From: Vitrella brassicaformis CCMP3155
Lineage: Eukaryota > Protista > Chromerida
Reading direction: 5' to 3'
Length of the DNA stretch: 64,000 nt
Assembly: GCA_001179505.1 (NCBI GenBank)
Contig: CDMY01000840.1
Coordinates: 186,001 to 250,000 of the forward strand
The notes under the pieces were generated by a model. That model searched no databases. It was not told the origin of the DNA and saw only the letters and a list, made by a program, of their open reading frames with translations. Positions 1 through 64,000 of this stretch are shown in pieces. The stretch's first letter is position 1; every line of letters begins with the position of its first letter. The translations under genes were made by a program, and so were the position numbers.

Positions 1-343
1 CTGCCGGAGTCCAGCTGTTATGATAAATGCATGGATCCACCCGATCCACGAACGTACACATAGATATGCATGCATTAGCTACACCTTGCCACGCTAGCTA
101 CGGCGCACGCGGGCGCCACTTACCACCCACCCCCACCCCACCTGCTTGCTCTACTCTACTTCCTTCCTTATTAACACCCATCCACCCACCCGTCGAACGA
201 ACCACCAAGCAACCAAACAGACAATGAATACACTGACTACATGGCATGCACATGATGTGATTGATGCATACCGAACACTTGCTTGCAAAAGACCAGACCC
301 CGCCCACACGACTCACCCTAGGGCCCAAGCGCCCCCCACTACA

Positions 344-981
344 CTACCCCCTTCGCCGCTTGATGCCTGTGTGTCGCTGCCCGTCCATCGACCGCTTGAA
401 GCCGCCGTCCTGTGTCCGCTTCTTCTTGCGTGACACTGATGCGGCAGCGGAGGGGCCGCGACACGCTCGGACCGGTCGAGGGCTGCAATACCAGCACTGA
501 GGTACAGATGCAGCCAGCCCCACATCGGACGGGGGATGGATGGATGGATGTGGAGTGATGCTTCCTCACCTACCTTGAGGATGTTCTCGCATCGGGCTAT
601 CTGCTCAGCGATGCTTGCTCTCGCCATCCGTGTGAGCGCAATCAGAGAAAGGGCCGGCCCACTGCAACACAGACACACACACACACACACACAAACACAT
701 TGCCCGGCGTGGGCCATTCATTAGTCACGACTGCGTCCTCCATCTGGGTCACATACCTCTGCTCATCGCCGCCGCCCGATGACACGTGTGTGTCGGTGTC
801 GACGAGCATTTCATGAGTGAGGTGCAGCCGGCTCGAAGCGTCAGGCTTGATGTAGATGTATGCCGTGTGCCGCTCGCCCGACCCGAGCATCGTCATGGGG
901 CAGCGACGGGCCAGCTCGCCACACAAACCAAAACTGGACACCAGATCTGACCGATGAACACAGACACCACACCCACATACA

Positions 982-1015
<34 letters not shown>

Positions 1016-2390
1016 GCCGCGGCGTGTGCACCGCACTTAATTACTCGGTCGGTATGACACGTAGACGATGGCGGTCTGTGCGCTGTTGAATAGCTACACA
1101 AAGCAGCGGATCATCCACTGGGGCATTGCCAGGTCGAAGCTCACAACGTGGGAGACCGGCTCGAGCGACGTCAGCTCAGTGGCATCGCGATTCATGAAGG
1201 CCACGCGCGCAGCAGCGGGCACACCAGTGGTGGTCGGCGTGGCGTCTCCAGAGGACTCCTGAGAAGACAATAGATGGAATAGCAGGGGGGGAATCACTGG
1301 TAGTCACTGCGTACCAGGTGTCGCTTCGCCTTGTGGAGGATGCCCAGCAGGTGTCTGGTCGCAAGCATGTAGCTGTTGGTGTCGACCTCAACGCCGACTG
1401 TGTGCACACACAACACACGCACACAAACAAGGGGTCACAGATCAATCTCCCTTGGATGGCATCCATGTGTGTGCCGTGCCGTGCCGTGCCGTCTCACTCC
1501 TTCACTCCTTCATTCACTCACTCACTCACTCGATGCCGCGATTCTGAAGTGGCTGGCTGCAACGATGTTCGGGATGCCGCGCCCAGAGCCGATGTCCAGC
1601 AGCACAGAGTCCTTCAGGATAAGCATAGCAACCAACACACAAGCAACCATGTATCGTCAGTCACGCCACACCATTGCCACTGCCCTGCCCTGCCCTGCCC
1701 TGCGACGCTCACCTCGCCCATCTGGAACTCCGTTCTGAGGATCTTGAGCAGGCGGAGCAGACTGCCCTCACTGTTCTCGCCATACATCCCTGAATCAACA
1801 TGGATGGCACAACAAAATTGCAATGAGTGAGTTAGCCACAAGCAATTGCATGATGCTGGTCTGCGGGGGCTGATACCTTACCTTCGTCAGACGTCATGAT
1901 TCTGGACGCTTCCCCACAGAAGAGCTCCTTGTGATCATACAAGGGGGCATCCGGACCGCAATGCAGACTTGGGCCCACACACCCAGCCGCCGGCATCTTG
2001 GTGCGGGTGAAACGCCGCAGCAAAGGGGTGTGCACAAGGGTGCTTCTCCAGTGGCTATGAGAGGGACGAACAAAAGGAAGAAAAAGAAGGAAATGAGCTG
2101 CAGTTGCCGACAGTGATGGTGGTTCGTGAAGCTCACTTCAGGCAACGTCCGCACGACAGGGACGAACGTCAAATGATGAGTCGAAGAGGGTTCAGGGTTT
2201 GATACCCTGTAACCCTTGTCGACTGCCGCAAGCGCATTGCATATCCACCTGTTTGCTGCATCTGCCCTCTGCGTGCTGCGTGTTGCGTGTCCGGGTTGCA
2301 TGTTAGGGTGCGTGTTTCATGTTGGACAGACTGACTACATCCAACGTACGGCAAGAACAAAGCCTTTTCCTCTGCGGTGACGCAGACCAT
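344..2390 (-). CDS. DOT1: DOT1-like histone H3K79 methyltransferase (multi-exon; in-frame TAG at 1094-1096, so possibly a pseudogene or assembly error)
   Basis: Spliced exons give MYGENSEGSLLRLLKIL (DOT1 YGE motif, ~1775), VLLDIGSGRGIPNIVAASHF (SAM motif I, ~1545-1615), GVEVD (motif II), then SHVVSFDLAMPQWMIRCFV*LFNSAQTAIVYVSYRP and GSGERHTAYIYIK, plus a basic tail (RKKKR, KRRRG). Start and end are approximate. Confidence 0.75.
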
Positions 2391-2671
2391 CTCATCGGTC
2401 GATCATCTCAATCACATGGGCACCAATAAAGACCAGCAGCAACACGAACACGGCATTCACACACACACACGCCCACCCCACACACAAATCTAATCACATC
2501 GATCACCAGCCGCCCTCACAATAAAATTGCAAAGCCGGAAGGAAACACGCAAAACTTCGGCCGGCCACAGATGCGTGGCCGAATGCTCCATCTGTCTGTC
2601 TACTCACTAACTCGCCCACTCACATACACCGTCCCCACAATCCATGCAGACTTGCGCACTGTCTGTCTCAC

Positions 2672-4638
2672 TCAGCATGGCGACAGGATGACCCGCTCTC
2701 CATCGTCGGGCAGCTTGTCCACTAGAGTGCGCCGCAACTTGCCACTAGATATCGAATACTCCAACAGACGATTCTAGTGGACAGCCACGCACACACACAT
2801 GACACACGGCCGTCCAGTGCGTTTGTGATGCGATGGGCGGTGTGCTCTAGATATCGCCTGGCTCCTATTCTGTTGACTCACCGTGGCTTGTCCGATGACG
2901 TAGAGAGAATCGCCGTACGACACCATGCCGGCCGGGTGGCGCAGACTCGGGTCGCTTATCACCTACACACACGATGCACGTGCCGGGCTTGCCTTTCTGC
3001 TTGTATCTCTCCACCCACCCCACCATGCGCCCACACTCAGTGACCTGTATCAGTAGGTGTGTCTGGGCTGAAAACTCATAGAGGGAGTGCCGCTTGACGC
3101 TGCCAATCCACACCGAATCCCTGGGACATACAAACACACTCACATGCCCTCCCTTGTGTGTATGCCACCCATGGCCTGCCCGCCTCACACACCTCAGCAG
3201 ACCCAACACACCTGTCGAAGCAGTAGAAGACGCTGATGGGTTTCTTGACGGGCAGCCGGCCGAGCAAGGCGCCTTGGTGGTTGTAGAGCAGCACCCCCAG
3301 GTCCTTGTTGGCCACGTACAGCACGCCATACTTGTCAAACGCCACACCACGGATGCGACCTGCACACAGAGAGAAAAAGTGCATGTCTCTGTCTGCGCGG
3401 GAGTGGTGAGTGGGTGTGTTTTCCCTCCTGTGTGCCGTGCCTTTCTTGGCCTTGAACTTGACAAAGGTCCCCGGGTCGAGCTTGCTCTCATATTCCTGCA
3501 CCCATTCAGCCAGCCACGCCACAAACACGACAATGGCATCCATCCACCACCCACATCCCATCGTAGACCCGCACTCACCTTGAGCACCGGCGCGACGGGC
3601 CCCGGCAGGCCGGTCTCCACGTCATAGCGCACCACCTCATGTGAGTTCTGGTTGCTCACGTAGAGATACCCGTCCCACTGGGCGAAGCCGTATGGGTGCC
3701 ACAGACCCTCGTTGTGCGCCGACCGCCGGGTCAGCACACGGACGTACTCGCGCTGGCCCTTGCTCTCGGGCTGACATGGACCGTACTCGACAATCTTGCT
3801 GTCCTGACAGAGAGAGAGAAAAACGACACACACAGTGTGGAGTGCAGACGAGCTGGTGTGCGATTGTCTGAGGCTTACGTACGTATCGGTATGCCTCGGC
3901 AACAAGCAGATGTCCGTCGCTGAGCATCATCCCCCGTAGCTCCCGCAGCTTGTGCGGCCCCGTCATGAGCACGGTGCCGAGGTTGCACCCGTCCCTCGCG
4001 TAGCGCACCACATTGTGCTCGTCGCCCGTCGACCCGCCGTGGAAGGTCACATACAGGTAAGGCGGGCTGTAGCACCCTCCTGGCGGCCGGACGTGCCGCA
4101 TGCCCTTCCACTGCTTCTTGCTGATCAGCTCACTGTGGAGCTCACTGTGCCCACTGTCACTGCCGAACGATGCTGCTGCCGTGAGATTGCTCCTTGACCT
4201 TGACGCCCGCATGATGCCATTGCCATTGTCATTGTCAGAGGAAGCCTCAGCAGATAAAGGCGGGTTGAGCTGATGCAGCTCCCATGGTTTGCCATCAGAC
4301 GGCTGCCAGCGCACAGAGGCCGCCGATGCAGCAACAGGAGGACCGTCATTGTTCCCCATGTGCTGCATCCTGCTGAGGGGGGGACGGAGGAACGCGATGA
4401 CGGACGCTGCGATGAGGGTGATGGAGATGAGGGCGGCCGCGATGAGCCGGGAGGGGGATACGGGCTGGTCTGCGGAGGGCAGCAGACGCGCTAAGGACGA
4501 AGATCTCATGAACGACGACATTATTGAGAGAGATCTGCGTCCTGAGAATATATTGAGCTTGCAGGAATCCCGCTCGCGGATTGGACTCATTGCAAACGAT
4601 GCTGGAAGGGACACGCGCGCGCGACTGTGTGCTGGCAT
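2672..4638 (-). CDS. Type II membrane protein with NHL/SMP-30-like beta-propeller ectodomain
   Basis: One hydrophobic helix (LIAAALISITLIAASVIAFL) followed by propeller-blade repeats: LRELRGMMLSDGHLLVAE, LWHPYGFAQWDGYLYVSNQ, IRGVAFDKYGVLYVAN, LRHPAGMVSYGDSLYVIG. Last exon ends ...RVILSPC-TGA (2672-2674). Start is ATG 4638 or 4590. Confidence 0.7.
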
Positions 4639-4766
4639 GCATTCAATCCATCAAAACTGGTTCTCCGCTGGCAAGTCGGCAGCCTATGTCCATGCAGTAA
4701 GCTACGAGAGCTACCTCTCATCCGTTGATTCCCTTCATCCCTCTGCTATGCTATCACCTTTATCAC

Positions 4767-7635
4767 TCACCTGCTCGTCTTCTTGCCTCCCTTCCTGCCT
4801 CCCCCGCCAGCCCCCGACCCCCTGCCGCCCTCCTCCTTCTTCTCGCCCTCCTTCTCCCCCGTCCAGTACAACACGTACTTGATGTCACTCCCCTCGCCCC
4901 GCTCCTCCTTCTCGCGCTTCGCCCGCTCGATGAAGTCGCTGGCCTCGCTGTCCTTGGGGAACGACTCGCAGCGGCCGTCGGGAAGGCAGACGGTGATGGT
5001 GTTGTCCGGGAAGCCCGTTATGGGCGCGTCGATGAACGGCCCCTTGCGCATCCCGCGGATGACCGTCTTGCGGTACGTGCTGGCCTCCTGGGTGGTGGCG
5101 TGCGTCTCCAGTTTGCCGAGGTCTCGCTTCATGATCCATGTGGATGGGTGCGACTGGCGGCCGCGCTTGCCCTTGCCCTTGCTCTTGTGGTGCGGGGGGT
5201 GGCCGGCAGCCGATGGGGCGAGGTGCGCCGAACCTGAGACAGGGAGAAGGCAACACACACGGACAAGGGCTGTGTCAGAGAGCTGGCCGTCTGCCCCCTC
5301 TCTCTCGCTCTCTCTTTTTCCGTGCGCACCCGAGGATGAGCCGCCTGCAGCAGCAGCTGCGGCACCACTGGCACTACTGGACGCCCCCACCCCCTCCCCC
5401 GCCCCCTGCTCCGTCTCGGTGTCGCCGAACAGCTCTGTGTGGATGTCCTGTGTGAGCAGCTCGGGGGCCGGCTTGCCGCCCATGGTGTCCTCCGATGGGG
5501 TGTGGTACTGGTCTGCGAGTGAGGGGTGGCTCAGCACCTCGTCCACTGTGGGGCGAAGCTCGGGGTCCCGGTGCAACATGCCCACCAACTGGATGACAGA
5601 CACACACAGACAGCACATGGATGGATGGATGGATGATGAAGTCGTGTCTGTCTGTCTCTGTGTGTGTGCGGGGGGGGGGGGGGGGNNNNNNNNNNNNNNN
5701 NNNNNNNNNNNNNNNNNNNNNNNNNNNNNNNNNNNNNNNNNNNNNNNNNNNNNNNNNNNNNNNNNNNNNNNNNNNNNNNNNNNNNNNNNNNNNNNNNNNN
5801 NNNNNNNNNNNNNNNNNNNNNNNNNNNNNNNNNNNNNNNNNNNNNNNNNNNNNNNNNNNNNNNNNNNNNNNNNNNNNNNNNNNNNNNNNNNNNNNNNNNN
5901 NNNNNNNNNNNNNNNNNNNNNNNNNNNNNNNNNNNNNNNNNNNNNNNNNNNNNNNNNNNNNNNNNNNNNNNNNNNNNNNNNNNNNGGGGGGGGGGGGGGG
6001 GGGGGTTGCCTACAAGTCCTTTGAAGTCTCCCGGCAGGTTCTCTAGCTCCGCCAACTTGGCTACGACAAAGGGCATGTAGTTCTGCACCACACACACACA
6101 CACACACACACACGAAAACGGTGCATCTTTCCTCATCCGCGCACGACAGCGGGCCATGTGATGGCTCACGGTTGTTTCCTTGATCTTGGAGATGGCCTCC
6201 TTCCCAACCACCACCACAAACACACACGCGGCGAGCGAGAAGACATCACACTGAGACAGGGAGGGAGGGAAAACATGTATGACACACCACACAAACAAGT
6301 GCCAACACACCCACACCCACACATATATTGGATAGGGTGCATTGCATTCCACCAGCTAAACTGACCGGCTTGGCGCCACAGAAGGGCACGATGCGGTCCA
6401 TCTGCACCAGCTCGCGTGGCGAGTATCTCGAGTCTCCCTCTATGGTACGCTCTACGTCAGCCGGCACCACCCGGCCATAGTCTATCAGCACCCACGCCCC
6501 GTTCTCGACACGAACGAAGTTGTCTGAGGCAGGGAGGTCACACACACACACACAGACACACAGACAAAGGGATGGATGGACTGCCACCTGATCTTGCCTC
6601 CCTCCTGGTGCGATGGTGTGTGTAGGGATCTTACCTGGTTTGATGTCTAGGTGTGCCAGGTTGTGTGTGTGCAGGAACTTGATGGCCAGGGCACCCTGCA
6701 ACACGATGTTGGGCAACTCCTGCATATATCGGAAAAGGGGGTGTGATGCAGGGTGTGTGTGTGTGTGTGTTTCTCCCTCTCCCACACCCGCTCCCCCACC
6801 CACCGATTCTAGTATTTTCCTGGTGCAGAACTCGTCCATCATGGTGTGGCTGCCCAGCTGCATCTGAACGCAGATCTGAGTGCCGTAGTCTGCACACACA
6901 CATACACACCGACACATTAACACAGACAGACAGACAGACAGACAGATGGATGGATGGATGGATGTGTAGGGTTATGATGTCATGTCATGTCATGTCATGT
7001 CGTCTTACTTTCCAGCCAGCACGAGTTGACCTCGAGTATCTGTCGGGGGAGGTCGTCCTTCATGGCCAGCTCGGCGAGGAACTTGCCCTCACGCATCATG
7101 AACAACGCGTCACGCTCACCTGCATACCCAAAACAAACACACCATCAAAACACCACACCACAATGGATGGCACTTCCCGCCCCGCCCCGCCCCGCCCACC
7201 TTCCAGCTCCCTGGACAGCTTGACGGCGTACGGGTTCTCGCCATATTTGTCCTTCACCCTCTTGACCTCCCCATAGCTGCCCTTGCCTATCTCCATCTGA
7301 CTCCCGAAGTCCTCCTTGCACCGGCTCGGCATCCCATAGTCGTCCACATCGGCGACCTCCTCGCCCAGGATCCCATCATCCATCTCGCCGCCCATCCCAA
7401 AGTCGTCGGCGGTGGCTGCAGACGCCACAGCGGCGGCGGCCGACAGGCGGGATCTGCGGTGCTGCTGGTGGTGCTGCTGGTGCTGGTGGTGGTGGAATGG
7501 GTGATCAACGTCCATCGGGTCATCCTCAGGCTGACGGTCCTCCTCGAAATTGAACTCCGTGTTGACCTGGACCTCTCGGGCGGAACGCCGAATGCGAAGA
7601 CGGCTGGGGCTAGGAGGGGTAGGCTCATCCTCCAT
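4767..7635 (-). CDS. WEE1: Wee1/Myt1-family protein kinase (catalytically intact)
   Basis: IGKGSYGEV (Gly loop), YAVK, HLDIKPDN, IDYG, EGDSRY (Wee1/Myt1 activation-segment signature), CDVFSLA, MLHRDPELRPT; His/Gln-rich N-terminus. The 3' end may extend into a further exon. Confidence 0.8.
5686..5985. other. Assembly gap (300 N) flanked by G homopolymers, inside a kinase intron
   Basis: N run with 16 G before and 20 G after. Flanking exons join in frame (GDFKGL|LVGMLHRDP). Confidence 0.95.
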
Positions 7636-7764
7636 GTCTATCTATCGCCCTTTTCTCCTCCGAAAAGAAAACTGCGAGCCGAGAGATCCCCGCCCGGACG
7701 TCCTGGCCCTTTGGCGAGGAGATCTATCGGTGTTTTCCGGCTTATTGTAGCTTTTGTTGGCGAG

Positions 7765-10125
7765 ATGACGGATAGCAGGATTGCTCGCAACAGCAGCGAC
7801 ATGATGCCCCCTCCCGACCTCCCACTGGGGTATTCGCAGCAGCCCCAGCAGCAGGAGAACAACAACACCCAGGTGGACGAGGCGATGGGTGGCGGCGGAT
7901 ACGACATGTGCACCCCCATGGGTCATCCCCCCGTGCCACTCAACTGCTACGCCCGCAGGATGGGCCAGTCGGGCTCCGCCATGATGGAGAAGATGGACCA
8001 GAAAAAGTAAGTGTGTGACCTGACCAGCCAGCCAGCCAGGAGAGAGGAGAACGAAGAGACCACACACATCTCATCTGACCACAAACCTCATTTCTTATCT
8101 GTGTTGTGTTCAGGAAGATTCGTGAGCAGGCACGCAAGAAGGACGCCCGCGGGTTCCTCGAAGCGCCGCCGTTCCTCTTCTCGTCGACGGGCGGCTTCCG
8201 CCCCAACGACAAGCCGCCCTACGACGACGCCACCGTGCCGCGCATCGAGCGGCACTTCCGCTTAGCGGGGTGGGAGCGGTCTGTGCAGGAGCGGGTGGTG
8301 GAGGGCGTTAACTACGTGGACGGGCAGAAATACGCACTGCGCTTCATCGACAAGTTTAAAGGTCAGTGGGACGGGGAGGGTGATGGACGGGAGGACGAGA
8401 GGACGAGAGGGGGCTGGAGGTGTGGTGTGGTGTGGTGTGTGCAGGTAGCGCTGCTGTGAAGGCGTTTGGTGCGTTGGGCAGGGAGGGGAGTCGGGCGGAC
8501 TGCCCGTTTGTGATCCGCTTCTTCTCGGCGTGGGGCACTGGTAGGTCGCTCTCTGTCTGTCTGTGTGGGAGGGGAAATGTGCACATGTGTGGTGTGGGTG
8601 TGGCGCGGTGTGGTGCAGAGGACGATAGGTTGGTGCTGCAGTTCGAGCCCTATCTGCCCATCGAGAAGACCAAAGTCGCACACGACAGGATGCTTGAGGT
8701 GAAATCGACACTCTCATCCATCACACAAACACAACACACCAGCGGACGGACGGCTCGATAGTTAGCTGGATGGATGGATGGCTGTGCCTGTGTGCCTTGC
8801 GTCAGATCTTCCCGCCGATGTTTTACCAGTACCTGCACGCCCTCGTCTTCATCCACTTCCACAGCCACGTCGTAGCCAACATATGCCCAGGTCACACCAC
8901 ACCACACCACACCACACCACCCTGCACCGCACACCGATCCCCCACCTGTCAATCTGTTCCTTCTTTCCCATCAGCCCACCTCGGCATCGCCGCGAACCGC
9001 CGGGCGTCCATCATCACCGACCTGAGCCAGGCCCGCCACTTGGACTCCGGCAACTCTTCGGTGCAGTTGAGCGAGGAGGAAATGCAGTACGCTGATCCCC
9101 AGAGGAGCCCGAAGGACGGCTCCATGCGGCTCAGCTTCACACACACAGAGAAGGTGGGCTGATGGCGGGGTGGGCTGATGGTCGGGTGGGGTGCAGGGTG
9201 TTGGTGTGTTGGTGTGTTGGTGTGTTGGTATGTATGTTGGTGTGTGGTGTGGGTGTGTGTGTTGTCAGAGCGACATCTACAGTTTGGGTGCGAGTGCTTA
9301 CACCATCATTACGCAGAAGAAGCTGCCGACGGACGCGGATAAGCTCGAGGTCGGTGTGCCAGAGAAGAGAGAGAACACATGAATGAAACATCCATCTGCG
9401 GCATGTGTGGTTGCGGTTGTTGTGGTGGTCTGTATGTCAGCACGTGCACACGTCTGGCGACATCGAGAAGGACCTCAAGGCAAGCGGCAAAATCAATGAC
9501 GCCATCGTAGAGCAGGTGAGCATGACCCCTCACCCCACCCCTCCACACCTGCAGCATGGGCGAATGTAATGGCTGCAGCTGTTGCTGATGCTGCACCCGA
9601 CGCCTACGGATCGCCCCTCGGCCGAGGAGGTCCTGTACAAGCTTCGCCCCGACCTCCTCCCCCCCCGCCCCGAGCCCGTCTGCCTGCCACCCCAGACAGA
9701 GCGATACGTGCAGACGTACTGCAATGACGAAATCTGTGGCGTAGTCAAGACCAAAGGTCAGCACAGCACACAGAATGCAACACAACACACAACACAACAC
9801 ACAGATGCCTCTGGACACCCACCTGCTGCTGTCACTCACCTGCATGTGTTCATTCCATTCAGATGAGGCGAGCCCGTCGCACGGCCGCAGCCAGGCGAGC
9901 CAGATGCTGTACGACCTCCCCTGCACCCCGCAGGCCATGCGCGACCTCGCCGCCGAGATCGACCAGGACGTCGCCGACAAGGCACCCGGCGTCAACCGCG
10001 TGGTGGGCGGCGAGCGGGCCCGGCTGTTTGTGCATGAGATGGGGGGCGGGGCGGGGGCGGGGGACGGGGTGGGGGAGCCCGCCCACAAGAAGGCACACAA
10101 GGAGGGCGGCGATGGGCACAACTAG
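7765..10125 (+). CDS. Wee1-derived pseudokinase
   Basis: Ten or more exons splice in frame. DGQKYALR (K to R), VIRFFSAWGTEDDRLVLQFE (cf. Wee1 VVRYFSAWAEDDHMLIQNE), VVANICP (cf. VHMDIKP), ITDLSQA (cf. IGDLGH), FTHTEKSDIYSLG, MLHPTPTDRPSA. Ends TAG TGA TAG. Confidence 0.75.
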
Positions 10126-10575
10126 TGATAGAGGGATGGATGTGTGTGAGTGAGTGGGTGAGGGTTCGGACAGGCAGATAGAACGGCTTGGGACGGGCCA
10201 GGACGGGTGACTGACTGATTTGTTGACGACAGTGAGGGAATGGTTTGTTTACCTACCGGCCTATCACATCAACCAAACACACATGCAGCCACTGGTGTCA
10301 CGGCACGGATGGATGTGCTGGCAAAAATACAAAATACGATCGATCTCTGCACCGCGCCACACATCCGGTGGTTTCACATACACACACACATACACATACA
10401 CAAATGGCTCTGCGTCTCTTTCTCACCCACCCACACACACACACACATCATGAGCACCACCGAGTAGAGCAGAGCAACAGCAGGCAGGCCTCTCTTGCAC
10501 CAAACCAACAACAGAGCAGAGCAGCGCACCGACAGACGCCAGCAAGTGAAAAAGACACACACGTGCTGGCCTTAT

Positions 10576-13500
10576 CTAAGGTAGATGTCGGCCGTCGACA
10601 AGGGTGGCAGATTCGGTGGCCTTCCCACGCCCCTCTCTGCACCACACACATGCATGGCACAACCCACCCATAATGAAAAATGCCGCCATACACGTGTTTC
10701 TTGCCTTGATACATACCATGTGGCGTAGGCGTCTCTCTCTTGCTGGTTGGTTCATTCCTGCCCGACACTTGGCGCCTGGGTGCCAGTGGCTGCTGCCGCG
10801 GATTGGGAGGGGTGAGGGGGAGGGGCTCCATCGGCTGGGGCGACTGGGCCACCCTGCCTGTGTACACCTGCACGCACACACACAGAGAGAGAGAGATAGC
10901 TAATGCCGGTCAGGCATTCTATTCTCGCACTTTGCTGAAGACTCACTCGTTCGACCTTCATCCTGTCTCTGCTGTTCCGCCGCCTTGGCTGCTTGCTGCC
11001 AAGCCCGTTTGCATTCGCCAGCTGGCCCTGCTGCTGGTTGGGCCGCAAGTATGGCAGATAGGCCTTTCTGCACACACAGAGCCAAATGAATGAATGCAGT
11101 GTGGTCGATAAACAAATCGACATAGGTCACTTACTGCATCGGCTTGTTCCGATTGGCCCTCTGATCCCTCCCGACGGGCGGCTGGGACAGCGCGCGATGA
11201 CCCCCGCCTCCCCTGTCCCCCAAGCTGTCATTGCTGTGCGTCCTCGACTGAGCACCCGACTGCTGTCTCGACACATTTCTGCTCCCCACACCGTTAGGCT
11301 GTTGCAGCCTCTGCTGGTTGCTACCAGGGGCTGCAGGCGGCCGTCTTCTAAAGCGCTCTGGTGACCCGTCGAAAGCTATACGCGGGCGGGGGCTTGAGTG
11401 GGGTGAGGAGAGCAGCCCGGCATTGGTGGGGCGGTCGGAGACAGACAGGGGGTAGGGGCGGGGGCGGCCGCAGCGGTCTGCATGAACGTCGCGGAGAGGG
11501 GCCTGAGGAGCACCACACAGAGAAGGCGAGACGTCCAGATGTCTTTCTCTTTGCGTGCGTGTCTCCGTCTCTCACCCACCGGTGAGGGCGTGATGGACCG
11601 CTCATCGCCAGAGCAGACAGACTGGTCGGTCTGTCGCCTGACGGGCCCCCTGGTGGTCCGATCGTCCTCCACAGACACGCTCGCGGTGCTCTCATCATGC
11701 TGCTGCTGTTGCTGCTGCTGCTGCACGGGGGGCTGCCGCCGCGCACCCGGGGGCTCCGAGTGCGCCAGCTTGGAGTGACTAGCGATTCGCTGAAGACCCT
11801 TGATCTTACGAGGATCCGGCACTGGCACCTCCTTCAACTGAGACGCAGACACAGAGCCATTAATTAATGCACAGAGATCGATGGATGTGTCTGGATGAAT
11901 GGCATGGCCATTCTCACCTCTGAGTTGAGGTATGCCTCGCTCGGGTTTCGCTCCATAGTGGTCTTGGCTTCACGATTGCCGGGCGCCTGGCTGACCAGCC
12001 CCCGGGGGCTGGGCCGCTTGCGAGTGCGCGGAGACGGGACGCCTGTCGTCCACTCGGCGGTGGTCTTGCAGGGCAGGTACGATGGCGGCTTGGACGCCTC
12101 CAGCTTCTGCAGCTGCTCCGAGGACAAGAGGGCCTCTCTCTCCTTGATCATGTTGTCCCGCAGGCGGATTTGCAGACGAAGATTCTCGATCTCCAGGTCC
12201 CTTTGCTCGAGCACGGAAGCGTTCATGTTGTTGATCTCCTGCAGCTCGATGTTGCCCAGCTCCACCACATGGGCGCGGAATAGCAGCTGGAGGAAGGCGC
12301 GCATGTCGTCGTTCTTGACACGGCGCGGCAGCTCGTTCTGCAGCTTCTGCAGCTGCGCGTAGTTCTGCCTGAGCCGGTCCTCGACCTCGGCCTTCTTCTG
12401 CTGATTGCTGGCGAGGTTCTGGTTGACGTGCCTCATCCGGTCGGTGATCTGTTTGATCTCCTTGGGCGTCTCGTCACCCGCACCGTCTCTTTTGGCCTCC
12501 CACCGGGATATGGCCACCTGCGCGCGGCTCTTCTCGATCTTGTTCTCGGTGAGCAGCCTGTCCAGGTCTATGAGGTTCCGTTTGAGCTGCAGCTTCTCCT
12601 CGAAGTGCTGCATGATCTCCTGCCGCCACATCTCGGACTCAACCTGCTCCATCCGCTCGTCATGCGCACCAGCGCCGATGGGGCCGTCCAGGGCAAACGA
12701 ATGAGGCTGCTGACGTGGCACATAAGGGAAAAGGGCGACATCGGTCGGTCATCCTTCATCTCATCTGTGTGTGGTTAGCGATCTTACGTTTTCCCTCTGT
12801 GAGCTGAGTTTGGCCTTTAGCTCGGTGATCTCTGTGCGCAGCTCCTCAATGATCTTCTGGTACTTGGCAACGTGGAAGTCGACCTTCAGCACATTGCGCG
12901 TCACCTTTGTCTTGATATTCTTCGCTCTGATAGATAGATGGACGAGACACAGACAGACAGACGGACACACAGGTGGACGGAGGCCTGAGTGAGTCGAGTC
13001 GCCAGCGCCAGTCGAGCTCGGCTTGCCTGTTGGCGTATTTGAGCGTGTTGTGTGTGTCCTCAAACTGGATATGGCTGGGGCTGATGTTTGCTATCATCAC
13101 CGTCCGGCAGTTGCCGCCGAGGGAGTCTTTCAGCAATCTTGTGAGTTTGCTGTCCCGGTAGGGGATGAATGTCCCCTTGCCGTGCTTGGACCGGTCCGCC
13201 AGGGCGTTGATGACGTTACCAAGCGCCAGCAGAGAGCGGTTGATGTTGGCCCCCTCGATCATTCGGATGCCGCGATTGTTGGTCTGAGAGGCTCGTTCGC
13301 TGCCCGCCAGGTCTATCATGCTCAGCTTGCCAACATGGAACCTGCAAAAGGCACCCAAAGCCGATACATACAGCACACTCAATGCTCGTTGTGCCATCCA
13401 TGCTCACTTGGCCTGCACGCCTTGGCCCTTCTCCTTCTCTTGCACTGTCACTTGCAGCACTGCATGTGACCGGGAACTGGTCTGGTTGGCGTCAGTGGGC

Positions 13501-14607
13501 TCCTGCGTCCGATTGCGATTGCCCGCCAACAAGAGGTCCATGACCTCGGCTGCACTGTCAGCGCTGAACTCGGAAATGCCTGCGACAGTGATGCCCTTGA
13601 CGGGGTCCTCTCGCACATCGAGGTAGTCGGATGACGGCTGCAGGAGGTCTCGGATGTTCTCGTTGTATATCTCAAGGAAGCTGCACTTGACCTCGAAGCC
13701 ACGCTCGTCGGTCTGTGAGTCCATCTGGGAGAAGAGGTCCTGCAGCGTCATGTACATGATGCCCGGCTCCTTGTAAGATCCCAGCATCGTGAAGGTCTTG
13801 CCAGCACCTGCAAATAAATGACTCCCCATGACGTACGTATACAGTGGTGCGGGCGGCACTGCCTGTCTCCGTGTCTCTGTCGGTCTACGTACCTGTTGCC
13901 CCATAAGCGAAGACAGTTGCGTTGAATCCCTGCAGGACTCCGCTGATGAGGAAGTTGGTCGTGTTGTTGTACACTGTCCGCTGCGGAGTCGTCTCGTCAA
14001 AGACATGATCAAACGCATACCTACGCAGCCACCGACACACAAAAAGATAGACAAACATCAATCACATTGATGGAATGACCGCCTTCTTGATTGTCTCCTC
14101 ACCGTTTCTCCTTGGACCGGTTTTGCCTCAGCGCGTCGAGCACCGGCTGTCCGTGCTGATCTATCTGCCCTTGTGAAGGGTCGATGAGTATCACCACTTT
14201 CCCGTCAATGATCCGCACCGCATGCTTCACGCCCTCCCTCACCTCCCGTGGCTGCAGCGGCCGGCACCGAACAGCCACCAGCACGTTTGACTGACCCTTG
14301 CCCAGCTCGTCAACGTACTCATCTGCACCAATATACCCAACAGTGAAGCAAAGCACAAATGATACTGACAGCGAGACGCTCAGTGAGCCTTGTTGGTCGT
14401 CTCACCTGTTTCAATATCGCCGCTGGCCCCGTCAGGCTGCCATTCTCCGTGCTCGTCCGGTAAGGGACTGTCATTGCGAGGCTGCGAGTCGCTGCTACAT
14501 GGCCGCTGCAGCATGGGAGAGGCGCCCTGCGGCAGCGCCTTGCCCTGCTTGGACTTGCTCTTCCACGGGACCTTCCTCCTCTCTTCGGTGTCCGGGTCAC
14601 TCACCAT
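10576..14607 (-). CDS. Kinesin-8 family (KIF18/KIF19-like) motor protein
   Basis: VAVRCRP, YAFDHVF, FAYGAT|GAGKTFTM (P-loop), [61 protein letters not shown], followed by coiled coil and a low-complexity tail. The 3' end is approximate. Confidence 0.9.
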
Positions 14608-14803
14608 GTTGCTGACATGGGGGCCGATAAACAAAGAAATCGTGTGAGCAACGCGTCCGTTAGGTAAGGAAAGAGAACAACAGGGTGACGCTGACCCAAA
14701 ATCACTCCCCGTCTCCAATTTGCGAGCTTCATTTGTAAACTCTTTTCTCCCCGGCACACACACAAAACGCGCACAAAACTCGTGGCGCACGGCCGCATTG
14801 TCT

Positions 14804-16450
14804 CTATGTCCTCACAGGCTCGACGTCATATCCCGTCCCTTCCCACCAGTACTTCGGTGACGATTCTATCTTGCCCGTCAGCAGCTCATGCCCCACCCCG
14901 TCGTCAGTGATCAGAATGGTGTGCTCAAACTGGGCTGACCGCTTCCCGTCCTTGGTCGTCACCGTCCACTGATCGGGCCATGTGATGTACTCGCCAGATC
15001 CTGTATGCAGTGCAGCCATGCACAAGACAACACTACACTGCTGGACAGACACCTGGCGCATCTGTTCGGGTGATGTCGGCTGACCTTCGTTGATCATAGG
15101 TTCGATGGTGAATGTGTGGCCCGGCCGCATCTCGCCGCGGACGCTGTTTGGGACGTGGTGGATCTCAGGCTGGTCGTGAAACATCCGGCCGATCCCGTGA
15201 CCGCAAAACCCCGGAGTCGAATCGTACCCGTACGACCGAACGTACTCGTAGATGGTCTGCACACAGACAGACAACGGAGATTGGGAGCCGTTTGCGTGTG
15301 TCGCTTTTCTCAGCCCTGGCTCTCCGCTGACCTTTCCGATGTTCTTGTACGGTGTTCCCGGCTTGCAGAGCTTGATGGCCTCCTGCCAGGCATCATATGT
15401 GACCTTGACGAGCCTCCTGCCCTCCTCGTCAACACCATCGGGACTGCCGACCAGAAAAGTCTCAGAACAGTCACCGTGAAAACCTGACTCACACACCCAG
15501 ACAACACACCACACCGCCTGCAGGCATCTCTCTCGCATGTATCCCTCCCTGCCCGTCATATGTCCGCCTGACCCTCGAAGTAGGTGGTGACGTCGACATT
15601 GACAATGTCGCCCTCGCACAGAACGGTGCTGTCGGGGATGCCGTGGCAGATGACCTCATTGGCAGACGTGCACACGCTTTTCGGGAACCCGCGGTAGCCC
15701 AGGGGCGAGGGGTAGGCGTTCCGCTCTATCGCTGCCTCGTGCACTAGCGCATCAATCTCGTCGGTTGTCACGCCCGGCTGCACAGCCCTGCCGGCGATGT
15801 CCAGCACCTCACGGGCTATGCGACCTACAGACACACCACACAGAGGGAGGGAGGGAGGGATAGAGAGGTGACTTACACGAATGAACCGTAGGTAGATACA
15901 CCATCCATCCGTGCTGCTTCGGCTCACCTGCCCGCCTCATGCCCTCAATCTCTTCAGGGCTCTTCTGCGGTATCCACCCCAGAATGTTCTTGACCGGCGG
16001 CAGCCCACCCACATAATCAGGACGAGGGATCTCCCGTGGCACTTCCCTCCTCGGCGACAACTTGCCCGGCCGCAGTCCACCCGAGAAGCGAAAGCCGCCA
16101 TGCACAGCCTTCGACGAGTCGCTTCTCGCACTTTTTGGCTTCTTCTTCTTGACCACTTTGGTCTCTGCGCCGAAGCCGATGCCGCTCGCGGTTGCGCCGC
16201 CCTGCCTGGCCCTGAGCTGATGCAGGGATGGTCTGGGGGAGGAGAGTTGAGGGGAAAGGGGAATGAATGCACACGCTGAGGGGATGGCTAGGGTGCAGAT
16301 GACAAAGCCAGATAGAGGAAAGACGGAAGTGCGGCTCCTGTGCCGGTGGGAGGACCTTCTCGGCCTTTCTGGAGGCTCATCTGCTTCAGCAGCTGCACAA
16401 CTTGGCTCCTTTCGCTGCATGGTCGGCTCACGCGGACGCTGCAGCTCCAT
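14804..16450 (-). CDS. MAP1: Methionine aminopeptidase type 1, probably plastid-targeted
   Basis: [47 protein letters not shown] (metal ligands D,D,H,E,E). Leader has hydrophobic [15 protein letters not shown] followed by an S/R/K-rich transit-like stretch. Confidence 0.92.
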
Positions 16451-16468
16451 CTTGGCTCCAGGCAAAGG

Positions 16469-16490
16469 GCGAGCTCAGACGCGAGCTGAG
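16469..16490 (+). promoter_or_regulatory. Two GCGAGCTNAG elements in the MAP1/SURNod19 divergent spacer
   Basis: GCGAGCTCAG 16469-16478 and GCGAGCTGAG 16481-16490. Confidence 0.45.
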
Positions 16491-16602
16491 AATTTTGGCC
16501 AGCGCCGGAAAGACCTCCAAATCCGTCGCCGCTTATTGGTGTGCCCCAGGGATACGTTCGTGCCCGTATAGACCCTGTACCACTCATCGCTCAAGCCGGA
16601 GG

Positions 16603-18189
16603 ATGCGTGTCGCCGTTGTTCTTCCGCTCCTCGCCCTCCTCTCGCCGGCATCTGCCATCCATCAATATGCATCCCATTTCATCCCCACAGAGGGCGGCAG
16701 CGGCCTTAAACTGTCGTTCAGCCACCACAAGACCACCCAGCTCACCGACAATGAGAAGGAGGCAACCTTTCTGAGCGACTCATTTCCAGTGGGACCGGGC
16801 GATGTGCTCAACACCAACCCGCTTCATGTGCCTGTGGCGATGCCTGAGGGCCCGATTGCGGTGCGAGGGATGTGGGGTGAGGTGGTCGATGACAAGAACG
16901 TGAGCGTGCCGCTGTCCGAGGTGTGTCAAGGCCACACACACTCACTCACTCACACACACACATATGCAGCCGAGGGTGTGTGTGTGCGTCTTCAGGTCTA
17001 CCTTCACCACTTCCTCATCTACTTTGCGGCGAAGGGCGAGAAGCTCAACTTCACTAAGGTCTTGGCAGTGGGCGCCGAAACCAGAGGTAAGGGTCAGATC
17101 AGCTGTCGGTGTGTCGGTCTGTCATTGCCAACTGGGTGTGCCTTACGTGTGACTTACTTACTTGTGCATCTCATCTGCCTGATGTGTGTGTACATTGCAG
17201 GTACCCCTATCTTCAGTTTGAAGGCCCCCTACGCATTCACGACCACGGGCGACGAGAGCTGGTACCTGAACGTCCACATCTTGCGGACCGACAACGTCAC
17301 CAATGTTCCGGCATGCATCCAGTGCCGCTGCGCCCCTGACGGTCGCCACGGCTCGCTTCTCTGCTGCCAGGACGGCACGCACTGCCACACCTCCTTCGAC
17401 CCGTTCGTGACGGCCAACGACACCGACCCCTTCGATGACCCCACCTACTGCCCGGATTGCAACTCCAACCCCAAAGACATCTTCGGTCCGCCCATCCGCA
17501 ACTTCATCCCTCGGCCAGCCGCCAAGCACTACCGCATACGGTATGTGGTGCGCTACGCCGACCTCACGGCCGACGTCAAGCCCGTCCGTCTCCTTGGCAT
17601 GGACGCCGTGCACGGCAAGGTCGAGTACAATGTCTACCCATGCGCCAAGGCCGCTGGAGGTGCGTCAGCTCCGAGTGGACCTCTTGCCGTCATGAAGCAG
17701 CGCCGGCTGCTTGCTGAGGACGCCTCGTGTGTTGACGTCAAGGAGCAGACGGCTGTTGTCAATGACAATTTTGAGATCGTGGAGCTCCGCGGCCACATGC
17801 ACGTGGGCGCCATCAACGCAACCTTCACCGCCTTTCACGACACGGCCGAGCAGTGGCGGTGCGAGATGCGCGTGCTGTACGGCAGCACCGAGAGCAAGGC
17901 CGGCGACGAGGCGGGTTACGTCACGGGCATTTCGCCATGCTCCTACCATAACGGCGAGCGGCTGGTGAAGACAGGCGATAGGCTGCACTTCACGGCGCGC
18001 TACAAGAGGGACAAGCACTACGCCGGCGTGATGGGAGGGCTGTTCATGACGGCGCACTTCCCCGGCGACCCCTTCGCATCGACAGTGGGCTACTGGCAGG
18101 ACCGGGCGCTGACCCCGCTCAAGGATGACCAAGATGACGGGCTGGAGGCCGTGCCTGCCGATGCACCGATCAACGAATACCGTGTCTGA
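16603..18189 (+). CDS. Secreted stress up-regulated Nod19 (SURNod19)-like / PHM-PNGase-F-fold protein
   Basis: Signal peptide [18 protein letters not shown]. Motifs GEVVDD..VPLSEVYLHH, GAETR, LNVH, C..CRC, CC.D..HC, GHMHVGA, YG....[14 protein letters not shown] and AGVMG match SURNod19 motifs as remembered. Confidence 0.75.
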
Positions 18190-18360
18190 GCCAATCAGTG
18201 TGGCTGTGGGAGAGACGGCACATGCATTGCAGAGATGTGCGTTTGGCCGGCGGTTCGATTGGCTTTGGGTGGGCGAGTGGGTTGATGCATTTCGTGATCT
18301 TTTTGCGTCCGTCTGCCTCTCGCCACAATCGTGACTGGGAGGGGGAGACGAGCGTTGCTG

Positions 18361-18385
18361 GCCGACTGGCCGACGGCCAGTCGGC
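18361..18385. repeat. Perfect 11-bp inverted repeat (hairpin) in the SURNod19 3' region
   Basis: GCCGACTGGCC-GAC-GGCCAGTCGGC. Confidence 0.8.
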
Positions 18386-18974
18386 GGCCTAATTGGGTGC
18401 CGTGACCTGGCTGCAGTTGTGTGGGCGCGTTGTGTACACAGATGGATGTGTGTGTTGTATGGCCAGGCAGGCTCGTAGCAGAGGAGGGGGTTCGTGTGAG
18501 CGCCTTTTGATCAAGTAGGATGGTTTTTGGGTAGTTTTCGTGTGTGTGGGTGTGTGTGTGGTTGAGTGTGTGTATGTGTGTTGGTGTCAAAGACGGGCTA
18601 TCAATGAATGACACAAAAGCATTTGAAAGGCGCATTCACATCTGGTTGGCTCGCGGCTGTCACGATAGACCAACTCCCCAGTCCGTCGACATCGTGTGGT
18701 TGCAGAGGTATATATATTACACATACGCACACGCTGCCCATTCATCTTGTTGCTTGAGTTGGCGTGCTGATGCCCCCATCGGCAACGGTGGTCATGCACA
18801 GCGATGTTTGCGGTGCAGGACCGGCATTACCCACAGGGGCATCAGCAGCATCCAACCACAGCACGGCAGGAGGGAAGAGTTCAATCCATAACATTGGGAA
18901 AGGTATCTATCTACACAAAGCTGCCACAAGACAGTCTCTCAGCTAGCAAACACACGGGGAGAGAAACTCTTCCG

Positions 18975-19573
18975 TCACCTGCACAGACAGCATCACACAC
19001 CAGCACCACCATAAAAGAGACACGACACGAACACCCATGAGACGCCCTCTGTCCCCACACAGCTCCCTCCCCTGTCACCCACCGTCGTGGCAGCATCTTG
19101 CGGCTGACGCATGTCTTCTCGTTGTGCTCCTCGGCGCACCGCATCGAGCACACAAAGGCCTGGCGGCAGTTGATGCACCGGTACTTGGCGAAGAAGTAAC
19201 ACACGGTGCAGAACCGCCGGGGAGGCAACAAGGACGGCTCCACACTCAGATCCACAAACAGCTGAGCCCTGACAACACCACACGACAAGCAGAGCGAGTG
19301 TGAGATGAAAGATGCTCATGCGACTCACGCACACACACACCCGCGATCTGACTATGGTTGTCACCTGTCCTTGTCTTCCTGCTCCTCCGTGAAGATGTCA
19401 GCGAGTGTCCGCTTGTCATCGTCGCCCTTCCGCCGGACCACAGGCCCTTTGGCGCCTCCCGTGCCGCTGCCTTTCCTCTCGCCGGCGCCTCTCCCGCCGC
19501 CCTTGCGGCGTTTCTTCGGGGCCTCGTCCTCATACTCGTCCTCAGAGTCGTCATCAAAGCGATTCTTGGGCAT
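18975..19573 (-). CDS. ZNHIT1: HIT-type zinc finger protein, ZNHIT1/Vps71/SWC6-like (SWR1 complex)
   Basis: Acidic/basic N-terminus, then PPRRFCTVCYFFAKYRCINCRQAFVCSMRCAEEHNEKTC (zf-HIT preceded by P-x-R-x-F). Confidence 0.7.
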
Positions 19574-19590
19574 TTTCGCGCCCTTCTCGT

Positions 19591-19618
19591 GCGAGCTGAG
19601 CCAGATCTGCGAGCTTAG
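19591..19618 (+). promoter_or_regulatory. Two GCGAGCTNAG elements flanking AGATCT in the ZNHIT1/RBM34 spacer
   Basis: GCGAGCTGAG 19591-19600, AGATCT 19603-19608, GCGAGCTTAG 19609-19618. Confidence 0.45.
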
Positions 19619-19634
19619 CCTCGAAGAAGGAAAG

Positions 19635-21298
19635 ATGAAGCGGAAGGAGATCAGTTCTGATGCTGCTGATGGATCCACCACACAGGTGGATGATGAAGGC
19701 CGGCACGCCAACCTGACACCCGCAGGGAAGAGGAAGGTGCGGCATGTGGCACACTCAGCGACGGATGACTATCAGCCCGGCTTCCTCTCGTCACTCCTGA
19801 GCGGCACGAGCGGAGATGAGCCGCTGAAGAACAAAAAGAAGGCCAAAGAGCCCCGGGATGCCGCAACCGGAGAGCATGCAATGAGTGCAGTGACGGCTCT
19901 GTTCGCACGCCCATCCGCCCCCCTTCCCGCACCAATTGCGCCGCCCACTGACTTACTAGGTGACTCACTCAATCAGCCTGAGAAGCCGCCCGAGAAGATC
20001 ATGAAGAAGAACGCGAAGAAGAAGCAGCAGAAGACAAAGGGTGAGGGTGGCAAGGGTGACGATGACTCTGAGAGGGACTCAAGGACACTCTTCGTCGGCA
20101 ATGTGCCGCTCAATGTCAAGAAAGACAAGGTGCTGGACGCTCTGGGTGTCGGAAAGCCGGATGTTGAATCGGTGAGAGTGACTTACGAGTGTGTTCACTC
20201 GAGCTCTGGGGTGTCTGTGACATTCACTGTGTGGGTATGCTATGCTTGCCGTTTCAGCTTCGTTTTCGGTCGGTGCCTGTCTCCCCCAAGTGGATGAACC
20301 AGAGGAAGGCGGGAGTTATCAAGAAAGAATATGCGGTCACGGCACGTCGTGACACACACAAGGGGCCCGAACGAAATTATGCTTCCAATTGCGTGTGTGT
20401 GTGTGTGTCTATCAGGGTACGGCCGGCAGCCAGGTGGCGTATGTTGTGTTCCGGGAGAAGGAGGGGCTTGAGGAGTTCCTGCAGCGTAGGGATGACATTG
20501 AGCTGAGCGGCCATCTCCTGCGGCTCGACCGGGCAGACAGCGGCAGCGCATTCAGCGTAGGATAGCAACGACAGTGACAGATGTGTCCACACGTATGTAT
20601 CTAGATGGTCTCTCCCCGTTCCCTTCTGTGTCGTGCTCACGCACGCAGAAATTCGACCGGAAACGAAGTGTTTTTGTGGGCGGTCTGCCTCGTGAAGCGC
20701 AGGAGGATGATGTGCGTCAGCATTTCTCCCAAGTTGGGCCTGTCAAGGGTGAGTGACGGACACGAGCATGCCACGAAAGACATGACAATACGTGCTGCCT
20801 TTTGTGTCATTTCAGCGGTTCGCATCATTCGCGACAAGGCGACCTTCATGTGCAAGGGCATTGGCTTTGTTCACTTCGCCGACCGATCACACGTCGTCAA
20901 GGCCATACAGCAGCTGCACCAACAGCCATTCGGCCCATTGGTGAGCTCTGGAATACACCAGCCGCGTGTCATCCTTCTCTGTGCGCTGCTCCTTCTCTGT
21001 GTCATCCTTTCTTCAGGAGCGGCCACTGCGGGTGACGAAGGTCTTGACAGAGGAGGCGGCGAAATTGCAGAAGGAGCAGACCAGCATGAGGAAACCTGGC
21101 AAGAGGAAGGCGGCTCGTGCGGCCCCCAAAGTGCACCCAGCAGAGCGGCGCATACAGAAGAAATTGCCGGTCGGTGTGGGCAAGGTGGAGGGGAGGGAGG
21201 GCGCACGTGCAACCACGATGAAAAAGGCTAGGAGTATGATGGATCGCTGGAAGAAAAGGGCAAAGGGAAAGGGTTCTGTGAGGAAGCAAGCCAAGTGA
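19635..21298 (+). CDS. RBM34: Nucleolar two-RRM protein RBM34/Nop12
   Basis: RTLFVGNVP, VESVRFRSVP, AYVVF, LRLDRA, RSVFVGGLP, VRIIRDKAT..KGIGFVHF, RPLRV; Lys-rich termini. Confidence 0.85.
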
Positions 21299-21393
21299 GT
21301 GAGTGACTGAGTGAGGGAGTAGGCTGCTGTGTACATGTGTACAGTGAGACGTCCTTGTGTCCGACAAATGCATTTCGATTCCATTGCAATGCA

Positions 21394-23139
21394 TCAAGCC
21401 ACATCCTCTCCATCCCTATCTCGATGATAAGCCGCAAGGATGTCGTCCAGGTCCTGCCGCCACCTGCGCGCACATTCCATCCACGCAAATCGACATTGTA
21501 CAGCCGCACCCCACCCCCCCCGCTCACCTGCTTATCTTCCATGCCGGCTTCAAATCGACGTCGGTCTGATCGATCAACAAATCAAAACACATACTCATGG
21601 GCCAGTAGCCCGTCAGTGAGCACATGCGCGTCTCTCACTTCATGCTGTTCCTTACCACCATCACACGATACCACACCTCTATGTCTCCACTCTGATACGG
21701 CACTCGCTGATACCGCCGACTTGTCAGTGCGTCACGAAGCGACTCGTCGCTCTCCGGCGTGACAGCAAGGTTCACCATCAAGCTGACGTCCATAAAAGTC
21801 CGAGCCATAAGGTACCGAGCCACCCATTCCACAGCCGCACTGCTCGAGGTGGGCGTCCGGACAATCGCCTGGCCGGCTTGATGATGTCGGTATTGCAGTG
21901 TGTTCCAGCCATTGTCTGCGTGAGGGAGGACGTCAGAGGGACTCACAACTGTGAGCAGCCCCGGGAGATCAGTTTGTGATGCATTGAAGAAGGAGAGGAC
22001 CGCCTGAAGGACAGGCAACATCAATCACTCGACACATCAACGTGCCGATGTCTCACCTGGTCGTATATAGCCGCAGCTTCTTCAGAGTCCCCAGGGTCTA
22101 CTTTCTGCCTGTCCTCCTCGGTCATGCTCGCGTAGACGTCCTCGGCTGTCTTTTGCTGCCCCGCGCCCCAAGATTGAGCTGCCAGAAGCCCAACCAAGAG
22201 GTCGCCGACCAGAGGCGGCGTCTCTCCCTCCCCCGCAAAGATCGGCGTCAGCACATCCAGCAGGAACTGCCGTTTCTCGCCTGGGATACTTGCTTGATGT
22301 TCTGAGGACTGTTGGCCCTTCCGTCTTTCGTTGAAGTATCGGAAGTTATTGCGCGGCACGTCCATGATGGCCATCAGGGCACGTTGAAAGCGCGAAGCGT
22401 CCAAAGAGTGGAAATCTGCCGGATTATAGGCACTTCTTTGGGCGAATCGAGGGTCCGGATTGGCCTTCTCCTTCATGACGAAACGAGTCGGCAGATTCTC
22501 GACATCGACCAGGCCGCACTTGGGCTTGATCTCGAGAGAGATGATCTGTACGCTCTCGGCGTCACGAGGGAGGGAAGACGTGGCAAGGTCCTCTTCCTGC
22601 ATCCATCCAAACATACATACCATGGGGGGTGCGGGTATCTATAGCCAGTGCGACAGATAGCTCCCTGCAGACACCTGTTTGTCTGTCTGTCTGTCTGTCT
22701 GCAGACCTGCGTGGCTTCAATGTAGTCGTCGTGTCCAAGGGACAATACTCCCGGCTCTCCCTCTTGCAGTCGGTGGGCAGGTCTGTGTGTTTCTGCCCGA
22801 GCAAACAGGGCACTCACGAAAGGAATCGGGAGACGGACAACCTTGCTGTCGTACGAGTAGCGGGGCGTCAGGAGGGCCCTCGAGAGACCAACTAGGTGCC
22901 GCTTGGCGCGGGCGACTCGGGGGTGCTTCTTTGGGACCCGCAGGACGCAGCCCCTGAAAGGATGAGAATCAGAGCCGCGGAACCCGAACACAACTGAAGG
23001 AAGCAGAAAGGCCCATGTAAGAGAGAGCTCCGTGCGTGTGTGCGAGTGTGAAAGCCGTCTGCGTACCGTGCAGGCCGCCTTCTGCGATGTATTGCCAGTC
23101 CTCCGGTGTGAGGTCGTCCTCCGGTGTGAGGTCCGACAT
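21394..23139 (-). CDS. IPK1: Inositol-pentakisphosphate 2-kinase
   Basis: WQYIAEGGLH (EG motif), VLRVPK, RP..R, SLEIKPK, YNPADF, PRNNFR, DVSLMV, TDVDLKP. Last exon ends ...GEDVA-TGA. Confidence 0.8.
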
Positions 23140-23343
23140 GACATGAGGGTCTGTGACGCTGAGACGTACGTGTACGCAACTGCGGTGCCAAGAATAGACA
23201 CTGTCTCGGGTGTCAGATTAGTGCGACAACCTGCCGTTGACCGTTAGATACAAGACACATTTTTTGATACGTCCCATGCAATATATATGTCACATCTCAT
23301 CAGTCCTCATTCAGCACAAACACATGCACACCCCCGTCGTCAG

Positions 23344-26300
23344 CTAGGCGGCCACCGGAGCGCTCGGCTGGGATGGGACAGATGGCGGCTGTGCGGCCTC
23401 ACCCGGTCCGCTCCCCCTTCGGGGGGCCAGCTGCTGCAGCCGCTCCATTGTATTCACAGATAGCGAAAAATGAGACAACCTGCCGCAACATACGCAGGAC
23501 AACAAGCCGTCGATCGATGCAACCTGGCGTGTGTTTGCGGGTGGGTTTGCCGAGTCACTCACCTCTGAATATCCCTGAGTAGCGACTGGAAGAGTTGGTT
23601 GGCGCCGATCTCGTATTGTTGGATGGGCGTCACCACACTGTCCTGCCGCCGACCCGCACTTGCTGACAGCAGCCGCACGTTGATGCTCTCTTTCAGGTAA
23701 CCCAACCGCTGCAGATGCTCGGCCCAGTGGCGGTCGAAGCGGGCCAATGCGCAACTCACAAACGCCTACCGACACGCAACACAACACGACAGATGCATAC
23801 ACCGACACGACAGACGTGCAGTAGCCTAGCCGGCTGTGTGTGTGTGTGTTGATGGTATTGTGTGTACGTTAGCGAAGAGCCCCGGTCGTATCTGCTCCAG
23901 CTGGTCTTTCCGTGCAGTGACACTCGCCTTGCTCGCGGCCTTAAGGTCGGCCACCAGCTCGGTGACGCCCCCATCCCGCCGCACAGACTCTGTCGAAAAG
24001 GACTCACCGAACACCCTGCACCCACGCAGATAGACATGCCACTGTGAGTGGTCATGGTACAATCAACAGGTTCGGTGTCCCTCTGTTACTTTTGGAGCTT
24101 CTCTAGTATGGCTGGTCCGTTGACCTGCCCGTCGGCACTCGTGAACTCCTCCACTGTCAGCTCCACAGCGGTGTTGGCGAACTGTGTGGCGATGTCGAGG
24201 ACCTCACCGTCGTCAGCCTTGAGCACCCGCCGCCTTAGGCCATAGATCTCCTGCCGCTGGCTCACCATCGGACGGTCGAACTCAAACACGCGCTTACGGA
24301 TGTCGCGGAAATACTCCTCAGCAGCTGCACTCACTCATACACGCACAGCCCATGCCATGAGCGGGTGATGGATGATGCCCATGTCGTTGGGTGGCTGGCT
24401 GACCTCTTTGTACGTTGTTGAGTGACTCCGTGACCTGGTTTGACTCGATCGGGATGTCATCGCCGATCTTGAAGGTCGACATCAGCCCGCTCAGCTTGTC
24501 GCCACCAAAGATGCGGAAAATGTCGTCCTCAACAGAGAGGAAAAATCGTGATGCACCGAGGTCCCCCTGTCGCCCTGACCGGCCCCGCAGCTGATTGTCG
24601 ATACGGCGTGACTCATGCCGCTGGGTGCCGATAACGTACAGCCCGCCCAGCCGCCTGACCTCCTCTTGCTCGTTCTCAAGAGCGGTCTGGAATGTCTCCT
24701 TGATCTGCTCGAAGGCGCCCCTGGCTGCCAGGACGAGGTCGTCCTGTGTGGGCAGCTGGTCGGCGGCCATAGCCATGAGGTCGTCGAGGGCTCTCTCGGA
24801 CATGGTGCCATCACCCCTGGCCCTGAGCTCCTCAGTCAGGTCCCCCACCGCCGCCAGCAGCTCCTCATCCAACGGGGCGGGGTAAAAGCCCTCTTTCACC
24901 TCGACGGGCTGCTGTGTCCGGTTCTGTGAGGCGCCTTCGGGCAACGGAATGGCGTCTCGCAGAAGGGACCGCAGCTTGAGGCTGGCCATGGCGGCGGGGT
25001 TGCCGCCTAGAATGATGTCGGTGCCTCTGCCCGCCATGTTGGTGGCGACCGTCACCTTACCCTTGCGGCCCGCCTGTGCGATGACCTGCGCCTCCCGCTC
25101 CACGCTGTCGGGTCTGGCGTTGAGCACCTGTGCGTCGATGCCGCTCTCGACCAAGGCCGCCTGAATCTTCTCCGAGAGATCCACCGATGTCGTCCCTGCA
25201 CACACACAGGTGGACCTACGTACGTGACCTTGTATCTTGCGTTTTTCGTCGAAGAGCATACCGATGAGTATGGGTCTTCCTGTCCTGTGTGCCCTGTCGA
25301 CCTCCTTGAGCATGGCGTTGAGCTTGGCCTCGACCGTCTTGAAGACGGCATCGGGGTAGTCACGACGGGCTAAAGTCACAAGAAGCAGGCAGCAACATTC
25401 GTGGTCGCATCAAAGAATGGCTTAGCCCAGTCAGTGTCCGTTGTCCATCCACTTACCGACGGGCAGCGCTGTTGGGATGGGCATGACTTCTAGACCGTAG
25501 AAGTCAAGGAACTCCTGCACACGACGCGACCACAATATGCATGCGCGGGTGTGTCTCGGTGGCTGGATGGGTGAGCACCTTTGCGTCGGTGAATGCAGTG
25601 CCGGTCATGCCAGCGAGCCGCGGGAAGAGCCTGAACAGCGACTGGTACGTCACACTCGCTATCTCCTGGGGGCGCACACCGACGCACACACACACACACA
25701 CACGACCAGCGTATGCCCACAGATCCATCTTGGCATTCATCGCTCAGATCTGACCTGTGTTTCTCCCGAAACGGCTACGCCCTCCTTGGCCTCGATGCTC
25801 TGCTGGATGCCGTCGGTGTACCGCCGACCTGCAGCACACACGCGCAAGTGAGTGAGGGGCCTCCCTCCGCGAACGTCGCTTGGGTGCTCGTGATGTGCCA
25901 ATGTTCGTACGTACCTTCGAGAATGCGGCCTGTGAATGAGTCGACAATCGACACTCGACCGTCCCTGGCAGGGGGGTGACAGGAGGGAGGCGCAGGGAGG
26001 GGTGTTCGGGTGGGTGTTGATGTGGCTGTGTGGGGTGTGAGAGGGGAAGGGGGACGGTCTGTCTGACTTACTCGACGATGTATTGCTGGTCCTTTTGGAA
26101 GAGCTCTTTGGCCTTGATGGCGTTGACGACGAAGTACACCCAGTTCTCAGAGGGATCGTACGGCTCCATGCCCAGAATGTCAGCCAAATTCTGACGATCG
26201 CCATACACACACGACGGCTCTAGACAGATGCAAGGGCATGGCGTGCTCCGTGTCTGACCTCTAGTCCATCGTCGGTGAGGAACGCCGTCTGTCGCTTCTC

Positions 26301-27899
26301 GTCGACCTCATAGTCGCGGCCCTTCTGCAACACCTGCACAAGCTCTGCAGCACGGGCGTACTTGGCCTACCAACAGACACCGCATCCACGCACACGGACA
26401 GCCGGCAATGCATTCAATGCAGCTGTCTGGTTACTTTCTTTCCTCCCTCCCTCCCTCCCTCCCTCTTACGAGTGGTGCTCCGACAGTCTGGCTGATCTTC
26501 AGAGGGTTCCTGGCGTCGTCAATGAGGATCGAGTCGGCCTCGTCGACGATGCAGTAGTAGAAGGGCGAGGGGCGGCCCGTGGCCGCCGGGTCCAGAACTA
26601 TCGCACCGTCGCTGTAGGCCAGATTGTCGCGGAGGTAGTCGAAACCCAGCTCCTGGTGCCAACACAGCACACACATGGGAGGAGTGATGGGTGGGTGAGA
26701 GTGGATGGTGTGGCCACATCTGCACTGCACGCACCTGGTGTGTGGCGTAGATGACGTCTGCAGCGTACGCGCGCTTCTTCTCTTCCCTCTCCTGACCCGG
26801 CACCACCACACCCACACTCAGACCCAGGAACCTGCACACAGACAGACAGACGAGCGACGCATTCGAGGCACACATACATAAATAGTCATTCGTCGAGATC
26901 GATGGATTCCTGCCTGCCTGACTCACTTGTATATCTGCCCCATAGTGTCGGCGTCCCTCTTGGTGAGGTACTCGTTCTGGGAGACCACAAACGCCCCCTT
27001 GCCCAGCAGCGCGTTGAGGTAGGCGGGCAGCGTGGCCACGAGCGTCTTGCCCTCTCCCGTGGCCATCTCCGCCAGCCGGCCGTCATGCAGCGCCATCCCG
27101 CCCAAGAGCTGCACGTCGAAGTGCCTGCAATGCATTCAACACCAAACTCATCAGACCGGTGGGTGCGCGCGTATCCTGTGCCTTTAAGTCACCTCAGTTC
27201 GAGGACTCTCCATGCCGCTTCCCTGACGACGGCGAACGCCTCTTCGAGGATGCCGTCAAGCGCCGCCTTCTCCTTCGCCAGATCGTCCACTGTCCGCAGC
27301 TCAGACACAGACACGCCAAGAGCAGATGCCAAACGATCCCGAAACTCTTCTGTCTTGGCTCTGAAACAGAAAAGACGAGAGAGGCAGACAACCATTCCAT
27401 TCTCACACACTGCTAATTGTCTTGCATGGTTTGCGTGCCTGAGCTGTTCGTCCGAGAGGTTCTCGACCTCGTCCTCCAGTCTGTTGATGCGGTCCACCCG
27501 CCCCTGGTACTCGATGGCAGCTGCCTTGTTGCGCTCCATGAGGTCCTCCAACGGATCTGCCGCACCGAAGGGCTTTAGGAGGCCGCCGATGGACATCTGC
27601 GTCAGAGGCCGCCTCACATGCCGCTGGCAAAAAAGCACAAAAGCCGCAAACAAGGACACACAAGCATCGATGCACTGCACCTGCACAACAGCCAGCCTCC
27701 GTGTGTGTCAACTGCCTGTGCCTGGGCTGGCTACATTTGTTGCGTGACGAAAGTCGGCACCACCAGGCGAGAGGACGAACGTTGCAGGAACGGAGGTGTG
27801 ACGAAGCGCGTGATGGCGGAAGGCATCGGCTTTGATTCCCAGCAGGCCGACCAGTGCAGTGATGAACATCGCATGACCCAATGGACACATCTTCTTCAT
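23344..27899 (-). CDS. secA: Nucleus-encoded, plastid-targeted preprotein translocase SecA
   Basis: [109 protein letters not shown] (plastid/cyanobacterial type). Leader [17 protein letters not shown]. Confidence 0.93.
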
Positions 27900-28153
27900 C
27901 CAATCGCTCTGATTCCCAAGATCTCTATCCTCGTCACTTCATTGCTTCATTCTCACACCAGTTTTCGTCAGGAGCACAACCCCTCTGAACTTGAGCTCGC
28001 AAGGAACGATCGGAGGAGCCGGGGCGTCCGAACCATCGCCAGCGGTGATGAAGCCATGGGACAACCATGGGATGAATGGCGGATCGGCATCTCTCGTCAC
28101 GAGCATCGCTCCCCTCCCCTCCCCCTCTGACGAGTGATGCACTCATCCATTGA

Positions 28154-29729
28154 ATGGCCACCATGATGCAGTCCAGTGACCATGACAACCATCAGCCTCC
28201 CTCGCCCCAGTGCAGCCTGGTGTCGGCGGCCCTTGCCGGCATGATCACCAAGACCGCATGTGCGCCACTCGACCGAGTGCGCACCCTCTACCAGACCCAG
28301 GGCATGTTCACCTCGGCCGGCCACTCGGCTGCCCCGCGGCCCAGCGCCACGCTCAAGTACGGCGGCTCATTCGGCCTGTTCGGCACGTTCCGGCAGATAT
28401 ACGCCGAGGAGGGCGTGGCGGGTCTGTTCCGCGGCAACCTGATGAACTGTATCCGCGCCATGGCCGTCTACGGCATCAAATTCGGCACCAACGACTTCAT
28501 CAAAGACCAAATCAGACTCGCGCGCAGCAGCAGCAGTGGCAGTAGCAGCAACGGCAGCAGCAGCAACAGGGCCGATGGGCGTCTGTATTCCAGTGACCTC
28601 TTGCTGGCGGGGCTAGTGGCCGGGACGGTGCAGAAGCTGGCGACCTACCCGCTGGATCTGCTGACGGTGCGGCTGGCGCTGGGCAGCAACGTGGCGAGCG
28701 TGGCGAGTGGTGGCGTGGGCGGGGGTAGTGGGGGGTACAGGGGCATATTGGATTGTGTGGCGCGGATCTACGTGCGTGAGGGTGTCGGTGGGTTTTGGAA
28801 GGGGCTTTGCCCCACGCTAGTGACGGGCGTGCCCTACGTCGCCCTCCAGCTGTCGCTATGGGACGACTACAGAGACAGATACCGCAGGTAGGGTGCGTAT
28901 GGCATGGTGTGTGCACCAAGCAGCGAGAGACATGGCATCCACCCAATGCGCGTATGTGTCTGTGAATATGTGTGTGTGTGGTGTTTGGTAGGTACATTCG
29001 TCCCTGTGTGAATGGGGCGTCGAGCAAGGCCGACGGCGCGGCGGACGTCGTGGAGTCATCCGTTGCAGGTGGGCGAGCGGCGGCTAGCCAGCACCACCTC
29101 TGATCTCATAATGTGTGTCTCACACAGGGTCGCTGGCCAGCCTGACAGCGCAGCTGATGGTGTTCCCATGCGACACAATAAGGTACACACACACTGCCAC
29201 TTGCGTTGGTGCTGTCTATGTCAATGTCTGCAGGAAGCGCATGATGGCCGATGGTGTCGACAAACGGACGGGCGACGGCATGGACCCTCGCAAGTATAGG
29301 TACATGCGATCGATGCGTCAACCACACACACATGCCCCTTCTCTCCACACACGTGCCCCTTCTCTCTCTTTCTGTGTGGGTGTGGGTGTAGGGGCATGGT
29401 GGATTGCTTGCGTCAGGTGCTGCGCGAGGGCGGCGTGTGCCGTCTCTATCACGGCCTGGTGCCGTGCATCGTCAAGGCACTGCCAAATGGTCCGCCAGAC
29501 CCACTCACTACCCACATGCTGCGCACTGATGCATTGGCGCATTCATTGGTGTGGATGGGATGCAGGTGCGATTCAGTTTGGCAGCCTCGAGCTGTTCTCC
29601 AGGCTGGTGCCGCAGGCGTATTTGCTCATTAGCAGCGCATGCGCCTCGCTCGCCGAGCACATCAACAACACCAGGACCAGGACCAGCACCACAGCCACTG
29701 CAGCAACTGCTGCAGCAGGCGTCACATAG
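28154..29729 (+). CDS. Mitochondrial carrier family (SLC25) protein, CoA/adenine nucleotide carrier-like
   Basis: Three repeats with carrier signatures APLDRVR, YPLDLLTVR and FPCDTIRKR, plus GLFRGN, GFWKG and RLYHG. Confidence 0.9.
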
Positions 29730-29836
29730 ATTGCATGACGATGACGAGGGGGAGTTGCGTGAGAGGGATGAGGGGAGAGGTGGCGTGTACAGCTTGCCGC
29801 CGATGTGCATTCGTGTGCGTATGTGTGTATGTATGT

Positions 29837-29867
<31 letters not shown>

Positions 29868-30397
29868 CATGCGTTTCTTGTGTCGCTTCAAGGGTGGGTG
29901 CAGACAGACAGACAGGCAGACAGACCAGAGAACCAACACGTCGGAAGTTTCCAGCCCGTGTGGAAACTTCCTGTGTTGGCTGCGGTCTACTTCTTGTTGA
30001 TAGTATGTATGCTTATGGACAGACAGACAGTAGTCTCGAATATTTCAGACTCTAGGTCACGGTGCGGAACACACTGCTCAAGAGCTTGGTGGACAAGGGA
30101 AATGCCAAGCGCAAGTAGTGTAGATGGATGGATGGATGGATGATGGATGGATGATGGATGGAATGGCGGCAGCTGTCCTGCACAACTGTGTGCATGTACT
30201 GGTGTGTCCTATAGACACCGATTGGTGTGTGTACAGCTCAGCAGGTGGTTGGACACGACTAGTGTTGTACAGCTGTCCATGCAGACGGAGATGATCTATC
30301 TCACAATGCACCAGACACTTGGTGTCCACCCATCTAATATCTGCCTCATCATGCACGCGAAGTAACGCGGAGAAATGGGGTCATGCGATCCAAAGTC

Positions 30398-30407
30398 GCG
30401 AGCTTAG
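30398..30407 (+). promoter_or_regulatory. GCGAGCTNAG candidate promoter element
   Basis: GCGAGCTTAG 21 bp upstream of ATG 30429. Confidence 0.4.
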
Positions 30408-30428
30408 TGTTTTGAAGGCGGTCTGTCC

Positions 30429-32623
30429 ATGCTCAGTCCTTGCAGCAGGGGAGGCTCGTCGACGGCCACGTGCGCCTTCTTCCTCTGCGGCCGAAACACT
30501 GCAAAGGAGCCCAGCGACTATTCGCCATCGCCATCGGATTCGGGCCATTCAGATGAGAGCTGCAGAAGCGGCGGTGAATGCGTATGCGAGTCTGACCATG
30601 GCGCTGACGAGAGTGCACAGCCGAAAGCCTCTGGAGAGGGAGGGGCTGTCAGGGGGCCGGAGGGGGAAGGGAGTGAAGGGCGAGATGACGACGACGACGA
30701 CGATGAACCGCTGGATGAGGTGCTCAGGAAGCTGGAACAGCTCAAGGCCAGACGTAGGTGTCAGAAAGATACTTGAAGGGCCCATTTGCAATGAATTGGG
30801 TGCTGTTATCGTGTTTGTGTCTCAGTGCATGAGTTGCTGGCTGCCCGTCAGCAGCCGCAGCCGCATCCCCCTCCTCCCTCTGGCCCTCCATGGCGACAGC
30901 CACCATGGCCCCATCGGCCGCCGCTGAAAGTGCAAAACAGGAGAACACAGCAAAAGAGATACTGCGACCTGATGGAATGTTTGTTGTGTGCGTGTTTGGT
31001 GCGGCATTGCAGGCTCCGGTTTCCTCCTGGCCTTCCTGTGCCCCTCTTGGCGGCGCCAAGGTGATAGGCAATGCCATCTTAGACCCCACGAGCAGAATTT
31101 GCCCCATCAGGGTAGTTAACGACAAGGTAAATGACACAAATGTCGCCCACACACACTCTCCCTGCCTCTATGCCTCTGTGTTTGTCTGGTGGATACAGTT
31201 TCAGCAGTTCATTGGCCACAGTCCCTGGGAGCTGGTGGGCAACAGCATCCTCACCTCGATCAGGTCGCGCGTCGAGGTGGCAGACGGAGGCACCTGGGGA
31301 TTGCCCGCCAATATGTGGGTACCGACAACCCATCAGCCGAACGGGGCTCTGATGAATGCGATGCAGCGACTGGAAGGGTGGCTGAATGAGATTGCCGCCA
31401 GGAAGGGAGAGGCACCATGGCAGGATTGCGTCTTGCAGATGTTTGTCAGGGCGAAAGACACGGGTGGGTGGGTAAGAGCGCAAACAAGGCAGGGCAGTGA
31501 ATCGAGGCACGAGTGGTGTGGGGTGTGTGTGCAGGCCGTCGGAAGCATGTCTTGATGTACCTGGGCACGGTGCTGGTGGAGACTTTCTTGTATGTGCTCG
31601 TGGTCCTGTTTGAGCTGCCCGAAGGCCTCTACATCGACCCTGACCATATTGCACATCGCAGGGCAGCTCTGGAGCTGGTCGAACACACCATCTCCTCAGG
31701 TGATCAAGGCAGACAACACAAACCATGTGTGTGGTACTTACTAGTGTCCGTGTCTGTGGGTGTCTCAGACTCTGACCACAGTATTGGTGTGACTATTGAC
31801 CCCAGCACCCTCCCTCACAGGCGTAATCCGCCACACGCCCACCCTCCAACGTCCTTTCTGCCCCTCGCTGCTGCCGTGACCAACAGCGACCCATGTGACA
31901 TCGGTCGGCCGCATTTTGGCATGAGAACCTCACCTGTCTCACAGCCCAGCGAGCCGAGGCCGATACCTCCCGCGGCATCACATGGCCGTGGCTACGGCAC
32001 GAAGGCCATGCCGATGCCGCATGGACCCACGTCGTTTCCACCTCCCCTCCCGCCCCCCTCCGCGCCGTCAGTCGCCACGCCCACGACTCTCTCCTTCTCT
32101 GCATCGGCATCGGCATTTCAGAGCCCCAGGAGGACTCATGACGGCCATCATCGTATCGATAACAGTGAGAGCTCTGTGTCGACACCGGTGCGGCTGCCCC
32201 TTCCCCCTCCTCACCAGTACCATCCTCAGCTACACACATTTCTCCCTCCGATGATGTCTCCGGCCTATCCGCCGTCACGAGACGAGCCCCTCCAGGAAAT
32301 CATCAGCATCAGCGTGCCACATGCTGCGTGTGAGGCTTTTGAGGAGAAGACCCCCAGTGTGGTGGATGTGTTCGACAGCTCGGGGTTCGGAGACTATCGA
32401 GTGATGCCGGGGGGTGACAGCAACCGGCGGCACACGAACGTCGGCGTGAGTGTGATTGAAAAGCGATCGGCACTGAAGAAGCCGACAGGAGAAAGGTCGC
32501 TGCAGAGGTGGGAAGCCGGGCAGGGACTAAGGGGGGAGAGCGGGAGAGACACATACGGCGCTGTATGGTTGGTTGTTCAGGCGCATTTCCTTCGGCCAGA
32601 ATGTGGTGTTGGGGGTGCAATAA
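30429..32623 (+). CDS. Hypothetical protein (acidic N-terminus, central globular region, Pro/Ser-rich tail ending SALKK...RRISF)
   Basis: GC3-rich exons bounded by GT/AG that can be spliced in frame. No family recognised. Confidence 0.5.
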
Positions 32624-33859
32624 CTCGGAGAGATGTAGATGTGTCCGCACGGGTGCATGTATGGGTTGAGAGCAGCTCGACGGGCCACCATGCGAGTGTG
32701 TTGACCGATGAGGATGCTTGTCGTGTTGATCTGTCTGCTCTGTTTGTCGTGTGGGTCAATCAGTCAACACAGACACGTACACGCACCGCACACCGATCTC
32801 TCCATTCATTCGTTCGTCGATAGGAAGAGGGGACACACCGACACATAGACAGACCGAGGCAGACAGACAGACAGACAGGCAGAAATCCAGCTGCCAGACA
32901 AACAGGACAAGAGCTTCTGAATTGTCGTCCGACCGAACACCACAACGAGTAAGGCAAGGCAAGGCAGGCAGGCAGGCAGGCAATTCCCCTTCTGTCGCCC
33001 TTTCCCCCTCCATCCCCCCTCTCTCTCTTTGTTCTCTCGCTCCCTCCTGACTCTACAGGCAATTCCCCCCTCTCTCCATCCATCCATCCCCCCATCGATC
33101 GGTCAATAAGGAAGACACTGACTGATGTACACACGAGTGAGACAGACAGGAAGTGGCCAATAACAAATACGACAGACGACAGGCACGCAGGCACGACAGT
33201 GGTCGATCGGTCGGTCGGTCCTTGTTTCGCGACAGGTGGTCAAAAATCCACCATCGCCCGACTAGCACGCACAATACGCATCGAATCCATCGATCAGCAA
33301 GCAGATAGACAACAAACACACAGAGAAAGCGACAGCTGACTGACAACGGACAACGGATCTCTCTCTCTCCTTCCTTTGTTGACGACGAGACACGACAAAC
33401 ATGCCATCCATCGCAATTCAAAACTCGCCTTACCAGCAGCAAGCGTGTGTCATGGACTGCAATGGATTGGAATGGAATGGAGTGGACGGACGGGCAGAGA
33501 CGAGACGGACGCTGTACGAGTGAACACACGGGGGCACGCAAGAGTGTACGTATGGTACACTGGGCATCTCTGCGCTCATGGAACGTTGGATGGATTATAT
33601 GCACACACGACGACCGACCAGCGAGCGACAGACAGACAGTACCAGTGGGTGAATGTGATGGATGGATGCGTTGGCCAGCACAGGACAGCAGACGAGCAGG
33701 TGCGTGTGGTGAATGGCTAGCAGCAAGCGACGAGCATAAAATTCTCCTGAAGGCTCTGAGTATGGATGGCAATGTGCGATGTAATGGATGAAGTGAGTGA
33801 GTGTGTGGCGACAAAACTTGGTCGTACATGGATGGCATCGTGCACCCGCGTACGCACCT

Positions 33860-34159
33860 NNNNNNNNNNNNNNNNNNNNNNNNNNNNNNNNNNNNNNNNN
33901 NNNNNNNNNNNNNNNNNNNNNNNNNNNNNNNNNNNNNNNNNNNNNNNNNNNNNNNNNNNNNNNNNNNNNNNNNNNNNNNNNNNNNNNNNNNNNNNNNNNN
34001 NNNNNNNNNNNNNNNNNNNNNNNNNNNNNNNNNNNNNNNNNNNNNNNNNNNNNNNNNNNNNNNNNNNNNNNNNNNNNNNNNNNNNNNNNNNNNNNNNNNN
34101 NNNNNNNNNNNNNNNNNNNNNNNNNNNNNNNNNNNNNNNNNNNNNNNNNNNNNNNNNNN
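33860..34159. other. Assembly gap (300 N)
   Basis: N run followed by a C-rich tract. Confidence 0.95.
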
Positions 34160-34824
34160 AACGAGCCTCCCCCCCCCCCCTCCCCAAGTACGCACAGCAC
34201 GATAAAAGCAATTATAGCCTCCCTGCCTGCGGCACACTGATGTGATGTCATGTTCAAACAGCACACGAGATGGATGGATGGATGGATGGATAGAAATGTC
34301 AAGGGTCCTAGAGAGCGAGGGATCTACCTACCTCTCCCCTACCCCCCTCGAGTCGAGTCGAGTCGAGTGAGCGGACCTCACTCATACACAACACGGCCGA
34401 CAAAAACAAAAAAGATATGAATGGATAGACACGAGCAAAACAGACAGACACACGAGCCGCGCCCACGACCACGGCACACGCACGCGACCGACACCCTCTT
34501 GGTCTCTACGTACCTCCCTCCTTCGCTGATTGTCGGATCAGAAGCATCAGGTCATGCCAGCAGGCAGCCAGGCAGACAGGCAGGCGGACAGAGAAACAAG
34601 AGAAACAGACACAGAGAGAGAGACGACAGATTGAGAGGTATGCACCGACGGAAGTATGTATCCACAAGGCGAGCCAGGAAGGCAGGCAGGCAGACGGACA
34701 TGCATCATATAGCACATGACACACACACACACACACACACACACAGACGGAGACAACGCAGCACATCCCTCTTGGTGACAAATAGACAAAGGCGAGCAAC
34801 CGCGCACGCACAACAGAGAACAAA

Positions 34825-34887
34825 ACGTAATGGGGAACGGGACTGACGTAATGGGGAACGGGACTGACGTAATGGGGAACGGGACTG
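34825..34887. repeat. 21-bp minisatellite x3
   Basis: ACGTAATGGGGAACGGGACTG repeated three times exactly. Confidence 0.9.
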
Positions 34888-37800
34888 AAAAGGGAGAAAG
34901 AAAATCGTAGGCAACAAAGCAAGAACCGCCCCTTCAGGGCCCATCCACCAAACATTGGTCAATCTGTCATTGAGGAAAATGCGCCGTATTCTTGACGTGT
35001 CGCGGCGCTCATGAAAAGCGTGTATGCACGTATGTAGCGCATGTGTAAGTGAAGACGTCACATGAAAATCCATGCAGCCGATGCACTGACTACCGTGGCC
35101 AAAAATGATCCGTAAGTGAGCGGCCGCTCTGTCGGCATATACATCCACATCATCATATTTATAGGTATAGACAGGCCACATGTGTGTGGGCAGAAAGAGA
35201 AAATGGTGTCTCCATATATCGTTGCCACCGGGTATGCGGCCAAAAGCAACGGAGACGGTCGCACGGCATAACACACGTACATGCAGGCGCACACGGGGAG
35301 GGGAGAGGAGAGGGAGGGGCATCGAGACACACAGGCAGGCAGGCAGGCAGGCAGGCACACGTACAGACGTGCAGGCAGGCAGGTGGAATAGGACAAATAG
35401 TAGTCAGACAGGCTAGACAGAATGGCAGCTGAAGTATCGACTGAGGGTGCCAAGACAAGACAAGACAAGACAAGACAAGAGGAGAAGAAGAGAGTGGTCC
35501 ATCGACTTTTCCTGCGTCTGCTCATCCGCACAGCTCTGTACCCACACACAGATACATACGTACACAGGTCGATCGGATCGTCGATTCATGAACAACAAGA
35601 GAGAGAGGGAGAGACGGTGAGACGGACATACAGACGTGTCCGTCCATCCGTTAAAAATAGGCGAGAGCGCGCGCGGAGAAGCGAGCAGGCAGGCAGAGCG
35701 TTATCATATGCCATCTCAGCAGAGAGGTGTACTATGTACGTACGTATGTATATACGTATGTATGTACGTGTGTATGTACGCGTGACATTGTACGCAAGCA
35801 AACAACACCAGAGAAATATGCAGAGAGACGACAGAAGAGAATAGAGGTGCCAAGTAGGAACGAACGAAGGGACATATAGCGATCTGAGTCGGTCGGCTTA
35901 TACACACACAGGACGGACATATGGGAGGCAGGCAGGCAGGCAGACAGGCAGCTGTCGGCTTTTGTTCCCACACACACACAACACATTACTTAGCACGAAG
36001 TTCAAAAGGCACCACACACACAGGCTCTCTCTGTTTCTCACGCATTGCGATGTATGTAAGTATGCACGCCCACACGCTGCAGCCAAGTTCCGTCTCCCAA
36101 ACATCCCATCCTCTCCCCTCCCCTCCCCTCTCTCTCTCTCACGTGCACATGGGGGTCTACTACGCGCGTGTCAGCGCCGCAGGCCCTTGAAGCAAAATCG
36201 TAGTCTTCACAAGCATCATCATTGAGACATCACCAAAGCGAGCTATGTCATGCAGTGCAATGCAATGCAATGCGATGTCATATAATGAATGTATGTGCTG
36301 ACAGACACGGGTATACACGCATGTGTGTACGTGTGTACGTATGTACGTACGTACGTACGCGCACGTGACAATGACATTGACCGATCGATGCATGCAGATA
36401 AACATGAACGAGAGAGACACCACGCCACCCACACCCAAAAGAGTCACCACACACGGATCTAGAACACACACAACACACACAACACACAGATCAGCAGCAA
36501 GTAGGAGGTAGTGAAGTGTAGTGGCATGTCCTGCTCTGTAGAGCAGCAAGGGATGTCATGGCCACCCCTCCAGTGAGTGCTGGTCTCATCCCTGTCCCCC
36601 CTCCCCCCTCCCTCACCCGCCGTGTGTGGCGCTCTTTTCCTCTCCTCTCCTTTCCTTCCCTCTTGCTCAGTTGAGGCCGTCAGCGGTCGACGATCGAGTA
36701 AGTGATATGAGCGCTACCTCTCAACACGGAGGATACACACCGTGCGACACGACCGTGTCCATCCATCCATCCATCCATGAGTCGGGCTCTCTCCCTCGAT
36801 GAGACACACACACGTCGCCTGATGGCCAGCCGGACACACAGATAGAAGCAAAGATGAAGATGAACACACGGCTATGTACTCCTTCCTCCCTCCCTCCCTG
36901 GTGCATGGATGCGCTTCGACATGGAACATGAAAAGGTGAGTCACGAAGTAGAATCAGGCCAGGCAGGCACCTGTCGGTCTGTGTGTCGAGCAGTAAGTGA
37001 GTGTAATGTCCGCACACACGCACACAGGCGCACTCATACAGAAACACTGCTCTCTCATCGTCTTCCCCGGCAGTTCTCGCTCTCTCTCTGTCTCTCCGTT
37101 GCACGCTCTCAGCAGGAAGAAAAGTATCTTAAATCAGCACATGGATGATGAGCATGTATGTATCACGATCGATCACCTTCGTTGGACGTAAATCAAACAC
37201 TACATCCACGTATCCCCGTTCACCTCACCTGTGTGTATCATATGCTCTGGGTAGCATAGCGTAGCACACACAGGCCTCCTCGACACACAGGCGCACACGT
37301 AGACAGACAGACAGACAGACAGACAGGCGCGCCACACCGTGCCCCATCGTTCGTCCCTCGTTGCTGCAAAAAACGATTATCAAGTGTTGCTCGTTCGTTG
37401 GTCGGCCGAGCAAGTGCGGGGGAATGAGCGGACCAATCCATGGATCATGCATCCGTCAACGCATACACACACGGTGGGTGCGTGGGTGCGTGTGCGTGCA
37501 TTGCACGTGTGGTCGATCGTCTGTACGTGCGTATGAAAGAGACACCACCGGTCGACACGTGTGTCGACGTGCGGTGCGGACTACAAATGGACGGACAGCA
37601 TCTCGTGTGTGATACGATACACCCTCACAGACAGACAGACAGACAGGCAGGCGGGCGGACAGAAATACACAGACCCACCCCTACAAAGTGCTGTGTGTGC
37701 TGAATAAACGAATGATGAATGTGACCGCCCTCCCCTCGCACACGAACGGTACTGAAGCCAATGTATGTGTATATGCAATGGGTGGTATGGATGCATGTGG

Positions 37801-37944
37801 TATTAAACGCGGGCGAGAAAACTCAGACTGAGTGGCAGGTAAGGCAAAGGCAGGGAAGCTAGACAGAGAGAGGGATAGGGGCATTGGAGGGTACAGACAG
37901 CCCTCCGTACGCTACTTCAGCACACACACACAGACACGCGCGCA

Positions 37945-37975
<31 letters not shown>

Positions 37976-38313
37976 CGGGGCTGGTGCGATGAATGAATGA
38001 AATGGCGTGCGATGAAATCGATGGGGTGTGTGTGTGTGAGAGCGAGTGTGTGGATCCGTGTCTGCATTCATGGCGGTATATACATACAAATATACGCAGA
38101 AAGCAATAGCCCGGCCCCCCACATGCATGGCATGCTGGATAGATATAGATAGTGTGCGAAGGTCATCACAACTCGGTATAGATAGCCTAGCACCCCTGCT
38201 CCCCATCCCTACCCCCTAGTCGTCATAGGATGTCGGCTGATGCCTCAGCAGCTCCTCTGCGCACAGACGAACCACACACAAGCATTGACTCCATCCTCCA
38301 ACCCTCCCTCTCT

Positions 38314-40200
38314 TTATGACATACCGTGTGACGTCTGTGAGGCAAACAACATGAAGTTGATCGGCGGTGCCGCATAGGTCACAGACGAGCATGCACTCAG
38401 GCTGGCCGAGTGCTGCCGCCGCACTTCACCTACCCCCTCGTCCGTGCTGTCGGTGTGGGTCGGACTCCCGCCCGCGCAGCACATGCCGCCGCTGCCCCCG
38501 CCCTGCTGGTACTGGTCACCCTTGCTCATCTGCTGCACGTGTGACACGGTGAGGGGGGGCGAGGGGCATGTGTGTGTGGCGTAGGGGAGGAGGGGGAGCG
38601 GGTAGAGCGATTGGGGAGGGCTGGGGGGCGCCGCGCCCATCATGTAAAACGGCACATACGGCTGCAGAAACGAGGCAGAAACACGAGCAGGACATCTGAT
38701 GGATGAATGGATGGATGGATGGATGGACGTCTCACACACCTGTGTGACAGGGAACGGCGGCAGTGGCGGCACCTGTGTCTGATGCTGCTGATGATGATAC
38801 TGCTGCTCCCCGTCGTACCCATAGCCGCCATCACAGCCGCCGCCGCTCGCACTGTTGTTGTGTATGTGCGGCGACACCATGCCCGTGAGGGTGAACTCGC
38901 ACCTCTCCCCCTCCAGCCCGTCGATGCTCTCATCCACAGACGGCACCCGCGTGCTGTGCGAACACGGCGACACGTCGGTGCTGCTGCTGGTGCTGCTGCT
39001 GGTGCTCATCATCTGCCCGCCGCCGCCAGTGGCTGTAGGTGCAGGTGACGGTGGGGGTGCGAGGGGCATGAGGTCGGTCTGCTGCGATGGAGAGGGGGAG
39101 GAGGGGGGTATGGGGCTGGGCTGTGGTGAGCCGTCGTGCTCGTCGCTCGTGGATTCCTCGGAGGATGATTTCTTGAGCAGCGGGCGGCGACGCAGCTCCT
39201 CGGCACCGTGAGCAAACCGGCACTTGTCGCCCATGGGGCAATCGCCTGCGAGGGAAGGACACGACAGGACACCACAGCCGACACAATGCAGCAATTGTTG
39301 CAGCGATTCTGTGTCTGTGTCTGTGTCTGTGTCTGTGTGTTTCTCACCTCTTTTCCACCTGGGGCAGATGGACGTCTTGAAGAATTCGACGGTCTGAAGG
39401 GTTACAGACCAAGTAAATAACGGTGCCTGGGGTGCGTGTGGGTCTCCATCCTCGCTCGCTGGTTCAGGCGTAAGTACGTACCGATCTGAGATCCGATTCG
39501 GTGTGTGCATAGCGACAGGTATCTCCGTTGGGGCAGCTGCCCGTCGTCACGAACGTCTCGCATAACCTGAAGGAATGCACACACAGACGCAGACACAGAC
39601 ACAGACACAGACACAGACACAGACACAGATTGAGTGATCGATTCCTCGATTGGGCCGCCGGCCCGTGTTGGCCACGGTAGCTACCGTGTGCGTGCTAGGT
39701 CCGGCAGCGCCCTCAGGTCGCTTTCGTCGTGTGCGAACGTGCAGTTGGTCGCCTTCTTGCAACGACCGGCAAGGTGCAGCTGACACATCTTGGTGCGATA
39801 AAACCTCTAAATGAGGAAACAAACACCCACACACAAGAGAGAGAGATACCAGAGATGAGCGCGAGATGAGTGAGCGATCCCTCTCTCTCTTTCGTGCGCC
39901 TGGCTTGTTTGCTTCTCTTTGTGCGGATGTATTCACCTGCTGCAAGGAGGCAGGCACCTGCAAAAGACAACACACATACAAGCACACAGACACACCAAGG
40001 CAAAGCAAAACAGCGATTGAGTCGGTTGTTTCATCCATCGGTCGGTCTTTGGCGCATCACTGCAGCCAACCACCGGTTGTGCTCCCCCTGATGTGTAATT
40101 GTTGTGCGGGCTCACCCACCTTGCATCGCTTCGGATCATTCTCTGCGTCTACGCTCCCGCCACTCGCTGACGGCGGATCTACCGGCATCACGGCCGCCAT
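38314..40200 (-). CDS. Triple CCCH zinc-finger RNA-binding protein (TIS11/ZFP36-like fingers)
   Basis: FYRTKMCQLHLAGRCKKATNCTFAH, LCETFVTTGSCPNGDTCRYAH and [25 protein letters not shown] (all C-x8-C-x5-C-x3-H); Pro/Ser/Gln-rich tail. Includes a 21-nt micro-exon (VPASLQQ, ~39938-39958). Confidence 0.85.
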
Positions 40201-40490
40201 CTCGCCTACAGCTCTGATCTCTTTGGTCCTTGTATCGCTTCGGAAGGCTCCTCGGTAAGTCGTTCGATCATGCTCGAAGTTGACCAACTTTGCCTCAGCT
40301 TCGAATGTGGTAAACGGACCAGTAGCAGGGTTTCGGGTTTCAGGGTTTGTAAATGGGATAGGGCAGGGACAGGACAGGAACTGTGGAGCGACACGTCATT
40401 CCAGTGAGTCATCCAATCTGTCTCGTGACCAAGCTCTTCTCCGTTGATTTGATCTCTTTGCCGCAAGTGATTGTTTTCAGCGCGTCAGCA

Positions 40491-41424
40491 ATGCGTTCGC
40501 TCACTTCCCTCGTCATGCTGCTGATGCTCGCCTGTGCGGCGAGCGGCTTCCTGCTCGTCCCGCCCCACCTCCGGGCCATGGACGTGATGGCTCACCGCGC
40601 ACAGCCCGACACGCGCATGTCCCTCTTCCGGCGACGCCTGGGAGGCATGATGGACCCCTTCGAAGAGCTTTACGTGAGCATATGAGCGGTGACACGACAG
40701 ACGTCTGGTGTGTGTCTACATGCTTCTCTGCTGTGTGCGTGTGCGTGTGTCTGTGTGTCTCTGTGTGTGTCAGCGGCTGACCGACGAGATGAACAGGCTC
40801 CTGCCTCGTGTGAGCGGGTCCTTCGAGATGTCCACCTCGATGGGAGGCTTCTCGCCACGCCTCGACGTCAAGGAGGAACCTGACGCATTCGTCATCACGG
40901 TAAGTAAGACAGGCACGCACACCCCTCCCCTCCCCTCCGCACACAACTCACTCGCTCACGAGTATTTATCCATCTCCACACATGCCTGCCTCTTCATGTC
41001 GTGTGTCTGTGTCAGTGCGAGCTGGCGGGCATCCCGAAGGAGAACATCAACGTGTCGGTGCGCGATAACATCATGACCATCAGCGGTGAGAAGAAGGAGG
41101 AGCGCACCGAGGGCACCCCGCCCGGCGAGGCGCCCAAGGAGGGCGAGGAGGCCAAGGAGGGCGAGGAGGCCAAGACGGGCGGCTACTTCATGCAGGAGAG
41201 GACTTACGGCAGGTTCCAGAGACGATTCACCCTGCCTGAGTAAGTGACCCGCAGCCCACAGCACACACACGCGGTATGGGCATGCACTCACGCCCTGGTT
41301 GTGCAGGGATGTGGACGAGAGCAAGATCGCTGCCAAGATGGCTGACGGGGTCCTGACCATCACCGCTCCCAAGATGGTCAAGACGCCCGAGGAGACCGGC
41401 AGGTCCATCAGCATCGAAGAATGA
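40491..41424 (+). CDS. HSP20: Small heat-shock protein (HSP20/alpha-crystallin), probably plastid-targeted
   Basis: PRLDVKEEPD, ELAGIPKENINVSV, TISGEKK, ERTYGRFQRRFTLPE, AKMADGVLTITAPK, C-terminal ISI (IXI motif). Leader LVMLLMLACAASG-F. Confidence 0.92.
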
Positions 41425-41556
41425 ACTAGCCGAGAGTAGCGAGGGTGTGAGAGGGGGAGGCATCGGGGGGGAGGTGATGATGCTTAGGTAGCTGCCTTTT
41501 GTAGGTGCGTCGTCGGCGTGTATGAGAGTGTGCGATTGCCCGTTCCATCAGCTCGA

Positions 41557-41598
41557 CGGGAGAACGTTCCGTGCCTAACAGCGTGGAACGTTCTCTTG
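41557..41598 (+). repeat. 18-bp stem hairpin containing two nGAAnnTTCn units downstream of HSP20
   Basis: CGG-GAGAACGTTCCGTGC-CTAACA-GCGTGGAACGTTCTC-TTG. Confidence 0.8.
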
Positions 41599-42507
41599 GT
41601 GAGCTGGTGTACCGGCCAAGCACACACTCATACACGAGGCCAGACAGACAGAGAAAAACTCGGCTTTTTCACTGGTGGCTGATTGATGGGGGCGGCCCCG
41701 TTTGTGTGCTGTGCGTGGTATGGTATGTATACCTATTTCTGTATGTACATCAGCCCTCTCTTGTCCATCTATCTCTATCGACGCCCTCACTACTGACTGC
41801 TTGTCACCGAGCGCAGTTTTCCCCTGGTTTGCATCCGTGCGTGTCGTCTGTGAGAGAGAGTGTGTGTGTTCGTGCCGAGGGGCTGCCCCATTTTCCCGAC
41901 TGCGGCCGTGAGGGCGCGCGCCTTTTTTCCGTCTGTATCCCTTCATGTGTAAGTTTTTGGTGTCGGTTGTGTGGTCTGTGTGGTCGGGAGGGAACGACGC
42001 GGCTGAGGGCGTACATACCTCTTTTTCATCGTGGCGCGGAGAGAGGATGAATAGCGAAGCTATGAGGGGGTGTGTGTGTTGTCTGTTGCCATGCGCTGTG
42101 GGCATCTGTCCCGTCTTGCTGCGAGCCGGAGCTGTCACCCGAGTGGCACAGGGCCTTTGAGTCGACTGTGACGTGTTCGGGTGGGAGTGCTGTGTGCGAG
42201 CAAGACGGGAGGGACAAAACAGGCGTAGAGGGCAGACAGGCAGGAAGCAGTTAGCGAGCCTATCGAGGAACCGAAGATGAGAGTGGGGGAGCGATGGGTG
42301 GACCCTTCATCTGGTAGCTTGGCTGCTGTGTCTGTCATGCATTAGAGATTTATTTGTGGTCGTCAACTCGCGAGTGTGGACTGGGTCGGCTGGGGGACTG
42401 AGCATGAAGTCAAAGATGGTGCATGCGATGGAGTCACTGTACCCACACACGTCCACGCACACACCTAATGCTGCCTACATCACCAGATCGTCTTCAATGA
42501 GAGCCCG

Positions 42508-43631
42508 TCAGTCTACAAGGGCCCTTGTCGAGTCACTATGCCCGTCATTGCCGCCTCCCTCCTGTCCACCCTCGCCCATACCCTCGGTCACACCCTCCCG
42601 CGACCCCCTTGGCCGCCTGCGACGGGCAGACTCTCCCTGCGCACATAACACGACCACACAAGGACATTGACATGAGAGCGGTGGGTGCATCCTACCTCGT
42701 CTGCCGTGGTGGCTGTGGTGGTTGGGGTGAATTCGGGGTTGGTCCAGTCGAGCTCGGGGCACTCGAAGTGGTTGTCGAAGTCTACGATGTCCACATACCT
42801 GCAGACGACCATCGACACGCAACACATACATACGATGGGTCGGGCAGGCATTCAGACGGATGGTTGTGCGTTTGTATTGTACCTCTCGCTGGAAATGTAT
42901 TCTCCGGCCGAGTCGATGACGTCTTCACCGATGTGCACGCGGCTGGCAGACACCGATGACCAATCGCCACGGCTGCCCGCGTAGCACTGCAGCCAGAGAG
43001 GCAAGCCAACAGACACACAGGCGCGGATGGCATTCTGAGAAGATGTCTGTCTGTCTGTCTGCAAGTCCGTCTTACTTTGAGAGCGGGCTGTCCCTCCGGC
43101 ACCTTCTCTGCATCAAGCTGCAGCCACCCCAGCATACACACAGCACCATACCATACAGGTGCCTGCCTGGCTGCATTCTTTCATCAGTCACTCACTGACC
43201 ATAAACACGGCTGCGAAATTGCAGTTGGCCGTGAGCCTGTCGGCGATGGCCTTGCTCACGACGTTCATGGTCGTGGTGGCGTCGGCATTCGCCTGGTAGT
43301 ACCCACACAGCGTCACGCCCTCCTGCTTGCAGTACTGCTCTATCTGCCACACACACACACACACACACACAGAGGATTCCCGACATACATCCTGTGTCGC
43401 CTGTGCGCTTGTTTGGTGCTTGCTCCTGACCAGTGAGAAGGCCACTTTGAGCAATGGCGGTAGGATGGAGGTGTGAAAGAGGGGAAATGCATCGGTGTAG
43501 GTGACCTCCCCGCCCTTGCCTTCGCTCCTGCCCACGAGCACCCCGCCCACAGTGCTGCACGAGTACTTGCTGGCGTGGGAGAGGATCTTGCTGTACGCTG
43601 CACTGCTGAACCGATAGCTTCGCTCAGGCAT
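42508..43631 (-). CDS. EMC8: ER membrane protein complex subunit 8/9 (UPF0172, MPN-like)
   Basis: AYSKILSHASKYS..TVGGVLVG, DAFPLFH, GYYQAN, IVDFDNH..C...DWTN. Confidence 0.85.
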
Positions 43632-43773
43632 TGATGCAGATGATGTGCAGATGTCCAAGAAGCAGAGATCTCGGGACAGAGATCTCGGAACTTCTGTCTG
43701 TCAGACGGTCCTATGCTGCTCAGGAGGTGGAGTGGAGTCGTCCAACAGCACCTCAAATGCCCTTTTTGTCGAG

Positions 43774-43794
43774 GCGAGCTAAGCTTGCAGATCT
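43774..43794 (+). promoter_or_regulatory. GCGAGCTNAG + AGATCT in the EMC8/NmrA spacer
   Basis: GCGAGCTAAG 43774-43783, AGATCT 43789-43794. Confidence 0.4.
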
Positions 43795-43821
43795 TTGCCT
43801 TCCTTCCCCGACGAACAAGGC

Positions 43822-45755
43822 ATGGTAATCGGAGCAGCCGTGCCCCTGGAGCCAGGCAGGACGCGGAGGATCTTTGTCTGTGGCGGAACAGGTCAAAAAG
43901 AAAGAGGCGCCGTTGATCTCACTGCGTCACTTCCTTCTGCTGTTATTTTGCAGGCAGCCAGGGCGGTGGTGCCATCTCGCTGCTGCTCAGACACAAGAAC
44001 ACCGTCGTGCGGACGCTCACACGCAACGCAAAGGTTGGCGGCGCGCACACACACACAGAGGGAGAGAGGGAGGTGCAATTGCACATTTGCAAAGCCCTGT
44101 TGTTGTATATGTGTGTGTGTGCAGAGCAATGCTGCCCTGCAGTTGATGAGCAGAGGGGTGGAGGTGATCGAAGGCGACCTCAAGGATGGTGAGATCCGGC
44201 GAGCCTCTCGGTGTGTTAGTGAGTCGTGTGTGTGCGTGTGTGCGCAGAGAAGCCGGTGTGCGAGGCTTTGAGTGGGTGCGAGGGGTGCTTTGCCTCCACA
44301 TACTCTGACCATGACGGCACCGAGGGCCAGTGCGGCCGCAACCTCTGTGCTGCCATCATCAAAAACCAGGTCAGGCAATGACAAACAGCCACCAGAAGGC
44401 GCACACAGCTAACGATGTCGCCATGATTCATTCGTTCGTGCAGGTGTCGCTTGTGGTGTTCTCGGGTGGCGAGCGGATAAACGTCGAGGGCATGGACAAC
44501 AAGGTGTGCCACCCATCCATCCATCCACAGTGATGCCCTCTCCTCTCGCCGTCTGTCTGTGTCATTGTGGGTGGGTGGGTGGGTGGGTGTCACTGCCAGG
44601 CTGAAATAGAGGACCTGTGGAAGCGGATGATAGCCGAGGCGCGCAAGGAGAAGGGCAAGGGGTGGGTGCAGCCGCGGATCGTCTTCCTCCACTCGGCATT
44701 CTTCATGGAGAACGTCGTCGCGAAACGGGGAACCAAAAGGGTCAAAGTCGACCAGTAAGCTTGCTTACACAGGAGGCCGGACAGGACACCGACAAGACAA
44801 GTGGCTGGAAGGTCATTCGTCCTTCCCTTCTTGCTGCTGCTGCTGCTGTGTGTGTGTGTGTGTGTAGCGACCGTCGTCACTATGAGTTCAGTGTGCCGCT
44901 AAAGCAGCACATGAGGGTCCCCATGATCGGCGGAGACGACATCGGCAAAGTGGCCGCAGGTATTTATGGCTCACAGACACAGACACCCAGCCGGCCCAGC
45001 CACCTTTCTTCCCTCCTGCTCTTCCTCGTGCGTCAGCGATCCTTGCGGACCCGGAGAGGAGTCTCCATGACACCGACAAAATCCCTTTCCCAAGTGTACG
45101 TGACCTCCCCTGACACCACACCACACTATGGTGGCAGGCTGCATCTCCCTCTTTATCTCTCCCGTGTGTGGGAAATGTCGATCGATCAGATGTGGGAGAT
45201 CAAGATCGCAGGCGACGCAGTGACCCCCCAGCAGTTCGTCGACACCTTCCTCAGACTCAAAAACAGAAACAGATCCGAGCAAGACAAAGTGAGCGGCGAC
45301 CCACCCATCCATCCATCCATCCATCCACACGCTCACTCTTGACACTCCTCTCTCTGTTGCGTTGCAGGTGACAGGCGAGTACAGGGAGTTTTCGCTGCAG
45401 TTTTTCCGCAGTCTGCCGATCCCCGGTGCGCGTCTGATCGTTGGCATGTACGAGTGGTACCACCGAGGTTGCCCCGGCCACGAACGGGACCCCGAGAGGT
45501 GCCGGCAACGATTCCCAATGCTCCGCTCTCTCGAGCAGTGGATGATTGGTACGCAGGCAGGCAGGCAGACTGACAGACACGCACAGGGCGGGCGGTCATG
45601 ATGTGTTGTGTGGTGCAGATGAGGGTTTGGCGCTGATTGAGGCGAATGCGTATGAGGACACGGTGTGGCACCGGCTGGAGCAGGCTGCTCAGAGCCTGCT
45701 CATCCAGCTGTATGGCCTCTGGATGTCTGTCAACTGTTTTGGCGGCGGAAAGTGA
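43822..45755 (+). CDS. NmrA-like NAD(P)-binding (atypical SDR) protein
   Basis: IFVCGGTGSQGG, RTLTRN, GVEVIEGDLKD, MDNKAEIE, SAFFMEN, DIGKVAAAIL, IAGDAVTPQQ. Confidence 0.8.
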
Positions 45756-46656
45756 AATGATGGGCTAGATAGATAGATGGGGGCAAATCGGTTGTTTGTG
45801 TGTAATGATGTACTAGGTACTTTCTTTCTGTAGTTTTTGCGTCCGTCGGTGTCGTTCCTCTTTATGAGCGAGGCTGTAATTTTGGTTGGCTGGTTGGTTG
45901 GGCGGGTGGGTGTCCAGAAATCATTTTGTGTGTGCAGCAGCTGACGTAATTCGGCACAGCCAAACAGACATCCGTATGTGTGTGTGTGTGTGTTGGTACT
46001 TGACCGTGAATCAAAGCATGTAATTAGAATGAAGGTGTCCTGTCAGACACGGGGAGCCGTGGGCAAATACCAGAGGGATTCGTTCAATCACATACGGTCA
46101 TCATGGGTTCAATTCCTCCAGTGGACCCATGCTGCAAGTTTCGGGGGGAAGTCTAGACTAGCTACCCTAAGGATCTCACTGGACTGTCTGCAAAACGGAT
46201 CTCACTGGGCGCGCCGCGAGGACCAGCCGAGGAGCGGCACTAGGATGCGTAGGGTAGCTGCCGTGAAACCGTGCAAAGGCTGAGGACACAGAGGCGTGCG
46301 ATCGGTCGATCGGAGTGTGATCGTGCGTGGCCAGTGTACATGAATCGGACTCGCAAAAGACTCGGGAGGAGGGGGGCAAGGTGCGCGTTAAGGCAACCAC
46401 CACCACCACCACATACACTGCGAGCTCGGCTGTATGGATCGCTCCAAGAGACAGCCATGAAATTTGGATCTTGGATCGATGGGAAGAAAGGTGAGCAGGA
46501 GTGCGTGACTCATTGAGCTGCATCCGCCGCGAGAAAGCCCTGCTTATCTCGCAGATGTGAGTAGAAGACGATTTGGGGGACTCATTTGCTGATCTGTCAC
46601 TCCGTGCCGCATGTCCGTGCGCGTCAGCAGCAGCAGCAGCAGCAGCAGTTCCCCCG

Positions 46657-47206
46657 ATGAGCGACAGGCCTGTAGGGCACCTCTACGGCCGTGACGTGTA
46701 TGCGTTTGGCGATGGCGGCTACGCGTTCGAGGCCAAAGGGGATCTGCGCCCTCTGCGCAAAGAGGACTGCAAGGCCGTCAGCCTATTCGCCAATTATTCG
46801 CCGACGTCCAAAGGTACAGTCTGCCTGCCTGCCTGACTGTCTGTGAGTTCTCTCTGTGTGTGTGGCTTGTGTGGTCAGTGAGGATACCGACGGCTTCATC
46901 CAGCTGCCATCCGGTGTCCGCTACCGCATCGTTCAGCGCGGTGATGGCCAAGCGCCTACACTCAACCAGACCGTCCGCATAGACAACCTCGTGTGGCAGG
47001 GCGACGGCGAGGGCTTCAACGACCGCTCGCGGCCGCGCTATCGCGAGGTGGATGAGCGCATTGACGACAGCATGCCTGAGTGGCGTCGGGAGGCGCTGCT
47101 GAGCATGAAGGTGGGGGAGGTCCGGCGGCTGATTGTGCCGGCCACGGTGGAGGACGGCCGCCGCCGACATGAGCTGCGGCTGTGGGCTATTGTCAACGAG
47201 CGTTGA
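46657..47206 (+). CDS. Divergent FKBP-type PPIase-like protein
   Basis: Two exons: MSDRPVGHLYGRDVY..., LPSGVRYRIVQRGDGQAP and EW..EALLSMKVGEVRRLIVP (FKBP core). Confidence 0.7.
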
Positions 47207-48418
47207 TGCCCAGGCGGCTTTTCTTCATTGTTTTTTCTTTTTCTTTTTTGTCGTCGGCTGGGGGCAGCGCTGCCCTCTTGTCTGTGGATGTATGCTTGAT
47301 GGTCTCTACCTAGCGAGGAAGGGGTGGATGCACAACCGATATGTGAGAAAAAAGAAAGGAGAGCGTGATGTGGATGGCTGTCTGCGTCAGAGTAGTGTAT
47401 CTTTGTGGGGTTCTCTCTCCGTGTGCGGGCCGCCTCTGCTGTCCTCGAGCACATCACTCACTCACACATACAAGGAGCTGTGAGCTCTCGGGCAGCAGAT
47501 TCGACAGCGCATGGAGGGAAAGACTGCGCAGGATAGATAGCTGTGGCTGCTGTTCAATTAGCAAGACAGGCAGTTTTCCGTGGTTTCTCGTGTGTGAGTG
47601 TTTCTTGCCTGCGTAGTACGTCGCTGGCCTTTCGGACAAAGGACATAGTGCATGTGTGTGATGTCACGTTGGGCTGTCAAGCAGACGGTTTCGAATTGAG
47701 ATGAAATATACCGGTGTGTTGTCACGTCACATCTGCAGCATGGATGTCATGGTCAGGCAGAGGAGGTCTTCCATCATCACTGACCCCTTCTGCTCTGTGT
47801 TCCCCTCCCACATTCCCTCCCACATTCCCCCCCTCCCTCCCTCCCTCCCTATCACATCACACATCGATGCACCTTCCCCACTTCACTCACTCCTTTCCGG
47901 CTTCCTGTCGCATCTTCTGTTCTGGAGAAGAAGTAGTCATGGGTGTATGTATGGTGCGCATAGATTACACATCAACAAGGATCCAATCAGGGCAGCTAGT
48001 GCAGACCAGCGGCCGCTGGGCCTGCATGTCTGTCTGTCTGTCTGAGTTAAAAAGAAAAGTCAGACAGACAGACAGACATGCAGGCGCCAGCAACGTCAGC
48101 TGGCTGTGTACAGCAGGGACATGTTCCCAAATCGGGAAGATGGGGTGGTGTTCAAAACGGAATAAAAAGATACCACGCTCCCAATCGGGAAGCATCACCA
48201 CAGCTACAGTAGCAAGAGACATCCACCCATCTAGACGTGTACACAACTCACACCTGCGCTGCGCCCCACCACAGGAGTGTGTGCGTTGTGTTATTGGCTA
48301 GGCTACACGAGAGAGACTGTGGGGTTTAAACGAGACAGGCACCACAGTTCATTCCCAGCTGGCAGGGAAGCAAACAAACAAACAAACAAACAGGCATCGG
48401 TTGGACAGACACACACGT

Positions 48419-49686
48419 CTACGGACACGCATCCATCTCCAGAACAACACCCCCCAGCAGCACTCTCGGCACCGGTTTCACCATCCCCTTGCCCGCGATC
48501 ACCGACTCCACCTTCATGGAGCGGCCCGCCATAGTCTCTGCACTGGGGCTGAGCACCGGTGTTGCAGTATCCCCGACAGGTGACAGCTTGTCACCACTGG
48601 CAGCAGCAGCAGCAGAGATGTACAGGCCGCGGGAAAAACGACAAGGACGAGTTGGACATGAGCGACTGCCGGCGGCTGATCTCGGAGGGCAAGCGTGTGG
48701 TGGCCAGGGAATGGTGCAACGCGTACCTGCGCACACAGACAGAGACACTCCTGTGGATGGGAGTGTGTGAGGGGGGGACTGTCTGCCTACTGTGCAAGGA
48801 CGCTGTGAAGGCAGGAGAGCTCGTTGACAGAGAACCAAGGGTGCTGCTGCCCAGCCACCGGACTCTCCGTCGCCACAGAGCGGCCCTTGTTGATGAGCGG
48901 CGCCCGGAACGACAGCAGGATCTTATCGACGTCCGCGTGTTCGGCGTCGTCATTCCCCGCACCCATGCCGTCTTCCTGCTCGTCTCCAACGTTGTACGCC
49001 AGCTTGGCACATGCCTTCGGAGATTCTCGCAGGTCCGAGAGAGCGTCACACAGGACGGCACATAAGCGCTCGAAGTCGCCCACTGACCAACACAGAACAG
49101 ACGGGGGATGTTCGTGTTCGTGTGGCGTGACGTGGCTGAATGCTTCTCCGCTGACATGATATGCGCGCGTCGATGTTGGCACGACTCAGCTTGTCAACCT
49201 CGTGGAAGCTGTCCATCGGGCGTCTCACGGCGAACACGAGCAGCTTCGCGAGGAAGGTCTCGAGCTTGCAGGAGGCGTCCTTCAAGGCCTCGTGCACACC
49301 CGGCAGCTCCGTCTCAACCTCTCTGGCCACCCGCTTGAGCACGGCCGCGTACGTGTGGGGGTTGAGGAACAAATCGTGAAGGTTCTCCTGTACACACGGA
49401 CACAGAAGAAACACAGGGATGGGATGGACGGACCGCCCAAGGGGGGAGCCTCAGGGAAGTGCAGTCCTTTTCTTCCACACACCTTGAGGCACAGGTAGTG
49501 TCTCAGCTCAGGGGCGTGTTCGTCCCCCTCTTCGCCGGCCTGTGTGGGGCTCTCAGGTTTGGTCTTCGCCAGAGGGGGACCTGGTGAGTCCAGCAGCTTC
49601 CGTGAGCGCAGAGGCGAGGACGGAGAGCGTGAGAGAGGGGCGCAGAAGTGCAAGGGCATCTTCTCGATGTGAGGAGGAAGGCACAT
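48419..49686 (-). CDS. Hypothetical protein (helical core)
   Basis: Coding-like exons (ENLHDLFLNPHTYAAVLKRVAREVETELPG..., GDFERLCAVLCDALSDL...) with GT/AG borders. The 3' end is uncertain. Confidence 0.45.
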
Positions 49687-49907
49687 GGTCGTTTCGGCCC
49701 GCCTCGCCTTATTTGCCGACGCGAATACATACTTGCCAACGCTGACCTGCCATCGGCAACGGCCGAATATCCAGATCACACACGGCTCCCCTTGTGCGCC
49801 CCTGCGGCTCGCAAAATTTGGTGACTTTCGATGACTTTTGATGATGACGGCGTCGTTCCCGGGCTATACTGCCCCTCCTCGTCCATTTGGTGACATTTCT
49901 TCCCATC

Positions 49908-52613
49908 ATGCAGCCACAAACGTCGCCGCGTGTGTACGAGTGCAGCCAGCCCACTCAGGTACGCCTGTGTGCGCGCAGCGACGACATGGTGTGTGTTGTC
50001 TGTGGTTTGTTGTGGTCAGCAATACGAGATCCCAGATGTGCCCGAGGAGGAGCCGCCTGCAAATCCTATGCTCTCCGCCCACGATGTGGTGGCGAAACTG
50101 GTACGCACAGATCAGACAGATCATACTTATCAAACGCCCACCCAGACTGGTCCTTCTGCTGTGTGGTGTCAGGAGAAGCTTGACCTCAACGATAGCTACG
50201 GCGCGTACGAGTGGCGTTCGAGCGTGCTTCACGAGGACCAGTCCGACGAGGCGGCCATCGCCATCGGACGGGCGGCGCAGTGCGACCTCCGCATCAGCGA
50301 CAACCGCGTGTCGGGTACGCCAATAGGGGAGAGCAGTCACTGCTTGCACAACCGCAGTAGTGGATGGATGGATGTGTGTGTGTGTGGTTTGGTTTGGTTT
50401 GGTTTGGTTGGTGCCAGGTTGCCATGTGAGGATTCGGTGGAATAGGGGCCTGCGGCAGTTCCACATATGCGACTCCTCGTCCAACGGCACATGTGTGTGA
50501 CGTGATGCGAGGAGGACTCTGCACCTGCACCCCACTCCCCTCACTCCACTCTGTATACTGACTGATTGGTCGGTCAGGGGTGGACAATGGTCGGCAGTGT
50601 GAGTCTGGCGAGAGGTTTGTGAGGCTCCCGAAGGGCCAGTGGATGCCGCTCAAACACAACCAGTGCATCAGCCTCGTGGTAGGTGCTGGCTTGCCATGCC
50701 GTCAATACACACATCCGTATGTTGTGGCGTGGTGTGATTTGGTGTGATTTGGTGTGGTGTCTGTGCAGGTGCCCTTCCCTGAGTACGACCGGGGCGTCTG
50801 GGATGCCGGTACACACACACACAGACACGCACACACGCGCATTCACTTACGCGAAGCCTCTGTGGTGGATGGATGGGTGCATTGGTGCTCGTGTGATGTG
50901 GTGCTGTGGTGGCTGGTGTAGAGTGCAAGATTCTGGAGGCAAAGAAGAAGGAGGACAAGAGCATCAACAGGCGCGCCACTCCCTGTAAGCTCACCGGCCA
51001 GACAGACACACAGGCAGGCAGGCAGTCAGGCAGACAGGCAGCCGCGTATGTATGTGTGTGTGTGTGTGTGTGCCAATGTATACCACCCCATCAGTCATCG
51101 GCGCGTGGCAGTTTGTGCTCAAGGAGCAGTTGCAGGCCTACAGCTCCGCCATGGGGGTAACTCACTCACCGAGGCCACGCCACACACCCACACCCACACC
51201 CACACCCACAGCCCAGTGTGTCTATGCGCGGTGCGGATACACTCAGGACAAGATCAATGACAAGTACGACAAGAAGTGTCCCATCGGCAGCGGCAACTTC
51301 TCGCAGGTCTACCTCGCATTCAGAAAGAAAGATGGACTCAAGTACGCCCGCCACCTCTCACCTAACACACCCACACCGCACCCCCACACACACAGACACC
51401 CACCCATGGTCTACCCGCCGCTTGTCTTGTGTGCAGGGTTGCCATCAAGGCCATCGACACGAAGCGCTTCGAAAAGTTCAGAGCCAAGAAGAAATCCAAC
51501 CTCGACATAGAATCGGAAGTGCTGGTAAGGCAGGCCCGGCCCACAAACGTACACTTCCTCACACCACACGGCTCCCTCCATCCACCACCCATTGAATGTC
51601 TAATGCATCCATCAGACGCTGTCGAGTCTGAAGCACGAGAACATTCTCAAGTTCATCGAGTGTGTGCGCGAGGAGGACATTATCTACCTCGTCACGGAAA
51701 TGTGCGTGCACACACGCATGCAGCCAGACAGGCAGACAGCCAGCGCACATACGTGACGCCTTGGTCTCGTGTGTCGTTTTGCTTTTGTGCTTGGCAGTCT
51801 TGACGGCGGCGACTTGTTGGAGTATTGCCTAGCCCATGAGCGTGTCGAGGTAAGAGACAGACAGGGAGGGAGGGAGGGAGGGAGGGAAGGAGGGAAAGGC
51901 GAGCGGCCGGCCAATCAACCACGCCTCTCTCTCGCTGTGTGTGTGTGTGTGTGTGTGTGTGCAGGAGGAGCTGGCCAAGTTGTGGTTCAAAGGCATCGCA
52001 GAGGGGGTCAAGTACCTCCACACCAAGGGCATCGTCCACAGAGACCTCAAGGTCACCTCACCTCACCCACAGCACAGCACCGCACAGGACAGCAAGGACC
52101 ACAGGACAGCAAGGACCGCTCTCTCTTCAATCTGGCTGTCGTATGCATGTGTGTGTGTGTCAGCCCGAGAACATTTTGTTGACGGACAAGACCATCTTTG
52201 GCGTTCCCAAGATTGCCGACTTCGGCCTGGCCACGTAAGCAACCCACGCCACCGAACCTAACCCAGAGGCGCACTGCACAGGAGGGGTGTGTGGTGTGTG
52301 TGTGCGTGCGGGTCAGGGTGAGGCAAGCCGAGTCGTCCTTGAAGACCCTCTGCGGCACGCCGCACTACTATGGTACGTGTGTGGGGTGTGTGGGGGGTGT
52401 GGGGTGTGTGCGTATGTGTAGGTTTGTGTGTGTCACCTCCTGTCTGTCTGATGCGATGCGACGCAGCCCCTGAGCTGATTGACACGCAGAAGAAGAGGGT
52501 GGACGGCTACGGTCCTGAGGTGGACATTTGGTCGCTGGGGTGCATCCTCTACATCATGTATGTGTGTCAGCACCGTCACTAGCACACACAGAGAGAGAGC
52601 CAGCTGTATCCCC

Positions 52614-52648
<35 letters not shown>

Positions 52649-53335
52649 TGTGTGTGCCAGGTTGTCGGGCAATCCTCCTTTTGAGGACGATGGCCTCTAC
52701 TGGCAGATCCAGAATGCCATATACACCGTCGACGGTGGTGTATGGGATCACATCTCAGAAGAAGGTCCGTTCGGGGTTTTGTTTTGTGGGTGGTGGGTGG
52801 CTGGGGAGAGGGCGACACTCACACACTGTGGGCCTCTGTCTGTCTGTGTGCAGGCAAGGACCTGGTGACCAAGATGATGTGCGTCGACCCCAAGCAGCGC
52901 ATCACCATCGACGCCATCCTCTCGCACCCCTGGGTCCTCTCAGCCACCGACGCCATGAACCACCTCCTCAACCTGCGCCCACCACACACACACCCCTCCT
53001 ACACCCGCCCCAACGACTATGACCCCTTCCCCTCCCCCCGACCACCACAGCTTCAGCCCCCCGCCAAGCGTCCCGCCCCCGCACCACCAAACAATGACAT
53101 GCCGCCCCCTCCAGTGCCCTTCGCACTACGAGCAGCGGCAGCAGCAGATGGCGGCCGGACCGACAACACGGAGCGGGACGTGTCGACGGCCGAGTCGTCG
53201 GGCAATGCCGGCAGGGCCAAGCGCCGCAAACAGGGGGAGAGTGAGGGCGCGTCATCGGCGGCGGCTGCCGCTGCTGCTGCTGCTGGGGGTGGTGGTGGTG
53301 GTGGGGAGGGAGAGGGGCCAAACGAGAAGGCGTGA
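49908..53335 (+). CDS. CHEK2: Chk2/Cds1/Rad53-like FHA-domain Ser/Thr kinase
   Basis: N-terminal SQ/TQ sites (SQPTQ, TPTQ), FHA domain (IGRAAQCD..ISDNRVSGCH, DSSSNGT), kinase IGSGNFSQV, VAIK, HRDLKPEN, KIADFG, TLCGTPHYYAPE, DIWSLG, LSGNPPF, DPKQRITI..HPW. Confidence 0.88.
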
Positions 53336-54219
53336 AGAGGGCTCTGTGTGTGGAGTGGGTGACGAGACAAGGCGCCGGTGGGTGTATGTATGGTTCATGG
53401 GAGAGTTTTGTATGTCTGCCTGTCTGCCTGCCTGCCTGCCTGCCTGGATCGATGCATTTGTGAGTGGTGTGACTGCCGCGAGTGAGTGCCCTTTTTTTAT
53501 ATGCATACGCGTATCGATCTGCCATATCAGACAGACTGAGGGAGGAGGCAATGCTGTCGGGTTTTTCACACATCAGTATGGAGGGGAGGAGAGCCTCTGT
53601 GTGTATGGGATGGGAGGGAGGGATGGGTGTGTGTGCTGTTTATAGCGAGAGAGGGAGGGGATAGCGCTCTGGCCTGTGAGAGGGCCGTGGACACACAAAC
53701 AGACGGACAGACTTGAGACGAACGCATCAGTCCTGAGCACCATCCAATTGCACACGTGGCCTTATGGTCTGGTCAAAACGTTCTCGAAGGACGGCCCGTT
53801 ATTCGGCAGTGTCGCAGCAGTCGCATACACCATGACTCATGTAGCGAGGGAATCACATACACACAGGCAGCGTCCTCACCGACGACTCGACACAAGCCCG
53901 CACACACGCACTGAGGCCAAACCGTCGGCAGGCAGACTGGACAACGATACAGACCGTTTCCGATAGTCACCCCACAACCAAACACGTACGTACTCTGCAC
54001 AACCAAGGGTTGGACGCACACACATCGAACAAGTGTCACGCACGCCGGCCCCCACGACCGTCGTCAGCAGCACACTCGCACACACACGACGCAGCGAGGC
54101 AGAGAGGCAGGCAGAGAGAAAGAAACATTCGATAGAAATATGCCCCTCACCCCCCCGAACCCCCTCCCGGCCCCTCATTCCCACATTCCCACTCAGGTGC
54201 GTTTGTTGTACTGTCTGTC

Positions 54220-55983
54220 TTATCCCTTGCGGCGGCGGCGGTCCCTCATGAGGTCTTTCATTTTTGATCTGATCTGGGTGGCCTGGTTGCGGGCATAGTC
54301 CTGTATGGTCTTGTCCTTCTTGTCTGTGCTGGTGTTGGGGTCCTCCTGCCATTTCTTGCACGCAGCCTCGAGCTCCTGCAGGGCGCGCGGCGCCGCTGGC
54401 TGCACCCAAATCTCGTCGATGATCTCCTGGCCAGACTTCCCCTTCTGCAGGGAGGCAGGCCAGGGAGGAGACACACCAACACCACATCACAGCACATCAC
54501 AGCACATTTGGGTGGATGAGTGCACACGCAGGGCTTACGTTGAATTTGCGTCTGATCTCTTCGCCGGCCTCCTCGTATCTCTCCTCGGCGATGAGCTCCA
54601 TGATAGGCAACATGGCGGCCTGCTCCGATGGCGTCCGCAGTTCCATCCAATCCACCACACGGTCCTGCACGCAGTCACGCACACACGTGAGACGGACCGG
54701 CTGGCTATTCATCTCTCAGCTGTGCGTTACCACTACTGAGGGCCTTGTGCCTGTCCTCTGCAGCGCCATCCTGCTGCGGCGCAGCAGGCGACCCACCATC
54801 AGGCACCTCCACGCTGTCATCCACCTGCAAATGCCAATCTTGTGTGAGCAACTGGTGTGACGAATGCGTCAGCAGGCTGACCATGCTATCCGTGCGTCCG
54901 GCCTCGTGCTCCTCGCCGCCGTCGTCCTCCTCTTCGCCAACACCCAACACCTGCGCCCACACACAGACACACAGGGCGTGTGAGAGTGGCTTGGGAGGGG
55001 CATCCATCTCTCGCTCGCCCACCCCCCCGCCCCCCAACAGACCCACCTCCTTCTCTGCTATGCGGTCCTGCAGGGCCTTCTGCACCGAGGCTGACAACTC
55101 GTGGTTCGACACCTGATGGCATGCATACCATGGATGGATGGACACAGAAGGACACAAACCGACAATGGAGGGCACGGCTCATGTGTGTCTTCATTGACTA
55201 ATGGCCCACTCACCGGGCTGATGTCCTGCGGCTCGATGTCGGCCTGCGCGTAGACGTCACGACGGGACTGATAAAGACGTCAATGATTGATCCATCATCG
55301 CGTGTCTGTGTGCGTCTGTGTATGTATGTGTGCATCTAGTCACTTTTTTGTTGCATTCGGCTTCCTCCTTCTGCTCTATGGCCCGTTTGCTCCCAACACC
55401 ATTGACACCAACACTGCCACCGGCAACACCTGCAACATACTCACACACACAGCCACACACACGCATAGAGAGAGAGATGGGTGGCTGCCGTCCAGGGAGC
55501 ACAGAATATGTACCGTTGAGGGAGAGATGGTGACTTTGGTGTGATGCACCTTGTCCCAGCGGTCGTGGACGGTGGTGAGGTGCCCCTCCATGATGGTGGC
55601 CGTGCGATGCTGGCCGATCTCGCCATACGCCCTCTCCCATCGGTCCTCTTCACTGGGATCGTGCACCAGGAGCTTGTACTCGATCTGGCCGCTATCGGGG
55701 ACCGGCTGGATGGCGATGGGCTCGCTACTCCAAATGGGCACTGTGGCGGCACACGTGGTGAGCGGCAGGGCCTTCGCGGCGTTGAAATCCGGCCCGCCCA
55801 AGTTGTCATAGTTACCGCACACGCGCACCTCCTGCCCCCAGCCGCATATGTCGGTGGGCACCTCGGCGACGAACCGCACAGCTGCGCCGTGCCCACCAAC
55901 AGACTGCAAACAACAAAGGAGAGAAAGAAAGAAGGATGGATGCACCCGTTTCGTCGCGCGAATTCTTGCGGCCTCACCTCCAT
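54220..55983 (-). CDS. CBM20 starch-binding domain protein with a non-catalytic helical C-terminus
   Basis: VRFVAEV..WGQEVRVCGNYDNLG...ALPL....PIWS......IEYKLLV......WE (CBM20 pattern). C-terminus DRVVDWMELR...QEIIDEIW...; no hydrolase motif seen. Confidence 0.7.
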
Positions 55984-57073
55984 CTGCGATGCCCGCCGAC
56001 TACTGCTAATCTGCACTGCAATGCATCACCTCTTTTCTTCTGGAAGGAAAGCTCCAAATCACGGTTTTCCGGTTCCCTAGCCGCGGGCAAATTCGTGACG
56101 AGATTTTCTCGATGGGGGCGACTAACCGCCATCGATGATGGATTCCTTCAGTTTTTCCGCCCTCGCCCCCATTCCCACTACCCCCGCCCACATCTCCTCC
56201 GACTCTTCGTCTTTAGGGCTCGCCCTCGTCTGGCGTGGCTCGCCTCAGCCCCTCCCACGCCTCCCAACTCGACGCGTCGTCCGCCGCTGTTTCTCCCAAC
56301 CCGCCCTCTGTGGGACAACTGGCGTCTGCCTGTCAGCCAACTGTCAGCCGCTGAGCTCACGAGGCTCTTCGTCATTACAAGAATCCTCTATCATGATATG
56401 ACGTCTTGTGTCATTTGTGGCTTGTGTCAGCCGGCGCGATCGATCGAGGCATTCCGTATACGAGTGCATCGTCTCGTGACGCCCATTTGATGGCCCGCCA
56501 CAGCGTGGCGCCGCCCTTGTGCCGTGCGGCTCGTGCGAGAAGAATTTGTGGTCTATCTTGTCAACGCCCGTCTCCTTTCCCGACAGAGTCCTCAATCAGC
56601 CAAGCTGGTAAGAGGGTAAGTGATTTTAATCAGCCGGGCTTCACAGTTCCGTCAGCTGTCAACTTGTGGTGTGATGTGTGTGGGGTGTGTGAGATGGTCC
56701 ATTTGGCTGCCTTTGTTGTGTTTGTGTGTAGATGACATTCCCTTGTATTCTCCTCTGCTGTTTGGTGCGTTCGACTAAAGCACTCAGTACATGATGGCCT
56801 ACCACTTCAGCCACCACACCGCTGGTGAGAAACGATGGCAGTGCAATGCAAACGCCCACGTGTCCTCATGTGCCTCTGCGCAACTCAACAGGGGAGGTGA
56901 CGTCCTCCCTCTCGTGGGTGTCAAGCCGGGTATCGAGAAGGAGGACGAGAGGACGACGAAGAAGTGGCAACAGCCGGGTGAGGCGCTGCAGAGGGCGGCA
57001 CTCTTTTGCTCCCTTGGCCGCGCAAGACAACAGTCAGCACGAATGGCTGCGTCATGTGTAAGCTGATCAGCTT

Positions 57074-59818
57074 TTGCGCGTGTCTCAGGGCTGTATGTGC
57101 AGATCTCCGTCGATCGGCAGGAATCAGCCAGACGAGTCGGCCGATCGCCAGAGGCCGAAGATAGTCGCCACTGTGGGTGTCGTCCACCCCGCTCTGGCAG
57201 GAGGCGGACCTCGTCATGCCCTTAATCCCCTCCACTCGCCCGCCCCAGCACCAGGAGACAGCAGCCGGCTGTTCGTGCCAGTGTCCTACTGGGGGGAAGG
57301 GGAGGATGGCATCTACGCCAGCTCCCTGACCCAGTGGGACCTGGCCCATTGGGAGCGGAAGGGGGCGTGGTGGCTGGTGGCATGGGAGGCGCCAGAGGCC
57401 TCCTGCTGCTGCGTCGAGCTGGGAAGGTCCATGGTGCGGGGGATGCGGAAAGCGAAGGCGTGCGTCGAGGCGGCGGCTGAAGATGTCGGCCGCCGCCTCA
57501 AGTCCCTGCTCCATTGAGGGGCGGTCGGCCGTCTCGGGCGCTGTCAGCTGACGGCGTCTGAGATGGTCGGCTGGCCGCACTTCTTTTTCTTTTTCAACCC
57601 CGCCCCCCCCATCGCCGGCCCCCTTCCTTCCAAGTACCGGCAGCAGAAGTTCCTCCGCACACTCGCACACAAGCAGCAGAAGACTTAGGCGGCGCAGCAG
57701 CAGGCGGCCGCCGCCGCGGCCGAGAGCAAGAAGGACGTGTTTGAGGCGGAGGATGAGGGAGAGGGAGAGGAGATGGCGCTGGCGGCAGCAAGTGTTGGTG
57801 GAAGGGGTGGTCCACCGAGTCACCCCAGTGGTCGAGTACCGAAGCCAACTCTCACAAGAAGGTACGTCAGTCACCTGGACACCCCCACACTCTCGACAAC
57901 ACTTGACATCGCTAAACGTTCCGTCGTCCCCTTCAGAGTTGTCTGAGTGGTTGCCCTCTGTGTCGCCCCTCTCGCCCCGCACACGCGCCACCGTCGGCGA
58001 GAAGGCCGGGGACATCACCGGCCGCATCACCGCCGACCTGCGCGGCCCCAGCAGGAGTGATGAGTGCGGCTTCGTCGTGCTCAAGCAGGCCCTGCAGGCC
58101 TTCAGGCCCATGGAGACGGTCGGCATCGGCCGCACCCTGGACGGCAATCGGATCGAGGTGGCGGGGGTGAGGGTGGGCGCCATGCTCGAGAGACGCACTT
58201 CACGAGCCGTGGAAGGCAATGCAGGAGGCACTCACTCATCGCATAAGGTGGATGGGAGAGAGAGCGAACCCCCACCTCAACCATGACGGTCATCTGTTTG
58301 TTGATGTGGTGCCATCTTGTGTGTCTGCAGCAGCGAGGGCTCTTAAGGAGCCTGTGCCGATGCAGATAGACCAGCGTGGCCCGCAAGTCACCACCCAAGC
58401 CCCGCAGGCGCCGCATAGAGCGGCATAAGGACGACGCCCGCCGCTTGCCAGCTTGATTCCTGGACGACGAAGCAGAGGGCAAAAGTCGCCGGCGATCCTC
58501 TCGACCAAAGCGACCCCGCAAAGGTGTGAAAGCGGTGTCACTGGAGGGAGGTGTATCGATTCGATGGCTGCACCATCTCTGTGTGTGTCTTGGGCTGGGT
58601 ATTGCTGTGTCAGATCCCTCCACGTCACGTGTGATGATAAGGACGCAAAGGAGCAGGAGGGCGAGGGCAGTGGGGGTGAGGGGATGCAATGCAGCTGCGG
58701 TCGCGGGAGGGAGAAGAAGCGGTTAAGTGTGCCGGAGATGCTCCACCAACCAGCTGCCCGCACCAAGTGAGAGGACACACACCGATATCCATACCCATCC
58801 GCGCAGCGCATTCGTCAAGACGTCAGTCAACCTCTCTGCATGTGTGTCACAGGCAAAACAAGAGCCGCCCCTCTCGCAAGCCCGCTCCACCACAGTCCTG
58901 AGCTGCCGTCGGTCGGTCCCCCAACAGATATGTCGCACCCCCGCCGCATACCGGAGGCCAATGCCTATATTCAGCAGCATCTGCATCCCTTCAGCACTGC
59001 TGCCTGACTTCGGCCCCAGCCTCTGCCCTCACGACCAAATAGCGTACCCTGCTAAGCACCAGCAGCAGGCGGCACGGCCACACGCATGGCCGATAGGGCC
59101 CTTCAGGCCACTTAATGGTGGCGATGCGAGTGGGCGGCCGGCACGGCCCAATCCGAAGATGGAGAGGAACGTGTCGCTGTTTGTGGAGGCCCGCAGGCAA
59201 AGCGCCCTCAGCTCCAGCCTCATAGCAATATCAGCACCCCCGGCCGACAGGCCCTTGGCGCTGCCCAAGTCGCCATCAGGTGCGACGGGGTCCGATGGCG
59301 CAGTGCAGCACTCCCGCCGTGCCGTCAGGCTTCCCCCCGCCCTCCACGGTTTGCCTCGATCCACCCCGCTTAACCAGACAGGACATTGCCCAGCGGCAGT
59401 CGCGGCACTGTGCAGCTCAGCAAGGACCTCGAGGACGTGCCCGCCAAGATCCTCTCGCCACAGAATCACGGCGGCGGGTGGGACGAGCTCACGACCATCG
59501 AGGACCCAGCGGCACGTGTGTCGGCGGCGACGTGGTTGGTGTAGCTGTGCGAGATCAGTCGAGTCAACCGGCTGCTGGCCGATCTCGACACATCGGTAGG
59601 ACCTCTACACCCTGCCGTGAGTCATAGCACACACACAGCACAGCACAGCACAGCATAGCAGACATGCATGTCTGCTATGACGGGCTTCTTTTTCTCTGTG
59701 TTTATAATGTCTCCTTCATTTCCGTGCCGGTGTGTGTCTGCAGGTGTCTTTCATCCGTGCCTACATTTTACATCCGGACGACTCTTTTGCTCCCTTCATC
59801 AGTATGGCTGCGTCATGT
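57074..59818 (+). pseudogene. Degenerate multi-exon gene with in-frame stops and a frameshift
   Basis: A coding-biased frame runs through TGA 57515-57517 and TAG 57686-57688, shifts frame near 57790, and a later exon reads through TAG 59542-59544 to a GTGAGT donor. Confidence 0.45.
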
Positions 59819-61394
59819 GTAAGCGCTCACTAACGCGTCGAGTGTGATCACCCGTCAAGTCGACTTACTTTCTGCTTGAGGGCCTGCTTGAGTCAATTGT
59901 CTGCCAGAGAGCCTGTTGGATGACCAGGCAGCCAAGCAGTCAGCGTGGCGGCCTTACTAATGGGAGGACAGCCCCAGCCCAGTCCAGTCCAGCCGGAGGG
60001 AGAGAGGCAGACAGCGCACCGCACCTTCTTCGTCTCTTTCTCGTCACCAGGTCTGCATGTGAGTGAGGCGGTCTGCTTGCCTGCAGGGCCTGCAGGTTAC
60101 CCCCCGTTTTAGGGCAGTCGGTCGGTGTCTGTTGTCCTGATGATGATATCTGGTTGGCAGTTCGTGTGTGTGGAACTGTGCCGGCCGGTCACACATCACA
60201 TCGCTGCTTACATTTTATATCCGTGAGAGTGTTTGGTTCCCTCCCAGTGGCGTGGACTGCCGTGACCGATCGCGACTCAGATGAGATCGCCAGTGAGATC
60301 GACTTTTCCTTTGATGAACGCACACATGCCCACCAGGACGGTCAGGGTTGCGGAGATGACGCCTGCGCTTCCGGTGCTGAAACATCCCAAGTCTGCGGGC
60401 TTAGCCGGAGACGGCCAGCTTCGTTGTAAATGCTGCCACTGCCATCCAACGACAGAACCGCCCAAAGCACACAGACATGCACACAGCGAGTGCGTCCGCC
60501 ACGGCCACGCATAAGTGCATCCAAAACACACAGATACATCCGTGCTCAGTTGCACACACATGACATCCCTGCAGCCATTAACACCCACGCACCCACACAC
60601 TAGGCAACCTAAGGCAAGTACCCACACAGATACAAACGCCTGTTTGCCGAGGAAGGAGCGCTGCCAAGGGGTGATGGTGGGTGAGTAGTGAAGAGAGGCT
60701 CAGTCGTCAATCCACTTAAGCTTGTCCACGTGTGATGGCCGCTGCGGCGGAGTCTATCAAAGTGAACCAGGACAGTCGTCCGTGAAGTCGATGTGCGTGC
60801 GGCGCCACCATGCTGCACTCCGACTGTACCAAAATCAGTCGGCAAGTGCGCTTGCGGCGCACACATCTGCGGTGCGGCAAGGGCAGTGAGGGCTTACGTC
60901 TACCAGCCAGTGTGAATAAATGGCTATACATATGTGTGTGCGGCGCAATTGATGCAACAGACACACCAAATGAATACAGCAAGTAGCTGGCTACAGGTAG
61001 GTGTAGTGGTGTCGGTGCGCCAGTCGGACATGTACACACCGACACGCCACTAGCACTGATCACGCAATAATCATCTGAATCAAGTTACTATGCCATGGGC
61101 AACCCCACGCAGCTTTGCTCATCCCTCGTGTGCCATATCTCATCGATGAGTGCTCTCACCTGAGTGCTCCGCCACGGTGACCGCTCTCGCCGACCTGCAC
61201 ACACACACACACACACACACACGCCGACAGACAGAGAGACAGACTGACAGACTGACAGACACAGACGAACGCAACGAGCTCTACTGCATCAGGAGATGCA
61301 CACATAGCAGCAAGATGATGGATGGATGGATGGGTGCGATCAAGTTCAGCAAATCAGCAGCAGCATGGGGTGGGCTCGTCTTGTGTCCAGCAGG

Positions 61395-62290
61395 GGCACA
61401 AGAGAAACCCCGCGTGCATACACTCGCGGTGCGCAGGGTGGTGCGTGGAGACTGCCTGCCTGGGTGCGATGGCTGCCTGTGCTGTCCGGGAGCTAGTGAG
61501 TACAGCCTTGCACACACACACACATGCACGCATACACGATGGCCATCGAGCGATGCTGCAGCAGGGGGTGAGGGGGGCTTCTCCCTCCTGTGTGTGGCAG
61601 AAGCAGCCAGACGCGGAGGGCATGCGCTGCCGGAGGGGCAAAACACCTGCCTGCCATTCCGCATTGAGCCGGGTTGTCTGTAGAACGAGTATGATGCCTG
61701 CGTGGCTGCCTGCCTGCCTGATAGGGAGTAGTGCTCCTTGCACACACACACACCAGAACACACGAGCAGCCCCTGCACTGCATGAGAAGTCGGGCATGAG
61801 TGCATACAAACACACAGCTAATGGGGTCAGTGATGATATGCTGGTGTCGGCAAAACCCGCAACAGCACCGACGGGATGGACGGCAAAGTGACTGCGGACA
61901 GTGCGGACAGCGCGCTGTCAGCGGCAGCTATGAAAAATGAGGGACCACACAAACACACACACACACACACACATGAGGCGGCCAAGGACACATACAGAGA
62001 GCCAAGTTGTCACGCCAATACTCAAATGGCTGCCGTGCCGCCGACATACTGTACGGTCGGGATGGGAAAAGGAGAGCGATGCCGAGTACGGACGGCTGGT
62101 GTCGGCAAAACCCGCAACAAACAGCACCGATGGACGGCAAAGTGAGCCGGATGCGGAGGAAGTGCACTCCCGTAAGGGCAAAACACCTGCGTGCCAACGC
62201 GCCCGGTGTGTGGAGCGAGTGTGATGCCTGCGTGGTTGCCTGGCTGCCTGCCTGGGAGGTAGTAAGTGATCCTTACACACACACACGCGG
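61395..62290. repeat. Degenerate tandem array of ~200-330-bp exon/intron-like modules
   Basis: GGGCAAAACACCTGC..GCCA and GATGCCTGCGTGG recur at ~61635-61715 and ~62176-62240. GCTGGTGTCGGCAAAACCCGCAACA recurs at 61840 and 62095. Modules are separated by (CA)n tracts. Confidence 0.65.
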
Positions 62291-63048
62291 ACACGCACAT
62301 TGACGTACGTACCATCACGAGACAGTCAGTCAGTGAGTGAGTGGGTGGGATCAGATGACTGTCACTAGTGCATATGCATGGCCGGCATGTAACCAGCCAG
62401 ACAGTCAGTCAGTCAGTCAGTCGTGTCCGTGCCAAGTAAGTAAGTGTATGTGTATGTGTGTGTGTGTCTCTCTGAAGATGAAAGCATCTGGCTGGTCCAA
62501 AGCACACAACAAACAAACGGCTGTTCTCCTCTCTCGGTGGACGGGACGCCTGGCTGAGCAGGTCACGTCAGGTCAGCTCAGGTCAGGTCAGAAAAAGAAA
62601 GACAGACGGGAAAATTGCATGAGAAGTCATTCACAAAGAAGTCGCGCAACCAGAAAGTGCCCAGCAGAAAATGCCAATATGACATGAAAATCATTCACAA
62701 ATCAGTCAGTCACGCAACCAGAAAGTACCCACCAGAAAGTACACACACATCTCACGCACTGCACCCAGCCGCACTCACCCAGGCCCCTGACCGACACCAC
62801 CCTCCACCATCCACCCCTTCACCAACCGACCTCCCGCCCCCGACAAGCACCAACACCACCACCACCACCACCACCAACCGATTGTTTCGGTCAACGAGAG
62901 CACCGCCGACGCACATAAGAAGTAGACAGACGGGGAGTAGACAGCGACACACCACACCCACCCACACGAACGAAAAGGGAGTGTCCGCACCCTACGGAGG
63001 GACGAAAAGAATACCACAAAGGAAAAGGCAACGTGTAGGGCTGCTGAC

Positions 63049-64000
63049 TCAAAAGCAATGCAATACAATACAATACAAAAACAAAAAACAGCCATCCTCC
63101 CCCGTCTGTCTACATATGGGGGCGCGGGGGCCTCTTCTCGTGGTGGCGGTGGGTGGTGGGTGGGGTGCTTCTCGTCGGCGGAGAGGGTCCCATGCGAAGC
63201 CGTCATTCAGCCGCACTGTGATTCGTCCTCCCGTTGCTCGACGGATGACGAACCCTCCTGAGCCGTCCAGGTCGTACATATCGATGTTATTCGCTCGCAC
63301 ACTTGCCGCACGCCACAGTGACTGACGCTCTCTGCCTGCCAGCTGCGGAGCGACTGGATGCTGCGCCGGGCAGGCTGCCCTAGGTGTCTTGCAGGTGGCA
63401 CCTGTCGGTGGAGTAGAGGGAGGGCCACGGCCGCCTTGAGTCAAGGCAGATGGTTGGTGAGTCTGTGAGGGGGGCGGCACAGCAGACAGACAGACAGACG
63501 GGCAGGAGAAGCCGGGAACACCGGGCAGCGGCGATAAATCTAGACAGAAAGAAGCGACCAAGGACAGACAAAGCGTGATATGTGCACGAGTAGCTCTCCG
63601 GTTGTCCTCTGTTCTCACCTCCCAGAAGGCGATCTTGAATCCACACGTCGCAGCGCCCCCCACAGCATCGCATCCTCCTGCCAGCTGCCGCATCGCCCGC
63701 TCGAAGAGCGTGTCCAGCATGATCCCATTCAGCGTCACTGCTCGTCAGTCACTCAGGTCCTCCCCCTACACATACACGTGGCACATCACTGGATGAGTGG
63801 GAGTGGTGAGTGGGCAGACGGGGGCGTGTGGGTACCTTACCTTGGTGGTTTTGATGGCGGTCTTCGCCACGGGAGGGTGCCGACGCCTGTCTCTGAGCCA
63901 TCATGCGCATGAAGGCGGCCTCCACCGCCTTGAATTGGCTGCCTCGGGGTTCACACGACTCTCAGAGGGTGGGTCACACGCGACCTGAACGCATTCATAA
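63049..64000 (-). CDS. Partial hypothetical protein (5' part beyond the window end)
   Basis: Spliceable exons GSQFKAVEAAFMRMM..., VTLNGIMLDTLFERAMRQLAGG...KIAFWE and NIDMYDLDGSGGFVIRR. Confidence 0.4.

Follow-up and report, generated by a model that had tools for sequence, protein, structure and literature searches.

The window examined here, a stretch of 64,000 nucleotides from Vitrella brassicaformis CCMP3155 (scaffold C840:186001-250000, in an assembly of 72,700,666 bp and 1064 scaffolds), carries near its start a DOT1-like gene in which a TAG triplet lies in frame within the catalytic domain. The locus raises the question of whether this stop marks a gene that has just been lost, or whether the gene is still alive and the stop is an error of base calling, is removed from the transcript by splicing, or is decoded by the ribosome.

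Read from the sequence, the DOT1-like gene occupies positions 344..1996 of the window on the minus strand, with 8 exons and 334 codons, of which the terminal TAG is one. Exon 1 (1996-1882) begins with the ATG at 1996-1994 and is followed by exon 2 (1789-1713). The SAM-binding motif I, LDIGSGRGIPNIVAA, is encoded by exon 3 (1611-1530), and GVEVD by exon 4 (1397-1315). Based on the translation and on the secondary structure of the annotated Vitrella paralogue P0017, exon 5 (1258-1045) contains a variable linker, the motifs of strands 3 and 4 (RDAT and SHVVSFDLAMP), the interrupted helix and strand 5 (AIVYVSYRP). Exon 6 (946-757) encodes the conserved C-terminal portion of the domain, LVSSFGLCGELARRCPMTMLGSGERHTAYIYIK. 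Exon 7 (661-574) follows, and exon 8 (496-344) contributes a CWYC motif, which corresponds to FWYCG in P0017, and ends, after a basic tail (KKKR..KRRRG), with the terminal TAG (346-344). The seven introns, 56-132 nt in length, are all of the GT..AG type, with 14 of 14 splice sites canonical. The order and the content of the exons agree with those of P0017. The exons were searched and aligned as separate pieces and were concatenated only for the counting of codons and stops, by which two in-frame stops were found in the 334-codon model, the TAG at codon 174 and the terminal TAG.

The identity of the gene was examined at the levels of sequence and fold. A HMMER search with the 54-residue piece preceding the stop against 1.8 billion representatives returned two Cryptosporidium proteins described as 'DOT1 domain-containing', along with one spurious repeat protein, P0001. 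Word searches from Cryptosporidium seeds recovered P0017 (Vitrella, 447 aa, scaffold C385), P0020 of Chromera and P0021 and P0022 of Perkinsus, as well as P0018 and P0019 of Cardiosporidium and about a dozen Cryptosporidium members; P0002 and P0003 are also family members from Cryptosporidium. The exon pieces of the window gene, being too short for Pfam, gave no Pfam match, and a six-frame scan of the genome with PF08123 matched C61 and C897 and not the DOT1-like locus of the window. Against the PF08123 cut-off of 23 bits, P0002 reaches 23.2 and P0003 21.9, with only model positions 21-82 (motif I) being matched; a precomputed PF08123 match is present on P0015 and P0020. A profile of the family detected a bacterial DOT1L structure at E=0.0016 and the yeast and human DOT1 proteins weakly, and the sequence alignment to DOT1/DOT1L chains does not extend beyond motif I.

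The AlphaFold2 model of P0017 has pLDDT values of 72-97 over residues 40-230, and the top ~40 matches of this model in a Foldseek search of the PDB are all DOT1/DOT1L, with E values from 7e-9 to 7e-7. Since the model is confident and its top matches are of this kind, the designation DOT1-like, which the gene had already been given in the first-pass annotation, is right at the level of the fold, with the alveolate proteins forming a separate family. It should be mentioned that the DOT1-type class I methyltransferase fold is assigned here through the model of the closest paralogue, P0017, and not through the window protein itself. The class I SAM-methyltransferase core is shared with the DOT1/DOT1L H3K79 methyltransferases (PF08123; PDB 1nw3, 1u2z and 9ne1), and both SAM motif I (LDIGSGRG, exon 3) and the acidic residue after strand 2 (GVEVD, exon 4) are present in the window gene, whereas the N-terminal helical and the nucleosome-binding parts of DOT1L have no counterpart in the alignment of the alveolate family. 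With the other members of that family the window gene has in common the motifs MYGE, LDIGSGRG.P, GVE.D, H..SFD.AMP and FV.LFN, further SYR, DLV..FGL, PM.M.GSGE, Q... and WY, and the same exon content. It differs from them in the stop at codon 174, in the replacement of Y153 by Val and of the nearly invariant Asp186 by Asn, and in a shorter C-terminal tail (333 codons, compared to 443-484 aa in most members). The only locus of the genome above the Pfam DOT1 cut-off in the six-frame scan is C61:182871-183083, with 29.9 bits. This locus may be the canonical Vitrella DOT1, distinct from the four-member family described below.

Besides the window gene, Vitrella has three intact paralogues, on C385, C592 and C688, which brings the family to at least four copies. 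Around the stop site the paralogues are only about 40-55% identical to the window gene. Their intron positions vary: a phase-2 intron separates the R/S and FV codons in the C385 and C688 genes, three codons before the equivalent of the stop, and is absent from the window gene and from the C592 gene, the latter having extra introns within motif I and before GSGEKH.

The in-frame TAG, codon 174, is found at 1096-1094 on the minus strand, in the context CGC TGC TTT GTG TAG CTA TTC AAC, exactly as it had been quoted in the first-pass annotation. In the alignment with full-length homologues, the pre-stop piece extends up to column 274 and the post-stop piece resumes at column 276, and exactly one column is left between them for the stop, in keeping with the earlier statement that a gap-free stretch of the conserved catalytic core is interrupted. 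The downstream exons are likewise intact, conserved and in frame, as had been noted; PMTMLGSGERHT, for example, is identical in P0017, and no further in-frame stop occurs before the terminal TAG. The homologues have varied residues in the stop column, namely K in P0017 and in the C592 paralogue, E in the C688 paralogue, D in two Cryptosporidium proteins, Y in Cardiosporidium, H in Perkinsus and M in Chromera. None of the aligned paralogues and homologues has a stop there; all have sense codons, and the frame is uninterrupted through the catalytic domain in the P0017-like family, in contrast to the window gene. The three intact Vitrella paralogues have AAG, AAG and GAG at this position, and a single base change would turn any of these into TAG. 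In the AlphaFold2 model of P0017, the equivalent residue K169 falls in a helix (residues 161-173) between the strands 151-154 and 179-182. The stop is therefore predicted to lie in the helix that connects strand 4 to strand 5 of the DOT1-like fold. The residue-by-residue alignment with human DOT1L given in the first-pass annotation was not recovered by sequence search, in which motif I alone aligned with DOT1/DOT1L chains, but the structural position that it implies, the helix after strand 4, is supported by the P0017 model.

Boundaries of a real intron other than those discussed below were considered as an origin of the stop. An intron with different ends that contains the TAG is rejected, as CFV before the stop and LFN after it are both within three codons; with conserved residues so close on both sides, the stop is not removable by splicing without their loss. 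The intron found at R|F in the C385 and C688 genes is absent from the window gene and does not explain the stop either.

Apart from codon 174, the window gene is very well preserved. Of the 23 residues that do not vary within the family (23 columns, 12 homologues), it retains 22, the exception being the Val at Y153, and its conserved core is 60% identical to P0017. Over the well-aligned core columns, identities of the window gene and of P0017 are, respectively, 71/162 and 77/162 to C. felis, 76/162 and 74/162 to C. andersoni, 58/162 and 64/162 to Cardiosporidium, and 69/145 and 64/145 to Perkinsus. The pieces of the window gene resemble the distant outgroups as much as the intact paralogue P0017 does. 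No frameshift was found in the gene model. Considering the lack of frameshifts, the canonical splice sites, the retention of 22 of 23 invariant residues and the outgroup identities similar to those of P0017, a nonsense mutation at this site must be recent.

A second copy of the gene offers a comparison. Scaffold C494 (about 55,920-56,980) contains a DNA-level duplicate of the window gene, introns included, which spans about window 40-1957 and is ~90-95% identical where it can be aligned. This duplicate is decayed. It starts within exon 1 and has no ATG, and the 3' part of exon 3 through exon 5 is deleted; exon 6 has deletions of 42 nt and 33 nt and exon 7 one of 10 nt, a CGA codon of exon 8 has become an in-frame TGA, and a frameshift is present as well. 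The window copy is far better preserved, so that, if it is dead, it died far more recently than the C494 duplicate. The family evidently shows both birth and death of copies. No allelic or second copy covering the stop site was found in the assembly, C494 being the only other copy and lacking the 3' part of exon 3 through exon 5. It is noted that the (CT)n microsatellite that makes up much of intron 5 (window 985-1015, minus strand) and the (GT)n microsatellite that makes up much of intron 6 (window 670-700, minus strand) are both mostly lost in the C494 copy.

We propose that the stop is a real and very recent nonsense mutation in a redundant paralogue, and that the window gene either has just become a pseudogene or represents a null allele of CCMP3155; we place the probability of this reading at roughly 0.55. 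We infer that position 1096 truly has a T and that the gene yields no functional protein. A single nonsense substitution would have occurred very recently in the window paralogue, at a codon that is AAG or GAG in the others. Translation would then end at codon 174, within the helix that joins strand 4 to strand 5 in the Rossmann-like fold; the predicted product is a 173-residue fragment without strands 5-7, and the transcript would be a probable target of mRNA surveillance. The loss would be tolerable thanks to the three intact paralogues. The locus would thus be a putative young unprocessed pseudogene or null allele, which it resembles in that a single substitution disables a gene that is otherwise whole and belongs to a multi-copy family, with an older decayed duplicate elsewhere in the genome. 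The first-pass annotation had listed four options (consensus error, recent nonsense allele, readthrough and an exitron-like splice) without a choice among them. The recent nonsense allele or young pseudogene fits best, and a consensus error is less likely after the base correction of the assembly with ICORN, as described below.

The treatment of this gene in the databases is consistent with such a reading. In the Vitrella genome report, models with in-frame stops were marked as pseudogenes, and 165 of 22,817 genes were counted with internal stop codons (PMC4501334). The window gene is most likely one of these 165 stop-containing models. The paralogue P0017 (C385) is present in the protein databases and the product of the window gene was not found: no database protein for it came up in word searches seeded with P0003, with P0017 or with the 54-aa piece, products of 96-245 aa, including a 173-aa one, being outside the range of these searches. 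A missing protein is consistent with the authors' marking of in-frame-stop models as pseudogenes.

The stop coincides with the end of a potential intron, and this feature requires separate consideration. The candidate exitron, GTGAGC...GTGTAG, is 51 nt long (1144-1094, minus strand), is in frame and encodes VSFDLAMPQWMIRCFV and the stop. The first-pass annotation had pointed out this segment, and its existence, its length as a multiple of three and its content of conserved residues are all borne out. The donor-like hexamer GTGAGC (1144-1139, minus strand) consists of Val-Ser codons where the homologues have Tyr-Ser/Thr, the paralogue codons being TAC TCA, TAT TCC and TAC ACA. The Tyr, Y153 of P0017, does not vary among 12 homologues and is replaced by Val in the window gene; across its codon and the Ser codon next to it, the hexamer differs from the paralogues in as many as six bases in a row. 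Conservation within the domain is highest in this segment, 11 of its 16 residues being identical to those of Cryptosporidium felis P0003. Its GC3 is 15/17, which is of the coding type (exons, 0.75; the introns have 54% GC). The 15 introns measured in the window gene and P0017 are all longer (56-132 nt). GTRAGY occurs 175 times per 128 kb, and from this density the chance of a coincidental in-frame GTRAGY 42-162 nt upstream of a new TAG is ~5%. Joining the donor at 1144 to the acceptor of intron 5 was rejected, since the frame is broken with either acceptor.

The readings in which the gene is alive have to be weighed against a recent nonsense mutation. According to one of them, the 51-nt segment is spliced from a substantial share of the transcripts, giving a 316-residue, non-catalytic DOT1-like protein without VSFDLAMPQWMIRCFV; the unspliced mRNA would keep the premature stop and be degraded. 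The GTGAGC donor is the same as the donor of intron 2, a T/G-rich tract precedes the acceptor as in introns 3 and 6, and the donor was created by replacing an otherwise invariant Tyr codon. The overlap of the stop with the AG of an in-frame GTGAGC...TAG, a coincidence of about 5%, weighs against a plain nonsense mutation; on the other side, a chance donor is expected at this same frequency. In addition, the multiple-of-three length and the contained stop fit the intronization model, in which young introns are predicted to be multiples of three with a stop (Catania and Lynch 2008, PMC2586383). However, the segment surpasses the rest of the domain in conservation, its composition is that of coding sequence, and at 51 nt it falls below the range of the measured introns. 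No 316-residue protein was found in the databases within the searched length range of 246-782 aa. According to the P0017 model, splicing would remove strand 4 together with all of the helix that leads to strand 5. Because the segment covers these elements, the spliced product could not keep the methyltransferase fold, and the earlier suggestion of an exitron-like splice that switches activity fails on this point: the spliced form cannot be an active enzyme, and the donor could have arisen by a coincidence of ~5%. Known exitrons and cases of intronization (PMC2586383) are similar in being short, a multiple of three, bounded by GT..AG and located inside a long exon, with a premature stop. Here, by contrast, removal of the candidate segment would delete an essential part of the fold and not a dispensable piece. 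We regard splicing in a substantial share of transcripts as unlikely, and it is still somewhat less likely that the locus has been caught in intronization, with the segment now spliced from part or all of the mRNA and the enzyme turning into a non-catalytic paralogue. Under intronization, the nonsense mutation would have made the AG, an earlier replacement of the Tyr-Ser codon pair would have made GTGAGC, and mRNA surveillance would remove the unspliced form. If splicing were true, the locus would provide a natural, datable example of the Catania-Lynch model in a chromerid, with a segment of an exon turning into an intron.

A faulty base is an alternative about as improbable as splicing of the segment. 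The true codon would then be a sense codon (e.g. AAG, GAG, CAG or TAC), the TAG being an artefact of the consensus or of a minority allele, and the gene would encode an intact DOT1-like enzyme of 333 residues. All but one base of the gene appear intact, and it is as conserved as the annotated paralogue; so well-preserved a gene could still work, with the called base being wrong or that of a minority. The stop column is varied (K/E/M/H/Y/D), and since it tolerates many residues, several single-base neighbours of TAG would be acceptable there. About 80% of the Vitrella reads were bacterial (PMC4501334), so the effective coverage was lowered. On the other side, the assembly was made from SGA-corrected reads and passed through three iterations of ICORN base correction (PMC4501334), both of which argue against such an error. 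The sequence at the site is also unique, as C494 lacks the exon with the stop and the other paralogues are only about 40-55% identical, and the nearest N gap is 4.6 kb from the stop. Translational readthrough, in which a near-cognate tRNA would decode UAG in the context UAG-CUA-UUC and allow some full-length enzyme to be made, we consider the least likely of these readings. In mammalian cells, C after any stop codon makes a weak stop, and stop-CUA(G) promotes readthrough; UGA-CUA alone gives ~1.5%, and the UAG version of the OPRL1 signal is ~3-fold weaker than that with UGA (PMC4132726). The C after the stop is consistent with readthrough by this measure, and the frame beyond the stop is open and conserved to the normal end of the gene. 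However, CUA occupies an ordinary Leu codon position at which the paralogues have CTC, GTC or ATC, so that nothing suggests a selected readthrough signal, and no paralogue or homologue has a stop at the column of codon 174. No more than a few percent of readthrough is to be expected, from data that are mammalian and not alveolate, and in a plant system CUAUUA after UAG gave no stimulation of readthrough (PMC4132726). Substantial readthrough, if true, would raise the interest of the locus. Reassignment of UAG in the genetic code is rejected. Among 57 HSP70 exon matches across the genome, four touch a TAG, 11 a TGA (15 codons) and one a TAA; these stops are sporadic, as expected at the edges of exons. 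With no excess of TAG in the HSP70 matches, and with the window gene itself terminating in TAG, as the C592 paralogue does, UAG is an ordinary stop in the Vitrella genome.

If a recent nonsense mutation is the right reading, the finding is an ordinary one and a point of annotation, namely that one of at least four Vitrella paralogues has been freshly inactivated. Together with the older decayed duplicate, the fresh inactivation would document rapid birth and death in the DOT1-like family. This family is common to Cryptosporidium, Cardiosporidium, Chromera, Vitrella and Perkinsus and may merit attention apart from the stop. As for the surroundings of the gene, the upstream neighbour is a multi-exon gene on the minus strand (window 2673-4640), which ends in a TGA ~680 nt upstream of the start codon of the DOT1-like gene, and the window contains two scaffold gaps, N runs of 300 nt each, at 5686-5985 and 33860-34159.

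What the first reader, a model, noticed from the sequence alone, without database searches (positions are those of the whole stretch)
4767..10125. Head-to-head Wee1-like kinase / Wee1-derived pseudokinase pair on a 129-bp spacer
Seen in sequence: the minus-strand kinase (ATG 7635) has all catalytic motifs. The plus-strand gene (ATG 7765) splices cleanly with no stops but has lost the Gly loop, has beta3 K to R (YALR, 8331-8342), has catalytic loop HxDIKP to VANICP (8872-8889), and has EGDxRY to EEEMQY. It still tracks human WEE1 closely elsewhere (VIRFFSAWGTEDDRLVLQFE, DLS for DLG, FTHTEKSDIYSLG). Established: Wee1/Myt1 kinases inhibit CDK1, and pseudokinases often act as scaffolds or allosteric regulators of related kinases. 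Inference: a co-transcribed kinase-pseudokinase module controlling the G2/M switch; I am not aware of such a Wee1 pseudokinase partner being described.
Basis: partly seen in the sequence, partly recalled or inferred. Interest (0 to 1): 0.85.

Follow-up and report, generated by a model that had tools for sequence, protein, structure and literature searches.

The report
Wee1-like kinase beside its dead twin
In the alga Vitrella brassicaformis, two back-to-back expressed genes are ancient copies of one Wee1/Myt1-like cell-cycle kinase gene; one copy keeps every catalytic residue and the other has lost most of them, and whether the two proteins work together is untested.

Summary
The window is Vitrella brassicaformis contig CDMY01000840.1. 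The minus gene (ATG 7635, 583 aa, CEM35071.1) is an intact protein kinase. The plus gene (ATG 7765, 508 aa, CEM35073.1) has a kinase fold but lacks the Gly loop and carries beta3 K->R, alphaC E->A and HLDIKPDN->VANICPAH. All motif coordinates and the 129-bp spacer check out.

Spliced RNA contigs from two studies confirm every plus-gene intron and the minus-gene kinase exons. They also place the N gap (5686-5985) inside a minus-gene intron, with no hidden exon.

New here: all seven kinase-domain introns of the two genes sit at identical positions with identical phases (1,1,0,1,0,0,0). A third kinase gene in the same window shares none of its nine. So the pair is an inverted duplication.

Wee1/Myt1 ancestry is probable, not proven. 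Human WEE1 is the pseudokinase's best solved-structure match (E 6e-5). The active copy keeps EGDSRY, and its best database relative is a clear Wee1/Myt1 kinase. Margins are thin and a six-row tree was inconclusive.

No orthologue of either gene was found anywhere. The "G2/M module" idea is untested, and short spacers are normal in this compact genome. Interest is moderate.

The parts
4767..7635 (-). Active Wee1/Myt1-like kinase gene (CEM35071.1, P0002, 583 aa). Exons: 7200-7635, 7009-7119, 6804-6889, 6635-6719, 6366-6523, 6170-6250, 6014-6082, 5330-5588, 4767-5233.
   Evidence: GT-AG model. Equals database protein P0002. Pfam Pkinase E 6.4e-26. Spliced RNA contig X1 record 2 covers 5452-7647.
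7765..10125 (+). Pseudokinase paralogue gene (CEM35073.1, P0001, 508 aa). Exons: 7765-8006, 8114-8361, 8445-8540, 8619-8698, 8806-8890, 8975-9153, 9269-9349, 9441-9515, 9579-9756, 9863-10125.
   Evidence: GT-AG model identical to P0001. All 9 junctions appear in spliced RNA contigs of runs X1, X2 and X8 and are absent from DNA run X3. Pfam Pkinase E 6.6e-7, 29.4 bits, just under the 31.7 cut-off.
7636..7764 (.). 129-bp spacer between the two start codons, a presumed shared bidirectional promoter. Observed transcript ends are 7647 (minus gene) and 7713 (plus gene).
5686..5985 (.). Assembly gap (N run) flanked by G homopolymers. It lies inside minus-gene intron 7 (5589-6013).
   Evidence: Phase 0 on both sides and collinear protein. 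The RNA contig length arithmetic leaves no room for another exon. DNA contigs of X3 also break there.
6411..6440 (-). EGDSRYSPRE activation-segment / P+1 motif of the active copy, of the EGDxRY type seen in Wee1/Myt1 kinases.
   Evidence: Aligns to EGDSRF of WEE1/WEE2 and to EEGDSRYM / EEGDCRYM of P0003 and P0004.
6636..6653 (-). Catalytic loop HLDIKP(DN) of the active copy. A phase-1 intron follows the Pro codon.
8872..8889 (+). Degenerate catalytic loop VANICP(AH) of the pseudokinase (H->V, D->N, K->C, N->H). A phase-1 intron follows the Pro codon at the same place as in the active copy.
8331..8342 (+). YALR: the beta3 Lys is replaced by Arg. The upstream Gly-loop position reads AGWERSVQ (8265-8288) and lacks the GxGxxG glycines.
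8510..8647 (+). VIRFFSAWGT | (E)DDRLVLQFE, a Wee1-type beta4-beta5 motif split by an intron. It is better kept in the dead copy than in the active one (SCWLENYGTQICVQMQ).
   Evidence: Aligns to VVRYFSAWAEDDHMLIQNE of human WEE1 and to IVRYHQAWME..LYIQTE / VVRYYTSWVE..VYIQNE of P0003 and P0004.
9016..9102 (+). TDLS (DFG/DLG position, Asp kept, Gly->Ser) through EEEMQYADPQ (degenerate EGDxRYxxxE).

Best explanation
The locus is an old head-to-head (inverted) duplication of one intron-bearing kinase gene, most probably of the Wee1/Myt1 family.

The minus copy keeps the Gly loop, beta3 Lys, alphaC Glu, HxDxKPxN, DxG and the EGDxRY activation-segment signature. It is most likely an active CDK-inhibitory kinase (inferred).

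The plus copy has lost the Gly loop, beta3 Lys (Arg), alphaC Glu (Ala), the catalytic Asp (Asn), and the catalytic-loop Lys and Asn. It keeps the structural skeleton: alphaE His, DFG Asp, alphaF Asp in SDIYSLG, and the Arg of DRPS. It also keeps an open 508-codon frame, exact splicing, expression and strong codon bias. It is therefore a maintained pseudokinase, not a decaying pseudogene.

Shown here: the gene models, transcription, loss of catalytic residues, and paralogy.

Inferred: Wee1/Myt1 family (about 0.65); no phosphotransfer by the plus protein (about 0.85).

The likeliest role of the pseudokinase is non-catalytic binding in the same pathway. It could act as an allosteric partner of its active twin, or as a decoy or scaffold for the CDK-cyclin substrate. 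This is about 0.25-0.3 likely and entirely untested.
For: - Models and identity to database proteins.
- Spliced RNA contigs for both genes in runs of two studies, with no such joints in the DNA run.
- Seven of seven kinase-domain introns sit at the same offset from anchor motifs and have the same phases, 1,1,0,1,0,0,0. Two of the six internal kinase-domain exon pairs have equal lengths (85/85 and 81/81 nt); the other four differ by 5-21 nt (111/96, 86/80, 158/179, 69/75).
- A CAMK-like kinase gene in the same window (51277-52936) shares 0 of its 9 introns exactly.
- Pairwise BLAST of the two proteins is collinear over the C-lobe, 21% identity, E 0.001.
- P0001 against solved structures: WEE1 is top at E 6e-5 (25.6 bits), then WEE2 at 0.008, with the next ordinary kinase, PknB, at 0.04. 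PKR, PERK and GCN2 are absent.
- P0002's best relative in 5.8 billion proteins is P0003 (75 bits), which is itself an unambiguous Wee1/Myt1 kinase (WEE1 3e-42, PKMYT1 1e-41, next GCN2 4e-21).
- The P0002 C-lobe alone ranks WEE1 first and PKMYT1 third.
- A two-sequence Wee1-like profile beats a CAMKK-like profile by about 22-23 bits for both proteins.
- Coding constraint on the dead copy: GC3 is 0.855 against intron GC of 0.56, and 0 of 20000 shuffles of the CDS are stop-free.
- The AF2 model has a kinase fold (pTM 0.72). All Foldseek hits are kinases, with WEE1 at ranks 2, 3 and 5 and the highest identity.
Against: - Full-length P0002 hits CDPK1 (52.9 bits) slightly above PKMYT1 (51.2) and WEE1 (46.4). 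Its N-lobe gives CDPK1 about equal to PKMYT1, and the C-lobe margin over SNRK is 0.2 bit.
- P0001 is below Pfam's gathering score, and its AF2 N-lobe is poorly modelled.
- The six-row tree puts both on the Wee1-like side (94/94, not starred) but does not resolve them as sisters. It rejects neither sisterhood (p-AU 0.09) nor a CAMK-side placement of P0001 (p-AU 0.11).
- No orthologue of either gene was found, so selection (dN/dS) and conserved linkage could not be measured.
- There are no data on protein level, interaction, nucleotide binding or cell-cycle timing.
- A 130-bp spacer is ordinary in this contig.
Confidence: 0.6

Rival explanations
1. The two genes are true paralogues, but adjacency is only the scar of the duplication. 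The pseudokinase has drifted to an unrelated non-catalytic job and does not regulate its neighbour or CDK.
For: The proteins are only about 21% identical, so there has been ample time for neofunctionalisation. Their N- and C-terminal extensions are unrelated. Short intergenic spacers are the norm here. Earlier scan notes list several other pseudokinases in this genome.
Against: Both are present in the same RNA libraries. The pseudokinase keeps Wee1-type surface motifs in the C-lobe (FTHTEKSDIYSLG, MLHPTPTDRPS) that are not needed merely for folding.
Confidence: 0.4
2. The pair belongs to a lineage-specific 'Other'-group kinase family that only resembles Wee1/Myt1. The EGDxRY and SAW..EDD motifs would be convergent or shared with neighbouring families such as PEK.
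For: The margins over CDPK1 and SNRK are thin for the active copy. The tree is inconclusive. There is no orthologue chain to canonical Wee1 in Chromera or apicomplexans.
Against: WEE1 is the top solved-structure hit for the dead copy, with no PEK kinase listed at all. The best database relative of the active copy is a clear Wee1/Myt1 kinase. Both proteins prefer the Wee1-like profile by about 22 bits.
Confidence: 0.25
3. The plus protein is not dead. It retains nucleotide binding and some non-canonical catalysis, as WNK, CASK and SelO do.
For: The DFG Asp is kept (TDLS), and beta3 carries Arg, which can still contact phosphates.
Against: Five catalytic positions are lost together: the Gly loop, the alphaC Glu, and the catalytic Asp, Lys and Asn. 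No known rescue pattern is visible.
Confidence: 0.1
4. The plus gene is a transcribed relic evolving neutrally.
For: No orthologue and no population data are available, so purifying selection was not measured directly.
Against: It has a 508-codon open frame across 10 exons, all with intact GT-AG sites. None of 20000 composition-matched shuffles stays open. GC3 of 0.855 equals that of its active neighbour. A spliced full-length mRNA contig exists.
Confidence: 0.05

Closest known systems
Human WEE1 / WEE2 and PKMYT1 (WEE family, CDK1 Tyr15/Thr14 kinases)
   Same: These are the best solved-structure matches of the dead copy (WEE1) and the joint-best of the active copy. The active copy shares a Ser/Thr-type catalytic loop H(L/M)D(I/V)KPxN and EGDxRY. 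The dead copy shares the RFFSAW..EDD.L.LQ.E, DL(G/S) and THxxKxDI(F/Y)(A/S)L motifs.
   Different: Identity is only about 20-27%. The active copy has DYG instead of DLG/DFG and a divergent beta4-beta5. The terminal extensions have no detectable homology. The substrate is untested.
FAM20A / FAM20C (a pseudokinase paralogue that binds and activates its active paralogue); my knowledge, not tested here
   Same: A duplicated kinase in which one copy lost catalysis.
   Different: A different fold family, a secretory-pathway location, and genes that are not adjacent. Binding is demonstrated there but not here.
Toxoplasma ROP5 / ROP18 (alveolate pseudokinase paralogues that regulate an active family member); my knowledge
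   Same: An alveolate lineage with a locally duplicated kinase family that has dead members acting as regulators.
   Different: A secreted, host-directed ROPK family in large tandem arrays. It is not a cell-cycle kinase and not a two-gene head-to-head pair.
BUB1 / BUBR1 (a cell-cycle kinase duplicated, with one copy repeatedly becoming a pseudokinase); my knowledge
   Same: A mitotic-control kinase gene duplicated, with catalytic decay of one copy while the fold is retained.
   Different: A different kinase family. The copies are unlinked, and a well-studied division of labour exists there.

Membership tests
Eukaryotic protein kinase fold (Pfam PF00069) | Significant, collinear match to the Pkinase profile | tested here: met
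   Minus: E 6.4e-26, profile 4-261 of 263. Plus: E 6.6e-7, profile 15-258, 29.4 bits against a 31.7 cut-off. In addition, every Foldseek hit of the AF2 model is a kinase at probability 1.0.
WEE family (Wee1/Myt1) | H(L/M)D(I/V)KPxN catalytic loop with intact catalytic Asp | tested here: met
   The minus copy has HLDIKPDN. The plus copy has VANICPAH, so this is not met there; that is what makes it a pseudokinase.
WEE family (Wee1/Myt1) | EGDxR(Y/F) motif in the activation segment / P+1 region | tested here: met
   The minus copy's EGDSRYSPRE aligns to WEE1/WEE2 EGDSRF and to P0003/P0004 EEGD(S/C)RYM. The plus copy has only the remnant EEEMQYADPQ.
WEE family (Wee1/Myt1) | Nearest relatives in sequence databases are WEE-family kinases, by a clear margin | tested here: inconclusive
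   Plus: WEE1 is top, 9.6 bits above the next ordinary kinase, PknB (CFAP251, 19.1 bits, ranks second). Minus: the best hit in the big database is a WEE-family kinase (75 bits against 52 for a CAMKK-like hit). In the PDB, however, CDPK1 is about equal to PKMYT1 and above WEE1. For the C-lobe alone, WEE1 is first by 0.2 bit.
WEE family (Wee1/Myt1) | Placement inside the WEE clade in a kinome phylogeny | tested here: inconclusive
   Only six rows could be assembled. Both fall on the Wee1-like side at 94/94, which is not starred, and the AU tests reject nothing.
WEE family (Wee1/Myt1) | Phosphorylates CDK1-type kinases on Tyr15 and/or Thr14 | not testable with these tools
   This needs a biochemical assay.
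Pseudokinase (kinase fold lacking at least one of beta3 Lys, catalytic Asp, DFG Asp) | Loss of beta3 Lys and of the catalytic-loop Asp in an otherwise kinase-like domain | tested here: met
   Plus copy: YALR (K->R) and VANICP (D->N), with the DFG Asp retained in TDLS. The Gly loop and alphaC Glu are also lost.
Paralogous pair from a local duplication | Shared derived gene structure not found in other kinases of the genome | tested here: met
   7/7 intron positions and phases are identical. A third kinase gene in the same window shares 0/9. This control is a single gene.

The most novel reading that the evidence does not exclude
The dead copy is a dedicated regulator of the CDK inhibitory-phosphorylation switch. 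It would be a Wee1-derived pseudokinase that binds either its active twin or CDK-cyclin and so tunes mitotic entry. This would sit in a lineage (Myzozoa) where canonical Wee1, Myt1 and Cdc25 are reported missing from the parasitic members (PMC6157590, PMC3025120). The pair could then serve as a stepping stone for finding the unidentified functional homologues in apicomplexans.
Probability: 0.2. Interest if true: 0.7.

Novelty: new member of a known kind. Interest (0 to 1): 0.4.

Why it matters
Kinase/pseudokinase paralogue pairs are a well-known way of building regulators, but I found no description of one derived from the Wee1/Myt1 family (literature).

[quoted passage not shown] A very divergent Wee1-like pair in their free-living relative gives a concrete candidate for how that control layer diverged.

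The locus is also a clean textbook case. Intron positions prove paralogy where protein similarity (21%) alone barely can. The limits are that both genes are so far Vitrella-only and nothing functional is known.

Tried and rejected
1. Exon-by-exon Pfam and PDB searches by reference. The pieces were too short. The minus pieces gave only weak Pkinase/WEE hits and the plus pieces gave nothing.

2. The joined spliced models were built only inside scripts, to check frames and for one local BLAST. They were never sent to a search tool. The joined search step was replaced by the database's own records, P0001 and P0002, which the piece-wise searches retrieved.

3. Orthologue hunts all returned nothing useful:
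- 1.84 billion representatives, searched with a 130-aa piece: self only.
- 5.8 billion proteins, searched with full P0001: self only.
- The same database searched with the P0002 kinase domain: three distant kinases.
- JGI metagenome contigs searched with both proteins: nothing, or one unrelated kinase fragment, L004.
So dN/dS and synteny could not be done.

4. MAFFT pairwise alignment of the two kinase domains misaligns the N-lobe. It was not used as a profile; intron comparison was anchored on motifs instead.

5. The Wee1-like gene of P0006 is intronless, so it gives no intron comparison with a canonical family member.

6. The six-row ML tree and AU tests were inconclusive.

7. ESM Atlas look-alikes were generic kinases, with plant Wee1 and Myt1 clusters among the structural neighbours of both proteins. 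These are leads only.

8. Papers were searched for the two accessions and none was found.


Full report
WHAT IS THERE

The window is nuclear DNA of the chromerid alga Vitrella brassicaformis CCMP3155 (contig CDMY01000840.1, GCA_001179505.1). I built both gene models from the sequence, using canonical GT-AG introns.

The minus gene runs from ATG 7635 to the stop at 4767. The plus gene runs from ATG 7765 to the stop at 10125 and has ten exons.

The joined models existed only inside scripts, for frame checks and one local BLAST. They were never sent to a search tool.

The piece-wise searches retrieved the database's own records:
- P0001 (508 aa, CEM35073.1 / A0A0G4GVT8) is letter-for-letter my plus model.
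- P0002 (583 aa, CEM35071.1 / A0A0G4GVW3) is my minus model minus one further 96-nt GT-AG intron at 5234-5329.

All later searches used these ids.

THE GAP (tested first, as asked)

The N run 5686-5985 is flanked by G homopolymers. The exon on its high side ends at 6014 and the exon on its low side starts at 5588; both are in phase 0. The junction reads GDFKGL|LVGMLHRDPELRP. This is residue-for-residue collinear with human WEE1 FTELLKVMIHPDPERRP.

An RNA-derived contig (run X1, record 2, 1175 nt) matches 5452-5588. It then carries exactly 150 letters, the summed length of the next two exons (69 + 81). It then matches 6366-6523, then 288 letters (85 + 86 + 111 + 6), then 7206-7647.

So the gap sits in an intron and hides no exon. 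DNA contigs of run X3 also break there, so the gap itself remains unread.

TRANSCRIPTION

Three runs from two studies (X1, X2, X8) hold spliced contigs, and the DNA run X3 holds none of these joints.

A 1740-nt contig of X8 covers the plus mRNA from 7713 to beyond 10200. Eight of the nine plus-gene junctions are listed directly as joints with GT..AG ends; the ninth (8890|8975) follows from contiguous record coordinates.

The minus mRNA contig ends at 7647. The observed transcript ends are therefore 65 bp apart, which fits a bidirectional promoter.

Contigs cannot rank expression, so co-expression beyond 'both present in the same libraries' is not shown. The C-terminal 130 aa of the minus protein are covered by separate contigs (4840-5202). 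They are not bridged to the kinase part across the low-complexity stretch 5195-5451.

CATALYTIC STATUS

The minus protein is a complete kinase (Pfam Pkinase E 6.4e-26). It has GKGSYGEV, YAVK, an alphaC Glu, HLDIKPDN, DYG, EGDSRYSPRE, the alphaF Asp and the subdomain-XI Arg.

The plus protein matches the same profile end to end, but weakly (E 6.6e-7, 29.4 bits against a 31.7 cut-off). Its status position by position:
- Gly loop: no glycines (AGWERSVQ).
- beta3: YALR (K->R, 8331-8342).
- alphaC Glu position: Ala.
- Catalytic loop: VANICPAH for HLDIKPDN (8872-8889 plus the next exon).
- DxG position: TDLS.
- EGDxRY position: EEEMQYADPQ.
- Retained: the alphaE His, the DFG Asp, SDIYSLG and DRPS.

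An AlphaFold2 model of residues 105-400 with a 7-row alignment has pTM 0.72 and mean pLDDT 62. Its C-lobe is confident and its N-lobe is poor. All 500 Foldseek hits are kinases. By the usual definition this is a pseudokinase.

IT IS MAINTAINED, NOT DECAYING

The plus gene has 508 open codons across ten exons. None of 20000 composition-matched shuffles is stop-free. GC3 is 0.855, compared with 0.817 in the active neighbour and 0.56 GC in its own introns.

THE TWO GENES ARE DUPLICATES (new evidence)

Protein similarity alone is marginal. BLAST gives 21% identity over 172 C-lobe residues at E 0.001, and phmmer gives only 5-6 bits.

The gene structures, however, are the same. Each of the seven introns inside the kinase domain lies at the same offset from a conserved anchor, and in the same phase, in both genes:
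- 7 residues after the beta3 K/R, phase 1.
- 3 residues after the W of SCW/SAW, phase 1.
- 2 residues before LPNI/FPPM, phase 0.
- Right after the P of IKP/ICP, phase 1.
- Right before CDVFSL/SDIYSL, phase 0.
- 27 codons after that, phase 0.
- 4 residues before MLH, phase 0.

Internal exon lengths are 111/96, 86/80, 85/85, 158/179, 81/81 and 69/75 nt.

As a control, I modelled a third kinase gene found in the same window (CAMK-like, + strand, 51277-52936). It has nine kinase-domain introns and none coincides exactly. Three lie 1-3 codons away from the pair's introns.

Identical structure plus adjacency in inverted orientation means a local inverted duplication of an already intron-bearing gene. 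The 21% identity means the duplication is old, or that one or both copies evolved fast.

WHICH FAMILY

For the dead copy, human WEE1 is the best solved-structure match (E 6e-5, 25.6 bits over residues 181-379). WEE2 follows at 0.008. The next ordinary kinase, PknB, is at 0.04, and no PEK-family kinase is listed at all.

For the active copy, the best relative in the 5.8-billion-protein collection is P0003 (75 bits). P0003 is itself an unambiguous Wee1/Myt1 kinase: WEE1 3e-42, PKMYT1 1e-41, next GCN2 4e-21. The second hit, P0004, also carries GDLGH and EEGDCRYMAPE. The third, P0005, is CAMKK/AMPK-like.

Against solved structures the full active copy gives CDPK1 52.9, PKMYT1 51.2 and WEE1 46.4 bits. 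Its C-lobe gives WEE1 39.7, SNRK 39.5 and PKMYT1 37.8. Its N-lobe gives CDPK1 22.6 and PKMYT1 21.8.

A small local test with a two-sequence Wee1-like profile against a CAMKK-like profile gave 66.6 against 44.0 bits for P0002, and 25.2 against 1.8 bits for P0001. An intact non-Wee1 kinase (P0005) scores 24.0 on the Wee1-like profile.

A six-row ML tree puts both proteins on the Wee1-like side (94/94, not starred). It resolves nothing else, and its AU tests reject neither sisterhood nor a CAMK-side placement.

My reading is Wee1/Myt1 ancestry at about 0.65. The two copies have kept complementary parts of the ancestral signature: the active one the catalytic machinery and EGDxRY, the dead one the beta4-beta5 and C-lobe motifs.

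DISTRIBUTION

No orthologue of either protein was found. The searches covered 1.84 billion cluster representatives (with a 130-aa piece), the 5.8-billion collection (which includes EukProt), and JGI metagenome contigs. Both proteins are singletons in their 90% clusters.

HOW IT MOST LIKELY WORKS

Shown: a duplicated pair with one active-type and one dead-type copy, both expressed from a shared 129-bp space between start codons.

Inferred from family knowledge: the active copy phosphorylates CDK on the Gly-loop Thr/Tyr, and the dead copy cannot transfer phosphate.

Speculative: the dead copy acts by binding, either to its twin (as FAM20A does to FAM20C, or ROP5 to ROP18) or to CDK-cyclin as a decoy or scaffold. 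I give a pathway-linked role about 0.25-0.3. I give about 0.4 to a role in which adjacency is merely historical. The short spacer carries little weight, because neighbouring genes on this contig are 130-680 bp apart. Another head-to-head pair with a 60-bp spacer was also noted nearby by the scan.

LITERATURE

Reviews state that apicomplexans lack recognisable Wee1/Myt1 and Cdc25. [quoted passage not shown]

Kinome papers for Giardia and Stentor list active Wee kinases only. Searches combining Wee1 with pseudokinase found no description of a Wee-family pseudokinase. The two accessions appear in no searchable paper. Absence from this library is not proof of absence.

VERDICT

This is a new, lineage-restricted instance of a known evolutionary pattern (a kinase plus a dead paralogue), probably in the Wee1/Myt1 family. 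Its function is unknown. Interest is moderate (0.4).

Noticed in passing
window 51277-52936 (+): A third protein-kinase gene, CAMK-like (GSGNFSQVY, VAIK, HRDLKPEN, DFG, GTPHYYAPE, DIWSLG), with nine short introns in the kinase domain. It was used here only as the control for intron positions.
   Followed up: partly
window 4767-5233 (-): The C-terminal ~130 aa of the active kinase (STWIMKRDLGKLE...IKYVLYW) has no Pfam match and no homologue in the 5.8-billion collection. RNA contigs cover it (4840-5202) but do not bridge the low-complexity stretch 5195-5451 to the kinase exons, so its attachment to the kinase rests on the open frame and the public annotation.
   Followed up: partly
window 5676-5685 and 5986-6006; also 33860-34159: G homopolymers flank the assembly gap, and Logan DNA contigs break at the same place. 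This probably explains the gap. A second 300-N gap lies at 33860-34159.
   Followed up: no
window 8380-8563, 8748-8931, 9668-9851, 6172-6355: Intronic simple repeats ((GTGTGG)n, (GGAT)n, (CA)n) recur across the genome. They produce very high contig depth and many false long-range 'joints' in the read-laying output, and the same motifs occur in introns of both genes.
   Followed up: no
accessions CEM35071.1 and CEM35073.1: The two products are numbered two apart. CEM35072.1 may be an alternative product of one of the genes. It was not retrievable here.
   Followed up: no
window ~10572-14607 (-) and ~2672-4521 (-): The flanking genes in the public annotation are a 1051-aa kinesin (PF00225) downstream of the pseudokinase and a 441-aa protein with no Pfam hit downstream of the kinase. 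Intergenic spacers are 130-680 bp, which shows how compact this contig is.
   Followed up: no
L002 3001-5016 / L003 2674-4689: The nearest bona fide Wee1/Myt1-like relative (P0006/P0003) is an intronless gene on metagenome scaffolds, next to ArfGap, ribosomal L31e and VPS9 genes. The organism is unknown.
   Followed up: no
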